Assembly: GCA_964547465.1 (NCBI GenBank)
Contig: CAZJNI010000004.1
Span: 19,927 to 83,926, forward strand
DNA: 64,000 bases
Reading direction: 5' to 3'
Source: an uncultured Gammaproteobacteria bacterium
Lineage (GTDB): Bacteria > Patescibacteriota > Microgenomatia > Daviesbacterales > UBA10151
Shown here piece after piece: positions 1 through 64,000 of the stretch; the stretch's first letter is position 1, and the number at the start of each line of letters is the position of its first letter. The position numbers and the translations under genes are program-made. The notes under the pieces are model-generated. The model was not told where the DNA came from. It saw nothing but the letters and a program-made list of their open reading frames with translations, and made no database searches.

Positions 1-457
1 AAACAATTTTTCCAGCTTTATCTCCAGTAATAAAAGAGAAACTGTTGCTCCGTATAGCAAATTTAGTATTTCTGTCCCCAGATTAAAAATTGATAATTTA
101 TCCGTGGATGTTGATAGTAATGATTTGTCTAATGGTTTAGCACACCTGCCGGGTACTTCTTTACCGGGTGAGAAAGGCAATGTTTTTATTTCAGGACATT
201 CTGCCTTAAGTCCAATATTTAGTTTTAAAACAGCTGCTTTTGCTAAACTGCAAGATTTAAAAAAAGGAGATCAAATCATTTTGCAGGCAGAAGGTACAGA
301 GTTTAGCTACCTTGTGGAGGAACTTAAAGTGGTGGACCCTAAAGATTTGTCTGTGATAAATCCTCCGGATAAAAGAGGCAGGTTTATTACTTTAATGACT
401 TGTGTCCCACCGGGATTAAACTTTAAAAGATTAGTGGTTTTGGGTAAGCTGATATGA
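1..457 (+). CDS. Sortase-family transpeptidase, 5'-truncated by window edge (open frame continues to position 2)
   Basis: C-terminal region with HLPGT-LPGEKGN-ISGH and the TLMTCVP motif resembling the sortase TLxTC catalytic Cys box. Confidence 0.55.
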   Translation, partial: NNFSSFISSNKRETVAPYSKFSISVPRLKIDNLSVDVDSNDLSNGLAHLPGTSLPGEKGNVFISGHSALSPIFSFKTAAFAKLQDLKKGDQIILQAEGTEFSYLVEELKVVDPKDLSVINPPDKRGRFITLMTCVPPGLNFKRLVVLGKLI

Positions 458-831
458 AATATTTAGGTGTAGATTTTGGATTAAGAAGAATCGGACTGGC
501 TACATCAGATGGTATTCTTTCTGCCCCTTTTAAAGTATTAGAAGTTAAGAATTTAAATGATGCTGTTTTAAAAGTTGAGGAAACTATTAGAGACGGATCT
601 TTTGATAAAGTAGTAGTCGGATTACCGGAAGGAAAGATGGGACAGGCTGTTCTCGGATTTATTAATAAATTAAGAAAAAGCGGAATAGATATTATAGAAG
701 TTGATGAAACGCTGTCTTCCAAGAAAGCTTTAGAGCAGATGATAGAATTAAATATTCCTAAGGAGAAAAGGAAAGTTAATGACGATATTGCAGCTGCCAT
801 AATTTTACAAAACTATCTAGATCAATTATGA
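454..831 (+). CDS. ruvX: Holliday junction resolvase-like YqgF/RuvX
   Basis: N-terminal LGVDFGLRRIGLA motif typical of YqgF/RuvX (RNase H-like fold), ~125 aa. Confidence 0.7.
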   Translation: MKYLGVDFGLRRIGLATSDGILSAPFKVLEVKNLNDAVLKVEETIRDGSFDKVVVGLPEGKMGQAVLGFINKLRKSGIDIIEVDETLSSKKALEQMIELNIPKEKRKVNDDIAAAIILQNYLDQL

Positions 832-1784
832 AAAAGATCATAACTTTTATAATTCTCATAATTATTATAATTTTTATATTAAGAGGTTGGTGGCAATCTC
901 AACTTGGTCCAGTTTCTTCTGATAATAAATCAGTAGTATTTGTAATAGATAAAGGTGAGGGATTTTCTCAAGTTACTGATGATTTAAAAAAAGCAAAACT
1001 GATTAAAAACCCTTTAGTTTTTTCTTTGTATGGAAAACAATCCGGATTGGCAGGAAGAATACAAGCCGGAACATTTAGACTATCTCCCTCTGAATCTTCA
1101 CAGCAAATCCTTAAGGTTTTAACTGACAATCCGCTGGATACATGGATAACCTTAATTGAGGGATGGAGAATAGAGGAGATGGCAGATGTTTTAAGTTCAA
1201 AGTTCAAAATTCAAAGTTCAAAGTTTTTAAAAATAGCCAAAGAGGGTTATATGTTTCCGGATACATATCTTTTTTCAAATGATGTGACAGAAGAGCAAAT
1301 AGCAAAAAGATTAAGAGACACTTTTGACTTAAAATTTACTAAAGATTTAAAAGATAAAATTAAAGCCAAAGGTTTAACTGAAAATCAGGGTGTAATTTTA
1401 GCATCAATTGTGGAAAGAGAAGCCAGATCAGATAAGGTAAGGCAGGAGGTAGCCTCTATTTTACTGAAAAGATTTAAAATTGGCATGGGGCTTAATGCTG
1501 ATGCCACAATCCAATATGCGCTGGGATATCAACCCCAAGAAAAAAGTTGGTGGAAAAGGCATTTAAGTCATGAAGATCTGACTATTAATTCTCCCTACAA
1601 TACATATATCCATTCAGGGTTGCCCCCAACCCCGATTTCTAATCCAGGATTATCCTCGCTTCAAGCAGTGGCTAATGCAGATCCCGCCACTCCATATTTA
1701 TATTATTATCATGATTCAAAAGGTAATTCCTATTATGCGAAGTCGCTAGACGAGCATAATGCAAATGTGGCAAATCACCCATAA
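828..1784 (+). CDS. mltG: YceG/MltG-like endolytic murein transglycosylase
   Basis: N-terminal TM helix, 318 aa, YceG-like domain architecture; start overlaps ruvX stop. Confidence 0.65.
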   Translation: MKKIITFIILIIIIIFILRGWWQSQLGPVSSDNKSVVFVIDKGEGFSQVTDDLKKAKLIKNPLVFSLYGKQSGLAGRIQAGTFRLSPSESSQQILKVLTDNPLDTWITLIEGWRIEEMADVLSSKFKIQSSKFLKIAKEGYMFPDTYLFSNDVTEEQIAKRLRDTFDLKFTKDLKDKIKAKGLTENQGVILASIVEREARSDKVRQEVASILLKRFKIGMGLNADATIQYALGYQPQEKSWWKRHLSHEDLTINSPYNTYIHSGLPPTPISNPGLSSLQAVANADPATPYLYYYHDSKGNSYYAKSLDEHNANVANHP

Positions 1785-1790
1785 CTTCAG

Positions 1791-2243
1791 ATGAAAAAGC
1801 ATTTTACTGCAACTGTTTATATTGTCTCCAAAATTGATAATGAATATAAAGTTTTGCTTCATTATCATAAAAAGCTTAAAATCTGGATTGCAATTGGAGG
1901 ACATGTTGAAAAAAATGAAAACCCGATAGAGACTGCTTTAAGAGAAGTTAAAGAAGAAACAAATCTTAAAATTAAAATTTTAAATAATAAAAAGCTTTTA
2001 AAATTAAAAGGAATAAATGAGATTATCTTGCCTGTTGCGGTAGTTGAAGAAGATGTCCCGGAATACTGGGATGAACCTTTCCACCAACATATAGATCTAA
2101 TTTATTTCGCATTTTGTGAAAATCCAAAGAAATTAAAAATGGAAGAAGAATCCAGGTGGTTTTCCAAAAAAGATTTAAAATCAGCTCATTTAAATAAAGA
2201 AGTGCTAATATTGGCGGAAAGAGCACTAGATTCTTATGTTTAA
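1791..2243 (+). CDS. NUDIX hydrolase
   Basis: Nudix box GGHVEKNENPIETALREVKEETNL (GX5EX7REUXEEXGU). Confidence 0.7.
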   Translation: MKKHFTATVYIVSKIDNEYKVLLHYHKKLKIWIAIGGHVEKNENPIETALREVKEETNLKIKILNNKKLLKLKGINEIILPVAVVEEDVPEYWDEPFHQHIDLIYFAFCENPKKLKMEEESRWFSKKDLKSAHLNKEVLILAERALDSYV

Positions 2244-2604
2244 TTTTTGGGGGAAGGTTAGAAAAGCAAATCTTAGGGGAAGAAAATTAGGATTTCCAAC
2301 TGCCAATGTATCTTTGCATAAAAATATTCCAGAAGGAATCTATATTTCTAAAATTACTTTGGATGGGAAGAAGTATCAGTCAGTAACTTTTATTGGGGTA
2401 GCAAAAACTTTTGGAGAGAAAAGATTTCATTCCGAAACTTATATTTTGGATTTTAAGAAAGAAATTTATGGTAAATGGATTTCTGTGGAACTAATTAAAA
2501 AAATCAGAGGAAATATAAAGTTTAATTCGGCAGAAGAGTTAATTAAACAAATGAAGAACGATGAAAAGATAGCAAGAAAATATTTTTACCTCTTGACTAG
2601 GTAG
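2236..2604 (+). CDS. Riboflavin kinase domain protein (RibF C-terminal domain-like, monofunctional)
   Basis: GRKLGFPTANV motif of riboflavin kinase; only ~120 aa, no FAD synthetase domain. Confidence 0.55.
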   Translation: MFNFWGKVRKANLRGRKLGFPTANVSLHKNIPEGIYISKITLDGKKYQSVTFIGVAKTFGEKRFHSETYILDFKKEIYGKWISVELIKKIRGNIKFNSAEELIKQMKNDEKIARKYFYLLTR

Positions 2605-2735
2605 TTTCCTTATGGTAAATTAAGATTAATTAAAGAGAAATTTCGGAGGCGTACGGTAACGTATGCTTCATTTTGTTGACTCGTAGATATAGAAGGATAT
2701 TGACGAGCAAGACTGCCCGGTCTGGCCATCTACTA

Positions 2736-5700
2736 ATGTCTTTACAACTTGTTGATAATAAAACTATACGTAAATCATGGAATAAAGCACCCACTTTAAC
2801 CCCACAGCTAAACTTAATAAAAATTCAACTTGATTCATATAATTGGTTTCTAACAGAAGGTATAAGAGAAGTTTTGGATGAGATTTCCCCGGTTGAGGAT
2901 TTCACCGGCAAAAATTGGTCTTTGGAACTTGGAGGTTTTTCATTTGGTAAACCCAAATATACTCCGGATTTGGCAAAAGAAAAGGGCGTCACATATGACG
3001 CTCCTTTAAAAATTGAGGCTATTTTAGTTAATAAACAAACTGGCGATAGGGGTAAGCAAGAAGTTTTCTTAGGTGATATTCCCCAGATGACCGAGAAAGG
3101 AACCTTCATTATAAATGGGGTAGAAAGAGTCATTATTAATCAATTGGTCCGCTCTCCCGGAGTATTCTTTTCTGCAACTGATGATCCAATTACCGGAAGA
3201 AGGCTTTATTCAGCAGAGGTTAGACCATATAGAGGTTCCTGGTTGGAATTTTCAATTTCCCGAACCGGTGTTTTAACTGCCAAAATAGACAGAAGAAGAA
3301 AATTTGCGGCTACAACCTTACTTCGAGCTTTAGGCTTTTCAGATTCGGAGTCAATAATGCAGCTATTTAGTGATGTGGATACAACTGAAGATAAATATAT
3401 TGAAACAACTTTGAGTAAAGATCCAACCATAAACTCTGATGAAGCTCTTTTGGAAATTTTTAGAAAAATGCGTCCAGGTGATCCGGTTGTTTTGGATAAT
3501 GCCAAAGCTTTACTTGAAGGAATGTTTTTTAACTCCAGACGTTACAATTTAACAAAAGTTGGCAGGTTTAAAATTAACAAAAGACTGGGATTGGATATTG
3601 CAAATACTTTAGAGAATTGGATTTTGACCAATAATGATATTATTGCCACTTTAAAATATTTAATTAAATTAGCAAATGGTGAAGGAAAAGTGGATGATAT
3701 TGACCATTTAGCAAACAGAAGAGTCAGGTGTGCCGGGGAACTGGTACAGCAAAACGCCTTTAGGATCGGAGTTTTGAGACTTGAGAGAATTATTAAAGAG
3801 CGAATGAGCTTAACAACAGCTGATCAAGAACCCACCCCAGGTGGGTTAATTAATGCCAAACCGGTGATTGCTGCTATTAATGAATTTTTCCGCTCATCTC
3901 AACTATCCAGCATTTTGGATCAGGTAAATCCGCTATCTGAATTAGATCATTTAAGAAGATTATCTGTGATGGGTGCAGGTGGGATAACCCGTGATAGGGC
4001 CAGCTTTTCTGTCCGTGATATTAACCATTCTCAATACGGCAGGATTGATCCTATCCGTTCTCCTGAAGGACAAAATATTGGTTTGGTAACCTATTTAGCC
4101 CTTTATGCCAGAATTAATGAGTACGGATTTTTGGAAACTCCATATAGAAGGGTCGTTTTAGAGCGGGGTAAGCCCAGAATGACTGATGATGTAGTGTATA
4201 TTACAGCTGATGATGAAGAAGATTATCATATAACGGAGGCAACAGTTAACACCGATACAAAAGGTAATATTTTAGACGATCGGGTTCCCATCAGATATCA
4301 GGGAAATTTTTTTGAAGGGGAATCTAAACAGGTCTCTTTGATTGATATCTCACCTCAACAAATCTTTGGAACCTCAGCCGCTTTAATTCCATTTTTAGCA
4401 AATGATGATGCAAACAGGGCTTTAATGGGAACTCAAATGCAGTGCCAGGCAGTGCCTCTTCTTAACCCTTCTGCTCCAATTGTTGGAACCGGGATGGAGC
4501 GAATTGTGGCGGATAATATGGGAAGAGTTGTTAGAGCACCTGAAGATGGGGTGATAGTGGCTGTTGATGGTAAAAAACTTATTCTTGAAGGTAGGAAGGA
4601 TGAGTATAAATATGAGATAAAAAAATTTATCCACTCACCTCAAGGAACTTGTTATTCTCAAAAACCGGCTGTAAAGTTAGGACAAAAGATTAAAAAGGGT
4701 GATCTGTTAGTTGATGGTGCAGCTACCCAAAATGGTGAGTTGGCTTTGGGACAAAATCTTCTGATTGCTTACATGAGTTTTGAAGGATTAGGCTATGAAG
4801 ATGCTATTGTAATTTCAGATAGATTGGTTAGGCAGGATCTTTTAACTTCAATCCATATTGAGGAATATGAGGTTGATGTGGTGGAAACAAAGCTTGGACC
4901 GGAAGAACTAACCCGGGATATTCCAAACGTATCTGAAGATGCATTGAGAAACTTAGATGAGCGGGGAATTGTCAGTATTGGTGCTGAAGTTTTGCCAAAT
5001 GATATTTTGGTTGGCAAAGTTCAGCCTAAAGGTGAGACAGAGTTGACTGCCGAAGAAAGGCTGCTTCGTGCAATTTTTGGAGAAAAAGCCAAAGAAGTAA
5101 GAGACACTTCCTTGAGAGTTCCTCATGGAGAAAGAGGTACTGTAATTGGAGTTCAAATTTTATCCAGGGAAGAGGAAGATGAGCTGGATACAGGAACATT
5201 AATGAGAATTAAGGTTAAAGTTGCCCAAATGAGAAAAGTAACTGAAGGAGATAAGCTGGCAGGAAGGCATGGAAATAAAGGGGTTATCTCTCGAATCGTC
5301 CCGGTATCTGACATGCCGCATTTAGAAGATGGAACACCGGTTGATATTATTATTTCTCCCTTGTCTGTTTTATCCCGTATGAATTTAGGACAACTTCTGG
5401 AAACTCATTGGGGTTTTGCTGCAGAAAAATTGGGTTATAAAATTGCCGCCCCGGTTTTTGAGAAAATGCCGGAGGAAATGTTAATTGCCGAGCTTAAAAA
5501 GGCAGGTTTGCCTACTGATGGAAAAGTCAGACTGATCGATGGGAGAACCGGTCAGGCTTTTGATAACACTATTGTGGTTGGTAGAAATTACATCTTAAAA
5601 CTGATCCATATGGTGGAGGAGAAAATTCATGCCCGCTCCACCGGACCATATTCTTTAGTAACTCAACAGCCTTTGGGCGGAAAAGCACAAATGGGAGGAC

Positions 5701-6077
5701 AAAGATTGGGAGAGATGGAAGTTTGGGCGCTGGAGGCTTATGGTGCTGCACATATTTTGCAGGAGATGCTGACCATAAAATCTGATGATGTGGTGGGAAG
5801 GGCTAAAGCTTTTGAGGCAATTGTTAAGGGAATAGATATTCCACAAGCTTTAATCCCTGAATCATTTAAGGTTTTGGTAAAAGAGTTGCAGGCACTAGGT
5901 TTAAATGTTGAGACACTGGGGGCAAAGATAGTTCAGGCACTGGAAGTCGAGGAAAAGAAAGTTGTTTTGGAAGAAGTGGCAGAGCTGGCGCAGGTTTTGG
6001 ATGCGAAAGAGACAGCAACAGATGAAGAACTTAGCGCTGAAGGAAGCAATTTTGAATTAGTGGAGGGGAATAAATGA
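2736..6077 (+). CDS. rpoB: DNA-directed RNA polymerase subunit beta
   Basis: Full-length RpoB homology (fork, rifampicin-region, catalytic motifs); ORF opens at 2673 but conserved N-terminus (LIKIQLDSYNWF) indicates start at MSLQ ~2736. Confidence 0.95.
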   Translation: MSLQLVDNKTIRKSWNKAPTLTPQLNLIKIQLDSYNWFLTEGIREVLDEISPVEDFTGKNWSLELGGFSFGKPKYTPDLAKEKGVTYDAPLKIEAILVNKQTGDRGKQEVFLGDIPQMTEKGTFIINGVERVIINQLVRSPGVFFSATDDPITGRRLYSAEVRPYRGSWLEFSISRTGVLTAKIDRRRKFAATTLLRALGFSDSESIMQLFSDVDTTEDKYIETTLSKDPTINSDEALLEIFRKMRPGDPVVLDNAKALLEGMFFNSRRYNLTKVGRFKINKRLGLDIANTLENWILTNNDIIATLKYLIKLANGEGKVDDIDHLANRRVRCAGELVQQNAFRIGVLRLERIIKERMSLTTADQEPTPGGLINAKPVIAAINEFFRSSQLSSILDQVNPLSELDHLRRLSVMGAGGITRDRASFSVRDINHSQYGRIDPIRSPEGQNIGLVTYLALYARINEYGFLETPYRRVVLERGKPRMTDDVVYITADDEEDYHITEATVNTDTKGNILDDRVPIRYQGNFFEGESKQVSLIDISPQQIFGTSAALIPFLANDDANRALMGTQMQCQAVPLLNPSAPIVGTGMERIVADNMGRVVRAPEDGVIVAVDGKKLILEGRKDEYKYEIKKFIHSPQGTCYSQKPAVKLGQKIKKGDLLVDGAATQNGELALGQNLLIAYMSFEGLGYEDAIVISDRLVRQDLLTSIHIEEYEVDVVETKLGPEELTRDIPNVSEDALRNLDERGIVSIGAEVLPNDILVGKVQPKGETELTAEERLLRAIFGEKAKEVRDTSLRVPHGERGTVIGVQILSREEEDELDTGTLMRIKVKVAQMRKVTEGDKLAGRHGNKGVISRIVPVSDMPHLEDGTPVDIIISPLSVLSRMNLGQLLETHWGFAAEKLGYKIAAPVFEKMPEEMLIAELKKAGLPTDGKVRLIDGRTGQAFDNTIVVGRNYILKLIHMVEEKIHARSTGPYSLVTQQPLGGKAQMGGQRLGEMEVWALEAYGAAHILQEMLTIKSDDVVGRAKAFEAIVKGIDIPQALIPESFKVLVKELQALGLNVETLGAKIVQALEVEEKKVVLEEVAELAQVLDAKETATDEELSAEGSNFELVEGNK

Positions 6078-9000
6078 ACGATCTTTTGGATTTTGAAAGT
6101 TTAAAATTAACAGTTGCTTCAGCTGAACAAATCAGATCATGGTCTTTTGGTGAGGTTACAAAGCCTGAAACTATAAATTACCGGACTTTGAAAGCTGAAA
6201 AAGACGGCCTGTTTTCAGAAAATATCTTTGGTCCTACCAAGGATTATGAGTGTTACTGTGGAAAATATAAAAGGATCAGGTATAGAGGGGTAATTTGTGA
6301 TAAGTGTGGAGTTGAAGTAACCCAATCCAAAGTCAGACGTGAGAGAATGGGCCATATTAATTTAGCCTCACCGGTTGCCCATACCTGGTTTGTTAAAGGT
6401 GCCCCATCAAAGTTGTCTTTGATCCTGGACATATCTCCTAAAAATCTGGAAGCTGTGGTTTATTTTGCTTCATATTTAATTATTGCAGTTGATCCGGAGG
6501 GAAAAGCGCAAGCTTTACAAAAATTGGATAAAGATCTGTCAGCTAAAATGGAAGAGTTTAAAAAAGTGTTAGATAAAAATATTAAGGGTCTGGAAGATTT
6601 GCTGAAAAAAGATCTGTCTGATCTTAAGAAAAAACTTGATAAGCAAAGCTTGCCTTCTAAAGAAGGGAAAGAAAAATTTGAGTTGGAAGCACAAGAGATG
6701 GAGCTTAAAGGCAGGCATGAAATTCAAAAACTACGTGATAATCATATAGTTGAGCTGGGACAGCTGGAAAATATCTATAAAGCGGTTTCGGATTTGGTTA
6801 AAAGTGTTATTCCCTCAAAGCTTTTGTCAGAGGAGGAATATTATAAACTTTCAGAATACGGAGTTTCGGAGTTTTTGAGCGTAGGGATGGGTGCAGAAAG
6901 CTTACTTGAGGTATTAAAAAAACTTGATTTGGATAAGCTTTCTGCTTATCTGCGGGATGAAGTTAGAAAATCAACAGGTCAAAAACATATTAAAGCTACC
7001 AAAAGACTTCGGATTGTTGAAGGTATGCGTTCTGCTTCGATTTTGCCTGAATGGTTAATTATCAAAGTCTTACCAATTTTGCCGCCTGATCTTCGTCCAA
7101 TGGTTCAGCTTCCTGGAGGCAGGTTTGCCACATCTGATCTTAATGATTTATACAGAAGAGTAATTAATAGAAACAACAGACTAAATAGATTAATTAATTT
7201 AGGTGCACCGGAAATTATTTTGCGTAATGAAAAGAGAATGCTTCAGGAGGCAGTCGACTCATTGATTGATGCTTCATCCAGATCATCCAGAAGGGGGGGG
7301 CCGGTACTTGCGCATAATTTAAGATCGCTTTCAGATATGTTAAGAGGCAAACAGGGAAGATTTAGACAGAACCTTTTGGGTAAGCGAGTTGATTATTCCG
7401 GAAGATCAGTGATTGTGGTTGGTCCTAAATTAAAACTGGAACAGGTGGGTTTACCAAAAGAGATGGCTTTGGAGATGTTTAAGCCGTTTGTCTTAAGAGA
7501 AGTTATTGCCAGAGGTTTGGCATCCAATGTAAAGGGAGCAAAAAATGTTTTGGAGGCACGGCTTGCTGAAGTTTGGGATATTTTGGAAGAAATTATCACC
7601 GGGCATCCGATCCTTATAAACCGTGCTCCCACTTTGCATAGATTAGGTATTCAGGCATTTTTCCCTATTTTGGTTGACGGAAATGCCATTCAGATTCATC
7701 CTTGTATTTGTGCCGGATTTAATGCTGATTTTGACGGAGATCAAATGGCAATCCATGTACCGCTGTCACAAAAAGCTCAAGATGAGGCTAAAAGTTTAAT
7801 GATGGCCAGAGAAAATATTTTCGGCCCGGCTCATGGTCAACCGATTACTGTACCGAATAGAGAAATGGCTTTGGGTTGCTATTACCTGACCTATATTTCA
7901 AATGCGGATATGGAAAAAGAAGCAATACCTTTTGTATCTGCTGATGATGCAGTCAGGGCATACAACTTAGGCAAAATCAAAGTGCAGCAGAAAATTAAAG
8001 TTAAGATAAGCGGTCAAGTTTTAGAGACATCTGTGGGGAGAATTCTTTTTAATCAGGTTTTGCCGGAAAGTATGCCTTTTCTAAACTCTGTTGTTAAAGG
8101 AATTACCATCAGAGATATTATTCTTAAAGCCACAGAAACTTTTTCGAAAGAGGAAGTTTCGGAAATTATAGACAAGATTAAAACTGTTGGGTTTATGGGC
8201 GCAACAATAGCCGGGATTTCAATTTCTATTTTTGATGCCAAAGTAGTTCCTGATAAACAAAGATATTTGGATTTGGCAGAGGAAGAAATTGAAAAAATCG
8301 AAGGAAATGTTGCCAAAGGATTAATTACTCCGCAGGAAAAATCACAACTCTCACAGATGGTTTGGATCAAAACTACTGAAGATTTGGCAAATTCAACCTG
8401 GGACTTTTTGGGACCGCAAAATCCAATCAGGATGATGGTTGAGGCAGGAGCCAGAGGCTCAAGAGATCAGGCAAAACAACTCTCTGCCATGAGAGGTTTA
8501 TCTACAGATCCAACAGGTAAAATTGTGGAGCTGCCAACAAAATCAAACTACAGACAAGGCTTATCTGTTTTTGAATACTTTACATCTGCCAGAGGAGCCA
8601 GAAAAGGAGTGGCAGATAAAGCCTTAAAAACAGCTGATGCAGGATATTTAACCAGAAGGCTTGTTGATATTGCCCATGATGTAATTATAAGGAAGGAAGA
8701 TTGCGGAACAAAAGAGGGGCTTTTGTATGATATTTCCAAAAGTTCATTTAATACAGCCAGGGAGAAGCTTTTGGGTAGAATGATTTTGGAAAATGTAACT
8801 GAAGGTAAGAGTCGCAAAGTCTTGTTTAAATCAGGAGTAATTTTAACAGAAGGATTGATACAAACTCTGATAAAATCAGGTGTAACTGAAGTTATGGCAA
8901 GGTCTCCCTTAACTTGTGCTGCAACTTATGGAATTTGTATTGCCTGTTATGGGTTTGATCTAACAACCCGGGAAATGGTTAAGATTGGTACTCCTGTTGG

Positions 9001-9793
9001 AGTTGTAGCTGCACAAGCTATTGGTGAGCCTGGAACACAGCTGACCATGAGGACTTTTCATACAGGAGGAATTGTTGGGTTGGATATTACTCAAGGCCTT
9101 CCCAGGGTTGAAGAACTCTACGAGGCAAGAACTCCTAAGGTGGTGGCCCCGCTCTCTGAAATTGCCGGAAAAGTTTCTATTTTAGAAACTGAATTGGGAG
9201 TTAGAGTTAGGGTTAGAACAACCTCAAAGCCGCACGAGGAAAGAGAATATATTATTCCTGTCACAGCCACACTGTTGGTTGAAGAAGATCAATTAATTGA
9301 TGCAGGTACTATTTTGGCATCTGGTCATATTGATGTCAAAGAAATACTGCGCGTTCAGGGACTGAAAGCAGCTCAAAGATATATTGTAGATGAGGTAAGA
9401 TCTGTTTATGAATCACAAGGAGTGCCAATTAACGAGAAGCATTTTGAAGTTATTGTTAGAAAAATGTCTGATAAGGTTAGGATTGAATCACAAGGAGATA
9501 CTAACCTTTTGCCTGGTGAAATTATAGACCAGATTAAATTTGAGGATGAAAATAAAAGAGTTTTGGCTAGTGGAGGGGAACCTTCCACAGCAGAAGTTGT
9601 AATACTCGGGATAACCAGGGCTTCGCTACAAACAGAAAGCTTCTTATCTGCTGCATCTTTTCAGGAAACAACAACTATTTTATCTGATGCAGCTATTCAG
9701 GGAAAATCTGATAAACTATTAGGCTTGAAGGAAAATGTTATAATTGGACGTCTAATCCCAACCAGTGTTGAAAGAGCTATGTTAGAAAGATAA
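6074..9793 (+). CDS. rpoC: DNA-directed RNA polymerase subunit beta'
   Basis: Zn-finger CX2C...CX2C near N-term, NADFDGD catalytic motif, 1239 aa; overlaps rpoB stop. Confidence 0.95.
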
Positions 9794-9798
9794 GGATC

Positions 9799-10302
9799 AT
9801 GCCAACCATTAATCAATTAGTTAGAAAAGGTAGAAAAGCAATTGTTAAAAAGATTAAAGCCACAGCCCTTCGCCGAAGCTTTAATGCCAAAGATAGAGCC
9901 TACACTCAAAATTTTAATCCGCAAAAGCGGGGGGTAGTTACTTTGGTTAAAACCATGACTCCAAAAAAGCCTAATTCAGCTCTTCGAAAAGTTGCCAGAG
10001 TCAGACTTTCCAACAGGACAGAGGTTACAGCATATATTCAGGGTGAAGGCCACTCGCTGGCAGAGCATGGAATTGTTTTGGTTCGGGGTGGCAGAGTTAA
10101 GGATTTGCCGGGAGTAAAATATCATTTGATTCGTGGAAAATTTGATTTGGCAGGGGTGGTCGGCAGAAAACAAGGCAGATCTATGTATGGCACAAAGAGT
10201 GGTGAAGCAGCAGTTGCGCCCAGATCTGTTGCAGCTCCAATGACAGCAGCACCTGCTGCGCCAGCAACTGGCCCCGCAAGTCCGGCAGGAGAGGCAGCTT
10301 AA
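9799..10302 (+). CDS. rpsL: 30S ribosomal protein S12 with ~35 aa Ala/Pro-rich C-terminal extension
   Basis: [11 protein letters not shown]... KKPNSALRK ... [13 protein letters not shown] motifs; tail [31 protein letters not shown] encoded by unusually GC-rich DNA. Confidence 0.9.
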
Positions 10303-10303
10303 T

Positions 10304-10780
10304 ATGCGTTCTAAAAAGATTGAAAAAAGAATTATTGATGCAGATCCAATTTATAATTCCAGGTTGTTGGCCAAATTTATCAATAAATTGATGAGAGATG
10401 GAAAAAAGAGCATTGCCCAGACAGTTGTCTATAAAGCTTTGGACGTTATCAAAGAAAAATCACAACAAGAGGCCTTAGGTGTTTTTGAGAAAGCGCTGCA
10501 AAATATTTCCCCAAAAATGGAGGTTAAACCAAGAAGAATTGGAGGAGCTTCATATCAGGTACCGATTGAGGTACGGGGGGATAGAAAAGAAGCTTTGTCT
10601 ATCCGCTGGGTATTAGCCGGAGCAAGAGCCAGATCAAATAAGGAGTTTCACACTTTTGCAGAAAAACTAGCAGCAGAACTAATGGACGCTGCGAATAACA
10701 CAGGTTCAGCTATTAAGAAGCGTGATGATATGCAAAAAGTTGCAAATGCCAACCGTGCATTTGCCCACTTCAGATGGTAA
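10304..10780 (+). CDS. rpsG: 30S ribosomal protein S7
   Basis: S7 homology, 158 aa, immediately after rpsL. Confidence 0.9.
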   Translation: MRSKKIEKRIIDADPIYNSRLLAKFINKLMRDGKKSIAQTVVYKALDVIKEKSQQEALGVFEKALQNISPKMEVKPRRIGGASYQVPIEVRGDRKEALSIRWVLAGARARSNKEFHTFAEKLAAELMDAANNTGSAIKKRDDMQKVANANRAFAHFRW

Positions 10781-11314
10781 ATGATTACCATAATTTTTGA
10801 AGTACATTCCACTACTTTTGATAATGAGAAACATCTTTCTTCTGGACATAATGATGTAGGACTTTCTCCACTTGGTGAAAAGCAAGCAAAGGAATTAGGA
10901 CAAAGATACGAGCATGAAACTTTTGATGCTATATTCTGTTCGGATTTACAAAGATCATATAAAACAGCAGAGATAGCTTTCGGAAAAAGATTTTCAATTA
11001 TTAAAGATAAGAAATTAAGAGAATGTGATTATGGAGATTTAACTGGTCATCCATCAGATGAAGTGGATTCAGCTAAAGTGGAACATATAACTGTGCCGTT
11101 TCCTAATGGAGAATCTTATGAAGACTGTTTGAAAAGAATGAAGGAATTTTTAGATGATCTAAGACAAAAATATCACGATCGTAGTACTTTTGTCCTAATT
11201 ATTGGTCATAGAGCTACACAGTATGGATTAGAATATTTGATAAATGGAAAATCTTTAAAGGAATTAGTAACAACTCCCTTTAAATGGCAACCAGGTTTGA
11301 TTTATAGATTTTAA
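10781..11314 (+). CDS. Histidine phosphatase family protein (phosphoglycerate mutase-like), divergent active site
   Basis: Alignment to dPGM/PhoE fold: EVHSTT..DVGLSPLGEKQAKELG in place of RHGES..DVDLSEKG; second His in IIGHRATQ; canonical RHG replaced by VHS. Confidence 0.5.
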   Translation: MITIIFEVHSTTFDNEKHLSSGHNDVGLSPLGEKQAKELGQRYEHETFDAIFCSDLQRSYKTAEIAFGKRFSIIKDKKLRECDYGDLTGHPSDEVDSAKVEHITVPFPNGESYEDCLKRMKEFLDDLRQKYHDRSTFVLIIGHRATQYGLEYLINGKSLKELVTTPFKWQPGLIYRF

Positions 11315-11333
11315 AAAGTGGTAAAATAGGAGT

Positions 11334-11564
11334 ATGTCACGAGTTAATCTAGAACCAAATCCCTTAGAATCTCAATCTAAGGTAGGAGAGGTAATTAAAA
11401 CAGCCGTACATACTTTAGGTAGGCCTTTCAGAGAGGCAATCCAGCGGATATTTCCTCGTAAGAGAAGTACACGTCAGACGATAATTAGAGTTTATGATCC
11501 TCTTAGAACAGTGGGTAATCATCCAGGATCAACTTTTGATTTGCCACAGAAACCAAAAGATTGA
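11334..11564 (+). CDS. Hypothetical small protein
   Basis: 76 aa ORF between phosphatase and GreA-like gene, no recognisable motif. Confidence 0.25.
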   Translation: MSRVNLEPNPLESQSKVGEVIKTAVHTLGRPFREAIQRIFPRKRSTRQTIIRVYDPLRTVGNHPGSTFDLPQKPKD

Positions 11565-11603
11565 CCCGCGCAAATTTCTTTGAAATTTGATCGGGTTGAC
11601 TTT

Positions 11604-11660
11604 TAGGATCAAAATGTTTAGAATTAACTTGTTGCCTCCCGAGAATTGAGGGAGGCTTTT
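11604..11660 (+). promoter_or_regulatory. Sigma70-like promoter (TTGACT-17-TAGAAT) immediately followed by GC hairpin + T-run (GCCTCCC-N9-GGGAGGC-TTTTT)
   Basis: Sequence inspection 11604-11660. Confidence 0.35.
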
Positions 11661-11703
11661 TAAATATTATAAGCAAAGCTTGAAATTTTAGAAGACTAAA
11701 ATT

Positions 11704-11928
11704 ATGGACAGTAAATTAAGACAGGAAAAATTAAAAATGTGGAAAGAAAATCTAGCTAATTTGGAAAAACAACTGGCAGAGATTTTAATTAAAAAAGGCC
11801 AGGCGGCACAGGAGGGCGATTTATCTGAAAACGCAGCCTACAGCATGGCAATTGAAGATTCTGAAACAGCCAGAGTCAGGATTGAAGAAGTTAAAAAAAT
11901 TATTAAAGATTTGGAAGAGAGTAAATAA
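11704..11928 (+). CDS. Stand-alone GreA/GreB N-terminal coiled-coil domain-like protein (74 aa)
   Basis: [17 protein letters not shown] matches Gre-factor NTD signature GDL(K/S)ENAEY with acidic tip residues; no C-terminal FKBP-like domain; stop overlaps fusA start. Confidence 0.5.
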
Positions 11929-14072
11929 TGGCTGTAACTAAGACCAAACGTGATTTTCCACTAGATCGTATACGTAATATTGGTATTATTGCCCATATTG
12001 ATGCCGGGAAAACTACTACCACCGAGCGAATCCTCTTTTATACAGGAAGATCCTACAAAATCGGTAATATTGATGAGGGAACAACTGTAACCGACTGGAT
12101 GGAACAGGAGCGGGAGCGTGGTATAACTATTGTTTCTGCCGCAATTACCACTTTTTGGACAGTCAAAAAAGACCAGGGATTATTTAAAGATTTAGAAACC
12201 AGAATTAACTTAATTGATACTCCGGGACACGTTGATTTTACAGCAGAGGTGGAAAGATCTTTGCGTGTTTTAGATGGAGCGGTGATTGTTTTGGATAGCT
12301 CTTCCGGCGTCCAATCTCAAACAGAGACTGTCTGGAGACAGGCTAATAAATATGGGGTACCCTTGATTGCTTTTGCCAACAAAATGGATGTGGTGGGTGC
12401 GGATTTTATGGCTACAATACAATCTGCCAGGGATAGGCTGGGAGCTAATGCTGTTGCCTATAATTTGCCAATTGGCAAAGAAAATGATTTTAAAGGTGTG
12501 GTAGATTTGCTTACTCAAAAAGCATATGAGTGGATGGGTGATGAAACAGGCGCCATGTTTAATGAGATAGAAATCCCCTCTGATATGGCAGATAGCGTAA
12601 AAATAGCCCGGGAAAAGCTGGTTGAGGAAATTTCCGGTTGCGATGATGTTTTAATGGAAAAATATCTGGGTGGGCAGGAAATGTCTGTGGAAGAGTTAAA
12701 AATAGCCCTAAGGAAAGCGGTGATTGGAAATAAAATTGTGCCTGTTATGGCAGGATCATCTCTGCGGAATAAAGGTGTTCAGCCAATGTTGGATAGTGTG
12801 GTGGAATATCTGCCATCCCCCCAGGATATTATCTCCTTTAAAGGCAAAAATCCAAAAACCGGGGAGGAAGAGGAAAGAAAATCTGATCCGAGTGCTCCTC
12901 TTTCTGCTCTAGCCTTTAAAATTCAGGTTGATCCCCATGTTGGAAAATTAACTTATATTAGAGTTTATTCAGGAACGCTAAAAAGCGGAACATATGTTTA
13001 TAATTCCACCAAACAGATTAAAGAAAGAGTCGGTAGATTGTTGTTAATGCATGCCAATGACCGGGAAGAGATAGACGAGGCATATGCCGGAGAGATTGTG
13101 GCAGCTGTTGGACTTAAAGATACAATTACCGGAGATACGCTTTGTGATGAAAATGCTTTGATCGTCTTAGAATCTATCAATTTCCCTGATCCTGTTATAT
13201 CACTCGCAATTGAGCCAAAGACAAAGTCAGATCAGGAAAAGTTAGGCTATGCCCTAAACCGTCTTGCAGAAGAAGATCCAACATTTAGAGTAAAGTCTGA
13301 CCCTGAAACCGGACAAACAATTATTGCCGGAATGGGTGAGCTGCAGCTGGAAATTTTAGTTGAAAGGATGAAAAGAGAATTTAAGGTGGATGCTAATGTG
13401 GGTCAGCCACAAGTTGCATATAAAGAGACTATTACCAAAGCGGCTGAAGGAGAAGGCAAGTATATCCGTCAAACAGGAGGCAGAGGTCAGTATGGTCATT
13501 GTTTGCTCAAGATTGAACCACTTCCTCGCGGCCTTGGTCGGGAATTTGAATCAGCAGTGGTGGGTGGAGCAATTCCCAGAGAATTTATTCCGCCAATTGA
13601 AAAAGGTGTGATTGAAAAAGAAGACACCGGAATTCTGGCAGGATATCCGCTAACAGATATAAAAGTGACTGTTTATGATGGTTCATTCCATGATGTTGAT
13701 TCCTCTGAAGTTGCATTTAAAATCGCTGCATCTTTGGGTTTATCTGAAGCTGCCAAAAAAGCAGACATGATTTTGCTTGAGCCAATCATGAAGGTGGAAG
13801 TGACCACTCCTGATGAGTTCATGGGAGATGTGATTGGGGATTTATCTTCTAAAAGAGCTCAAATTTTAGGAAGCTATAAAAGAGGAAATTATACTGTGAT
13901 TGATGCGCTGGTGCCTTTGGCAGAAATGCATGGATATGCAACAGCTTTGAGGAGTATGTCTCAAGGCCGGGCCGGATATTACATGGAAGCAGACCACTAT
14001 GACCCGGTGCCCAAAAATATTACGGAGAAAATTGTGGAAACTTCAGGATTTACCGGTCGAGTTGAGCATTAA
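11928..14072 (+). CDS. fusA: Elongation factor G
   Basis: [17 protein letters not shown] GTPase motifs, 714 aa. Confidence 0.95.
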
Positions 14073-14362
14073 TCTTTTTTATGAAGAATAAAATAATGAC
14101 TAAGCTGTTGGTAGGTTTCAGCATTTTTAGCGGTTTTTAACCCGTGGATCATCTGACTCCTGATTCTTTGCTCAACTATTTCTATAGACTCATTAGGCCA
14201 ACCTCCAGCTTTTATACCTAGGGGAATAAATTCTAAATAAGTAAATCTTCCAACAGCTATTTTTAGTTGTGACTGTATTACTGGTATTTCGCAGGTTTGT
14301 ACCCATGTTGTTCCTGTATCAGCTACAGGAATTAAATATTCTCCAAGTTCAATTTTTCCCAT
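14069..14362 (-). CDS. Hypothetical protein
   Basis: 97 aa ORF convergent with fusA; no recognisable family. Confidence 0.2.
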
Positions 14363-14437
14363 CAGAGGATTTTAACAGGAAGAAGCTGGGGAATCAAATA
14401 TTTGACAAAGAAGTAAATTTTATCTAAGCTGGAATTA

Positions 14438-15052
14438 ATGTCTAATTCAAATCAAGACAAAGGCTCGGCTCACCTTGTGGCTATATTATCAGTTGGCCTT
14501 GGAGCTCTTTTAGTTATTTCTTCTGCAATACCAGTTAACAGAAACTACAATGACGGAAAGTCTGATGTAGCCGGAGTATATCTGGCCAAAGGAGATGCCT
14601 CTAAATCCGCAATGATGGAAAAGCAGGATTTTAAGATTGCAACGTCCGGTGGCCAAACAGCTTTGGTGAATAAAAGAGTAGGAGCTTTGTCAAATTTCCC
14701 AATATCTGTTGACCCGGTCACCAAACAGCTAACTGTCACCACCCCGGCAGGATCTAAAATAGTAGCAGTTTTACCACAGCAGGCAATAGATAATATGCTG
14801 GCGTCACATGTAATGACTGATGTGATGGGAGAAAAGGTAAATAGTGAGCTGGCAAGCATTCCCAGTCTGGTAAAATTGGAGGAGAAAAACGGGGTGTTGG
14901 TTTATAAAGTTAAAGGAACAAAAACCCATAAATTGTTAGGTTTTATCCCCATAAAGACCGGAGTTGAGGCTTTTGTTTCAGCTGAAAACGGCCAGGTTGT
15001 TGAAAGCACTGATTCTCTTCTTGGCAGGATCCTCAACAGACTTGCTCCTTAA
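14438..15052 (+). CDS. Hypothetical membrane-anchored (signal/TM N-terminus) protein
   Basis: N-terminal hydrophobic segment AHLVAILSVGLGALLVISSAI then soluble domain; inserted between fusA and tuf. Confidence 0.4.
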   Translation: MSNSNQDKGSAHLVAILSVGLGALLVISSAIPVNRNYNDGKSDVAGVYLAKGDASKSAMMEKQDFKIATSGGQTALVNKRVGALSNFPISVDPVTKQLTVTTPAGSKIVAVLPQQAIDNMLASHVMTDVMGEKVNSELASIPSLVKLEEKNGVLVYKVKGTKTHKLLGFIPIKTGVEAFVSAENGQVVESTDSLLGRILNRLAP

Positions 15053-15099
15053 AGATAACCCTTGCAAAAGTATGCAATTCCCGCTAAAATAACAAGATT

Positions 15100-16284
15100 A
15101 TGGCTGAACAGAAAAAATTTGATAGAAGTAAACCACACGTTAATGTTGGGACCATGGGTCATGTTGACCATGGTAAGACAACTTTAACCGCAGCAATTAC
15201 TAATGTTTTGGCTGCCAAAGGTCTGGCAGAGAAAAGGTCAGTTGATCAAATTGACAATGCTCCAGAGGAAAAAGCCCGCGGTATTACTATTAACATTTCC
15301 CACCAGGAATATGAGACAGAAAAAAGGCATTATGCTCATATAGACATGCCTGGACACGCAGACTATATTAAAAACATGATTACCGGCGCCGCCCAAACAG
15401 ATGGCGCCATTTTAGTGGTTTCTGCTCCTGACGGACCAATGCCACAAACTCGTGAGCATCTTTTGCTTGCCAGACAGGTTGGAGTTCCGGCAATTGTGGT
15501 TTTCTTAAATAAAGTAGACATGGTTGATGATCCGGAATTACTTGATTTGGTGGAAGAAGAAGTTAGAGACTTACTTAAAAAATATGAATACGATCCGCAA
15601 TCTCCCATAATTCGTGGAAGCGCTAAAAAAGCACTTGAAGGTGACGCTGAATCTGTTAAAGCAATTGAAGAATTAATGGCTAAAGTGGATGAGTGGATTC
15701 CAACTCCAGTTCGTGATGTAGAAAAACCATTTTTAATGGCTGTGGAGGATGTTTTCTCAATCAAGGGTCGTGGAACTGTAGTAACTGGCCGTATTGAGCG
15801 AGGTAAGGTTAAAGTTAACGAGGAAATTGAAATTGTGGGTATTAGACCTACAAAGAAGTCTGTTGTAACTGGAATTGAAATGTTTCATAAAATGCTTGAT
15901 GAAGGTCAGGCCGGTGATAATGCCGGAATTTTGCTCCGCGGAATTGAAAAAGATGATGTAGAACGTGGACAAGTTTTAGCCAAACCAGGCTCAATTACCC
16001 CTCATAGCGAGTTTGAAGCAGAAGTTTATATTTTATCCAAAGAAGAAGGGGGACGTCACACTCCATTTTTCAAAGGCTACAGACCACAATTTTATATCAG
16101 GACAACTGATGTGACTGGTGAAGTGACTCTACCTGCAGGCACAGAAATGGCTATGCCGGGAGATACTGTTAAAGTTACCGGAAAATTAATTACACCGGTT
16201 GCTATGGAAGATGGTTTGAGATTTGCCATCCGGGAGGGTGGAAAAACTGTTGGAGCTGGAGTAATAACGAAAATTATTGCTTAG
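15100..16284 (+). CDS. tuf: Elongation factor Tu
   Basis: [22 protein letters not shown] motifs, 394 aa. Confidence 0.95.
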
Positions 16285-16292
16285 CTCAAGTT

Positions 16293-16366
16293 GTCATTGC
16301 GAGCCCGAAGGGCGTGGCAATCTTATTAATAAGATCCTCACGTCGCTTCGCTCCTCAGGATGACAA
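16293..16366. repeat. Palindromic MITE-like element copy A (GTCATTGCGAG...CTCAGGATGAC)
   Basis: Shares termini and central GTGGCAATCTTATT/AATAAGAT core with 6 other copies. Confidence 0.8.
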
Positions 16367-16397
16367 TATAGTATAATTTGCACATTGAAAGGGAAAT

Positions 16398-16706
16398 ATG
16401 CCAAGAGGAAGAATCAGAGTAAAACTGAAAAGTTTTGATCACCGGGTACTAGATCATACCTGTGAATCCCTTTTGGATACAGCCCTTCGAACCGGAGCTA
16501 AAATTGTTGGCCCAGTCCCCTTACCTACAAAAATTGAGCGAATTACAGTTTTAACCTCCCCGCATACAGATAAAGATAGCAGGGAAGCATTTGAAATAAA
16601 AACCCACAAAAGAATGATTGATATAGTTGAGCCTACCCAAAAAACCATAGACTCCCTGATGCATCTTGAAATCCCGGCCGGAGTTGACATAGAAGTAAAA
16701 ATGTAG
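16398..16706 (+). CDS. rpsJ: 30S ribosomal protein S10
   Basis: S10 homology [15 protein letters not shown]..., 102 aa. Confidence 0.9.
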
Positions 16707-16723
16707 TATAAAATGAAGCTAAT

Positions 16724-17287
16724 ATGGTAGAAAAGGGTCCACAGGTTACATGGAAAGAATATAATGAATGGTATCGGGCTACTCGTGATCAAAGGATTGA
16801 AGGGGAGCTAGCATATGGACAATGGCCTGAAGGAACACCACAAATCTTCATTGATTTAGAAAAGAGAATACCTTCTGAAGAAAGGTCAGATTGGCATCTC
16901 TTAGAGCTTTTTGCTGGACGACATCCGCGTAAGTGGAAATTTACAAGACCATCAATTGAAGAAATTTTAGCCAGACCTGCTGATTATGCAGCTATAAAAG
17001 AAGAAGAATCTAGAAAAAGAATAGAGGCAAGGGGAGGAAAATTATTAAAAGAGCAAGTGGAAGAGGTTTTGGATACTTTGACTGATAGAGAAAACAGAGT
17101 AATGAGGTTAAGATTTGGTTTAGAGGATGGTCGCTCTAGAACCTTAAAAGAGGCTGGTATTGAGTTTGGAATGGAAGTTAGAGGACAGGCCTATTCTGGG
17201 GAAAGAATTCGTCAAATAGAGGCTAAAGCTTTGCGGAAACTTAGACGTCCTTCAATAGTACAACCCCTTCAAGACTATTTAGCATAG
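16724..17287 (+). CDS. Sigma-70 region 4 (HTH) domain protein without region 2
   Basis: C-terminus [25 protein letters not shown]...[17 protein letters not shown] nearly identical to RpoD region 4.2; N-terminal ~110 aa unrelated to sigma regions 1-3. Confidence 0.6.
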
Positions 17288-17378
17288 AATTATTCCAGCC
17301 TGCACTTTGCTAATCCCACTTCGGGAGTGTGATTTTCAATTAAAGTGTACGATCGTACAAGTATAAAAACATCCCTTC

Positions 17379-17460
17379 GTCATTGCGAAGCCACGAAGTG
17401 GCTGTGGCAATCTTATTTCAATAAGATTCCCACGACTTACTTCGTAAGTCTCGGGATGAC
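17379..17460. repeat. Palindromic MITE-like element copy B
   Basis: GTCATTGCGAAGCCACGAAGTGGCTGTGGCAATCTTATT...AATAAGATTCCCACGACTTACTTCGTAAGTCTCGGGATGAC. Confidence 0.8.
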
Positions 17461-17746
17461 TAGTTAATATTTTTGTATAGATCCTTGAGGCTTGGATTAA
17501 ATTTACTAATTAATTTTTCTTTTGCTGCTCTATTCCAACTTTTAATCTGTTTTTCTCGCTCAATCGCAGTTTCTGGGTCATAATAAACTTCATAAAATAG
17601 AAGTTCATGAACCTGATATTTTTGGGTGAATCCTTTTACCAGATTATTTTTATGTTGCCAAACTCTTCTTAATAAGTTATTTGTGATTCCTGTGTATAAC
17701 ACTGTTCTAGTGAAGTTACTTAGGATATAGACATAATATTGTTTCA
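17460..17746 (-). CDS. GIY-YIG nuclease family protein (small, UPF0213-like)
   Basis: YYVYILSN...LYTGITNNLLRRVWQH GIY-YIG motif; ORF track extends to 17852 through a MITE copy, true start likely MKQYYVY. Confidence 0.6.
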
Positions 17747-17764
17747 TAAGATTATTATAGATAG

Positions 17765-17840
17765 GATCGCCACGCTTCGCTCGCGATGACGAGATAATAA
17801 GATTCCCACGGTCCGCCTTTGGCGGACCTCGGAATGACAA
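17765..17840. repeat. MITE-like element copy C (rearranged/right-half-rich)
   Basis: CTCGCGATGAC then AATAAGATTCCCACGGTCCGCCTTTGGCGGACCTCGGAATGAC. Confidence 0.7.
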
Positions 17841-17872
17841 TGGTGGGTGCATGCCGGCTATGCATCCTTAGC

Positions 17873-18112
17873 TCATTCAGCCAGATATCCTTTTATTTCT
17901 TCAACTCTTTGCTGAAAGTTTAAAATATCTTCAGGCCAAAGTAGAAATGAATTTCTCCTTCTTTCTCCGTTTTCTCCAACAAAAGCTGATTCTGTTATTT
18001 TTAGATATCTTTTATTATTGGAAGCAACGTAGCAATCAAAGAAGAAAGTTCTTTTACCGCACTTTAACGTAGAAGATTGAACTGGTTTCCTGATCTCTTT
18101 CTGTTTGTCCAT
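17873..18112 (-). CDS. PUR-alpha-like nucleic-acid-binding protein (DUF3276-like)
   Basis: KRTFFFD...NNKRYLKITE resembles PUR repeat/DUF3276 signature; 79 aa. Confidence 0.4.
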   Translation of the reverse strand: MDKQKEIRKPVQSSTLKCGKRTFFFDCYVASNNKRYLKITESAFVGENGERRRNSFLLWPEDILNFQQRVEEIKGYLAE

Positions 18113-18230
18113 GCCTGTATATTCACCCCCTTTCCTAAATCTCTGATTCCATAATTACATTACCCCAATAAAACCCTAATGTCAAGTAGGTCAAAATATA
18201 TCAACCCCGCTGAGCGGGGTCAATTTGCCC

Positions 18231-18259
18231 TTGCATTTGAGCTTAAGTCTTGATACAAT
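18231..18259 (+). promoter_or_regulatory. Sigma70-like promoter TTGCAT-17-TACAAT for the rplC (S10) operon
   Basis: Hexamers at 18231-18236 and 18254-18259. Confidence 0.5.
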
Positions 18260-18353
18260 TGCCTAACATGATAAGGTCAGGTTAATTTTTAACCTTAAAT
18301 TTCAGTAGATCGTGCGTCGGGTTTTTCGATACGACGATTGAAGGCGAGATACT

Positions 18354-18392
18354 GAGTGAGCGCTCCAATAAAATGGGCCTCACTCTTTTTAA
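18354..18392 (+). promoter_or_regulatory. Leader hairpin + T-run (attenuator-like) immediately upstream of rplC start
   Basis: GAGTGAG-N20-CTCACTC followed by TTTTT, 12 nt before rplC ATG; preceded by second hairpin CGTCG-N12-CGACG. Confidence 0.4.
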
Positions 18393-18403
18393 TGGATAAA
18401 TTT

Positions 18404-19210
18404 ATGATAAGTACATTACTCGGTATAAAAAAGAATATGACCAGCACTTATGATTCTCGTGGCAGAAGAGTCGGGGCAACTGTGGTTGAAATTCAGCCAA
18501 ATTTAGTTACCCAAATAAAGACTAAAGAGGGAAAAGACGGCTACGGGGGGATACAGCTCGGGTTTGGAACAAAAAGGTCTGTTAAAAAACCCCAACTCGG
18601 ACTTGGAAAAAAAATAGGGGTAGATCAACCAATCCGCTGGTTTAGGGAAGTTAAAATTGAAGGAGATCCCTCGACTTCGCTCGGGACTATTCAGCCTGGA
18701 CAAGCAATTACACTTGACCAGGTTTTTTCAATAGGAGACGCAATAAAAGTTCAGGGGACTTCCAAAGGTAAGGGTTTTCAAGGCGGAGTCAGAAGACATG
18801 GCTTCCATGGCGGATCAAGAACCCATGGTCAGTCAGATAGAATGAGAGCCCCAGGAGCGATTGGTTCCGGAACAACTCCGGGAAGAGTTTATAAAGGTAA
18901 AAAAATGGCAGGACATATGGGTAATATTTCTGTTAGCACTAAAAATTTGGAAGTTGTAGGACTGGATAAAGAGAAGAATTTATTGGTTATTAAAGGTGCA
19001 GTTCCCGGAGCAACAGGGGGACTTGTAACATTAACAAAACTTGGTCGGGTTAAAGGTTATACTCCTCCGCCGGAAGAAAAGCCGGATGAAGAAGGTGAAG
19101 GGGAAAGCGTAAAGGGTGAAGAAAAGATAGAAGGTCCACAAGAAACAGTAGCACAGCAACCAGCTGAAGAAGTAAAAACTGAGGAGGTAAAGACAGATGC
19201 CAAGAGTTAA
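18404..19210 (+). CDS. rplC: 50S ribosomal protein L3 with ~55 aa acidic/Lys C-terminal extension
   Basis: MISTLLGIKKNMTS... aligns to L3 N-terminus; ORF opens earlier at 18356 in leader; tail PPPEEKPDEEGEGES...EEVKTEEVKTDAKS. Confidence 0.9.
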   Translation: MISTLLGIKKNMTSTYDSRGRRVGATVVEIQPNLVTQIKTKEGKDGYGGIQLGFGTKRSVKKPQLGLGKKIGVDQPIRWFREVKIEGDPSTSLGTIQPGQAITLDQVFSIGDAIKVQGTSKGKGFQGGVRRHGFHGGSRTHGQSDRMRAPGAIGSGTTPGRVYKGKKMAGHMGNISVSTKNLEVVGLDKEKNLLVIKGAVPGATGGLVTLTKLGRVKGYTPPPEEKPDEEGEGESVKGEEKIEGPQETVAQQPAEEVKTEEVKTDAKS

Positions 19211-20006
19211 AAAAAATTCAAATACTACGTCATTGCGAGCCCGCGAAGCGAGGCGTGGCAATCTCATTAAAAAGATTGCTTTGTCGTCAAAGACTCCTCG
19301 CAATGACAGGAGGATTTCTACCCGAGTCAGTTTATCTGTACCAGTGTGTTCATTAGCAGGTAGAGCTGCTGGAAATTTATCACTCCCTAAAGAATTTTTT
19401 GGAGCAGAGGTTAACAAAAAACTTTTAGCTCAAGCGCTAAGAGTTTATACAACTAATCAAAAAAGTTTAACCGGTAATACTAAAACCCGAGGTGAGGTTG
19501 AAGGGTCAACTGCCAAAATTTACAGACAAAAAGGGACAGGTCGGGCCAGGCATGGTGCAATCAGGGCTCCAATATTTGTTGGAGGAGGAATTACTTTTGG
19601 TCCTAAGGAGAGGAAAGTAAGATTAGATCTCCCCCAAAAAATGAAAAAATCTGCGCTAAAGTCTGCGCTGTCCTCTAAAGTAATAGATAAATCTGTAATG
19701 GGATTGTCTGGAATCGAGAAAGCATCAGGTAAGACAAAAGAAATAGCGAAATTAATGTATCAAGTATCAAGTATCAGGTATCAAGGGAAAGATAAAAAAT
19801 CTAAGAAGATTACCAGTACATTAATTGTAACAGGAGATAAGGTAGATAATATACTTCGTGGAGCTAGAAATATTCCAGGGGTTGATATTTTAACAGTTAA
19901 TTTAATTAATGCTTATGAGGTAGCAAGACATGATTTGCTACTTATTACCAAAGAAGCTGTAGATGTTTTAAGCGGAAAGGGTAAAGCGGAAAGGGTAAAG
20001 TTATGA
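19197..20006 (+). CDS. rplD: 50S ribosomal protein L4 (true start possibly in-frame GTG ~19344 downstream of MITE copy)
   Basis: QKGTGRARHGAIRAPIFVGGGITFGP L4 core; first ~50 codons of ORF are encoded by the MITE copy. Confidence 0.85.
   Translation: MPRVKKNSNTTSLRAREARRGNLIKKIALSSKTPRNDRRISTRVSLSVPVCSLAGRAAGNLSLPKEFFGAEVNKKLLAQALRVYTTNQKSLTGNTKTRGEVEGSTAKIYRQKGTGRARHGAIRAPIFVGGGITFGPKERKVRLDLPQKMKKSALKSALSSKVIDKSVMGLSGIEKASGKTKEIAKLMYQVSSIRYQGKDKKSKKITSTLIVTGDKVDNILRGARNIPGVDILTVNLINAYEVARHDLLLITKEAVDVLSGKGKAERVKL
19229..19307. repeat. MITE-like element copy D (inside annotated 5' end of rplD ORF)
   Basis: GTCATTGCGAGCCCGCGAAGCGAGGCGTGGCAATCTCATT...CTCCTCGCAATGAC. Confidence 0.8.
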
Positions 20007-20434
20007 TAATTTTGAAAAGACCAATAATTTCTGAAAAATCTATGAGACTTGCCAAGAGTGGTTTATATACTTTTGAAGTAGATAAAAAAGCCACCAAAGA
20101 CTTAATCTCTAAAGTTGTTGCCCAAACTTTCAATGTTAAAGTTTTAGGGGTTAAAGTAGCTAATGTTAAAGGGAAAATTAAGATGCAAAAGTCGGTAAGA
20201 AAATATTTTAAAACATCCACCATAAAAAAAGCTTTTGTACAAGTTAAAAAAGGTGAGAAAATTGCCATTTTTGAAACACCAAAAGATGAGGAAGCAGTGG
20301 TGACTACAGCTGAAGGTGAACCTCAAATTATGAGGGAGAAAAAAGATTTATTGGGTAGAACAAAGGTGAGAATTGAAAAGCGCGCAGTAGGTGCTGCACC
20401 AACAACCCAGAGGAAAGTGATAACAGGCAAGTAG
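20003..20434 (+). CDS. rplW: 50S ribosomal protein L23 with ~40 aa C-terminal extension
   Basis: L23 homology in first ~95 aa. Confidence 0.85.
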   Translation: MIILKRPIISEKSMRLAKSGLYTFEVDKKATKDLISKVVAQTFNVKVLGVKVANVKGKIKMQKSVRKYFKTSTIKKAFVQVKKGEKIAIFETPKDEEAVVTTAEGEPQIMREKKDLLGRTKVRIEKRAVGAAPTTQRKVITGK

Positions 20435-20452
20435 ATTTATGATTTAGGATTT

Positions 20453-21214
20453 ATGAATATGAAAAAAATAGAAACAAAGAAAAACTTAAAAAAAATATTA
20501 AAAAAACATTCAGGTAGATCATCTGGTGGTATGGTTACTGTCCGGGGTCAGGGCGGCAGACACAAAAGATACTTTAGACAAATAGATTTTAAAAGAGAAA
20601 AATTTGGAGTTGAGGGTTTGGTTGCCGGCATTGAATATGACCCGAATAGAAATGTTGATATTGCTTTAGTTAAATATTCAGATGGTGAATATAGATATAT
20701 TCTTTCCCCAAAAGATCTAAAAGTGGGAGATAAGATTAAATCTGATCAAAAGGTTGAAGCCAAAGTAGGCAATGCTATGAAACTTAAAAATATCACAGTC
20801 GGCGCATTTTTACACAATGTTGAGTTAATGCCTGGTAGAGGTGGACAAATGGGTAGATCTGCGGGTACTGTGATACAACTTTTAGCCAAAGAAGCAGGAT
20901 TTGCGCATTTGAAATTGCCATCTGGTGAAATTAGAATGGTTCCCCTGGAATCAATGGCCACGATCGGCATGTTGGGAAATGAGGAAATGAGAGCCAGAGT
21001 AATAGGCAAAGCCGGAAGATCCCGCCATATGGGGATCAAGCCAACTGTTCGGGGTATTGCCCAGGATCCTGATTCACATCCACACGGTGGGGGCGAGGGA
21101 AGATCTGGAATAGGACGAAAGCGGCCAATGACCAAATATGGTCGTCCTGCTGTTGGTAAAACCAGGAATAAAAAGAAATGGACAAATAAGTATATTATAA
21201 AGAGGATAAATTAA
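20453..21214 (+). CDS. rplB: 50S ribosomal protein L2
   Basis: GRNxxG...HPHGGGEGR motifs. Confidence 0.9.
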
Positions 21215-21215
21215 T

Positions 21216-21521
21216 ATGAGCAGATCAACTAAAAAAGGACCATATATTGACGAAAAGTTACTTAAGAAAGTAATGGCTCAAAAAGGAGCTGCCGGTAAAG
21301 GGGGCGCCTCCGGCACTAAAGACCCTATAAAGACTTGGGCCAGAAGATCACAAATTTCACCTGAATTTGTGGGCCACAGCTTTTTAGTTCACCAGGGGAA
21401 AAATTTTGTGACGGTTTTTGTATCAGAATCTATGGTGGGACATAGGTTAGGTGAGTTTGCACCAACCAGAATATTTAGAACACATGGAACAGTTACCAAA
21501 AGAACATTGGAGAAAACATAG
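21216..21521 (+). CDS. rpsS: 30S ribosomal protein S19
   Basis: KKGPYID...[13 protein letters not shown]. Confidence 0.9.
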
Positions 21522-21914
21522 ATGGAAGTTGTAACAATACAAAAATATATGCATACTACCCCCAGAAAGTTAAGACTTGTGGCAGATATGGTTCGTAAGA
21601 TGGCACCCACTCAAGCTTTAGATATTTTAAGGATTACCCCGAAGATGGCAGCTAAAGATTTAAGCAAGGCTTTGGAAACTGTATTGGCAAATGCAAAACA
21701 ACTTGGACTGGATACACAAAATATTTCTCTTAAGTCAATTGAAATAAACGAGAGTACAAAAATGAAAAGATATAGAGCTGGCACAAGAGGCAGGGCAAAG
21801 CCTTTTAAAAGAAGAATGGCACATATTAAAATCGTCGTTACCGACGATTTAAATGTCAAAAGTCAAATGTCAAAAGTCAAAACTGAAAAAGTAGAAGAAA
21901 TGGAGAAGAAATAG
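21522..21914 (+). CDS. rplV: 50S ribosomal protein L22 with repeat-encoded C-terminal tail
   Basis: L22 homology; last 22 aa encoded by 7-nt tandem repeat. Confidence 0.9.
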   Translation: MEVVTIQKYMHTTPRKLRLVADMVRKMAPTQALDILRITPKMAAKDLSKALETVLANAKQLGLDTQNISLKSIEINESTKMKRYRAGTRGRAKPFKRRMAHIKIVVTDDLNVKSQMSKVKTEKVEEMEKK

Positions 21915-22552
21915 TGGGACAAAAGATTAATCCGGTCGGTTTCAGGATGGGTATTTCAACCAGTTGGAGATCCCGTTGGTATGCTGCGGGTGGGAAATAC
22001 AAACAGTTTGTTTTAGAAGATTTAAAGATTAGAGGGATACTTATGAAAAAATTAAAACCTGCAGGTATACAAAATGTGGAAATTGAAAGGGCTGTTAATA
22101 AATTAAAAGTGATCATTTTTGTTTCCCGTCCGGGAATTTTAATAGGCAGAGGTGGGTCAGGACTCACAGAATTGAAGAAGTTTTTACTTAGAGAACTACA
22201 GCTTAAGGATGAAGCTTTAGAGATTGTGCCAATGGAACTTAAAGCCGCGGATCTGACAGCTTATTTGGTAGCGCAATCAATTGCAGAACAGCTGATTAAA
22301 AGATTACCGGCACAAAGAGTGATGAATCAGGCTATAGATAGAGTGATGAGGTCTGGTGCCAAGGGAGTCAGGGTTGTATTGTCTGGTAGGATTGGCGGAG
22401 CAGAGATTGCCAGAAGAGAATGGAAAGCATCAGGTACAATGCCGCTGCATACATTACGTGCAGATATAGACTTTACTTCCTACCCTGCTTTGACAAAATC
22501 CGGGTTTGTTGGGGTAAAAGTTTGGATTAACAGAGGAGAAGTGGAGATTTAA
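21914..22552 (+). CDS. rpsC: 30S ribosomal protein S3 (GTG start overlapping rplV stop)
   Basis: KH domain + S3 C-terminal domain homology. Confidence 0.9.
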
Positions 22553-22553
22553 T

Positions 22554-22964
22554 ATGGCGCTGCTACAACCAAAAAGAACAAAATATAGAAAAGTTTTTAA
22601 AGGCCAAAGAGGTGGAGTTGCGACTCGGGGAAACAGTTTATCTTTTGGCACTTTTGGAATAAAGGCAATGGAGGCAGGTTGGATTAGTGCAAGACAACTT
22701 GAGGCAGCGAGACGTGCCATGGCTCATTACACCCAAAGAGGTGGACGTATTTGGATCAGGATTTTTCCTGATAAACCAATTACCAAACACCCGGCAGAGT
22801 CCCGGATGGGTTCTGGCAAGGGGGACGTGGAAGGATATGTGGCAGTTGTGAAACCCGGACAGTTAATTTTTGAAATGGGGGCTGTATCTCGTGAAATTGC
22901 AGATGAAGCATTAAGGTTGGCTTCTCATAAATTGCCAATTGATACAAGATTTGTGGAGAAGTAA
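22554..22964 (+). CDS. rplP: 50S ribosomal protein L16
   Basis: L16 homology, 136 aa. Confidence 0.9.
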
Positions 22965-22966
22965 TT

Positions 22967-23314
22967 ATGAAAAAACAAGAATTTGTACAAATTAAAGGAT
23001 TAGATATTAAAGAGTTAAAAGCCAAGGTAGTAGCGCTAAAGGATGAAATTGCCAAACTGACAATGGAAAAAAATAGAAAGATATTAAAAGATCTAAAAAG
23101 TATCTTTAAGAAAAGAAAAGATTTAGCTCAAGTTCTAACTGTTTTAAAACAGAAAGAATTATTGGGACAGTTAGAGTCAAGAGTCAAGAATCAAGAGTCA
23201 AGTGAAGAAGTAAAAAGTCAAAATAATACACCCTCCACTAAAGTGGGGCCAAAAGTTAAAGGTATAAGTAAAAAGGAAAAAGTAAAAAAAGGAAAGGAGA
23301 AATCTAGTCCCTAG
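22967..23314 (+). CDS. rpmC: 50S ribosomal protein L29 with 46 aa C-terminal extension identical to the S17 tail
   Basis: L29 core first ~65 aa; extension encoded by 163 bp direct repeat. Confidence 0.8.
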   Translation: MKKQEFVQIKGLDIKELKAKVVALKDEIAKLTMEKNRKILKDLKSIFKKRKDLAQVLTVLKQKELLGQLESRVKNQESSEEVKSQNNTPSTKVGPKVKGISKKEKVKKGKEKSSP

Positions 23315-23335
23315 ACTCTAGTAACTAGTCACTAA
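23173..23335. repeat. 163 bp perfect direct repeat, copy 1 (3' end of rpmC + junction)
   Basis: Identical to 23648-23810. Confidence 0.9.
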
Positions 23336-23338
23336 CTT

Positions 23339-23779
23339 ATGATAGGTCGTGTTACATCAACAAAAATGCAAAAAACAGCGGTTGTTTTAATAGAAAGAAT
23401 AGCAATGCATCCTTTGTATAAAAAAACTTATAAAAGATCTAAAAAGTATTTAGTGGATGATCCAATAGGAGTTAAAGACGGGGATTTGGTGGAGATTATA
23501 AAAGTTAGCCCTATATCTAGAAATAAACATTGGAGGATTATTAAAGTTGTAGGTAAGAATCTGGCCGAGATTGCGGAAGAGAAGCTAAAGGCTCAAGCTG
23601 AAAAGGTGATTTCAGAAGTAATGCCGGAAGAGAAAGTAGAGTCAAGAGTCAAGAATCAAGAGTCAAGTGAAGAAGTAAAAAGTCAAAATAATACACCCTC
23701 CACTAAAGTGGGGCCAAAAGTTAAAGGTATAAGTAAAAAGGAAAAAGTAAAAAAAGGAAAGGAGAAATCTAGTCCCTAG
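23339..23779 (+). CDS. rpsQ: 30S ribosomal protein S17 with long C-terminal extension
   Basis: S17 core (TKMQKTAVV...HWRIIKVV) then extension whose last 46 aa equal the L29 tail. Confidence 0.85.
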   Translation: MIGRVTSTKMQKTAVVLIERIAMHPLYKKTYKRSKKYLVDDPIGVKDGDLVEIIKVSPISRNKHWRIIKVVGKNLAEIAEEKLKAQAEKVISEVMPEEKVESRVKNQESSEEVKSQNNTPSTKVGPKVKGISKKEKVKKGKEKSSP

Positions 23780-23810
23780 ACTCTAGTAACTAGTCACTAA
23801 TTATATGGTT
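23648..23810. repeat. 163 bp perfect direct repeat, copy 2 (3' end of rpsQ + junction)
   Basis: Identical to 23173-23335. Confidence 0.9.
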
Positions 23811-24173
23811 CAGCATAGAACAAGATTAAATGTGGCAGATAATAGCGGTGCAAAAGCTCTGCAGGTTATTCAGCCTCTTGGTGGATCTGGTAAAAGAAAA
23901 GCCACAATTGGCGAGATTGTGGTAGCAGTTGTAAAAGGGGCAGATCCTAATGGTCAAGTAAAAAATCATGAGGTGGTAAGAACTGTGATAGTTAGAACTA
24001 AAAAAGAGATAAGACGTGATGATGGTTCCTATATCAAATTTGACGACAACGCAGGGGTAGTGATAGATAATGATGGTAATTTACGCTCAAGCAGAATTTT
24101 TGGACCAATTGCCAGAGAAATCAGGGATAAAGGTTTTACAAAAATTGTTTCACTTGCCCAGGAGGTATGGTAG
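23805..24173 (+). CDS. rplN: 50S ribosomal protein L14
   Basis: L14 homology, 122 aa. Confidence 0.9.
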
Positions 24174-24508
24174 TGAAAAAATTAAAAATTAAAAATTTAA
24201 AATTAAAAATTAAGAAAGGAGATAAGGTCAAAATTTTGCTTGGTAAAGATAGAGGTAAGGAAGGATCAGTCGCTTATGTTTTAGGGAAAAGTAGAAAGGT
24301 ATTTGTTGAAGGAGCAAATCTTTACAAAAGACATGTCAAAAAAATGCAAGAGGTTAAAGGAAGAATTATTGATATACCAAAACCAATGAGTATCTCTAAT
24401 GTTGCTCTGATATGTCCTAATTGCAAAAAGATCACAAGGATAGGATACAAAAAGCTAGGAAATGATAAGGTAAGAATCTGTAAAAAGTGTAAGAAGGAGA
24501 TTAAATGA
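24167..24508 (+). CDS. rplX: 50S ribosomal protein L24 with C-terminal CxxC...CxxC zinc-ribbon extension
   Basis: KOW motif [16 protein letters not shown]; tail CPNCKK...CKKCKK; N-terminus encoded by (AAAAATT)x5 repeat. Confidence 0.85.
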
Positions 24509-24514
24509 AATAAG

Positions 24515-24563
24515 CGGACGATCTGAAGGAGATCCTTCGTCGCTAATTGCTCCTCGGGATGAC
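24515..24563. repeat. MITE-like element, right-half copy E
   Basis: ...CCTTCGTCGCTAATTGCTCCTCGGGATGAC. Confidence 0.6.
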
Positions 24564-24594
24564 AAACAAATTTAAGAAATTGTAATTTGTTTGT
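24562..24594 (+). promoter_or_regulatory. Perfect 11-bp-stem hairpin (ACAAACAAATT-N11-AATTTGTTTGT) ending 3 nt before rplE ATG
   Basis: Sequence inspection. Confidence 0.4.
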
Positions 24595-24597
24595 CAA

Positions 24598-25164
24598 ATG
24601 ACTATGGATAGACTTAAGGAAAAATATTTAAAAGAAATAAGAGCTAAACTGCAACAGGAGCTGGGTATTAAAAATGCACTGGCTGTTCCACAGGTGGAAA
24701 AAGTGGTTATCAGTATTGGTTTAGGTGAGGCAAAAGAGAATAAGGATGTATTAGAAAAAGCTAAGGTTTATTTAACAGCTTTGGCTGGACAAACACCGGT
24801 TGTGACTCTGGCCAAAAAATCAATTGCATCTTTTAAGGTATCAGTCGGTCAACCAATTGGGATGATGGTTACATTAAGAGGGACAAGAATGTATGCCTTT
24901 TTGGATAAATTGATAAATATAGTTTTACCAAAGGTAAGAGATTTTAAAGGAATTTCTCAAAGCTCTTTTGATAGCATGGGAAATTTAAATATTGGTTTGC
25001 GGGAACAGACTGTTTTCCCGGAAGTTGATTATAAAACAGTTGATAAAGTTAGAGGGTTAGCAGTTACTATTACAACAACAAGCAAAAATCAAGAGCAAGG
25101 CAAAAAGCTTTTAGAGCTTTTAGGAATGCCTTTTAGAAAGGACAGTCAAGTCGCTAGAGTCTAG
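24598..25164 (+). CDS. rplE: 50S ribosomal protein L5
   Basis: L5 homology, 188 aa. Confidence 0.9.
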   Translation: MTMDRLKEKYLKEIRAKLQQELGIKNALAVPQVEKVVISIGLGEAKENKDVLEKAKVYLTALAGQTPVVTLAKKSIASFKVSVGQPIGMMVTLRGTRMYAFLDKLINIVLPKVRDFKGISQSSFDSMGNLNIGLREQTVFPEVDYKTVDKVRGLAVTITTTSKNQEQGKKLLELLGMPFRKDSQVARV

Positions 25165-25183
25165 GTTCTAGTCACTATAATTT

Positions 25184-25363
25184 ATGGCAAAGGTGAGCAA
25201 TATTGTTAAAAAGAAATTTAAATACGAAGTACAAAAACACAGCCGGTGTTCACGTTGTGGTAGAGCTCGTTCGTATCTTCGAAAATTTGGACTTTGCAGA
25301 TTATGCTTTAGAGAACTTGCTCATTTAGGGCAATTGCCCGGAGTAAAGAAAGCGAGTTGGTAA
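25184..25363 (+). CDS. rpsZ: 30S ribosomal protein S14 type Z (zinc-binding), 59 aa; absent from ORF track
   Basis: [59 protein letters not shown] with CxxC...CxxC, in canonical rplE-rpsH position. Confidence 0.85.
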
Positions 25364-25367
25364 GACT

Positions 25368-25742
25368 ATGGATCCAATATCAGATGCGCTAATTAGAATA
25401 AAAAACGGTTATTTATCCGCAAGCCAGAAGGTGGATGTGAGATATTCAAAACTTACTTTACAAATTATCAAATTACTTGAGAAAGAAGGATTTGTAGAAA
25501 AAGTTTCCCAAAAAGATCATGCAATAGAAGTAATACTTAAATATACAAACAGACAGCCTGCATTAACTGATGTAAAAAGAGTTTCTAAACCGTCCTTGAG
25601 AGTTTATAAAGGTGTAAAGCAGCTGCCAAGAGTTTTAAATGGCCTGGGATTTGCAATAATCTCTACACCTAAAGGCATAATGAGCGAAAAAGAGGCAAAA
25701 AAACAAAATGTAGGAGGAGAAGTATTAGCACTTATCTGGTAA
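25368..25742 (+). CDS. rpsH: 30S ribosomal protein S8
   Basis: S8 homology, 124 aa. Confidence 0.9.
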   Translation: MDPISDALIRIKNGYLSASQKVDVRYSKLTLQIIKLLEKEGFVEKVSQKDHAIEVILKYTNRQPALTDVKRVSKPSLRVYKGVKQLPRVLNGLGFAIISTPKGIMSEKEAKKQNVGGEVLALIW

Positions 25743-25746
25743 TTTT

Positions 25747-26328
25747 ATGAGTAGAATTGGAAATGCACCTATTTTAATAGTTTCCGGGGTAACAGTTGAA
25801 AAGACCGGGAAAACTGTGTTGGTTAGTGGACCAAAGGGAAGCCTAAAAATTGATGTACATCCGTCAATCACTGTTGAGATTGAGAAGGATAATGTGATTA
25901 TAAAAAGAAAAGGTGAGCAAAAAAATATTAAGGCTCTGCATGGTTTGGTTAGAAGTTTAATTGCGAATATGATCGTCGGTGTGACTGAAGGATGGACTAA
26001 AAATTTGGAGCTGGTGGGTGTAGGTTTTAGGGCACAGACTGCTGGAAACAAATTGGTATTAAACGTAGGTTACTCACACCCGGTAGAAATCGATAGCCCT
26101 GAAGGTATTAGTTTTGAAGTAGCGGATAATATCAAAATCAAAGTAACTGGAATTGATAAACAGTTAGTAGGTCAGATTTCTGCAAATATTAAAAAGGTTA
26201 GAATACCAGATGTTTATAAAGGTAAGGGTATAAGATATGAGGGCGAATATATCAGAAAGAAGTTAGGAAAAACCGGTAAGATAGGAGCAGCTGGTGTTGG
26301 GGCGGGAGGGGCAGCTGGAGGCAAATGA
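25747..26328 (+). CDS. rplF: 50S ribosomal protein L6 (Gly/Ala-rich C-terminal tail)
   Basis: L6 homology; tail [15 protein letters not shown]. Confidence 0.9.
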
Positions 26329-26329
26329 T

Positions 26330-26662
26330 ATGAACAGAGTGCATAGAATAAAGCGACATAAAAGAATACGTAAATATCTTGCTGGAACAGCTAGCTTTCC
26401 CCGTCTGGCAATTTTTAGATCCAGCAAACATATTTTTGCTCAAGTAATTGATGATGGCAGTGGAAGAACTTTAATCGCTCTATCTGATGATAAGGAAACT
26501 GGTACCAAGGTTGAGAAAGCTTATAAAGTGGGAAAGAAATTAGCAGAAAAAGCATTAGAGAATAAAATTACATCTGTTGTATTTGATAGAGGTGGATTTT
26601 TGTATCATGGTAGAGTGGAGATGATTGCAAAAGGCGCCAGAGAAGGAGGACTGAAGTTTTAG
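26330..26662 (+). CDS. rplR: 50S ribosomal protein L18
   Basis: L18 homology beginning [15 protein letters not shown]; ORF track start 26294 overlaps rplF. Confidence 0.85.
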
Positions 26663-26691
26663 CGCAAAGCGCCCCTCGCGCAAAGCGCCCC
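26656..26691. repeat. Tandem GC-rich 15-mer (GCGCAAAGCGCCCC)x2 between rplR and rpsE
   Basis: Each unit can form GCGC-AAA-GCGC mini-hairpin. Confidence 0.6.
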
Positions 26692-26694
26692 AAA

Positions 26695-27213
26695 ATGGAT
26701 AATAATAGAAATAATTTTAATCAAAGAAATAGAGGTGGAAATAGAGGGTTTCAATCCCCCCAGCTGGATAGTGAGTATTTTGAAAGGGTAGTGCAGGTAA
26801 ATCGTGTATCCAAAAAAACTAAAGGTGGAGATAAAAGGTCTTTATCGGTTTTGGTGGTTGTTGGTGATAAAAAAGGCAAAGTAGGTGTTGGACTGGGAAA
26901 AGCTCAAGAGGTTCAATCAGCAGTTAGGAAAGCTACCACATATGCAAAAAAACATATGATAGAAGTGCCTTTAAAAGGAAGGACGATTCCACATCAAATT
27001 TTAATTAAAAAAGGAGCGGCACAAGTTCTTTTGAAACCAGCCCCGGTTGGAACTGGTGTGATAGCAGGAGGGGCAGTCAGGGTGGTTGTTGAGGCAGCAG
27101 GGATTCATGATATAGTTTCTAAGGCTTTAGGTACAGAAAATAAAGCTTCAAATGTCTATGCAACAATGGAGGCCTTAAGCAAGCTAAGATCAGTAAAGGA
27201 TATTAAGAGATGA
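26695..27213 (+). CDS. rpsE: 30S ribosomal protein S5
   Basis: S5 homology, 172 aa. Confidence 0.9.
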
Positions 27214-27644
27214 AACTACACCAGTTAATAAAAGTTATACATAAATCCAAAAAAAGAATAGGTCGGGGGTTGGGATCTGGTAGAGGTAAAACTTCAGGTA
27301 GAGGCACAAAGGGTCAAAAAGCCAGAGGAAAAATCCCGGTAGGATTTTCTGGAGATTTATCTTTATATAAAAAACTGCCTTTGAAAAAAGGTCAGGGAAA
27401 CCCTAAAATTTCACAAAAACCAAATGTTATAAATTTATCTGCTCTTAATATTTTTAAATCAAAAACAGTTGTCACTTTAGAGGAGTTGATTAATGCAAAA
27501 ATTTTGACGGAGAAAAACAGCAAAAAGGGGGTAAAGATTTTGGGTAATGGTGAGATTAATGTTGCATTAATAATTAAAATTCCTGTATCCAAAACTGCCC
27601 AACAAAAGATAGAGAAAAAAGGTGGAAAGGTGGAGAATGTCTAA
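27210..27644 (+). CDS. rplO: 50S ribosomal protein L15 (directly follows rpsE; no rpmD/L30 gene)
   Basis: L15 homology [21 protein letters not shown]. Confidence 0.85.
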
Positions 27645-28932
27645 TTTATTATCTCCAATAATATCTGCTTTTAAAATTGCTGAACTTCGAAGAAAAATTA
27701 TAATTACTACGATTATAGTAATAATTTTTAGACTTGTTGCGCATATTCCGGTTTCAGGAGTTGATCTGGTAGGTTTGCAACAATTATTTTCCTCAAATCA
27801 ACTTTTAGGATTATTGGATATTTTCTCCGGTGGGACTTTGGCAAATTTTTCCATAATTTCCCTGGGTTTAAATCCTTATATTAATGCCTCAATTATTTTC
27901 CAGCTATTAACTATGATTATTCCCTCCCTCGAAACTTTATCCAAGGAAGGGGAATATGGTAGACAGATGATTAATCAGTATACAAGATATCTGACAATTC
28001 CCTTAGCTATTGTTCAATCAGTTGGGATGTTTGCTTTACTGAAAAATCAAGGAGTAATTAGCAACATTGCTCCAATACAGATTGCATCAATAATCGTTGG
28101 AATGACTGCCGGGACTATTTTTTTGATGTGGTTGGGGGAATTGATTACAGAGTATGGAATCGGTAATGGAATATCTCTTTTAATTTTTGCCGGAATAGTT
28201 TCCAGGATGCCGGTGGTTTTTACACAAACTGCTTCAGTTTTTGACCAATTGCAAACCTTGAATGTGTTAATTTTTGGGGCTTTAACAGTTTTAGTTATTG
28301 GAGCTGTGGTGTTTATGAATGAAGGTAGAAGACAAATACAGGTTCATTATGCCAGAAGATTTGTTGGTGGGCGACAGGGAGAAAGCGGTGCTCAAACTTA
28401 CCTTCCTTTAAGGGTTAATCAGGCAGGAGTTATCCCGATTATTTTTGCAGTTTCTCTGGTTTTGGTTCCTTCTTTTGCCGGCCAGTATTTATCTAATGTA
28501 GATCAGAGGCAACTTGCTTTTTTGGGCAGATGGTTGGCCGGCAATTTTGGCCCCACTAATCTTATTTATAATTTAGTTTATTTCTTATTGGTGGTTGGTT
28601 TTACCTTTTTCTATACAGCAGTTATTTTTAATCCGGTTAAAGTGTCTGATGAAATAAAAAAATATAATGGATTTATCCCCGGGATCAGACCGGGGGTTGC
28701 CACTGCCGCATACCTTAATTACATTATGGTGCGAGTAACTTTGGCAGGAGCTATCTTTTTGGGAACGGTGGCCATATTGCCATCAATCGCCACTCAAGTT
28801 ACCGGCATTACCACCTTAGTTTTAGGAGGAACAGGGCTTTTGATTGTGGTATCGGTGATTATGGATACAGCCAAACAATTTGAATCAAAACTTATTGAGA
28901 GAAGCTATGAGGTATTTGCAAAAAGATCATGA
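27622..28932 (+). CDS. secY: Preprotein translocase subunit SecY
   Basis: 10 TM topology, SecY homology, 436 aa. Confidence 0.9.
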
Positions 28933-29441
28933 AAATATTATTAATTGGCCTGCAGGGTAGTGGAAAATCCACTCAAGCTAAATTGTTATCTGAATATTTA
29001 AATCTTCCTGTTATATCAACTGGTGATATTTTTAGAAAACAGGCATCAATCAATGAAATCATCAGAACTACTTTGCAGGAGGGCAAGTTGGTGGATGATA
29101 CAACAACCAGTAAAGTTGTTAAAGATAGATTAAATGAAAAAGATTGCCAAAATGGTTTTATTATGGATGGATATCCCCGGACTGTAGAGCAAATGAAGAT
29201 TTTTGATCCGGGCTTTGATAAAGTCTTTTATTTAGATGTTCCACAGGATATGGTAATTAAGAGACTAAGCCAAAGGGGGAGAGAAGATGACACAAATGAA
29301 CTGATTAGACGCAGATTGGATCTATATTACAAACAAACGCAACCTTTATTGGATTATTATAAAAGTTTGGGTAAATTAGTGGAAGTGGATGGATCAGGAG
29401 ATATACAAACAATTCAAGATGAAATCAAGAAATCGTTATGA
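28929..29441 (+). CDS. adk: Adenylate kinase (short form, no zinc lid)
   Basis: P-loop [11 protein letters not shown], 170 aa. Confidence 0.85.
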
Positions 29442-30180
29442 GCTGGAGTTGATGAGAAAGTCTGGCAAGATTGCCTCATCTGCTCTGAAAAAAGCCACAG
29501 AGGCAATCAAGACGGGTGTAACTGAATTGGAAGTGGATAAAGTAGCGCAGGATGAGATTTATAAATTGGGTGGAAATTTGTCTTATAAGACTGTACCTGG
29601 GTACAACTATGCTACCTGTATAACCGTTAATGAACAGGTGGTGCATGGAATACCAACAGAGCGAAAGTTTAAGAGTGGAGATTTGGTAAGTATAGATTTG
29701 GCAGTTGAGTATAAGGGTTGGCATACAGATTGTGCATGGTCAGTGTTAGTGGGTCATGAGTCAAGTGTCAAGGGTCATGAAGAGAAAAAAAAATTTTTAA
29801 GCGTTGGAGAGCAGGCTCTTTGGGAAGGAATTGATAAAGCAATTGAAGGAAATAGCATTGGAGATATTTCAAATACTATTCAAAGTAGAGTTGAGGGTGC
29901 AGGCTACAGCGTAGTCAGGAGTTTGGTAGGTCACGGGGTTGGGAAAAGCCTGCATGAAGAACCGGAAATACCAGGGTTTGGAAAAGCGGGAGTTGGGGTA
30001 AGGTTAAAAGAAGGTATGACTTTGGCACTGGAGGTAATTTACACAAGCGGAAATCCGGAAGTGGTTTTAGAAGAAGATGGATGGACATTTTCCACATCAG
30101 ATGGTTCCTGGGGGGGTTTATTTGAAATGACAATAATTGTAGGAAAAAAGGAAGCTAAAGTATTAACCCGCCTTCGTTGA
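29419..30180 (+). CDS. map: Methionine aminopeptidase type I
   Basis: MAP pita-bread fold metal ligands (D..D..H..E..E pattern), ORF opens at 29389; start likely internal Met overlapping adk end. Confidence 0.85.
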   Translation: MKSRNRYELELMRKSGKIASSALKKATEAIKTGVTELEVDKVAQDEIYKLGGNLSYKTVPGYNYATCITVNEQVVHGIPTERKFKSGDLVSIDLAVEYKGWHTDCAWSVLVGHESSVKGHEEKKKFLSVGEQALWEGIDKAIEGNSIGDISNTIQSRVEGAGYSVVRSLVGHGVGKSLHEEPEIPGFGKAGVGVRLKEGMTLALEVIYTSGNPEVVLEEDGWTFSTSDGSWGGLFEMTIIVGKKEAKVLTRLR

Positions 30181-30263
30181 AACTACGGCGGGCAAGCAGA
30201 TTGGCGTAATTCTATGGGTTGTATCTTGAAGCTAAATTTGTTAAAATACTTTGACCTTAAAAG

Positions 30264-30503
30264 ATGAATGATGTAATAGAGGTAGAAGGTAAGATTAAAG
30301 AGGTTTTGCCCAACACTCTGTTTAGAGTGGAAATAGAAAGAAGTGCGGATGTGCCTGAACTTATTGGACGGATAATATTGTGTCATATTTCGGGAAAGAT
30401 GAGAATGCACTATATCAGGCTTTTGGAAGGGGATAGAGTCAGGATACAAATGAGTCCAAAATATGATTTGGACAAAGGGAGAATTACCTTTAGGTTAAAA
30501 TAA
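30264..30503 (+). CDS. infA: Translation initiation factor IF-1
   Basis: S1-like OB fold, IF-1 homology 79 aa. Confidence 0.9.
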
Positions 30504-30504
30504 T

Positions 30505-30621
30505 ATGAAAGTAGCAGCCAGTATTAAAAAAAGATGTAAAGCGTGTAAAATAGTCAAGAGAAGTGGCATTTTGTATGTCATTTGCCCTCGTGATCCAAGA
30601 CACAAACAGAGGCAAGGATAA
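30505..30621 (+). CDS. rpmJ: 50S ribosomal protein L36 (38 aa); absent from ORF track
   Basis: [38 protein letters not shown]; C..C...C..H zinc ribbon. Confidence 0.85.
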
Positions 30622-30627
30622 TTATGA

Positions 30628-30658
30628 ATTTACAATTTACAATTTACAATTTACAATT
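30628..30658. repeat. (ATTTACA)x4 tandem heptamer in rpmJ-rpsM intergenic region
   Basis: Direct inspection. Confidence 0.8.
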
Positions 30659-30673
30659 CGGAGGTAATTATTA

Positions 30674-31099
30674 ATGGCTCGTATAGCTGGTGTGGATCTT
30701 CCTGAAAATAAAAGATTGGATATTGGTTTAACCTATATATTTGGGATAGGCCCGTCAAACGTAAAATTAGTCTTAAAAGAGACTGGGGTTGATCCGGCAA
30801 AAAGAATAAAAGATTTAACAGAAGATGAAGTTGGGAAGCTGCAAAAGGGAGTTGAGAAATTTAAAGTAGAGGGAGACCTGCACCAGGAAGTTTCTCAAAA
30901 TATCAAAAGACTGGAAGATATCGGCAGTTACAGGGGACTGCGACACAGGAAAAATTTACCATCCAGAGGTCAAAGAACCAGATCTAATGCCAGAACAAAA
31001 AGAGGAAAGAGAAAAACAATTGGTGCAATGAAAAAAGTTGAACAGGCAACACGCCCCTCCGATGGAGGTAAAACAGAAGGAGTCAAACCAAATGCCTAA
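30674..31099 (+). CDS. rpsM: 30S ribosomal protein S13
   Basis: S13 homology, 141 aa. Confidence 0.9.
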
Positions 31100-31484
31100 A
31101 AAAATAAGGAAAATTAAAAAAGCAACATCTGATCGAAAATACGGTAATGGTAGAGTATATGTGACAGCAACTTTCAACAATACTTTAGTTACCTTAACCG
31201 ATTCATCAGGTAATGCCCTGGCCTGGGGTAGCTCTGGTGGGGCTGGTTTTAAGGGAGCAAGAAAAGCAACACCATTTGCGGCAATTTCTGCTATGGAACA
31301 AGTTTCTCAAAAGGCCAAGGCTTTGGGTATAAATTCAGTTGAACTTTATATTAAAGGACCAGGACCAGGCAGGGATGCCACGGTTAAGGCTTTAAGAGGT
31401 GGTGGTATAAATATTACCATGATTGCAGATGTGACACCTATTCCACATAATGGCCCAAGGCCAAAAAAGAGGAGAAGGGTCTAA
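31092..31484 (+). CDS. rpsK: 30S ribosomal protein S11
   Basis: S11 homology from [10 protein letters not shown]; ORF track opens at 31038. Confidence 0.9.
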
Positions 31485-32086
31485 TGGCAAGATATACTGG
31501 TCCAAAGAGAAGATTATCAAGAAGAGAAGGTCTAGCCCTTTTTGGAAAAGATGCAAAGGCCTTGGAGCGAAAAGGAGCAATCCCACCTGGAATGCATGCA
31601 GGCAGAGGAAGAAGAAGAGTATCAGAATATGGCATACAACTTCGGGAGAAACAAAAAGCTAAAAGAATTTATGGATTGCTTGAGCGACAGTTTAAAAATT
31701 ACATTGAAAAGGCCAGTAAAGTCAAAGGTGCAACCGGATTGGCTTTGTTGGAGCTTTTAGAAACCAGACTTGATAATATAGTATACAGGTTAGCTTTTTC
31801 CAAAAGCAGGGCTGGAGCAAGACAATTGGTTTCTCATGGCCATATCAAAATTGATGGGAGAAAAATGGCAATACCTTCCTACAGCGTTAAAGTAGGTCAG
31901 ACTATTGCATTATCGCAGCAATTATCAGATAATACACAGGTTAAAAAGAGTCTGGAGGATATGGAGACCTTGCCGGAGTGGCTTGAAAGACAGGCTACAG
32001 TAGGCAAGGTTTTAAGAAAGCCGAGCAGGGATGAGATGGAACAATCAGTTGACGAGCAGTTAATTGTTGAGTTCTACAGTCGATAA
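31484..32086 (+). CDS. rpsD: 30S ribosomal protein S4
   Basis: S4 homology, 200 aa. Confidence 0.9.
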   Translation: MARYTGPKRRLSRREGLALFGKDAKALERKGAIPPGMHAGRGRRRVSEYGIQLREKQKAKRIYGLLERQFKNYIEKASKVKGATGLALLELLETRLDNIVYRLAFSKSRAGARQLVSHGHIKIDGRKMAIPSYSVKVGQTIALSQQLSDNTQVKKSLEDMETLPEWLERQATVGKVLRKPSRDEMEQSVDEQLIVEFYSR

Positions 32087-32094
32087 TAAAATAT

Positions 32095-33006
32095 ATGGTT
32101 AAGTTTAAGATAAAAACAGAAAAAGAGTCAGATAATTTTGCCCAAATTGCAATTGAACCTCTAGAGGTTGGTTTTGGTCATACCTTGGGGAATTCTTTGC
32201 GAAGAGTACTCTCAACATCTTTAGATGGTGCTGCAATTACATCTGTTAAGATAGATGGAGTTTCGCATCAGTTTTCAACAATTGATGGAGTTTTGGAGGA
32301 TGTAATTGAAATATTACTTAATGTTAAAAAGATTCGTCTAAAAATAGATTCAGAAGGTAAGGTTAAACTATCCCTTAAAGTATCTGGAAAGAAAGAAGTT
32401 AAAGCTGGTGATTTTGAGATTGAAGGCGCAGCAGAAGTTATCAATTCCGAGCAACACATCGCCACCCTAACAGATGCAAAATCAAAACTAAATATGGAGA
32501 TGGTAGGTGAAGCGGGAAAAGGTTATTCTTTAGCTGAAGAGAGAAAAAGTAATGAAATAGGGGTTATTGCAGTAGATGCCTTATTTACTCCAGTTGTGGC
32601 GGTTAATTATTCGGTTGATCCAACCCGTGTTGGAAGAAGGACAGACTTTGATAAACTAACTTTAGATGTTACAACTGATGGTTCACTTACCCCACAGGAA
32701 GCTGTAAATGAGGCAGCTAAGATATTGTCAGAGACATTTAAAAAAATCTATGAACCGGATCTAGAAGAGGAAATAGAAGAAACCTCCCCTGCCATATCAG
32801 AGGAAGTCTTAAAGATGACTATTGAGGAGTTGGATTTGCCAGTTAGAATTACAAATGCACTAAAGGCAATAGAAATAAATGTATTGGAAGATTTGATAAA
32901 TATTCCAAGGGCACAGCTTTTAAAAGCCAAAAATTTGGGTACAAAATCCATCAGCCTTATTTCTGAGAAATTAGTCGAGAGGGGGCTGACGCTTCGTGAG
33001 GCATAG
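32095..33006 (+). CDS. rpoA: DNA-directed RNA polymerase subunit alpha
   Basis: Alpha NTD + CTD homology, 303 aa. Confidence 0.9.
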   Translation: MVKFKIKTEKESDNFAQIAIEPLEVGFGHTLGNSLRRVLSTSLDGAAITSVKIDGVSHQFSTIDGVLEDVIEILLNVKKIRLKIDSEGKVKLSLKVSGKKEVKAGDFEIEGAAEVINSEQHIATLTDAKSKLNMEMVGEAGKGYSLAEERKSNEIGVIAVDALFTPVVAVNYSVDPTRVGRRTDFDKLTLDVTTDGSLTPQEAVNEAAKILSETFKKIYEPDLEEEIEETSPAISEEVLKMTIEELDLPVRITNALKAIEINVLEDLINIPRAQLLKAKNLGTKSISLISEKLVERGLTLREA

Positions 33007-33526
33007 AGTCTATGGTAAAAAACTTGGAAGAAATAAAAATGAACGAACTGCACTATTTAAAAGTTTAGTACAGTCACTTTTTACATACGGAACCATTGAA
33101 ACTTCTGAACAAAAAGCCAAAGCAGTTAAGGGTTTAGTTGATAAGGTTATAAACCTTGCTAAAAGTAAAAACACACAAAGATTACTCCAGAGCTATCTCA
33201 TTAATAAAAATTTACAGGAGAGATTAATTAAAGAAATTGCCCCAAAATTAGATGATCGAATTTCAGGATATACCACAATGCTTCGATTAGGTGAAAGAGC
33301 GGGAGATAGATCAACTAGAGTGAAAATTAGTCTTATTCACAGTGAAGAGTTAAAGCCATTAGAAAAGGGTACAGGTAGTAGGGTACAGGGTATAGTTAAA
33401 AAAACAAACGAAAAAGGAAAAGTGATTTCGGATAAAAAGGACGAGGAAAAAGGTAGAACTGGACAATCTGTTAGAAAAACTTCAACAATAAGGAAAGGGA
33501 TTTCAAGATTGTCCAAAACAAAATGA
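32996..33526 (+). CDS. rplQ: 50S ribosomal protein L17 with ~55 aa C-terminal extension
   Basis: L17 core; extension contains (GGGTACA)-type heptamer repeat. Confidence 0.85.
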   Translation: MRHRVYGKKLGRNKNERTALFKSLVQSLFTYGTIETSEQKAKAVKGLVDKVINLAKSKNTQRLLQSYLINKNLQERLIKEIAPKLDDRISGYTTMLRLGERAGDRSTRVKISLIHSEELKPLEKGTGSRVQGIVKKTNEKGKVISDKKDEEKGRTGQSVRKTSTIRKGISRLSKTK

Positions 33527-33948
33527 GTACAAATTCATTGTCAGCTAAAAAAATCATAAGGAAATGGCATTTAATTGATGCAAAGGATAAAGTATTGGGA
33601 AGATTGTCAACTGAAATTGCAAAAATTTTAATGGGGAAAAACAAACCTTCTTTTGTTCAATATTTAGATACTGGGGATTTTGTGGTAGTTACAAATGCGG
33701 AACTAGTTAAAGTGTCCGGTAAAAAATCCCAAACTAAAAGATATGTAAATCATTCAGGGTTTCCAGGAGGACTCCGGGTTGAGATATTTGATAAATTGAT
33801 AAAAAGACGGCCGGAGTACGTAATAGAACATGCGGTTTCAGGAATGCTTCCCCATACAAAATTGGGTAAACAAATGATAAAAAAATTAAAAGTTTTTGCA
33901 GGAGATGTTCACCCATATACAAAACAGGTGGAAGGAGTAGTTAAATAA
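33523..33948 (+). CDS. rplM: 50S ribosomal protein L13
   Basis: L13 homology, 141 aa. Confidence 0.9.
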   Translation: MSTNSLSAKKIIRKWHLIDAKDKVLGRLSTEIAKILMGKNKPSFVQYLDTGDFVVVTNAELVKVSGKKSQTKRYVNHSGFPGGLRVEIFDKLIKRRPEYVIEHAVSGMLPHTKLGKQMIKKLKVFAGDVHPYTKQVEGVVK

Positions 33949-34343
33949 TGGAAACCAAATTCATTTCAGCAGTTGGAAGAAGAAAAGAAGCAATTGCTAG
34001 AGTAAGATTAACAGAGGGTAAAGGTCAGATAGTTGTTAACGGAAAACCGATTGTTGAATATTTTTCAGGTGCGGTTTTTCAAAAACTTTATCAAAAACCC
34101 CAGGATATAACAAAAACTTCAGCCAAATATAACATGTCTGTAAAAGTAGCAGGTGGAGGGAGAGTTTCACAGCTTGATGCTGTTATACACGGAATTGCCA
34201 GGGTTTTATCCAAAGCAGACCCGGCCTTGCGAACAACATTAAAAAGAGAAGGTTTACTAACCAGAGATGCCAGAGTTAAAGAGAGAAGAAAATTTGGTTT
34301 AGCAGGTAAAGCCAGGGCCAAAAAACAATCCCCAAAACGGTAG
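33948..34343 (+). CDS. rpsI: 30S ribosomal protein S9
   Basis: S9 homology ending ...KKQSPKR. Confidence 0.9.
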   Translation: METKFISAVGRRKEAIARVRLTEGKGQIVVNGKPIVEYFSGAVFQKLYQKPQDITKTSAKYNMSVKVAGGGRVSQLDAVIHGIARVLSKADPALRTTLKREGLLTRDARVKERRKFGLAGKARAKKQSPKR

Positions 34344-34541
34344 TTAGAAATCCGCTCTATGAGGTCCGAGATCTTTAAGAACACTATTTAAAAACCAACA
34401 TTCTTGGGAAGGATGATTTCCTACTCCGACAGGATGATCTCCATTGGAGCATGGACAGTTCCACCAGGTTACATGCGTACTGCGCTTGCCTTCCTTATAT
34501 CTAATCTTCTTAAGCCGTCTTATTATTTCACTATTTTTCAT
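34344..34541 (-). CDS. hicA: HicA-like toxin (mRNA interferase)
   Basis: MKNSEIIRRLKK...GKRSTHV...GNHPSQE...LNSVLKDLG matches HicA pattern (GSHH...HP..E...LR.ILKQ.G). Confidence 0.55.
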   Translation of the reverse strand: MKNSEIIRRLKKIRYKEGKRSTHVTWWNCPCSNGDHPVGVGNHPSQECWFLNSVLKDLGPHRADF

Positions 34542-34552
34542 CTGGAATAAGC

Positions 34553-34948
34553 TTAGGAGTTTATGAAAGCACCATTTCTATAATTTTGATTGAATAATAA
34601 GAATGCAGGCAGATTAATCTTAGAGATAAGTGGGGTTAAAGGTCTTGACCGTTCGGATTGTAATTTTGCTAAAGTTTGTTCTTTATGAATAATTTCCGCA
34701 TAGATCTTCCAGTATTTTTTAGGAGCTGGTCTATTCAGTAATTTTACAGATAATTTGTTTTCTAAAACATTACTAAGATAAGACTGTGTTACATCTTGAA
34801 TGCACTCTCTGGCTTTTTCTAATGTCTTGGCACTGATAATAAGGCCGAACTCTAAGCATACGGCAATATATTTTCCTTTATCTTCGTATATAAATACGCG
34901 AGCTCTACCAGATACAAAAGTATTATTAAAAATTAATTGATTTTTCAT
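34553..34948 (-). CDS. hicB: HicB-like antitoxin (UPF0150/RNase H-like fold N-domain)
   Basis: FIYEDKGKYIAVCLEFGLIISAKTLEKARECIQD resembles HicB N-domain; immediately upstream of hicA on same strand. Confidence 0.5.
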   Translation of the reverse strand: MKNQLIFNNTFVSGRARVFIYEDKGKYIAVCLEFGLIISAKTLEKARECIQDVTQSYLSNVLENKLSVKLLNRPAPKKYWKIYAEIIHKEQTLAKLQSERSRPLTPLISKINLPAFLLFNQNYRNGAFINS

Positions 34949-35027
34949 ATTTATCCCCTAGTCACCGAAGTATATCACAAACGAATCAAAAATAATTCCT
35001 TCATTCACTCAACCGCTTATCCCATAG

Positions 35028-35055
35028 TTGACAAGAGAAAATTTTCTGTTATAAT
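35028..35055 (+). promoter_or_regulatory. Near-consensus sigma70 promoter TTGACA-16-TATAAT driving the T-box operon
   Basis: TTGACA 35028-35033, TATAAT 35050-35055. Confidence 0.6.
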
Positions 35056-35062
35056 AAAGTTA

Positions 35063-35389
35063 CAACTGAATATTAAAAAACTGAGATAGAGAAATAGTAG
35101 ATTAAGTTAGGGTCATTTGAGAGTAGACGGTTGGAGCAAGTCTACCAAGTAACTTAATTGAATTACCCTCTGGAGTTGTAAGCCAAAAGCTTTGCCGGGT
35201 GCGAACCGTAATATTGCATGAGTGTGTCGAAGAAATCGGAGCACTCGAGAAGAAGCATTTTTGCTAAAATTTCGAGTCCCGCCACACAGCGGGATTTTTA
35301 AATGGCAATAATGGAAACAAGGTGGTACCGCGAGAAACCTCGCCCTTGTCTATCTAAGAAATTAGGTGGACATAGGCGAGGTTTTTTTT
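35063..35389 (+). ncRNA. T-box riboswitch leader (tRNA-sensing) with terminator/antiterminator
   Basis: Canonical T-box sequence AACAAGGTGGTACCGCGAG with 7-nt UGGUACC bulge flanked by helices CAAGG/CCTTG and GCGAG/CTCGC; mutually exclusive terminator AAACCTCGCC-N30-GGCGAGGTTTTTTTTT ending at CDS start. Confidence 0.7.
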
Positions 35390-36325
35390 ATGGAAAAAAA
35401 TATGGAAATATTTAAACCTAAAAATATTAAAGATTTAATAAAGAGATTTGGTCTAAGAGCTACAGCAAAGCTCGAACATTCTAATGCAAAAGAACTTCCA
35501 GGTTTCGACATAGAGATTGGAGAAGAACTAAGTAAAAATGTAATTGATACATCAAAACTCTTACACCCTAGGTGGAAAATCTCGCAAGAAACCCGAGAAA
35601 TATTTATAGAAACATTTAGAAGATTAGATATCCAAAAAGTTCATTCAGAATGGCTACTAGATGTAAAAGAGACGACAAATCCTTTAAGAGTTATTAGAAA
35701 TTATCATTCGCCGCACTTTTTACCCAGAGGTAATGGATATCATTTTCCTTCATTAGCAAATGTTTGGATTAATTCCAGATTTATATTATTAAGACATTAT
35801 GGAGAAGGTCCTGATGATTATTCAGGGTTGGATTCTTACTTTGAAGAGCAGCTAAATCAAACAAATTGCTGGGCTAGAATTAACGGTAGAGAATTAGAAG
35901 TTACGTTTAATGAAACTGGTGCAATTTCACAGATTATTATTGGTAATAAACCGAAGAACTTCAGCATTATTGACAAAGATAAAATACAGTTGCTTTGCCA
36001 AAGAGGCACATTATCTTTAAAAGGAACACAGGATTATTTTTCTAGAATTGTTAGTACAGATAATATTCTGCTTATAGTTGAGGATGGAAGAATAATTCTG
36101 GAAAGATTCAAGAGGGATGATCTAGAGCATCCGATAGATAAAGTAGTTATGCCTATACAAATAGATCGTAAGGGAATTCTCTCTATACTTTTCGACCCAA
36201 GAACTCTAAAAGATCCGATCAATGCGCCACCTGAACTGGATCGTTGGTACCTTATGAACTCTTTTGAAGTTTGTGGGATAACATGGGGACAAAAACCAGA
36301 AGGAAATAAAAGGAAAAAAATATGA
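35390..36325 (+). CDS. Hypothetical protein (no recognisable family), first gene of T-box operon
   Basis: ~312 aa; ORF track start 35366 lies within terminator stem, so start placed at MEKNMEIF. Confidence 0.4.
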   Translation: MEKNMEIFKPKNIKDLIKRFGLRATAKLEHSNAKELPGFDIEIGEELSKNVIDTSKLLHPRWKISQETREIFIETFRRLDIQKVHSEWLLDVKETTNPLRVIRNYHSPHFLPRGNGYHFPSLANVWINSRFILLRHYGEGPDDYSGLDSYFEEQLNQTNCWARINGRELEVTFNETGAISQIIIGNKPKNFSIIDKDKIQLLCQRGTLSLKGTQDYFSRIVSTDNILLIVEDGRIILERFKRDDLEHPIDKVVMPIQIDRKGILSILFDPRTLKDPINAPPELDRWYLMNSFEVCGITWGQKPEGNKRKKI

Positions 36326-37149
36326 AAAAAGAAAATTTAGAAAAACAAAATGGTTCTGATCCATTTGGCCTTAGGGGTTTTGATTTTAATGGTCGGGTTC
36401 CTGAGAAGTCAGAGATGTTTGATGTGGAAGAAGCCAAGACCTACATAGAGGGTTGTGATTACCCAGAGTCGGTAGATGATTTACTATTGGCTTTAGAGAT
36501 GCAGAGATTATTTGGCCCGGTGGGTATTCGTACTATGAGAACATTAGATGCAATGTGCGGCCCGGGAAGACTAGGCAGAGAGCTTTTGAATTTGGGTGCC
36601 CAACATGTGATATTTCATGATGGAGACGAAACAATGATTACACATGCCAGAACTCAAGCCTTTAATGTTATGGAGTCTGGACAAAGCATAGGTTTTGTTA
36701 CATCAGATGTAGATAATATACCACTTCAAGATAATCTGTTTGATTTGGTTATTTGCCACAATGCTACTCACCAGCTCTCAAACTTAGACAGGTTAGGTAC
36801 AGTTATGAAAGAATTTTTGCGTATAACTGCACCTTTAGGACATATAGTTATAGCTGATTACCAGAGAGCAACAACATCTGAATTTTTTAAAGCATTAGAA
36901 GAGCGTTTACAATGGACTAAACCGGAAATAGTGCCACTTCTAATTCCGTCATTCACAGCTGCTTTTTCAAAGGAAGAATTCAGTAATACTCTAAGATCAA
37001 TATCCGGCATAAAGCGTTGGTCGGTAACCGATGCTCAACCCCCAGTTTTAAATCGTAAGTGGCGAGAACGAGTAGATGCAGATTTTGTTAAGGGACATTT
37101 AATGGATTTTAGTCCAATATCACAAAGAGTTATTGTTCAAAAGGAGTAA
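36322..37149 (+). CDS. Class I SAM-dependent methyltransferase
   Basis: Motif I LDAMCGPGRLGRELL, motif FDLVICHNATHQL; start overlaps upstream stop. Confidence 0.6.
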   Translation: MKKENLEKQNGSDPFGLRGFDFNGRVPEKSEMFDVEEAKTYIEGCDYPESVDDLLLALEMQRLFGPVGIRTMRTLDAMCGPGRLGRELLNLGAQHVIFHDGDETMITHARTQAFNVMESGQSIGFVTSDVDNIPLQDNLFDLVICHNATHQLSNLDRLGTVMKEFLRITAPLGHIVIADYQRATTSEFFKALEERLQWTKPEIVPLLIPSFTAAFSKEEFSNTLRSISGIKRWSVTDAQPPVLNRKWRERVDADFVKGHLMDFSPISQRVIVQKE

Positions 37150-37151
37150 AT

Positions 37152-38255
37152 ATGAAACAAAACAAATCAAAAATTATAAGGGCAGAAGTGATTGGAAGTA
37201 TGTTAAGACCTAAATTTTTATTAGATGCTCAAAGTCTAATAAAAAAAGGTAAAATCACGCTTGCAGAATTTGTCAGCTTAGAGGATAAAGCAGTCAAACA
37301 AGCTGTTGCTATCCAGAAAAAATCAGGGGTTGATGTGGTGACAGACGGAGAAATGCGAAGGCCGGTATTTTGCCATAATTTTGTAAAAGCTGTTGATGGA
37401 TTTGAATGGAATATCAAAGGCAACACAGTTATTTGGTTTGATATGCAGGGAAATAAAATAATAGATCCGGTCACAGTTGGGGTAGTAAAAAAATTGCAGA
37501 AAAAACATGACATCTCTGTTGATGAATTTTCTTTTCTTAGAGCTATCACAGATAAATCTACTAAAGTAACTATCCCAAGTCCAACTATGATGAGTTATTA
37601 TTTTGTACCAGGGATTTCTGACAAAATTTATCCATCTCCCTTAGAGTATCTAAAAGAAGTTACGCAGATATTAAAAGAGGGTGTAGCTGAATTGGAACGG
37701 ATTGGTGTTACCTACATACAAATAGATGCACCGGAGTTTGGTATGTTACTGGATCCGATTCAACAGGAATGGTTTAAGGCCAAAGGATTAAATCCAGATA
37801 CATTAGTAAATGATGGCATTGAAATGATAAATAAAGTGTTAGAAGATTTTTCTGGAACAAAAGGTCTTCATATATGCAGGGGTAATGATAAAAATCGTTT
37901 CATGGCCAGAGGTGGGTATGAAAAAATAGCTAAGATAGTTTTCAAAAAAGCTAAAGTGGATAGGTTATTACTTGAATTTGATAGTGATAGAGCTGGTGAT
38001 TTTTCTCCGCTACGTCATGTGCCAAAAGACAAAATAGTAGTATTGGGTCTAATATCTACAAAAACACCAAAGCTAGAAAAGATGCAAGAGATTATAAGAA
38101 GAATGGATGAGGCAGCTAAATTCGTACCAAAAGAACGGTTGGCAATAAGTACTCAATGTGGATTTGCCTCTGTAGCCAAGGGAAATAATTTGTCATTTAA
38201 GGACCAAGAAAATAAATTGAGACTTGTATCGAAAGTAGCTAGGCAAATATGGTAA
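37152..38255 (+). CDS. Cobalamin-independent methionine synthase C-terminal-domain-like (core-MetE/UroD-fold) protein
   Basis: VIGSMLRP...VVTDGE N-terminal signature and putative Zn ligands in LHICRGN and STQCGF. Confidence 0.6.
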   Translation: MKQNKSKIIRAEVIGSMLRPKFLLDAQSLIKKGKITLAEFVSLEDKAVKQAVAIQKKSGVDVVTDGEMRRPVFCHNFVKAVDGFEWNIKGNTVIWFDMQGNKIIDPVTVGVVKKLQKKHDISVDEFSFLRAITDKSTKVTIPSPTMMSYYFVPGISDKIYPSPLEYLKEVTQILKEGVAELERIGVTYIQIDAPEFGMLLDPIQQEWFKAKGLNPDTLVNDGIEMINKVLEDFSGTKGLHICRGNDKNRFMARGGYEKIAKIVFKKAKVDRLLLEFDSDRAGDFSPLRHVPKDKIVVLGLISTKTPKLEKMQEIIRRMDEAAKFVPKERLAISTQCGFASVAKGNNLSFKDQENKLRLVSKVARQIW

Positions 38256-38306
38256 GGGTAAGCTAAGAACCCCTCATTTAAAATGATATGAATCATTAGA
38301 GTAATT

Positions 38307-38738
38307 TTACTTTTTAAAATAAACTGTTATAAATATTCCAACAATTGACATGATCATGCCAATTATTTGGAACAAATTTAGCTTTTCATGCCAGATTAAA
38401 AATCCAAATAAAATTCCATAAATTATTAGCGTGACATAAAAAAGTATAGTGAATAAAGATTGTGGAGCACCCAGAGTATAGGCTTTGATAATTCCATAAT
38501 TTCCAATTCCTATTAACGCTCCAATACCAAAAGCAATCGGCAAATATTTCGCTCCTAAAATTAAAGATTTATTAGAGGAAGTTAAAAGATGAAGGGCCAA
38601 CATAATTAAAAATCCAATAAATGAAGCATATGCATTTACTAAAAATACAGATACGTCTTTAGGCAAAAACTTGGAAAGAGTTTGATAAGTTACAAATAAA
38701 AGTGGTGTAGCAATTGCCAAAATCTTCCAGTCAAACAT
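38307..38738 (-). CDS. Small 4-TM membrane protein (DMT/EamA-half, ArnE/ArnF-like)
   Basis: 143 aa, four predicted TM helices. Confidence 0.35.
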   Translation of the reverse strand: MFDWKILAIATPLLFVTYQTLSKFLPKDVSVFLVNAYASFIGFLIMLALHLLTSSNKSLILGAKYLPIAFGIGALIGIGNYGIIKAYTLGAPQSLFTILFYVTLIIYGILFGFLIWHEKLNLFQIIGMIMSIVGIFITVYFKK

Positions 38739-38794
38739 AAAGTGATTATATCACTTGGCAGTAGTTGATCTATCGTGGTATATTAGAACACATG

Positions 38795-40213
38795 GCAAAG
38801 GTTACAATTAATGATCATATATTTAGAGGTTATGATTTGCGGGGAGTTTCGGGAGTAGATTTATCTGAAGAATTAATGGAACTTTTGGGTAGGGCGTATG
38901 CAACCTTTCTATACCAGCGAAGAATTTGGGAAGTAGTAGTGGGAAGGGATAATAGGACTACCAGCGAAGCATACACAAAAGCGTTTGTGAAGGGTTTACT
39001 GGACAGCGGTATAGATGTAGTAGATATAGGTTTGGCTTTAGCCCAAATTGTTTATTTTGCTCAATACCCTCTTAGGTTTAAAGGAGCAGCTATGATTACA
39101 GCTTCTCATAACCCTGCAGAGTATAACGGTATAAAAATGGCTGTGGGATTTTCTGATACTATGACTGGTAAGGAGATTCAACAGCTAAAAGAGATTGCAA
39201 AAGGTGGACAATTTAAAGCATTTAACCGTAAACCAAAATATATTAGACAAAATATTTTTCCAGAGTATAAAAAAGATATTTTAAGAAGAGCTGGAAAAAT
39301 TGGTAAATTTAAAATAGTAGTTGATACCATCTATGGTACTGCCGGAATGTTTTTACCTGAAATTTTAAGAGAGGCTGGATGTGAAGTTATTGAGCAGCAT
39401 ACAGAACTTGACGGTACTTTTCCCTTGGGTACTGCAGATCCAACAGAGCGGGAAGTACAAGAAAGAGTTGCAGAACGGGTTAAAAAAGAAAAAGCAGATA
39501 TTGGATTTTCTTATGATACAGATGGGGACAGGATGGGAATTGTAGATTCTGCAGGAAGACTTATTTGGAATGATACTTTAGTTTCCATATTTGCCATGGA
39601 TGTTTTAGATTTTATGCCCGGTGCAAAAATTGTTTTTAATGTTCTATGTTCTAAGCAAACTAGGGATGTGATAGAAGCACATGGTGGCCAACCAATAATT
39701 TGGGTTACAGGGCATTCATTTATTAAGGCCAAACTAAAAGAAGAAAGAGCGCCCTTTGCAGGAGAATTATCAGGTCACATGTTTTTTGCAGATAATTTTT
39801 ATGGACATGATGATGAAGCATATGCAACACTGCGACTTTTAGCTTATCTGACAAGAGTAGGAAAAACACTAGATCAAGTTGTGGATGAGCTACCAAAATA
39901 TCATTCAAGTCCTGAAATTAAAGTTGGTTGTCCGGACGCTATTAAATTTAAGCTTGTCTCTGATGGAATTGCTAAAGATATTAAGGCCGCTTATCCAACA
40001 GCCTCTTATGTTGAGATAGATGGTGTTAGATTTGATACAGAAGATTTGATGGCAGTAATTCGCGCTTCTCAAAATGGGCCATATTTAACAGTTAAATATG
40101 AGGCGAAAGAAGCAGAGGAGTTTATAAAATTAAAGAAAGTTTTATCTGAAATTTTACATAAATATCCGGAAATTGATTTTAAAGATGGTGTTAATACAGA
40201 CGCCTTGCAATAA
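38795..40213 (+). CDS. Phosphomannomutase/phosphoglucomutase (alpha-D-phosphohexomutase)
   Basis: Active-site TASHNPAEYNGIKM; ORF opens at 38765. Confidence 0.75.
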   Translation, partial: AKVTINDHIFRGYDLRGVSGVDLSEELMELLGRAYATFLYQRRIWEVVVGRDNRTTSEAYTKAFVKGLLDSGIDVVDIGLALAQIVYFAQYPLRFKGAAMITASHNPAEYNGIKMAVGFSDTMTGKEIQQLKEIAKGGQFKAFNRKPKYIRQNIFPEYKKDILRRAGKIGKFKIVVDTIYGTAGMFLPEILREAGCEVIEQHTELDGTFPLGTADPTEREVQERVAERVKKEKADIGFSYDTDGDRMGIVDSAGRLIWNDTLVSIFAMDVLDFMPGAKIVFNVLCSKQTRDVIEAHGGQPIIWVTGHSFIKAKLKEERAPFAGELSGHMFFADNFYGHDDEAYATLRLLAYLTRVGKTLDQVVDELPKYHSSPEIKVGCPDAIKFKLVSDGIAKDIKAAYPTASYVEIDGVRFDTEDLMAVIRASQNGPYLTVKYEAKEAEEFIKLKKVLSEILHKYPEIDFKDGVNTDALQ

Positions 40214-40237
40214 TAGGAATAGTATGGTTTAATAATA

Positions 40238-40380
40238 TTTGCATCAAGAGACCGTGTACTCGAACGTAAGTGAGTAGTACATGGCGGCAACCGGAAAGAA
40301 ACGGTGCCAAGATCCTAAAATGGATAGATGTGCTTTGCCCTAGGCGAGAAACTTAAAACCTCTCGCTGGAGAGGTTTTTT
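40238..40380 (+). ncRNA. SAM-I (S-box)-like riboswitch with intrinsic terminator abutting metK start
   Basis: GCATCAAGAGA...GGCGGCAACC-GGAAAGAAAC-GGTGCCAAGATCC...GGATAGATGTGC resemble S-box P1/P3/P4 conserved blocks; terminator AACCTCTC-GCTGG-AGAGGTTTTTT. Confidence 0.5.
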
Positions 40381-41493
40381 ATGGCTAAGAATGGTATAAC
40401 AACATTTACATCTGAATCAGTTTGTAGCGGTCATCCGGATAAGATTTGTGACCAAATCTCCGATGCAATTTTGGATGCAGTATTAGCCCAGGATCCCCAG
40501 GGCAGAACTGCCATTGAATGTCTGGCAGGAAACGACAGATTAATTATTGCCGGGGAAATAGGAGCCAAAGCTAAGATAGATTTTAAAAAAATTGCCAGAG
40601 AGCAAATAAAAAGATTAGGCTACACTGACTCTAAATTTAATTTTTCAGATAAGTCTCCAATTGAAGTATTTGTTCATGAACAATCCCCGGAAATTGCAGT
40701 AGGGGTAAAGAAAAAAGGTGCCGGTGATCAGGGAATGATGTTTGGGTATGCCTGTCGGGAAACAGCTGCTTTAATGCCCTTGCCGATAATGATGGCACAT
40801 GCCCTAACTAAAAGAATGGATATTGTAAGGGAGGAAAATATTATTAAATATTTAAGGCCTGATGGAAAGTCTCAAGTGACTATAGAATACAAAGACGGAA
40901 AACCCAGTAAAGTTACCCAAGTTGTTATAGCAGTACCACATAAAGAATCTATAAATTTGACCCAAGTTAAAGATGATGTATATAATTTTATAGTTATACC
41001 TGTTTTAGAAATGTTTGGTTACACCCTTAAAAAGGGTGATTTAGTTGTTAATGGAACCGGGATTTGGCATCATGGAGGACCGGCATCTGATTGCGGATTA
41101 ACCGGCAGAAAGATTGTAGTTGATACGTATGGCGGATATGCCAGAGTTGGAGGAGGTTGTTTTTCCGGTAAAGAGCCATCAAAAGTAGATAGGGGAGGAG
41201 CATATGCCGCCAGGTTTTTGGCCAAAAATATTGTAGCTCATAAGTTGGCAGATAGAGCAGAGGTGAGACTGGCATATTTTATTGGGGCCAAAAAACCAAC
41301 TATGGAAGATGTGGAAACTTTTGGCACAAATAAAAAATCTCATAAAGTCATAATTTCTTTCATGAATAAAATTTTGGATACGTCAGTTTCAGGAATATTA
41401 GAAGGTTTAGATTTGCAGCGCCCAATATATTTACCAACAGCCGCTTATGGTCACTTTGGCCGTGAAGAATTCCCCTGGGAAAGAATAGTTTAA
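40381..41493 (+). CDS. metK: S-adenosylmethionine synthetase
   Basis: GHPDKICDQISDA, GAGDQGMMFGYA, DCGLTGRKIVVDTYGG, GGGCFSGKEPSKVDRGGAYAAR motifs. Confidence 0.9.
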   Translation: MAKNGITTFTSESVCSGHPDKICDQISDAILDAVLAQDPQGRTAIECLAGNDRLIIAGEIGAKAKIDFKKIAREQIKRLGYTDSKFNFSDKSPIEVFVHEQSPEIAVGVKKKGAGDQGMMFGYACRETAALMPLPIMMAHALTKRMDIVREENIIKYLRPDGKSQVTIEYKDGKPSKVTQVVIAVPHKESINLTQVKDDVYNFIVIPVLEMFGYTLKKGDLVVNGTGIWHHGGPASDCGLTGRKIVVDTYGGYARVGGGCFSGKEPSKVDRGGAYAARFLAKNIVAHKLADRAEVRLAYFIGAKKPTMEDVETFGTNKKSHKVIISFMNKILDTSVSGILEGLDLQRPIYLPTAAYGHFGREEFPWERIV

Positions 41494-42266
41494 GAAAATT
41501 GTAAAATCATTGGTAAGTGATCTGAAATCTTTACATTTGGTACCTTAAAATCCTTTACTAAAATATCTGGGCTAACAAAAGTGTAATCAGCAAATTTTTC
41601 ATGACCTGGGAAAAAACTACTTCTGGTCGTAGAGATTTTGTATTCCTTGATTAAGTTAGTCATATTTTTCTCTAAAAGTTTTATACTTTGAGTATTCATA
41701 TCTAGATTTAAATCACCACAGAAAATTTTTTCTCCAGGCCTTTTATCTAAAAAATCATTAATCTGATCTGATTGGGAAATTCTGGAAGGAGTATCTCCCT
41801 TACCTTCTTTAGTCCAGATACCATGAAGATTACAAATAGTGAGTAAATTATTTTTTACTTTTATAGTTACATAAAGAATTGCTCTAGGAAAGCTATTCCA
41901 ATCCTTAGGATTAAAGGTTTCTTTTCTGCCGAAAACAAAGAAATGACCACTTGAATCTACTGTTATTTTTTTATTTACAAAAATAGCTTGTCCCCAAGAA
42001 AGATCAAAGTTTATAAAATTTGGTTGAAAACTTCCAGATATATAATTATCTATTGTTGAGACAAAATACACATTGTAATCTTTTAAAACCTTAGAGATCT
42101 CTGCATATAAATTAATTCTATATCCAAAAGAATTAATCTTACTAGAATTTGTCTTAAATACTTCTTGAAAGGAAAATACATCAGTATCTTCAGAGTTTTG
42201 TTTAATAAATTTTATTAGAGGCTTGAATTGTTTGCCACCCCAAGTATTTAAAGAGATTAATTTCAT
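41490..42266 (-). CDS. Endonuclease/exonuclease/phosphatase (EEP) family protein
   Basis: EEP fold motifs (SLNTWGG...FQEV...); ORF track N-terminus to 42365 overlaps tRNA gene, start placed at MKLISLNTW. Confidence 0.55.
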   Translation of the reverse strand: MKLISLNTWGGKQFKPLIKFIKQNSEDTDVFSFQEVFKTNSSKINSFGYRINLYAEISKVLKDYNVYFVSTIDNYISGSFQPNFINFDLSWGQAIFVNKKITVDSSGHFFVFGRKETFNPKDWNSFPRAILYVTIKVKNNLLTICNLHGIWTKEGKGDTPSRISQSDQINDFLDKRPGEKIFCGDLNLDMNTQSIKLLEKNMTNLIKEYKISTTRSSFFPGHEKFADYTFVSPDILVKDFKVPNVKISDHLPMILQFS

Positions 42267-42286
42267 GTTAAAATTATACGATATAT

Positions 42287-42357
42287 CGGGGAGTAGTATA
42301 GTGGTAACACGCCGCGCTGGGGGTGCGGCATCGGGAGTCCGATTCTCCCCTCCCCGA
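42287..42357 (+). tRNA. tRNA-Pro (anticodon GGG), atypical T-loop TCCGATT
   Basis: Hand-folded cloverleaf: acceptor CGGGGAG/CTCCCCG, D-arm AGTGGTA loop, anticodon stem CCGCG/TGCGG loop CTGGGGG, T-stem GGGAG/CTCCC, discriminator A. Confidence 0.55.
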
Positions 42358-42443
42358 CACAACATGCTATGTATCCATACGTAAGTACGCTAAATAATTT
42401 TGGGGTATTGACACCTTTGGGATATATTTGGTAATTTAAATTT

Positions 42444-43511
42444 ATGGCACAAACTACAGATAATAACGAAGCCAAAAAAGCAGCCATTTCTGCTGCCATG
42501 GCTCAAATCCAAAAAACTTACGGAACCGGTTCTATTATGAGGCTTGGGGAAAGGGCAGAGAAAATGACTACCCAGGTTATCCCCACAGGTTCTATTGCAG
42601 TTGATTTAGCTTTGGGGGTTGGTGGTTTGCCAAAGGGTAGAATTGTAGAAATATATGGTCCGGAGGCCGGTGGAAAAACTACCCTATGTTTACATGTTAT
42701 AGCAGAGGCACAGAAAAAAGGCGGTGTGGCAGCGTTTATAGATGCGGAGCATGCCCTGGATCCTCAAAGAGCTCAAAAAATTGGTGTTAATTTGGATGAT
42801 CTTTTAATTTCCCAACCGGACACTGGCGAGCAGGCTTTAGAGATTGCAGAGTCTTTAATAAGATCCGGAGGGATAGATGTGTTGGTGATAGATTCTGTGG
42901 CAGCCCTGGTTCCCAGGGCAGAATTAGAAGGCGAAATGGGAGATGCGGTGATGGGAATGCAGGCAAGATTAATGTCACAAGCGCTTCGTAAGCTAACCGG
43001 TGCAGTTTCCAATACTAACACTATTATAATTTTTACAAATCAACTAAGACAAAAAATTGGAGTAATGTTTGGAAATCCTGAAACAACCACAGGTGGTTTG
43101 GCACTTAAGTTTTATTCATCAATAAGACTGGACGTAAGGAAAATTGAAAATATTAAAGTGGGAGATATGGTAGTTGGTTCAAGACACAGAGTAAAGGTTG
43201 TAAAAAATAAGGTTGCTCCCCCATTTAGAATTGCAGAGTTTGATATGGATGATAATGGTATTTCTCATGAAGGGGAGCTTTTAGATGTAGGGATAGAGTT
43301 GGGAATTTTACAAAAATCTGGAGCATTTATAAAATGGGAAGAGTTAATGTTGGGACAGGGACGAGCGGCGGCAATAGATTTTCTTAAAACTAACAAAAAG
43401 GAAGCAGAAAAATTAGAAAAAGAAATAAGAGAAACATGGGGAAAGGAAAAAAAGAGTGATTTGGTGGTTGGTCAGGAAGAAGAAGGATCCGCTATAATTG
43501 AAGAATCCTGA
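42444..43511 (+). CDS. recA: Recombinase RecA
   Basis: Walker [10 protein letters not shown], RecA core homology, 355 aa. Confidence 0.95.
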
Positions 43512-44002
43512 TGGATTCCCTGGCATTTAAATTACTTCTGAATAAACTCTACAGACTTATCTCTATCAGAGCTAGATCGGAAAAAGAAATCAGAGATTAT
43601 TTAAGGGTAAAGGGTAAAGGGTTAAGGGGAAAGAAAATAGAGATAAATGATAAGATGATTGAGTATCTAATAGATACCCTAAAGCAGCAAAATCTTATTA
43701 ATGATTTAGGGTTTGCTAAAGCTTGGGTGGAATCAAGGAGCAGGAAAAAAGGGATGAGAGTTATCCGGCAGGAGTTATTTCAAAAAGGAATTGACAGGGA
43801 AATTGTGTCAAGTATCATGGGTCAAGTGTCAAGTATAGAAGAACAGAAAACAGCAGAAAAATTGCTTGAAAAAAAATTAAGAGTTTGGAAAAATTTACCC
43901 AATTTAGAATTTAAGAAAAAGGCATATGATTTCTTACTAAGAAGAGGATTTGAATATGGAATAGTGAAAGATGCCATTGAAAATATTATAAAAAAGATGT
44001 AA
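43511..44002 (+). CDS. recX: Regulatory protein RecX
   Basis: Helical repeat protein directly downstream of recA, RecX-like 163 aa. Confidence 0.65.
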   Translation: MDSLAFKLLLNKLYRLISIRARSEKEIRDYLRVKGKGLRGKKIEINDKMIEYLIDTLKQQNLINDLGFAKAWVESRSRKKGMRVIRQELFQKGIDREIVSSIMGQVSSIEEQKTAEKLLEKKLRVWKNLPNLEFKKKAYDFLLRRGFEYGIVKDAIENIIKKM

Positions 44003-44115
44003 AATACCATCAGAGAATCAGATAAGAGTGAGCAAAATATGAAGAAATTAATTCTCAATTTTTTAACTCCTCAAAACTTCGAGTAATCGAAGGGTATTTC
44101 CTGGTTCTCAGTGTT

Positions 44116-44200
44116 GTCATTCCGAGCGAATGAAGTTCGCGTGGGAATCTTGATTAATAGGGATTGCCACGTCGCTCGAGGACTCGCTCCTTGCAATGAC
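44116..44200. repeat. MITE-like element copy F (immediately upstream of rny)
   Basis: GTCATTCCGAGCGAATGAAGTTCGCGTGGGAATCTTGATT...CTCGCTCCTTGCAATGAC. Confidence 0.8.
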
Positions 44201-44211
44201 AGAGAGGAAGT

Positions 44212-45561
44212 ATGCAGCGATCATTTGGTCCTAAAAATTTTAGTCCACAGACTAATCCATCTTCTGGTGGAAACTTCTCAAGCAGAGAGGCAGATTTAGC
44301 CAAAAGAGAAGGAATTTTAGAAGAACGGGAAAGACAGATTTCCCAAAAAGATAAAAATTTGGATGAAAAATTAGACCAGATTGAGAAAGTAAGGATAGAT
44401 CTTTTAGAAAAATTAGAGAAAGCTTCCAAAATGTCTTTAGAGGAAGCGAAAAAAATTCTTTTAGAACAAGTGGATAAAGATTTGGCAGTTGAAATTTCCA
44501 AACGGGTTAAAGAAGCAGAAGAAGAAATAAAATTATCTGCGGATGAAAAATCAAAAGAGATATTGGCCGAGGCAATGCAGCATGGTTTTACAGATGTAAT
44601 TTCTGAATTTACCACCTCAAGAGTTAACCTTCCCGATGAAGAAGTTAAGGGTAGAATTATTGGTAAAGAGGGTAGAAATATCAGGACTTTTGAACAAGCA
44701 ACCGGAGTTGATGTAATTATGGATGATGAGACGCCAAATACGTTAATCATTTCCTCCTTTGATTCTGTTAGGCGGGAGATTGCCAAGGTTGCGCTGGAGC
44801 GACTAATTGCAGATGGAAGGATACAGCCGCAAAGAATTGAGGAGATTGTAGCGAAAACAAAAGAGGATTTTGAAAAAATTATGCTCCAGGCCGGAGAAAA
44901 ACTTTGCGGCGACGCCGGTGTTTATAATCTACCGGTAGATTTGGTGAAAGTTTTGGGAAGGTTTAAATATAGATTTTCGTTTGGACAAAATTTAATACAA
45001 CATACCTTGGAAGAAACCAGAATTGGTGTAGCTTTAGCGCAAATGATTGGAGCGGACGCTAATGTAGTACGTCTTGGTTGTTTACTGCATGATATAGGAA
45101 AAGTTGTGACCGAGGGAGATGAAGGAACACACGTTGATAAAGGAGTACAGATTGCCAAAAAATTCGAAATGCCGGAGGCAGTTGTCAATTGTATTGCAGA
45201 GCATCATGAAGATAAACCATTCTCATCAATAGAATCAATTTTAGTTTATATCGCTGATGCGATATCCGGTGGAAGACCGGGAGCCAGACATGAAAATGTT
45301 GAGGATTATATAAAGCGAATGGATGATATAGAAAAGATTGCCACTTCATTTGAAGGAGTAGACAGGGCATTTGCGCTGCAAGCCGGGCGTGAGGTTAGAG
45401 TTATCGTTATGCCGGATAGAATCTCGGATGATGAATTGCCAAAACTGGTACACGATATTGCGACGAGGATTGCCAAAGAAGTTATGGTACCTGGAGCAGT
45501 TAAAATAACTGCCATAAGAGAAATAAGAGCAACAGAAACAACAATGACTTCACCCCAGTGA
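44212..45561 (+). CDS. rny: Ribonuclease Y (KH + HD domains) lacking the usual N-terminal membrane anchor
   Basis: KH motif IIGKEGRNIR, HD motif LLHDIGK; no TM helix at N-terminus. Confidence 0.8.
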   Translation: MQRSFGPKNFSPQTNPSSGGNFSSREADLAKREGILEERERQISQKDKNLDEKLDQIEKVRIDLLEKLEKASKMSLEEAKKILLEQVDKDLAVEISKRVKEAEEEIKLSADEKSKEILAEAMQHGFTDVISEFTTSRVNLPDEEVKGRIIGKEGRNIRTFEQATGVDVIMDDETPNTLIISSFDSVRREIAKVALERLIADGRIQPQRIEEIVAKTKEDFEKIMLQAGEKLCGDAGVYNLPVDLVKVLGRFKYRFSFGQNLIQHTLEETRIGVALAQMIGADANVVRLGCLLHDIGKVVTEGDEGTHVDKGVQIAKKFEMPEAVVNCIAEHHEDKPFSSIESILVYIADAISGGRPGARHENVEDYIKRMDDIEKIATSFEGVDRAFALQAGREVRVIVMPDRISDDELPKLVHDIATRIAKEVMVPGAVKITAIREIRATETTMTSPQ

Positions 45562-45579
45562 AAATTGTAAAATGAGTTA

Positions 45580-46677
45580 ATGCGTGCAATTTTTACCAAA
45601 GACCTTTCCTACCCTGCTTTAGTTTTTTTGATTTGGCGACTAATAATTCTAGGATTTCAAATTTTTATCCAGCCTTTTTATAAAATAACTCCTGACTCAT
45701 TGTCTTTATGGGATAGATTGTTTACCTCATGGACTATGTATTGGGATGCTGGGCATTACTTAGGTATTGCCGTCTCAGGTTATCAATTTCCTCAACAAGC
45801 CTTCTTTCCTTTGTGGCCCCTACTAATTAAGTCATTCACCATGTTGGGATTATCCCATCATTGGGTAAGCTATCTGTTAACTTTTATTTTAGGTCTTGCT
45901 AATTTTATCCTACTTTATTTATTGGCTGGGAAATTAATTGATAGGCAAAAAGCCAAGTGGGCTCTAATTATTTTTGCCTGTTACCCTGCAACTATTTTTT
46001 TGCATGCTGGCTATAGTGAAAATTTATTTTTATTTTTAACAATGTCTTCCTTTCTATTCTTTGAAAATAAAAAATACTGGCTTTCTGCGATAATGGCAGG
46101 ATTAAGTGGTTCTAGCAGAATGGTCGGTATAGCTATAAGTGTATCCTTCTGGTTTACTGGGATAATTTTTACAAAAAAGCTGTTGATGAGTTTAACGGGA
46201 TTATTTGGTCTAATAGCTTATATGAGCTATTTATATTTTAATCATGGAGATTTCTTATTTTTTATCAAAGGACAACAAGCTTGGTGTGAGGCAGCCGGTC
46301 GTTGCCAATTCACTTTCCCTTTAATGCCACTATTACAATATGGCTGGTTATTATTTTCTGGGGCTATCAGAGTTAATCTTTTATCATTTAGATTTATTGA
46401 TTGGTTTAGTAGCGTGGTATTTTTAGGCTCCCTATTTTTAGTTTGGAAAAAATTACCTATCCGCTACTTTGTTTATTCTTTAGTGGTGTTGTTAATGCCT
46501 CTTTTATCAGGGACTACTACCTCAATGGTCAGAATGACTTTGGTTGCTTTTCCAATTTTTTTAGTTTTACCATATTTATTAAAAAATAAAAAAGTAATAA
46601 TTGGAGTAGCTCTATTACTGTTGCTTCTAGAGTTAAGATTTGTAGCCCTTTTCACCGGTCGGATTTGGGTAGCCTAG
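45580..46677 (+). CDS. Polytopic membrane glycosyltransferase, PIG-V/Mannos_trans_2-like (GT-C fold)
   Basis: WDAGHYLGIAVSGY motif, ~10 TM segments. Confidence 0.45.
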   Translation: MRAIFTKDLSYPALVFLIWRLIILGFQIFIQPFYKITPDSLSLWDRLFTSWTMYWDAGHYLGIAVSGYQFPQQAFFPLWPLLIKSFTMLGLSHHWVSYLLTFILGLANFILLYLLAGKLIDRQKAKWALIIFACYPATIFLHAGYSENLFLFLTMSSFLFFENKKYWLSAIMAGLSGSSRMVGIAISVSFWFTGIIFTKKLLMSLTGLFGLIAYMSYLYFNHGDFLFFIKGQQAWCEAAGRCQFTFPLMPLLQYGWLLFSGAIRVNLLSFRFIDWFSSVVFLGSLFLVWKKLPIRYFVYSLVVLLMPLLSGTTTSMVRMTLVAFPIFLVLPYLLKNKKVIIGVALLLLLLELRFVALFTGRIWVA

Positions 46678-46741
46678 GTTGGTAGACAATAAAGGATAAG
46701 TAGACCTTTACAAAGTTCCAAACATCTGCTAATTTAGTGCT

Positions 46742-47014
46742 ATGACTAAAAATCAACTTATAGAAAAAGTTGCCAAAAAAGCAAATCTTACTAAAGGTGC
46801 ATCAGCAGATGCAGTCAATTCTACATTTAATTTAATTAAAGATGGTTTGGTGAGAGGAGAGAAAGTTGTCATTACCGGATTTGGCACTTTTCTAATTAGA
46901 TCCAGAGCAGCTCGTCGTGGACGCAATCCTCAAACCGGAGAAACAATTCAAATCCCCAACAAAAAGACCCCGGGTTTCACTGCAGGAAAAACCCTTAAAA
47001 GATTAATTAAATGA
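46742..47014 (+). CDS. hup: DNA-binding protein HU
   Basis: HU/IHF signature GFGTF...RSRAARRGRNPQTGETIQIP. Confidence 0.85.
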   Translation: MTKNQLIEKVAKKANLTKGASADAVNSTFNLIKDGLVRGEKVVITGFGTFLIRSRAARRGRNPQTGETIQIPNKKTPGFTAGKTLKRLIK

Positions 47015-47496
47015 TAGCTCGCCAGCTAAAGCTTAAAGCCGTAATCTTTGATTACGCCGGTACTATTTATAATCCATTTACGAAGCAACTGTATCCTCAA
47101 ACTATAAACGTTTTAGAGTCTTTAACCAAAAAAGGTATAAAGTTGGCATTAGTGAGCAGATCTTCTGACTTAGAAGAAAGGTTATCAGAATTTAAGCATC
47201 TAAATTTAAAAAGATATTTTAAGGTTTTGGAAGCAGTTCCAGTAGAAAACGAGAAAGAATTTACTCACTTATTAAAAGAATTACATGTGAAAGCTGAAGA
47301 ATGTTTAGTTGTTGGAGATAGGGTTAAAAGTGAGATTCTGGAGGGAAATAAAATTGGAGCAATAACAGTTTGGGTACTTCAAGGAGAATTTCTGGATGAG
47401 AAGCCTGAATCTGAATTAGAAAAGCCAGACTATACAATTTCTTCGTTGAACGAGTTACCTAAAATACTAGCTAGTTGTATGGATACATATGAGTAA
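47011..47496 (+). CDS. HAD-like hydrolase (divergent motif I DYAGT)
   Basis: FDYAGTI and VVGDRVKSE motifs. Confidence 0.4.
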   Translation: MIARQLKLKAVIFDYAGTIYNPFTKQLYPQTINVLESLTKKGIKLALVSRSSDLEERLSEFKHLNLKRYFKVLEAVPVENEKEFTHLLKELHVKAEECLVVGDRVKSEILEGNKIGAITVWVLQGEFLDEKPESELEKPDYTISSLNELPKILASCMDTYE

Positions 47497-47773
47497 ACCG
47501 TTAAGTGATAAAAATATTCAAATACCCAATGATATTTTAAAAAAACTCCTTACTCCTTCAGAAACTCGTATGTTGAAAAATCGCTTTTTAATAAAAAATC
47601 TTTTGGAAGAAGGTTTATCAATCAGAAGAATTGCCGAGAAAGTTAAAGTAGGAACAGATACGGTAGTTCGGGTGGCCAGAATAATTGAGAGGGGTAATTT
47701 GAAAGTTTCAAAGAAAGCAAAAAAATCGTCATTTAAAACCTCAACCCCATGGATTTTTGGAAAAAATGAGTAA
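47489..47773 (+). CDS. TrpR-like YerC/YecD family DNA-binding protein
   Basis: LLTPSETRMLKNRFLI...EGLSIRRIAEKVKVGTDTVVRVARIIERG. Confidence 0.5.
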   Translation: MSKPLSDKNIQIPNDILKKLLTPSETRMLKNRFLIKNLLEEGLSIRRIAEKVKVGTDTVVRVARIIERGNLKVSKKAKKSSFKTSTPWIFGKNE

Positions 47774-47778
47774 ACTTA

Positions 47779-48582
47779 ATGGATCCTAAAAATATTATTA
47801 AACAATTGGTACGACAGTTGAACCAAAACCCTTTAGTATCTGGATTTGTGCTAGTTGGTTCGCAAGCAAGAGAAGAAACTTATGTTGCTGATCAATATTC
47901 AGATTTGGAAGCTTATATTATAGTGAAAGATGAAAATGTTGAAGATTTCCAAAAACAATTACCGGATTTAGTTAGTAAATCAGGCCAGGTTATCTTTTCG
48001 TATAAAAATAGATGGGCCGGCTTTTCTACCGTTTTTGAAGATTTATTTAGATTAGAACTTCCAATAGCAAAACAATCTGAACTTATCCTTATATTTTCCA
48101 GGCCAAAGGCTCAAATTGTGAAGATTTTAATCGATAAAACAAATGGTCAATTAAAGAAAACGCTTAATGATCGTCCCCAAACTATAGATTATCAACAACT
48201 ATTTCAAGATCAGGTTGAAGATTTTTGGTATATGGTAATTGTAGCAGTACAATACTTTAAAAAGGGAGAAGTATATAACAGTAGAAGCGCTCTTCAAATA
48301 CTAATATCCTCTTTAATTAAATTATTAGAGCTCCTACAAGATCCTAAAATAGTCCTGTTAGAAACTAATAAACGTATTGAACAATTTTTATCAGTTGAAC
48401 AAATTGCCCTTCTCAAAGAAGTTAGCCCGGCTTATGATAGTGACCAAATAAAGCAATCATTAAAAATGATCATTAATGCTTTTTCGAATCTTTCAAAAGA
48501 AGTAGCTGATAAATATAATTATCAGTATAGAAAAGATATCGAAGATAAGATTAAATCTAAACTCCTGGACTCATTAAGTTAA
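47779..48582 (+). CDS. Nucleotidyltransferase (Pol-beta superfamily; ANT(6)/AadK-like)
   Basis: VGSQAREETYVADQYSDLEAY NTase GS...D.D-like motif, 267 aa. Confidence 0.35.
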   Translation: MDPKNIIKQLVRQLNQNPLVSGFVLVGSQAREETYVADQYSDLEAYIIVKDENVEDFQKQLPDLVSKSGQVIFSYKNRWAGFSTVFEDLFRLELPIAKQSELILIFSRPKAQIVKILIDKTNGQLKKTLNDRPQTIDYQQLFQDQVEDFWYMVIVAVQYFKKGEVYNSRSALQILISSLIKLLELLQDPKIVLLETNKRIEQFLSVEQIALLKEVSPAYDSDQIKQSLKMIINAFSNLSKEVADKYNYQYRKDIEDKIKSKLLDSLS

Positions 48583-49793
48583 AAAGGATTTTTGGATAAA
48601 TTTGTATTAAAAAATAAATTGACTAAATTTTTTGGCAGATGTATTCCTGTCAAAAACGGATAAATTAATAGGAATCCAAACCCCATTAGAAAAAGTAAAA
48701 TAAAGATTAATTTTCTCCTTTTTTTATCATAAAAATCTTGACCTAGCTGATATCCTAAGCTAAGGCATAAAAATGGAACCGAAGGAGAGAAATGATATAA
48801 AAACATAATACGGGGAGATAATGCCCAGGGAAGCCAGAAAACTAGAAAACCGGAAATAATCAATATCAAAGCAAAAGATTTTTTTTTAATTGCTTCATAT
48901 GCAGTTAAAATTGTAGCAATTGATCCCACCCAAAAAACAACAGGATTACCAGAGGCAAAAATATTGGCAATATAATTTTTGTAATAATCAACAAAATACC
49001 AAACAGGATATAAATTTAGCGGCCATGACCACCATGATGAGGAATAGCTGTGGGTTGCCTTAAGATGAGTTTGATACCACCAGATTTGCCGATGAAGCTC
49101 TACAAAATCACTCCATTTATAGCCTATTAGGAAATATGGCGTATAGCTTAAGAGATAAATAATTGGGGGAATTAAAATAAAATAAATTAAATTCTTAAAT
49201 TGGCGCTGATAAATGAGAACTGGGGAATACATTAATAATAAGAAGATCCCCGGCCATTTAGTAGCAAAAGCAACTCCCAAAAATAAGGCCGAAAGGATAT
49301 ACCTTTTTTGAACAAAAAAGATAACGCTTATTAAAATAAAAGCTACTAAATATGCATCATTCATTCCTGTTCTGGATTGGACAAAAACTAATCCATCAAT
49401 TGAAAAAGCAAAAGAAGAAATAAGTGCTGCCTCTTCAGTTTTAAAAAGAAGCAATGCTAATTTATAAACTAAAAATACCGATAAAATACCAAGTAAAGTT
49501 CCAGGTAGTCTCCAGGCCCAGGCATCGGTAGTATGTAGTACAAACATTGAGATAGTCATTAACTCCTTTTCAATTGGAGGATGTAGCCATTCAAAAGCAA
49601 CTCCCGGGTCAGATTTCCCCCAGGGACTCCAAGCATCTTTATTTCCCTTTAAATATTCTTTGGCAGTGTAAGCATGGTAGACTTCATCAAAAACGTAATT
49701 TTTGGGATAATCAAGACGAAATAATCGTAAAAAGGCTGTTAATATTAAGATAGCAATCAAAATATTTTTTGGTTTAAGAAATTTCTTTAGCAT
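48579..49793 (-). CDS. GT39/PMT-family phospholipid-carrier-dependent glycosyltransferase (GT-C)
   Basis: Loop-1 DE motif FDEVYH, >10 TM helices. Confidence 0.65.
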   Translation of the reverse strand: MLKKFLKPKNILIAILILTAFLRLFRLDYPKNYVFDEVYHAYTAKEYLKGNKDAWSPWGKSDPGVAFEWLHPPIEKELMTISMFVLHTTDAWAWRLPGTLLGILSVFLVYKLALLLFKTEEAALISSFAFSIDGLVFVQSRTGMNDAYLVAFILISVIFFVQKRYILSALFLGVAFATKWPGIFLLLMYSPVLIYQRQFKNLIYFILIPPIIYLLSYTPYFLIGYKWSDFVELHRQIWWYQTHLKATHSYSSSWWSWPLNLYPVWYFVDYYKNYIANIFASGNPVVFWVGSIATILTAYEAIKKKSFALILIISGFLVFWLPWALSPRIMFLYHFSPSVPFLCLSLGYQLGQDFYDKKRRKLIFILLFLMGFGFLLIYPFLTGIHLPKNLVNLFFNTNLSKNPF

Positions 49794-50997
49794 AATTTTT
49801 TAGAAAAGAGCTTTTGTAATATATCAGAATTAAGAAAGTAAAACCAACCAAGTTAATGATTGTAAATAAATTATAGTTTGCTGCCAAGAATTTGAATACG
49901 GGAGATGGAGAAAAGGTCGGATTAGGATAGACGAAATTATAATAATAGTATACATACCAAAGATTAATAAAATGGACTAGAGATAATAATATATAAATAG
50001 CAATTAGTTTTATTGAATTTTTAATTGAGGCAGCAATTAATAAAAAGGCGAAAAAAGGGAATAAATATCTTTGGTGAATACGTGTTAAAAACAAGAAAAA
50101 GGCCATAGAAGATAATGCAATTGCCAGGTAATAAATTTTATTTTGATTAATTGAAACTTTTTTAAGCGGTAGAATAATTATCAGTAATGCTACACTAAAT
50201 AATATTAATCCCCAGATTTGGTAAGTTATTCCCAGAAAAATAGTAGAGTCTGGCACCCAAAATCCAGCAAAAGACCAGAAATTATACGAAAACATTGAAG
50301 TATAAGGGTAAGTGCTGGCACTTTTTTGTAAAAGGTGATAAAGGCCTAAGATAGGATCTTTAAGAAAAAAGGGAACGGATGATAAAATCATTAAGATTGG
50401 AATTACTAAAATTGAGAAAGATTGTTGTTTCGGGAAATTTTTAATAAGATAGATTAATGATACTGGAAAAATTGCCAATCCTTGTGGTTTAATTAAGGCA
50501 GAAAAGGCCAAAAAAATACTAAAACGATAGGGTTGTTTTAACTCTAACAAAGGATAGACGGAATAAACTAAGAAAAATGCCAAGATTCCATCCACTTGTC
50601 CCCAAACAGAGGAATTAAAAATTAAAGCAGGGTTTAATAAGTATAAGATTACAGCCATAAAAGCTGCCTTCTTTTGATAATTGGAGACAATTTTGTAAAT
50701 ATAATAAGCGGTTGCCAGGTCAAATATATTAGTAAAAAGCTTCAGATAAAATTCAAAACTTAAACTAAATATTGATATATGAGGGAATAATACAGTAAAC
50801 GATTTACCCAAAAACCAAAGCATATAAAGATATCCTGGAAAATAATCAGCAAAATAATTTGGAGCATAAAAATGGATAGGAGTAACTTCGACTAATCTTG
50901 CGCTCCAAGCCTGCCAACTATTCATATCAATTTTAAAACTGGGAAGGAAAATTAAAGTTATTCTAACTAAGAATATTAAAATTAAAATTCTAATCAT
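49774..50997 (-). CDS. Polytopic membrane protein, GT-C-like glycosyltransferase
   Basis: ~11 TM helices, overlapping start with downstream GT39 gene. Confidence 0.4.
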   Translation of the reverse strand: MIRILILIFLVRITLIFLPSFKIDMNSWQAWSARLVEVTPIHFYAPNYFADYFPGYLYMLWFLGKSFTVLFPHISIFSLSFEFYLKLFTNIFDLATAYYIYKIVSNYQKKAAFMAVILYLLNPALIFNSSVWGQVDGILAFFLVYSVYPLLELKQPYRFSIFLAFSALIKPQGLAIFPVSLIYLIKNFPKQQSFSILVIPILMILSSVPFFLKDPILGLYHLLQKSASTYPYTSMFSYNFWSFAGFWVPDSTIFLGITYQIWGLILFSVALLIIILPLKKVSINQNKIYYLAIALSSMAFFLFLTRIHQRYLFPFFAFLLIAASIKNSIKLIAIYILLSLVHFINLWYVYYYYNFVYPNPTFSPSPVFKFLAANYNLFTIINLVGFTFLILIYYKSSFLKNYAKEIS

Positions 50998-51012
50998 GCT
51001 ATTTATATATAC

Positions 51013-52263
51013 TTAAATATGCAAAAACCATAAAGTTCCTAACAGATTAATTATTACTGATAAGATAAATAATATTATAACTAAGAAAGGAGGGAAATCA
51101 CGCATGACGATAGCTAAAAGTATGATTAATCCCGGAATAATATCTAATATATATCTATAACCAAATTGCACCCAACCTGTACTAAAATAGTTTAACAGAA
51201 AGATAATTATAGATAGAGAACTAATAATTACTGATCCGTTAATTAATCTACTCTTGATAGAATGCCAATATTTCTTTCTAACAATAGCTATAGTTAAAAT
51301 AAGAAGTGGCGACGTAAATAGGATACTATCTCCTTCTTTATTAAAAATAAAATAAGGGAACCTGTTAAAGACAGAAGGGATGTTAATAAACATGTAATAA
51401 AAATTTTTTGGGATATAAATTGGGTTAAATGTACCAAATTTTTCTCTGTCTGCGGCAAAATGTAGAGCAATTTTATGTAGTGAGTGTCCATTATCAAAGT
51501 AGGAACCAAACCTTAGGTAGTTATAGTATGAGTTTAATCCAAAAATAAAAATAAAGACTAAAGTGAAAATAGATAGATTCTGAATAAGATAAATTTTATT
51601 TTTATTTTGAAGATAGGATATGAAGATAAAAGTCAAAAATATTGGAATATTAAACATGAGTAACTCTCTGCTTATAACAGCAAATCCAAAAAATACTGAA
51701 GCTAAAATTAATTTTGTTATGCTTGTAGAGTGTACGAAAAAAGTTATGAAATAAAGTGAAAGTAGAAAAAAGAGAATTGAAATAACTTGAGAAGTAAACC
51801 AGACAGAACCATTTGTAGATAAATAAAAATGTACGGTACCAAAAGCAAAAAATAAAGAAAGAAAAATTTTTTGATGGTTTGATAATATAACAAGTTTCAA
51901 TTTATTCAGTTGTTCAAGTACAAGAAATAAAATAAGGGGATTAAATGATGCAATAATTGCAGTATATAAAACATCACTTATGTTTTTACCAAACAAAGTT
52001 ACAAATGGTAAGATAGGTAATACAGTACTCGGACCCCAGTACATATAAACCTTTCCATTAAATACTGTTAAATCATTCAAATAAGGGGGAGAAGATACAA
52101 AAGAAAGGCTTCCGTGTAAAAATGCTTCAGCAAGATAGCTAAAATAATTGTAGATAGTAACAGGAAATTTGAATTGAAATCTACCTGCAAATAACAAATA
52201 AACAAACAAAACAAATGCGAAAATAAGCAAAGGATATGGTAATTTGAATTGATTTAACTTCAT
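51013..52263 (-). CDS. Polytopic membrane protein, GT-C-like glycosyltransferase (paralog of 52260-53456)
   Basis: Shared N-terminal block YLAEAFLHGSL...VYMYWGPSTVLPILPFVTLFG. Confidence 0.4.
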   Translation of the reverse strand: MKLNQFKLPYPLLIFAFVLFVYLLFAGRFQFKFPVTIYNYFSYLAEAFLHGSLSFVSSPPYLNDLTVFNGKVYMYWGPSTVLPILPFVTLFGKNISDVLYTAIIASFNPLILFLVLEQLNKLKLVILSNHQKIFLSLFFAFGTVHFYLSTNGSVWFTSQVISILFFLLSLYFITFFVHSTSITKLILASVFFGFAVISRELLMFNIPIFLTFIFISYLQNKNKIYLIQNLSIFTLVFIFIFGLNSYYNYLRFGSYFDNGHSLHKIALHFAADREKFGTFNPIYIPKNFYYMFINIPSVFNRFPYFIFNKEGDSILFTSPLLILTIAIVRKKYWHSIKSRLINGSVIISSLSIIIFLLNYFSTGWVQFGYRYILDIIPGLIILLAIVMRDFPPFLVIILFILSVIINLLGTLWFLHI

Positions 52264-53456
52264 TTTGAGTAAAATACCATATTAATGAAATATAAATTGA
52301 TTAAAAATCCAGCTATAGCCAAAGTTAAGAATTTATAAGAAACATTTTTTTTGAATGAATAAAGTAATGCTATAAATAGCATTGGATAAAAATCGATGGC
52401 ATAGCGGTACCCGTATTGCCAGCCGCCATTGGTAAAACTTCCAAAGATAGCAAACATCATAAGTAAAGTTGTAATTCCAGCAAATTTAACCCTTTTATCT
52501 TTCCAGTTACTAAATAAAATCCAGATAAAAATTGAAGAGGTAAATAAGATGCTTAGTCCTGAACCGTCAACTCTTAAATATGGAAATTGCATTATATGTG
52601 TTCCTGGAATAAAAATAGGTTCAGGCATTTTCAAGAACATAGTATAAAGATTTGCCGGAATATGAATTAAACTCCACACACCCAACGTCCTATTGGCAAC
52701 AACTGGTCCACTATTCCATTCCTGCATAGAATAACCAGTTTCTAAAAAATTCCCAAATCGAGCAGAATTATAAATTCCTATTAAGATAAGAGATATAATT
52801 ATAGGTAAAAGTAATAAAGTGAGGTTTTTAAATTTTATTTTTTTAGATAAATCGCAGTAGGATAAGTTTAGTATAAAAAATATTACTGTAAAGATTAAGG
52901 AGATCCTTGTGATGAAAGCTAGCGCTAGATAGATACCGATAATTAGCCATGATCTATTAAAAAAATAAGCCTCTAGACTTAAAAGAGTTAGGGTAAAACC
53001 AACAATTTGTGCAAAGTACCAGGACCATGGTATTAAAGCAATCCCTAAGTATGCAGTAGAAAATAAAATTGCAAAACTTATTATAATAGATTTAGTTAAA
53101 TTACCACTTATTTTTTTAGCAATTCTGATAAGCAATAATACATTCAGTAGGTTTAAAAAAAATAACAAATATCCCTGTCTTATATGATCACCAAATATAT
53201 AAACAAACGGCATGAGTAAAATTGCAGGAAAAGGACCCAATGGCCAGTATTGACGATTTTTGTATAAGGCAGCATCAAAAGTATTTGAGAGAAAATAAAG
53301 CTTGCCTTGAAGGAAAGAAGAAGCGAGGCTTACAAATTGTTCTTGTTGGGGTGAAGTAAAAAGGTCGTAATAAACAAATAATAGAACCCCCAAAATACAG
53401 AAGAATAATATTATAATTCTCTTCATGAATAAAGTATTAGTTATTTTAGGTCCCAC
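52260..53456 (-). CDS. Polytopic membrane protein, GT-C-like glycosyltransferase (paralog)
   Basis: SLASSFLQGKLYF...QYWPLGPFPAILLMPFVYIFG parallels upstream paralog; 5' end overlaps miaA 5' end divergently. Confidence 0.4.
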   Translation of the reverse strand: MGPKITNTLFMKRIIILFFCILGVLLFVYYDLFTSPQQEQFVSLASSFLQGKLYFLSNTFDAALYKNRQYWPLGPFPAILLMPFVYIFGDHIRQGYLLFFLNLLNVLLLIRIAKKISGNLTKSIIISFAILFSTAYLGIALIPWSWYFAQIVGFTLTLLSLEAYFFNRSWLIIGIYLALAFITRISLIFTVIFFILNLSYCDLSKKIKFKNLTLLLLPIIISLILIGIYNSARFGNFLETGYSMQEWNSGPVVANRTLGVWSLIHIPANLYTMFLKMPEPIFIPGTHIMQFPYLRVDGSGLSILFTSSIFIWILFSNWKDKRVKFAGITTLLMMFAIFGSFTNGGWQYGYRYAIDFYPMLFIALLYSFKKNVSYKFLTLAIAGFLINLYFINMVFYSK

Positions 53457-54432
53457 TTCAACAGGGAAAACAGACTTGGCATTAACTTTGGCTAAAAAAT
53501 TTAATGGGGAGTTAGTATCGTGTGATTCCAGACAAGTATATGTGGGACTTGATATAGGGACCGGGAAGATGCCTGGAGTAGATTTAAGATTTAAGAATAA
53601 GGATTTAAGAATAAAAAAGGGAAATAATTGGTGGGAAATAGGTGGAATAAAAATCTGGATGTATGATGTAATATCCCCAAAAAGGCAGTATACAGTTTTT
53701 GATTATGTAAAAGATGCAAATAAGGCAATAGATAAGATTATAAAAAAAGGAAAGCAACCTATTATAGTTGGGGGAACTGGTTTGTATCTGAAGGGGTTGC
53801 TATATGGTTTTCCTAATTTAGGAATTCCGGTAGATAAAAAGTTAAGAAATAACTTAGAAGAGTTAACTTTAGAAGAACTTCAAAAAAACCTTCAAGGATT
53901 TTCTATTCAAAGATGGGAAAAGATGAATAGTTCAGATAGGCAAAATCCCAGAAGATTAGTTAGGGCGATAGAGCTAACTATTTCGTCATTGCGAGGAGCA
54001 AGGCGACGAAGCAATCCATTAAACATATTGCCACGGCCCTTCGGGCCTCGCAATGACATATTAAAAATTGGATTAACTACCTCAAGGGAGATTTTATACA
54101 AAAGAATTGATGAAAGAGTAGTATCTAGAATAAATGAAGGAATGATTGATGAGGCAATAAGACTATATAAAGATGGATTAAGTCTGAAAAGAATGAGACA
54201 GTTAGGGCTTGAGTATGGAGTAATGGCGGATTTTCTGGAAATCAAAATAAGCAGAGATCAATTAATTGAAACTCTGAAGGTAAAAATTCATCACTTTGCC
54301 AAACGTCAAGAAACATGGTTTAAAAAAGAAAAAGATATTAATTGGTTTGATATAGCTAAAAAAAATTATATAAATAAAGTGGAAAATTTGGTGGCTAAAT
54401 GGTATTATCAGGCAAATGCCACGCAAGATTGA
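53425..54432 (+). CDS. miaA: tRNA dimethylallyltransferase with in-frame MITE-derived insertion
   Basis: P-loop GPTSTGKTDLAL, DSRQVY motif; 335 aa. Confidence 0.85.
   Translation: MNKVLVILGPTSTGKTDLALTLAKKFNGELVSCDSRQVYVGLDIGTGKMPGVDLRFKNKDLRIKKGNNWWEIGGIKIWMYDVISPKRQYTVFDYVKDANKAIDKIIKKGKQPIIVGGTGLYLKGLLYGFPNLGIPVDKKLRNNLEELTLEELQKNLQGFSIQRWEKMNSSDRQNPRRLVRAIELTISSLRGARRRSNPLNILPRPFGPRNDILKIGLTTSREILYKRIDERVVSRINEGMIDEAIRLYKDGLSLKRMRQLGLEYGVMADFLEIKISRDQLIETLKVKIHHFAKRQETWFKKEKDINWFDIAKKNYINKVENLVAKWYYQANATQD
53985..54057. repeat. MITE-like element copy G located in-frame inside miaA
   Basis: GTCATTGCGAGGAGCAAGGCGACGAAGCAATCCATT...GCCACGGCCCTTCGGGCCTCGCAATGAC. Confidence 0.8.
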
Positions 54433-55384
54433 TATTTCACACAAGACTGTAATATTTATTACAGTTTTCATTTTGGGTCTTTGGATAATCTATTTAATTA
54501 AAGATTTGCTTGTTATTCTTTTTGTGGCAATTATTTTGATGTCTGCCCTGGAGCCTCTAGTGAATTTTTTTACCAAACTTAAACTTCCCAGGGCATTGGG
54601 TATTGCAATAACCTACATTATTATAATAACAATACTAGCGGGGATATTAGCAGTCATATTACCGCCTTTAATTGAGCAAAGCAGTAAATTAATTGTGACA
54701 CTACCTCCTCTTTTGGGACAAGTTTTTAATATTACCAATATAGATAAATCAGTATTTCAATCGGAATTAACCTCACTTTCAAAAAATGCATTTTCAATTA
54801 CTCTTTCAGTATTTGATAATTTTCTAACAATAATATTTCTCCTGGTTATAACTTTTTATCTTCTGCTGGAACATAATAATTTAGAAAATAGAATTGCTGC
54901 TTTATTTATAGGTCAGGAAGAAAAAATAAGAAGTTTAACTATCCAGATTCAGGAAAAATTAGGATCCTGGCTTAGAGGACAGTTAGTTTTAAGTTTAATA
55001 ATTGGAACCTTCTCCTATATAGGGCTTATTATTTTGAATGTTCCTTATGCCTTGCCTTTATCATTAATGGCAGCGATTATGGAGGTTATCCCGGTTATCG
55101 GACCGATAATCTCATCAGTTCCGGCAATACTGGTTGCATTGACTATTTCTCCCCTGTTGGGTTTGGGAGTTACCGTTATGTATTTTGTAATACAGCAATT
55201 AGAAAATAATTTGATAGTACCCCAGGTGATGAAAAAGGCAGTTGGTTTGAATCCCCTAGTAGTTATTTTAACTATTGCGGTGGGAGGTAGGCTTTTAGGA
55301 TTTGCCGGAGCTTTACTTGCAGTGCCGATTGCTGTTGTTTTGCAAATTATTGCAACCGAAGTAATTAAAGCTAGAAAAAGTTAA
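54416..55384 (+). CDS. AI-2E family transporter (PerM/UPF0118)
   Basis: 8-TM AI-2E architecture, 322 aa. Confidence 0.7.
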   Translation: MPRKIDISHKTVIFITVFILGLWIIYLIKDLLVILFVAIILMSALEPLVNFFTKLKLPRALGIAITYIIIITILAGILAVILPPLIEQSSKLIVTLPPLLGQVFNITNIDKSVFQSELTSLSKNAFSITLSVFDNFLTIIFLLVITFYLLLEHNNLENRIAALFIGQEEKIRSLTIQIQEKLGSWLRGQLVLSLIIGTFSYIGLIILNVPYALPLSLMAAIMEVIPVIGPIISSVPAILVALTISPLLGLGVTVMYFVIQQLENNLIVPQVMKKAVGLNPLVVILTIAVGGRLLGFAGALLAVPIAVVLQIIATEVIKARKS

Positions 55385-55391
55385 ATTTTTT

Positions 55392-55715
55392 GCCTAGGAA
55401 GAGGGTAAGCCAGATTCTGTTTCAAGATGATCATTTATCTAGACTGTGATTTTTAATGTCACATCTTCCGCCAGTCGGCGGATGCTCCTTATTTAAACTA
55501 TTAAGCGAGCAGCTTAGTTTTTTCTAGGATTGCAGCGGGGAGGATTGCCACGTTTCACCCGAGCTTGACCCCGGTTCGTCACTGTTGCTCTATACTCTGT
55601 CTTACGACCGTCCGACTTACGCCGGACACCCTGCTCTATGCTGTCTGGACTTTCCTCCCGTTCAAATTTCTTTTAGAAATTTGCGCGGGCGATCATCCTT
55701 CTTCCTAGGCCGATA
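55392..55715 (-). ncRNA. rnpB: RNase P RNA (bacterial type A-like, compact)
   Basis: Minus strand contains GGAGGAAAGTCCAGAC...CATAGAGCAGGGTG (CR-I/P4), GGGTGAAACGTGG (CR-II-like), AACAGAATCTGGCTTA (CR-V/P4 3' strand); P1 GGCCTAGGAAGAAGG/CCTCTTCCTAGGC; upstream TTGAAT-17-TAAAAT promoter at 55722-55751 on minus strand. Confidence 0.75.
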
Positions 55716-55745
55716 CATTTTACTATATAATCAAGCTAGATTCAA

Positions 55746-57296
55746 ATGCTTTCACAAATTTTATCTGGTGCAAATATTGGATTAGATGCTGTTTTAATAA
55801 CTGTGGAAGTTGATGTTTCTTCAAGCGGCCTGCCACATTTTATTATGGTGGGACTTGCTGATAGAGCTGTTGAGGAGAGTAAAGAAAGAGTTAGATCAGC
55901 CATTAGAAATTCCGGTTCAAAGTTCCCAGATCATAAAATTACTGTAAATTTAGCACCAGCTGATTTACCAAAGATGGGTCCTCATTATGATTTACCGATT
56001 GCTTTAGGTGTGCTTTTAGCATCAGGTCAAATCCCCCAAAAAAGTATTTTTAACATTGAGGAAACTTTAGTTCTAGGGGAACTGTCGCTAGATGGAAGCC
56101 TGCGTTATACACACGGGATTTTACCAATTGCGCTTCTTGCAAAAAAAATGGGGTTTAATACAATTTTTGTTCCAAAAGATAATGCAAAGGAAGCATCAGT
56201 GGTTGAAGGGTTGAGAGTCTTTGCTTTTGATTCACTGGCACAACTAATGAAAGTGTTTTTATCTCAAGAGGAAATAAAACCTACGTCTCCGGAAAAATTA
56301 AATTTAGATGACGATTTGATATTTGACTACGATTTTTCACAGGTTAAAGGTCAAGAACAATCGAAACGAGCGCTAGAGGTTGCAGCAGCAGGCGGACATA
56401 ATATTTTACTTAAAGGTCCTCCTGGTGCCGGAAAAACCATGTTGGCTAGAGCTTTTAGCTCCATTTTGCCTCCCCTGGATTTTGAAGAGGCACTCGAGGT
56501 TACAAAAATATATTCAATCGCAGGGCTTATGGAGGGCGGAAAGTCTCTAGTGACTAGACGCCCCTTTCGGTCTCCACATCACACAGCTTCATATATAGGT
56601 TTAATTGGAGGGGGGAATAATATAAGACCTGGTGAAATTTCACTCGCTCATAGAGGAGTCTTATTTTTGGATGAGATACCAGAATTCCCCAGACATGTTT
56701 TGGAAGTTTTACGCCAACCACTGGAAGATCATAAAGTGACAATCTCCAGAGCATCAGGTTCGCTTACCTTTCCTGCAAAATTTATTTTACTGGCTGCACA
56801 AAATCCCTGTCCATGCGGATTTTTAGGAGATTTAAAAAAAAGTTGTATTTGTATGCCGGGACAGATTGCTAAATATAAGAAAAGAATTTCAGGACCACTG
56901 CTGGATAGGATTGATATTTATTTGGAAGTACCTGCAGTTGAGGTAGAAAAACTCTCGTCAATAAATTTGTCAGAAGACTCGAAAACTATCAGGGATAGGG
57001 TAACCAAGGCAAGAGGAGTACAAAAACAAAGGTATAAAGGCCCGCCTGGCGGTGAGGCAAGTAGAATTTTAACTAATTCTGAAATGACAAATCAGGATAT
57101 AAAGGAGTTTTGTACATTAACTGCTGATTCGCTGGATTTGTTGAAAAAAGCAATTTCATCGCTTAATCTTTCTGCCAGAGGTTATCACAGAGTTTTAAAA
57201 CTCGCCAGGACTATTGCGGATTTGGCTCTATCTGAAAATATTTTGACAGAGCATATAGCAGAAGCACTTCAGTATAGATCTAGAGAAGAATTTTAA
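55746..57296 (+). CDS. comM: YifB/ComM family Mg-chelatase-like AAA+ ATPase
   Basis: Walker A GPPGAGKTM, ChlI-like domain, 516 aa. Confidence 0.8.
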   Translation: MLSQILSGANIGLDAVLITVEVDVSSSGLPHFIMVGLADRAVEESKERVRSAIRNSGSKFPDHKITVNLAPADLPKMGPHYDLPIALGVLLASGQIPQKSIFNIEETLVLGELSLDGSLRYTHGILPIALLAKKMGFNTIFVPKDNAKEASVVEGLRVFAFDSLAQLMKVFLSQEEIKPTSPEKLNLDDDLIFDYDFSQVKGQEQSKRALEVAAAGGHNILLKGPPGAGKTMLARAFSSILPPLDFEEALEVTKIYSIAGLMEGGKSLVTRRPFRSPHHTASYIGLIGGGNNIRPGEISLAHRGVLFLDEIPEFPRHVLEVLRQPLEDHKVTISRASGSLTFPAKFILLAAQNPCPCGFLGDLKKSCICMPGQIAKYKKRISGPLLDRIDIYLEVPAVEVEKLSSINLSEDSKTIRDRVTKARGVQKQRYKGPPGGEASRILTNSEMTNQDIKEFCTLTADSLDLLKKAISSLNLSARGYHRVLKLARTIADLALSENILTEHIAEALQYRSREEF

Positions 57297-57356
57297 ATTT
57301 TTAACCCACGAGAAATCCGGCCCAAAGGCCGGATCTTTCGTGATGGTGAACGCGTT

Positions 57357-57506
57357 CACCAGACAATTCTACCCACCAATTCTAAACATTGAGGTGCCAC
57401 AAACTGGGCATTTACCTTTTGAGGCTTTTTTACCATTTTTCATGGTAACTCCTTGTACATCTTGCGCATCCCTTTTGGTGCGGCATTTGACGCAATACAT
57501 TTGCAT
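57357..57506 (-). CDS. Small Cys-containing protein (49 aa), not in ORF track
   Basis: Strong SD GGGAGGTG 8 nt upstream of ATG; MQMYCVKCRTKRDAQDV...APQC; followed by GC hairpin ATCCGGCC-CAAA-GGCCGGAT. Confidence 0.3.
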
Positions 57507-57524
57507 AACTTGATTCACCTCCCT

Positions 57525-57827
57525 TCAAAAAAAATTTAGATTCACAATATGATTATTTATTAAAAAATATAGAATAATTTGTGCTCCAATTGCAGCTCCT
57601 GAAAAAGTTAATATCTTTAAAAGATCTTGATGAAGATAGATTACATCGGTAGCTGGCTCGCTTCGCGAAGTGGGTAGCTGGCTCGCTTCGCGAAGTGGGT
57701 AGTCGGTAGTATGGGTAGCTACAGACTGCTTGCTACTAGCTACTGATTCCCGACCATAAAATTGCTGACGGAGAATTTTCAGGCGTTTTTCTAAATCTGA
57801 CTGTTTTTTAGTTTGTTGAATAGCCAT
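57525..57827 (-). CDS. Small single-pass membrane protein containing frame-shifting 25-nt tandem repeat
   Basis: C-terminal TM ILTFSGAAIGAQIILYFLI; repeat 57649-57698. Confidence 0.3.
   Translation of the reverse strand: MAIQQTKKQSDLEKRLKILRQQFYGRESVASSKQSVATHTTDYPLREASQLPTSRSEPATDVIYLHQDLLKILTFSGAAIGAQIILYFLINNHIVNLNFF
57649..57698. repeat. 25-nt direct tandem repeat x2 (GGTAGCTGGCTCGCTTCGCGAAGTG) containing palindrome CTTCGCGAAG
   Basis: Direct inspection. Confidence 0.85.
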
Positions 57828-58014
57828 ACTAGTTTTCCCGCAGGATCAAATCGATTAGATTTGAGCCTAACACGCACAAACATGCTTGTCAAGCACCAAT
57901 TGAACCTAAAACTATGAGATAATCGTTTTATAATTAAATACCTGCCTAACGGTGCACTACTGTTGCACAATACATTTATCATACGGTCGTAGCATAAATG
58001 TATTAAGAGCAAGG

Positions 58015-59874
58015 CTATTGATATCCTTTTGCTTGTAGATTAAATAAGGTAGCATATTGGCCATTTAGTTTCATTAACTGCTGATGAGAACCTGATTCTA
58101 CAATTTGTCCGTTATCAATTACATAAATCTTATCTGCATTCCTGACTGTAGAGAATCTGTGAGAAATAATAATTACTGTCCTATCTTTAGATAGTTTCTC
58201 AACCCTATTGAAAATTTCCGCTTCTGCTTTAGCGTCAATTGCTGCAGTTGGTTCATCTAATATTAAAATTGGAGCATTTCTAAAAAATCCTCTTGCTAAG
58301 GCAATCTTTTGCCACTGACCAATTGATAACTCCACGCCTCCTTTAAAAGTCCTACCCAGCATTTGCTCATATCCTTGTTCTAATTTCCTGATCATTGGAT
58401 CTGCGCCTGAAGAAACTGCAGCCTCTACCACTTTTTTAATGTCTTCCTTCGCTTGAGTTTTACCAAAGTGAATATTTTCCCGAGCTTTATATTCATATTT
58501 AACAAAATCTTGGAATAGTACCCCTAAAGCTTTATACCAGTCTTTCAAATCAAGTTTTTTTAGATCTATACCATTTATTAATATTTCACCCTGGTCTACG
58601 TCATAAAAACGACAAAGTAGTTTAATAATTGTAGTCTTACCAGACCCATTTTCACCTACTAATGCTATCTTTTCTTTAGGATTAATAGTTAAGTTGAAAT
58701 TCTTAAGTATAGTTTTTTTACTACCAGGATAAGCAAAAGAGACATTTTTGAATTCAATTATGGGAGACTTATAGATATTAATTTTAATTGGTTTCTCGAA
58801 CTGTTTAATTTTGGGAGGAGCATCTAAAACTTCAAATATGGAAGAGGTATATAAACTTTCACTAAAAAGTCTGACTAAGTTTCTAAAAAGTCCACCAATG
58901 CCATTTTGTAAGTTAGTTATAACAGTTGTATAGTAGCTGATGTCGCCTACACTAATTCTTCTGGCTACGGCTTCCAAGACTATAAAAAGCAAAATGCCAA
59001 TAAAAGTAATGCCACTCAAAATATTAAATAAAGAATTAATTCCTAAATATTTAGTTGCTAAGTTTTTATTCTCTTTATACATATCCTCTTGGATATTTTT
59101 TATATCCAGCAAAAATTTCTTTGGTAGTTGAAACAGCCGCATTTCTTTAACATAATCTCTTTCTTGTAGTAAAGAAGATACATACCAGAACTTTTTTCTA
59201 TGAGGACTTTGAGCATCCCAAATACCCCAGGATAACTGCGATTCCTTAATCCTACTTATAAGTTCTGGTATGGCAACAATCAGAACGACTACTATTAAAA
59301 TAGGCGCGAGTGTGGCTAGTATTACTATTGCACCAATAACTTGTATCAACCCCTGAAAAGAAAAAAGCAAATAATCCATTAAATTTAGAGGTCGCCAACT
59401 GTATGCATCCCTTACTTTTTCTAAAGTATTTTTAAATTCACTGTCTTCAAAATAGGCAACATCAAGATTAGATATTTTTGATAAAACTATCTGATATAGA
59501 GAGATTGGAATTTTGGTATATAACAGTCTATGTAGGTAATCCTGTGTTGAAAAAGCCAATGATTGGACTGTATATACTAAAAATGCCACCGCAAAAAGCA
59601 GAATAAACTTACTGAAGTCTATACTACCTTGCGAAATAGATGAAACTACCTGATCGATTACTAATTTGAAAATATAAGCAAAGGCAAACGGTACTAAGGC
59701 AGGGATAGTAACGGCTATGGCATTTGATATGAGAAGCCATTTATCTATAGACCATAGAAGTCCGAGTAGTCTCCAAGATGTAGCTACTGTTTCTCTGAAT
59801 CTGCCTATTTTTTTTAAATAATTGAACTTGAAACTCACAAACTGATGGTAGCACAAATAGCCTCGTTGTAACAT
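58015..59874 (-). CDS. ABC transporter permease/ATP-binding fusion (exporter, MsbA-like)
   Basis: 6-TM domain + NBD with Walker A GENGSGKTT and signature LSIGQ. Confidence 0.8.
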   Translation of the reverse strand: MLQRGYLCYHQFVSFKFNYLKKIGRFRETVATSWRLLGLLWSIDKWLLISNAIAVTIPALVPFAFAYIFKLVIDQVVSSISQGSIDFSKFILLFAVAFLVYTVQSLAFSTQDYLHRLLYTKIPISLYQIVLSKISNLDVAYFEDSEFKNTLEKVRDAYSWRPLNLMDYLLFSFQGLIQVIGAIVILATLAPILIVVVLIVAIPELISRIKESQLSWGIWDAQSPHRKKFWYVSSLLQERDYVKEMRLFQLPKKFLLDIKNIQEDMYKENKNLATKYLGINSLFNILSGITFIGILLFIVLEAVARRISVGDISYYTTVITNLQNGIGGLFRNLVRLFSESLYTSSIFEVLDAPPKIKQFEKPIKINIYKSPIIEFKNVSFAYPGSKKTILKNFNLTINPKEKIALVGENGSGKTTIIKLLCRFYDVDQGEILINGIDLKKLDLKDWYKALGVLFQDFVKYEYKARENIHFGKTQAKEDIKKVVEAAVSSGADPMIRKLEQGYEQMLGRTFKGGVELSIGQWQKIALARGFFRNAPILILDEPTAAIDAKAEAEIFNRVEKLSKDRTVIIISHRFSTVRNADKIYVIDNGQIVESGSHQQLMKLNGQYATLFNLQAKGYQ

Positions 59875-59932
59875 CTTTAGGTATCCTCATTGACAATTTA
59901 TTTATTCATAGGGTATATTAAAAGAGTAACTT

Positions 59933-60400
59933 ATGTATTCGGATTGGGTTGGTCCGGCTATTGCCGGATTATTGGTACTTTGGTTGGGGGTCTTGACTTA
60001 TTTTATTTGGAAACAGGGAAATTTTTTAAAATCTCTTTTTCCAAAGAGTGGAGAAAGAGACATCAGAAAAAAGTTTGAAGAGGTTTTGAAGGTAATTGAT
60101 GGCTTTGATAAAAAGCTTGGAGAAACGAAGATAGAATTATCTGATTTAAGGAAAGAAGGTTTTTCGCACATTAGCCATTTTTGGCTCTTGCGGTATAATC
60201 CTTATGAGGATACAGGAGGAGATCAAAGTTTTTCTGCTGCTTTACTTGATAGGGAGGGTAACGGATTTGTTTTAACAAGCTTGCATGCCAGGTCTGCGAC
60301 GCGGGTTTTTGCAAAAGGAATTGAGAAAGGTAAAGCGCTTAAGTATCAACTGTCAAAAGAGGAAGAAGAAGTTGTAAGAAAAGCGATGGAAGAAAAATGA
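59933..60400 (+). CDS. DUF4446 family protein
   Basis: N-terminal TM then RYNPYEDTGGDQSFSAALLD..GNGFVLTSLH..R..AK block characteristic of DUF4446. Confidence 0.5.
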   Translation: MYSDWVGPAIAGLLVLWLGVLTYFIWKQGNFLKSLFPKSGERDIRKKFEEVLKVIDGFDKKLGETKIELSDLRKEGFSHISHFWLLRYNPYEDTGGDQSFSAALLDREGNGFVLTSLHARSATRVFAKGIEKGKALKYQLSKEEEEVVRKAMEEK

Positions 60401-61578
60401 GTAATATTTTACAAACATTTCAAAAATTAACTAATATACAAAAGACTTTAACGCTAATAATTTTCGCAACAGTTTTGTATAGCGCTTCAACTACACTATC
60501 ACTGTCTCTTTTTAGTAAGTTGATTAAAAACCCAACACCAAAAACTGTAGAGGTAACATCGAAAGTCCCCGGCCCGGCAAATGCAATGGTGGAAGATCCA
60601 AATGAACCAAAGACGGAAATTTGTCCTCTAAATGGTAGTATGCATACCCAAAAAGCTAAAGATTCTTGGAGCAAAAGAAGACCTTTGGCAGTGATGGTTG
60701 AAAATCATTCCGAAGCCAGGCCACAATCAGGTTTATCTTCTGCGGATGTGGTATATGAGGCTGTGGCAGAAGGTGGGATAACCAGGTTTATGGCTTTATT
60801 TTATTGTAATCTTTCTGATGTCCAAGTTGGACCGGTTAGGTCTGCCAGGACTTATTATTTGGATTGGCTGTCTGAATACGATGCTTTATATGCCCATGTT
60901 GGTGGTGCTAATACTCCTGGTCCTGCTGATGCGTTGTCGCAGATCATTAAATATGACATTAAGGATTTGAACCAATTCTCAATTGGCTTTCCGGTTTTTT
61001 GGAGAGATTATCAGAGGTTAGGTCATAGCGTTGCAACAGAGCACACGATGTATTCCACCACTCAAAAACTTTGGGAGGTGGGAGCAAAAAGAGGATGGAC
61101 AAATGTGGATCAGGATAAAGTTTCCTGGGATAAAAACTTCGTTCTTTGGAAATTTAAAGAGGATAAGAGTGGTGGTAATACAAGCAAAATAACAGTTAAC
61201 TTTTGGGAGAGTCAGCCTAGTTATACAGTTGAGTGGGATTATGATGTTTTAACTAACACTTATAAAAGGAAAAATGGAGAGCCTCATATGGATTTGAATA
61301 ACAAAAAACAACTTGAGGCAAAAGTAATTATTATTCAGTTTGAAAAGGAATCTAATGCAAATGATGGTTATCCTGGAAATGTTCATCTGCTCTATGGCAC
61401 AATCGGTTCAGGTAAAGTTTTAGTTTTCCAGGATGGTAATGTTGTGGAAGGAAAATGGACTAAATCGTCTAGGAAGGGAAGAAGCAAATATATTGATTCA
61501 GTCGGAAAAGAGGTTGAACTTAATAGAGGTCAAATTTGGATCCAAACTGTCCCGGAGGGATCAGAGCTAACTTATTGA
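60397..61578 (+). CDS. DUF3048 domain protein (secreted/lipoprotein-like)
   Basis: PLAVMVENHSEARPQSGLSSADVVYEAVAEGGITRFMALF matches DUF3048 N-domain. Confidence 0.5.
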   Translation: MSNILQTFQKLTNIQKTLTLIIFATVLYSASTTLSLSLFSKLIKNPTPKTVEVTSKVPGPANAMVEDPNEPKTEICPLNGSMHTQKAKDSWSKRRPLAVMVENHSEARPQSGLSSADVVYEAVAEGGITRFMALFYCNLSDVQVGPVRSARTYYLDWLSEYDALYAHVGGANTPGPADALSQIIKYDIKDLNQFSIGFPVFWRDYQRLGHSVATEHTMYSTTQKLWEVGAKRGWTNVDQDKVSWDKNFVLWKFKEDKSGGNTSKITVNFWESQPSYTVEWDYDVLTNTYKRKNGEPHMDLNNKKQLEAKVIIIQFEKESNANDGYPGNVHLLYGTIGSGKVLVFQDGNVVEGKWTKSSRKGRSKYIDSVGKEVELNRGQIWIQTVPEGSELTY

Positions 61579-61632
61579 TGAAATCATAACTGCCTAGAAA
61601 GGTGGTGACAGAATAGATCTGTCCAAAATATT

Positions 61633-62223
61633 ATGCTTGAGGAATTATTTGTCTCAAGAGTCCGGGTAAAAATATTGCAGCTTTTTTTAACCAATCCAGC
61701 GGATTCTCTTTTTCATGTCCGGGAGATTGTCAGAAGAGTATCTGAAGAGATTAATGCAGTCAGACGTGAATTGGCAAGAATGGAGAAGTTTGGAATGGTT
61801 TCATCTGAATGGAGAGCTAATAGAAGGCTTTATAAATTCAGAAGAGACTATATTTTTTACAAGGAACTTCTTTCCCTGGTCGCGAAAACTTCTGGACTCG
61901 GAGGCAATTTAGTAAAAAATAAAGGAAAACTTGGTAAAATTAAATTTTCATTTATTTCAACAAGATTTTTGAAAGGTACTCAATCTAGCTCAGAAGATGT
62001 GGATCTTTTAGTTGTCGGGAATATTGTTTTACCTGAACTTCAATCAATAATTGCAGATGAACAAGCAAAAAGGGAAGCTGAAATTAATTATTCATTTATG
62101 GATGAGGCGGAGTTTAAGTTTAGGGTGAAAAGACGTGACCCGTTTATTTTAAGAGTTTTGCTTCAACCAAAAGTGATGCTTTTGGGGGACGAAGACGAAC
62201 TGTTAGAAGGGGTAGCAATATAA
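61633..62223 (+). CDS. Hypothetical protein with N-terminal winged-helix-like region
   Basis: 196 aa; VRVKILQLFL..EIVRRVSEEINAVRRELARMEKFGMV resembles wHTH. Confidence 0.3.
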   Translation: MLEELFVSRVRVKILQLFLTNPADSLFHVREIVRRVSEEINAVRRELARMEKFGMVSSEWRANRRLYKFRRDYIFYKELLSLVAKTSGLGGNLVKNKGKLGKIKFSFISTRFLKGTQSSSEDVDLLVVGNIVLPELQSIIADEQAKREAEINYSFMDEAEFKFRVKRRDPFILRVLLQPKVMLLGDEDELLEGVAI

Positions 62224-62243
62224 TTTTTAGCTAAACTATAGTT

Positions 62244-63536
62244 ATGGCTTCCAGGAAACTTTTGTGGTTCATTGTTTTTATTATTCTGTTTTCAATTTTT
62301 TTTGATCTTCCTAAACTTCCGGAATTAAAAATACTTGATAAAAAAATAAGCCTTGATTTTCCTTTAAAATTAGGGCTTGATCTGCAAGGTGGGACACAGC
62401 TTATTTTGCAAGCTAAGATGGATAAGATAAATCCGCTAGATCGGGATAGTGCCTTGGAATCTGCTAAAAATATTATTGAAAGAAGAGTTAATTTATATGG
62501 CTTATCCGAGACAGTAATTCAAACATCTAAATTAGGAGAAGAGAGAAGAATATTAGTAGAACTTCCAGGATTAAAAAATGCATCTTCTGCTGCAGAGTTG
62601 GTTGGCCAAACAGCACTGTTGGATTTTCGTGAGGTAGATAAGGATGCTTCTCCTTCCAGTATATTAACTTTGGATAATACCAAGGATAGTGGTTTGACTG
62701 GTAAAGATCTTAAAAAAGCTGAAGTTACTTTTGGCTCGTCAGGTCAAAGGACCGGACCACAGGTAGCGTTATCATTTACAGATAATGGAGCAAAAAAATT
62801 TGCTGATATTACCAAAAGAAATATTGGAAAACCTCTGGCTATTTTTTTGGATGATTTATCTATTTATCCTTTTGTTGGAACAGCTCCCATTGTTCAGCAA
62901 GAGATTTTGGGAGGGAATGCAGTAATAACTGGTGATTTTACAACCGCTCAAGCTAAAAATTTGGCAATTCAACTTAATGCAGGAGCCCTGCCTGTGCCAA
63001 TTTTAGTTTTGGAACAAAGATCCATTGGCCCAACTCTTGGGCAAGAGTCTGTTGAGAAAAGTTTAATAGCCGGAGCAATTGGTATTTTAATTGTTATGCT
63101 TTATATGGGCTTTTATTATGGATTTTTAGGTCTTATTGCCGATCTTGCCTTAGTTGTCTATGCTTTGATTGTTTTAGCAATTTTTAAAACCGGGCTTTTC
63201 ATATTGCCACCTGTTACCTTAACCTTGGCCGGAATTGCCGGATTTATATTATCGGTCGGGATGGCAGTGGATGCAAATATTTTAATATTTGAAAGAATGA
63301 AAGAAGAAATCCGCTGGGGGAAAGGTAAAACTTTGGCTTTGGAGCTGGGTTTTAAAAGAGCCTGGTCATCTATTTGGGCTTCAAATGTTTCGTCATTAAT
63401 GACTGCAGCAATTTTGTATGGAATGGGTACTACATTGATTAAAGGTTTTGCCATAACTTTGGCAATTGGAGTTTTGGTATCCATGTTTACAAGCTATGTG
63501 GTAACAAGAACATTTTTAAGATTACTCGTTAAATAA
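62244..63536 (+). CDS. secD: Protein translocase subunit SecD
   Basis: LGLDLQGGTQLILQA motif, 6-TM C-terminal domain. Confidence 0.85.
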   Translation: MASRKLLWFIVFIILFSIFFDLPKLPELKILDKKISLDFPLKLGLDLQGGTQLILQAKMDKINPLDRDSALESAKNIIERRVNLYGLSETVIQTSKLGEERRILVELPGLKNASSAAELVGQTALLDFREVDKDASPSSILTLDNTKDSGLTGKDLKKAEVTFGSSGQRTGPQVALSFTDNGAKKFADITKRNIGKPLAIFLDDLSIYPFVGTAPIVQQEILGGNAVITGDFTTAQAKNLAIQLNAGALPVPILVLEQRSIGPTLGQESVEKSLIAGAIGILIVMLYMGFYYGFLGLIADLALVVYALIVLAIFKTGLFILPPVTLTLAGIAGFILSVGMAVDANILIFERMKEEIRWGKGKTLALELGFKRAWSSIWASNVSSLMTAAILYGMGTTLIKGFAITLAIGVLVSMFTSYVVTRTFLRLLVK

Positions 63537-63537
63537 T

Positions 63538-64000
63538 ATGGCTAAACAATTTAAATCCAGCAAACCTCATTTTGAATATTTAAGGAAAAAATTTGGTCAA
63601 AGGCACAGAAATTTACAAGATAAATTTTGGGATAAACACGGACAGGCCCTAAAACATTTAGCACTAGGTTCATTGGGAGGATTAATATTATTATCTCCCC
63701 CGCAACCTAATTTACCTGCCCCTAATTTAGTTGCCAGTAAAGAAGGCATTTTAGAAGGCTTTGATGAAAATGTTTTACTTGCCTCACAACTTGAAGGTGT
63801 TGTACCTCCTAAGGTACAACCTTTGAGTGACGACGAAGAAAAGAAAGTAATTGAAATATTGTCAAAAAATTTCAATATGAAGGTTTTATCTCAACTTGAG
63901 GGTATAAGATTAAATAGAAATTATGGTTTAATTGGAGGAGAGCAACATTTATATAGATATGCTGGGGATAATTTGTATGCACATGCAGAAACTACAGTTG
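63538..64000 (+). CDS. Hypothetical membrane-anchored protein, 3'-truncated by window end
   Basis: Open frame from ATG 63538 to window end without stops; TM LALGSLGGLILL; not SecF-like. Confidence 0.3.
   Translation, partial: MAKQFKSSKPHFEYLRKKFGQRHRNLQDKFWDKHGQALKHLALGSLGGLILLSPPQPNLPAPNLVASKEGILEGFDENVLLASQLEGVVPPKVQPLSDDEEKKVIEILSKNFNMKVLSQLEGIRLNRNYGLIGGEQHLYRYAGDNLYAHAETTV

Follow-up and report, generated by a model that had tools for sequence, protein, structure and literature searches.

An in-frame palindromic repeat of the F1 family in the inter-domain linker of MiaA in a Daviesbacteria lineage

We found a palindromic repeat in frame within miaA, the gene for tRNA dimethylallyltransferase, on a 64-kb stretch of DNA (the window) from a Daviesbacteria lineage of the CPR. 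This repeat, copy G of a family named F1, is probably a miniature devoid of an open reading frame (ORF) of its own, translated as residues 187–211 of the protein. By alignment it replaces about 16 codons of an ancestral linker of 20–23 residues, and the enzyme is likely functional.

Copy G and the F1 family in the window

The preliminary description of this DNA had placed a dispersed inverted-repeat element in frame inside the 335-aa miaA, and the intact ORF, the perfect terminal repeats and the recovery of the element by a family model built without it bear this out. Copy G (positions 53,985–54,057; minus strand, its family orientation being antisense to miaA) is a 73-nt full-length member of F1, judged by HMM and by its identity to the other copies (66–85%). 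Its termini are perfect 12-nt inverted repeats, GTCATTGCGAGG on the left (53,985–53,996, plus strand) and CCTCGCAATGAC on the right (54,046–54,057, plus strand), and a side hairpin, GGCCC-TTCG-GGCC, is located at 54,035–54,047 (plus strand). The HMM, trained on copies A, B, D and F only, recovered copy G over its full length (model positions 1–80) on the minus strand (40.2 bits, E=1.4e-11), the plus strand scoring 23.1 bits. Allowing at most two mismatches, the 12-nt terminus occurred 12 times in the window, against 1.9 occurrences expected and a maximum of 5 in 100 shuffles. The translation also reads as claimed, after RLVRAIEL: positions 53,983–54,057 (plus strand) give 25 in-frame codons (S187–D211) that spell exactly SSLRGARRRSNPLNILPRPFGPRND and directly follow RLVRAIEL-TI. 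The last GAC of this segment may be a native codon or a microhomology.

In the window the family comprises five full copies and additional partial copies, with at least six copies besides G. Elements measure 73–85 nt and form a composite of three stems, namely a 12-nt terminal inverted repeat (TIR), a side hairpin that varies, and the stem at the centre (GTGGCAATCT/AGATTGCCAC). Every copy retains the TIRs (GTCAT[TC][GC][CT]GAG...); the stem sequence of the side hairpin differs among copies, the hairpin itself being present every time. Copies A (16,293–16,364, plus strand; between tuf and rpsJ) and F (44,116–44,200, plus strand; between a RecX-like gene and rny) are intergenic, as is half copy E (24,524–24,563, plus strand; between rplX and rplE), which is followed by a second hairpin to about 24,590, a composite also seen in the "F2" linkers of other species. 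Copy B (17,379–17,460, plus strand) abuts the stop codon of a GIY-YIG gene, and copy C, made of two tandem 5' half-copies (17,759–17,838, minus strand), lies immediately upstream of the start codon of that gene. The intergenic copies adjoin highly expressed genes.

Copy D (19,229–19,307, plus strand) provides a second in-frame case, near the N-terminus of ribosomal protein L4. The rplD ORF (19,197–20,006) contains it downstream of the conserved MPRVKK start, which is common to L4 orthologs, many of them carrying SSLRAPKGRGNL...KTPRND. Relative to the closest L4 ortholog (P0122), which has no repeat peptide, the F1 copy is a clean net addition. The SLR...RND register is free of stop codons in both orientations in copies D, F and G, and the VIA register ends every time in the TGA of the 3' TIR. 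The in-frame arrangement seen in miaA recurs in other species (L081, L001, L015 and L029) whose assemblies are independent.

The sequences flanking copies A, B, D, F and G have no direct repeat of ≥2 nt in common, such as a target-site duplication would leave. When F1 copies were compared pairwise, their identities showed no clustering by genome or locus, and gene conversion is therefore not demonstrated. A repeat finder run on the whole window caught only the local inverted repeat of copy G, so that motif and HMM searches were needed; a scan of GC islands for more in-frame copies was unspecific, copy G itself falling under the threshold. Rfam 15 scans of the element and of the GIY-YIG unit gave only sub-threshold chance matches to microRNA models, and a gathering-threshold scan of the whole window returned RNase P RNA and tRNA-Pro only, with nothing at the repeats. 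We found no published description of the F1 family, of its TIR sequence or of in-frame repeats in the CPR; the searches yielded only reviews of Rickettsia palindromic elements (RPEs) and MITEs and coincidental primer matches.

Intactness of miaA and replacement of its linker

The host gene (53,425–54,432, plus strand) is an intact ORF of 335 aa. Its product carries an IPPT domain (PF01715) over residues 37–302 (Pfam, E=2.1e-50) and aligns with solved MiaAs in the PDB (E=1.6e-44), and its AF2 model resembles 3d3q, 3exa, 3foz and 2zm5 (Foldseek E 1e-16 to 1e-19). The P-loop and the catalytic and tRNA-binding residues of the E. coli enzyme are T19, K23, T24, D42, K56, R167, R170, R217 and K280, the tRNA contacts including R167 and R170 (PMC8234997); their counterparts in the window protein are, respectively, T11, K15, T16, D34, K48, R177, R180, R231 and K293. 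Most key residues are invariant in the 30 orthologs compared, and the Ile found in place of E. coli H67 is a lineage-wide trait (KIWMYD motif). The linkers of about 78 orthologs contain no stop codon or frameshift, whatever the repeat family, orientation or frame. By these sequence criteria the element-bearing miaA is not a pseudogene, the alternative first raised of a "pseudogene in the making" is not supported, and the enzyme is predicted to be functional.

Decay of miaA, an assembly artefact, or a segment skipped by translational bypass as in the mitochondrial "byp" elements would have one point in its favor, the oddity of a palindrome of 49% GC in a gene of 31–36% GC. The intact ORF and conserved residues, the agreement of independent assemblies, and the preserved frame of the ortholog linkers, which translation predicts and bypass would not require, reduce the probability of this explanation to almost nothing. 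Pseudogene, misassembly and bypass were rejected on frame preservation across orthologs. A promoter and terminator scan of miaA gave no site at copy G.

Comparison with orthologs defines an inter-domain linker of 29 codons between RAIE and LKIGL (53,973–54,060, plus strand), in which the only residues outside the element are an initial LTI and a final I. In the AF2 model, a helical block (residues 138–190, its helix 175–190 last) is followed by the element-coded loop (187–211) and a core strand (211–218). The helical insertion domain thus precedes the loop, contrary to the original statement, and in the model the loop runs from the last helix of this domain to the strand that opens the C-terminal half of the core. 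R177 and R180, the tRNA-binding equivalents, sit on the helix that precedes the loop. As modelled, residues 187–211 are a basic, poorly ordered surface loop, with a pLDDT of 41 (below 50) at residues 191–200. The segment aligns to the canonical linker of solved MiaAs. Its low confidence supports the earlier proposal of a permissive surface-loop site, and it is hypervariable in orthologs. A residue-level description of the MiaA linker was not found in the literature, which offered a domain overview and a list of tRNA-binding residues.

In alignments to solved MiaAs, the window linker is 3–5 aa longer than those of S. epidermidis, B. halodurans and E. coli. Element-free orthologs have linkers of 20 (L003) or 21 residues (P0003), with a mode of 23 over 75 species. 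As 29 residues are present here against 20–23 in these orthologs, the alignments make the element a substitute for about 16 native codons, with a net gain of about 6–9 aa, and not a new segment. The preliminary description had assigned about 25 extra residues to the element and to MiaA as a whole; the larger excess lies elsewhere. An 18-residue gap faces query residues 50–67 in all three PDB alignments, marking a lineage-specific insertion of about 18 aa (GVDLRFKNKDLRIKKGNN...; 53,572–53,625, plus strand; pLDDT <50 at residues 52–60), from which the extra length of the window MiaA (about 19 aa over E. coli) mainly stems according to these alignments. The preliminary description had also named, as evidence against its reading, orthologs free of the repeat that show the same 25-aa segment encoded by unrelated nucleotides. 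Such evidence was obtained in part, 20–23 residues being already at the site.

A recent and simple MITE transposition into the loop, by which a MiaA normal in other respects would have gained 25 residues, would fit the completeness of the copy, its perfect 12-nt TIRs and its 25 in-frame codons, and F1 in L4 does behave as a net addition. In MiaA, however, subtracting the 25 codons would leave a linker of 4 residues (LTI...I), compared to 16–23 or more in every MiaA. The lack of a target-site duplication and the location of most of the excess over E. coli at residues 50–67 also count against it, as do the same junctions in species whose miaA is only about 60–70% identical, from which it follows that the junction is not recent. 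We consider such an event very improbable.

The linker across related species

We compared linkers in about 75 Daviesbacteria and Microgenomates species (about 78 orthologs). The segment is hypervariable, its length staying near the ancestral value. It is occupied by at least four to five GC-rich hairpin families (F1–F5), in both orientations and in different frames with no frameshift, and recognisable repeat peptides occur in roughly 40 of the 118 closest MiaA homologs. Five of the seven F1 matches found in 638 kb of miaA loci fell within the linker of about 70 nt. F3 and F4 are one hairpin read in different frames; they were confined to miaA linkers, with none elsewhere in the loci of about 8 kb searched, and hence may not be dispersed repeats. 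The F4 copies of L005 and L010 are 93% identical and lie in opposite orientation. These comparisons mark the MiaA linker as a tolerant site throughout the lineage, filled in different species by several GC-rich hairpin families that are unrelated to one another.

The window, L081, L001, L015 and L029 agree exactly in junctions, frame and flanking residues, and the five full linker copies have derived flanks in common, (I/L)(S/T)(I/V/T) before the element and (I/V/M) after it. Trimmed remnants with the same 3' end (...GCT CGC AAT GAC) occur in L004, L009, L008 and L027. The L015 copy is inverted relative to the window copy, the two being 85% identical over 78 nt; the miaA DNA that flanks them is 65–68% identical, with a value of about 0.5 at third positions, and the F1 element in the linker is better conserved than synonymous sites. 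The linker peptides differ (SSLRGARRRSNPLNILPRPFGPRND in the window vs SSLRAPKGRGNLKTRLLRRFAPRND). In an NJ tree without bootstrap, which gives no firm count of independent gains, lineages with the element are interspersed with others that have the canonical AT-rich linker (MYPY...KFNI type), and the linker of L003, the closest species representative, has no element.

These observations bear on the possibility of one ancient insertion in the ancestor of crown Daviesbacteria, inherited vertically at a site without ongoing mobility and kept for a useful peptide or hairpin. Such a history would account for the identical junctions, frame and flanks, for the common 3' end of the remnants, and for a stable hairpin conserved above synonymous sites. 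We nevertheless judge it unlikely, given the opposite orientation of the L015 copy, the interspersed canonical linkers with an element-free nearest representative, and the three or four other hairpin families in the same linker. The encoded peptides also differ, which means that conservation is not at the protein level. The comparison suggests more than one event, or turnover in situ; a single old insertion with later flipping fits the common junctions and flanks as well as repeated insertion does.

The hairpin might instead be a functional cis-element in miaA mRNA or DNA, acting in RNase processing, as a translational pause between the enzyme halves or as a protein-binding site, with its coding incidental. 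The strong predicted fold of copy G (-31.7 kcal/mol, z=-4.8), nucleotide conservation above that of flanking codons, the convergence of different hairpin families on one place, and the intergenic copies between highly expressed genes are all consistent with this. Yet many orthologs, including the nearest, have an AT-rich linker without a hairpin, no Rfam match and no terminator or promoter signature was obtained, orientation is variable, and only 2 of the 21 predicted base pairs of the F1 element show compensatory changes. A regulatory role therefore seems improbable as the main explanation.

The GIY-YIG unit and known parallels

The gene bracketed by the F1 arms of copies B and C encodes a 95-aa GIY-YIG nuclease (17,463–17,747, minus strand; PF01541, E=1e-16), and arms and gene together form a candidate F1 parent unit (about 17,379–17,840). 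Among 69 metagenomic loci with GIY-YIG genes, the TIR was present upstream in 27, downstream in 32 and on both sides in 25, the background being 0.03 per 150 nt; in L083, L089 and L119 the ORF sits exactly within the central loop of the palindrome. The protein consists of a UPF0213/YhbQ-like catalytic domain alone, with a weak match to 1zg2, no recognisable DNA-binding domain and no NCBIfam family, and a tblastn search with it against 80 miaA loci returned no further copies. No transposase with F1 TIRs was seen, the GIY-YIG gene being the only coding unit with these ends. Because the same inverted termini bracket GIY-YIG genes in the window and at these 25 loci, the 73-nt copies look like ORF-less miniatures of a unit that carries GIY-YIG. 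The label MITE, used at the outset, is apt as regards TIRs, multiple copies and a parent that codes for a protein between the same ends, and inapt as regards the missing target-site duplication and a GIY-YIG protein in place of a transposase.

We propose that an F1 miniature came to lie within the coding sequence of miaA in this lineage, in the register that is stop-free both ways. The full-length unit would carry the nuclease in its central loop, and miniatures would be spread or refreshed through nuclease-induced break repair or gene conversion, not through transposase cut-and-paste, with only open-register insertions at structurally tolerant sites surviving. Break repair or gene conversion would explain why target duplications are lacking and target DNA has been lost where the element lies, why junctions are identical although orientations are opposite, and why the elements are more conserved than synonymous sites. 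More tentatively, F1 and its relatives could constitute an undescribed mobile element, a palindromic shell with a UPF0213-type GIY-YIG gene in its loop, spread or homogenised by such repair, whose miniatures would have been repeatedly recruited as linkers, N-terminal extensions and tails in the CPR. To our knowledge, GIY-YIG proteins of the UPF0213/YhbQ type are not known to be mobile, and our literature searches found nothing linking GIY-YIG to palindromes or UPF0213/YhbQ to mobility. A nuclease gene that homed into the loop of palindromes already present would fit the arrangement equally well, though it would not explain how the miniatures move.

The closest known parallel to F1 by analogy, though not by membership, is the RPEs, described in PMC10969869 (after Ogata et al. 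2000, 2002) as palindromic repeats of about 100–150 nt found in frame in housekeeping genes, where they are translated at tolerant surface positions, and also between genes. Both are short dispersed palindromes of several families that occur in small AT-rich genomes, in frame in unrelated housekeeping genes. The analogy drawn in the preliminary description is apt, since F1 lies at structurally tolerant positions in both MiaA (a low-confidence loop) and L4 (an N-terminal extension) and the frame is kept in all orthologs. Unlike RPEs, F1 resides in CPR Daviesbacteria, measures 73–85 nt, has no Rfam match and, in MiaA, replaces a native linker that several families have colonised in different species; its termini are common to a GIY-YIG unit, whereas RPEs have no known parent gene. 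Bacterial MITEs (Correia/NEMIS, ERIC and others) are likewise small, non-coding, multicopy and TIR-bearing, with occasional in-frame intragenic fusions (PMC10969869). F1 matches them in its size, its lack of coding capacity, its copy number, its TIRs and its longer coding relative with the same ends, but differs in the absence of target-site duplication at five full copies, the loss of target DNA at the miaA site, and a relative that encodes a 95-aa GIY-YIG nuclease, not a DDE or other transposase.

With REP/BIME sequences and their RAYT genes (REPtrons), F1 has in common GC-rich imperfect palindromes between genes and a small nuclease-type gene bracketed by inverted copies; the bracketed gene is, however, GIY-YIG (PF01541) and not a Y1 (IS200-like) transposase, and F1 is a three-stem composite about twice as long as REPs (20–40 nt, extragenic) that also occurs inside coding sequence. 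In mitochondria, the mobile GC clusters of yeast, in frame in var1, and the byp elements of Magnusiomyces, which the ribosome skips so that frame is not required, are also GC-rich palindromic mini-elements inside protein genes of an AT-rich genome. The F1 host is bacterial and, unlike in byps, the frame is preserved every time, which argues for translation rather than bypass. Free-standing GIY-YIG homing endonucleases, such as phage SegA-G and those of the I-TevI type, are located in introns or between phage genes. They resemble the F1 unit in that a small GIY-YIG gene seemingly travels with defined flanking DNA, and in that spread by break repair would leave no target duplication; the F1-associated predicted nuclease differs in lying inside a palindrome and in being a bare catalytic domain.

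In-frame "selfish" palindromes in housekeeping proteins have so far been essentially a Rickettsia curiosity, and F1 in MiaA extends the RPE-style phenomenon to a CPR lineage. The alternation of hairpin families in a linker of constant length is a natural experiment on how a protein tolerates and trims foreign sequence. These repeats also yield many spurious or extended ORF calls (...SLRGAKRRSNL..., ...APRND...), inflating apparent protein novelty in CPR metagenome bins. What mobilises such repeats has long been missing, and the link between palindrome and GIY-YIG gene provides a candidate activity that can be tested. If F1 does belong to an undescribed GIY-YIG-bearing element, RPE-style protein evolution would be general in AT-rich reduced genomes, and the MiaA inter-domain linker would be a multi-family insertion hot spot.

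A palindromic repeat translated within miaA

The miaA gene is an intact ORF of 335 aa (53425–54432, plus strand; Pfam IPPT, E=2e-50), whose product matches solved MiaA structures (E=1.6e-44) and hundreds of Candidatus Daviesbacteria MiaA proteins, with a top non-self match at 67% identity. Within this gene lies copy G (53985–54057), a 73-nt segment of 49% GC in a window of about 36% GC, with perfect 12-nt inverted repeats at its ends (GTCATTGCGAGG and CCTCGCAATGAC). Codons 53983–54057 encode SSLRGARRRSNPLNILPRPFGPRND, exactly the peptide given in the preliminary description. As RNA, copy G is predicted to form a long imperfect hairpin (−31.7 kcal/mol, z=−4.8; shuffle mean −17.3; 0/200 shuffles as stable). 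Scans of the element matched no Rfam family and showed no sign of a promoter or terminator.

Copy G had been assigned to a repeat family, here called F1, and this was borne out. The window holds four other full copies, A (16293–16364), B (17379–17460), D (19229–19307) and F (44116–44200), and the partial copies C (17759–17838) and E (24524–24563). An HMM trained on A, B, D and F alone recovered G over its whole length (E=1.4e-11), scoring it higher on the minus strand (40 bits) than on the plus strand (23 bits), which places G antisense to miaA. The window contains 12 matches to the 12-nt terminus (≤2 mismatches) versus 1.9 expected. The copies have a common architecture: terminal inverted repeat (TIR), variable side hairpin, central stem GTGGCAATCT/AGATTGCCAC, second arm and TIR. 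A GCGAAG-loop hairpin like the F1 side hairpins is also found in a 26-nt GC-rich unit, GGTAGCTGGCTCGCTTCGCGAAGTGG, present as two tandem copies at 57649–57700.

The AF2 model of MiaA (mean pLDDT 81) resembles 3d3q, 3exa, 3foz and 2zm5, and runs from a helical block (138–190) through a poorly predicted loop (pLDDT 41 at residues 191–200) to a core strand (211–218). The element-coded residues 187–211 are therefore downstream of the helical insertion domain, not before it as first described. R177 and R180, on the helix just upstream of the element-coded loop, correspond to R167 and R170 of E. coli MiaA, which bind tRNA. In alignments with solved MiaAs, the element-coded segment matches the canonical linker between the domains, which in S. 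epidermidis, B. halodurans and E. coli is only 3–5 residues shorter; the sole large gap in these alignments, of 18 residues, falls at query positions 50–67. Thus the element does not make MiaA 25 aa longer, as had been proposed; the excess comes from another, lineage-specific insertion (53572–53625, plus strand).

This second site carries an AT-rich, lysine-rich short motif (DLRFKNKDLRIKK / SSKFKIQSSKF / GKGKAERVK / VKGKGLRGK) that is also in frame at 1173–1223, 19950–20000 and 43583–43633, its hosts being MiaA, an MltG-like protein, L4 (at its C-terminus) and a RecX-like protein. In three related loci (L017, L025, L062) the AT-rich miaA linker is filled with similar SKLKxQNSKLQ strings, and the motif may represent a second family of in-frame insertions, this one AT-rich. 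At MiaA residue 77 (about 53653–53655), inside a KIWMYD motif found lineage-wide in Daviesbacteria MiaA, Ile replaces the E. coli DMAPP-binding H67; the P-loop, Asp and Arg catalytic residues are retained. An AI-2E transporter gene overlaps the miaA stop, with a class A RNase P RNA just downstream of it (55390–55708, minus strand, 123 bits), and the window has one tRNA-Pro(GGG) (42287–42358).

The inter-domain linker in related species

Among 80 genomic loci of GTDB species representatives, the linker (RAIE to LKIGL) could be parsed in 75. The preliminary description would have counted it as a refutation if element-free orthologs carried the same segment with unrelated nucleotide sequence, and this is partly borne out. 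A segment of unrelated sequence is indeed present, most often in AT-rich DNA (GC 0.18–0.36) and in many cases of the type LxxMNPYI...KYNI, but it mostly spans 20–24 residues (mode 23) versus 29 in the window. The nearest species representative, L003, has 20 residues (LNINKKKISTQIIKVKKYNI) and the close homolog P0003 has 21. Since only LTI before the element and a final I after it are not element-coded, the element has taken the place of ~16 native codons and lengthened the linker by a net 6–9 residues; where its final codon, GAC, lies, P0003 has a native GAC.

In a subset of crown Daviesbacteria the linker is GC-rich (0.42–0.60). Full F1 copies, with junctions and register as in the window, occupy it in L081 (=P0002), L001, L015 and L029, and trimmed F1 3′ halves in L004, L008, L009 and L027, where its length is again 21–23 residues. 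Other GC-rich hairpin families, F2–F5, also occur there. F2 (SNHxGDPS...QDD) joins an F1 3′ half to a second hairpin, a composite as in window copy E; F3 and F4 are a single hairpin (CACCTCGGAGGAG...CCATCCGAGGTG, enclosing a loop or nested hairpins) in two reading frames and both orientations; F5 encodes ...NWIPAYAGMT. The F3/F4 hairpin, 90–97% identical between species, lies in the linkers of L002, L005, L010, L012, L013, L016, L026 and L032 (about 4520–4650) and was not found elsewhere within these ~8-kb loci, so that it may not be a dispersed repeat; in L012 it takes a three-way-junction form (−44.8 kcal/mol). An F1–F5 signature was present in ~40 of the 118 parsable closest MiaA homologs (regular expressions, with six F4 cases assigned by eye), and in 638 kb of miaA loci 5/7 F1 HMM matches fell within the ~70-nt linker.

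No linker stop or frameshift was found in any ortholog, whether among the parsed loci or in six further loci inspected manually and found intact, a strong argument for translation. Together with the intact ORF, this speaks strongly against the suggestion of a pseudogene in the making, and the preserved frame across orthologs is an equally strong argument against ribosomal bypass of the element. We conclude that the linker is a hot spot for several families and shows length homeostasis, a pattern that deserves follow-up.

Full F1 linker copies could all derive from a single ancestral junction, as they have common junctions down to the flanking residues, (I/L)(S/T)(I/V/T) before and (I/V/M) after. 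However, simple vertical descent fits poorly with the L015 copy, which is in the opposite orientation to the window copy and 85% identical to it over 78 nt, whereas the surrounding miaA DNA is 65–68% identical (third codon positions about 0.5). Likewise, L005 and L010 carry F4 hairpins in opposite orientation that are 93% identical, element types are patchy among canonical linkers on a rough NJ tree, and F1 copies are all 66–85% alike without clustering by genome or locus. From these sequence comparisons we conclude that the linker has undergone turnover at the nucleic-acid level, in one or more events in which copies were re-inserted, flipped or converted by one another.

In-frame copies in L4 and a nuclease-carrying unit

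The rplD (L4) ORF (19197–20006) carries copy D in frame in an N-terminal extension, after MPRVKK; the Pfam L4 domain begins at residue 62. Nearly all Daviesbacteria L4 proteins start with MPRVKK or MPVKK, and many have F1 peptides between this start and the conserved LSVPVYSLAGR, in two registers: TSLRAPKGRGNL...KTPRND (P0123, P0133, P0134, P0138, P0146) or VIASEAKQS... (P0128, P0137, P0175). Compared with the closest ortholog, P0122 (80% identical), which has no F1 peptide, F1 lengthens L4 cleanly, by a net ~27 residues. The family has thus been captured in frame repeatedly, as have the Rickettsia palindromic elements (RPEs) (PMC10969869). The register common to MiaA and L4 can be attributed to a survivorship filter: in copies of 3n+1 length (D, F, G), SLR...RND is open in both orientations, VIA... 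always runs into the TGA of the 3′ TIR, and HCE...LAMT is usually interrupted by a central TAA or TAG.

Other GC-rich repeat peptides (...DSGRAPLARMT..., ...NWIPAYAGMT...) occur in L4 C-terminal tails (P0137, P0142, P0146, P0195) and as parts of MiaA linkers (P0016, P0062, P0086) in other Daviesbacteria, so that repeat capture into coding sequence looks widespread in the lineage. In the window, L29 (22967–23314) and the neighbouring S17 (23339–23779) end in an identical 46-aa tail, ESRVKNQESSEEVKSQNNTPSTKVGPKVKGISKKEKVKKGKEKSSP, encoded by a 164-nt direct repeat (23172–23335 and 23637–23800; 100% identical) that arose either through very recent duplication or as an artefact of assembly.

Between copies B and C, in a candidate unit spanning about 17379–17840, lies a GIY-YIG gene of 95 aa (17463–17747, minus strand; PF01541, E=1e-16), whose product weakly matches the UPF0213 structure 1zg2. 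We surveyed 80 metagenomic loci encoding homologs, of which 69 were usable. Within 150 nt of the gene, the TIR motif was found upstream in 27/69 and its complement downstream in 32/69, with inward-facing TIRs on both sides in 25/69, against a background of 0.03 hits per 150 nt. The layout is TIR, hairpin, GTGGCAATCT..., ATG...ORF...TAG, ...ATTGCCAC, hairpin, TIR, with a variant terminus, GTCATTCTGAGG, in other lineages. An F1-type palindrome thus holds the ORF in its central loop, which suggests that the 73–85-nt copies are ORF-less versions of a ~450-nt nuclease-carrying unit, the likely parent of the F1 family. The nuclease may either mobilise the palindromes or home into them. Spread through break repair would fit the absence of target-site duplications, the target DNA lost from miaA, and junctions that are identical although the orientation is flipped.

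Relation to known palindromic elements

The label MITE, proposed initially, holds for the architecture of F1 but fails on two counts: none of the five full window copies (A, B, D, F, G) has a target-site duplication, and the likely parent carries a GIY-YIG gene rather than a transposase. The comparison with RPEs was apt, as F1 is likewise a palindromic repeat translated in frame at a tolerant surface site, although by host and sequence it is not an RPE. Its unit arrangement is like that of REP-RAYT, except that a GIY-YIG gene takes the position of the Y1 transposase. The searchable literature, which is incomplete, yielded no description of the F1 family, no report of in-frame repeats in CPR proteins and no GIY-YIG genes nested in palindromes. 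We conclude that the in-frame element in miaA is real and that its initial interpretation was half right. Beside the linker hot spot, the second case in L4 and the likely GIY-YIG parent make this a wider pattern worth pursuing.
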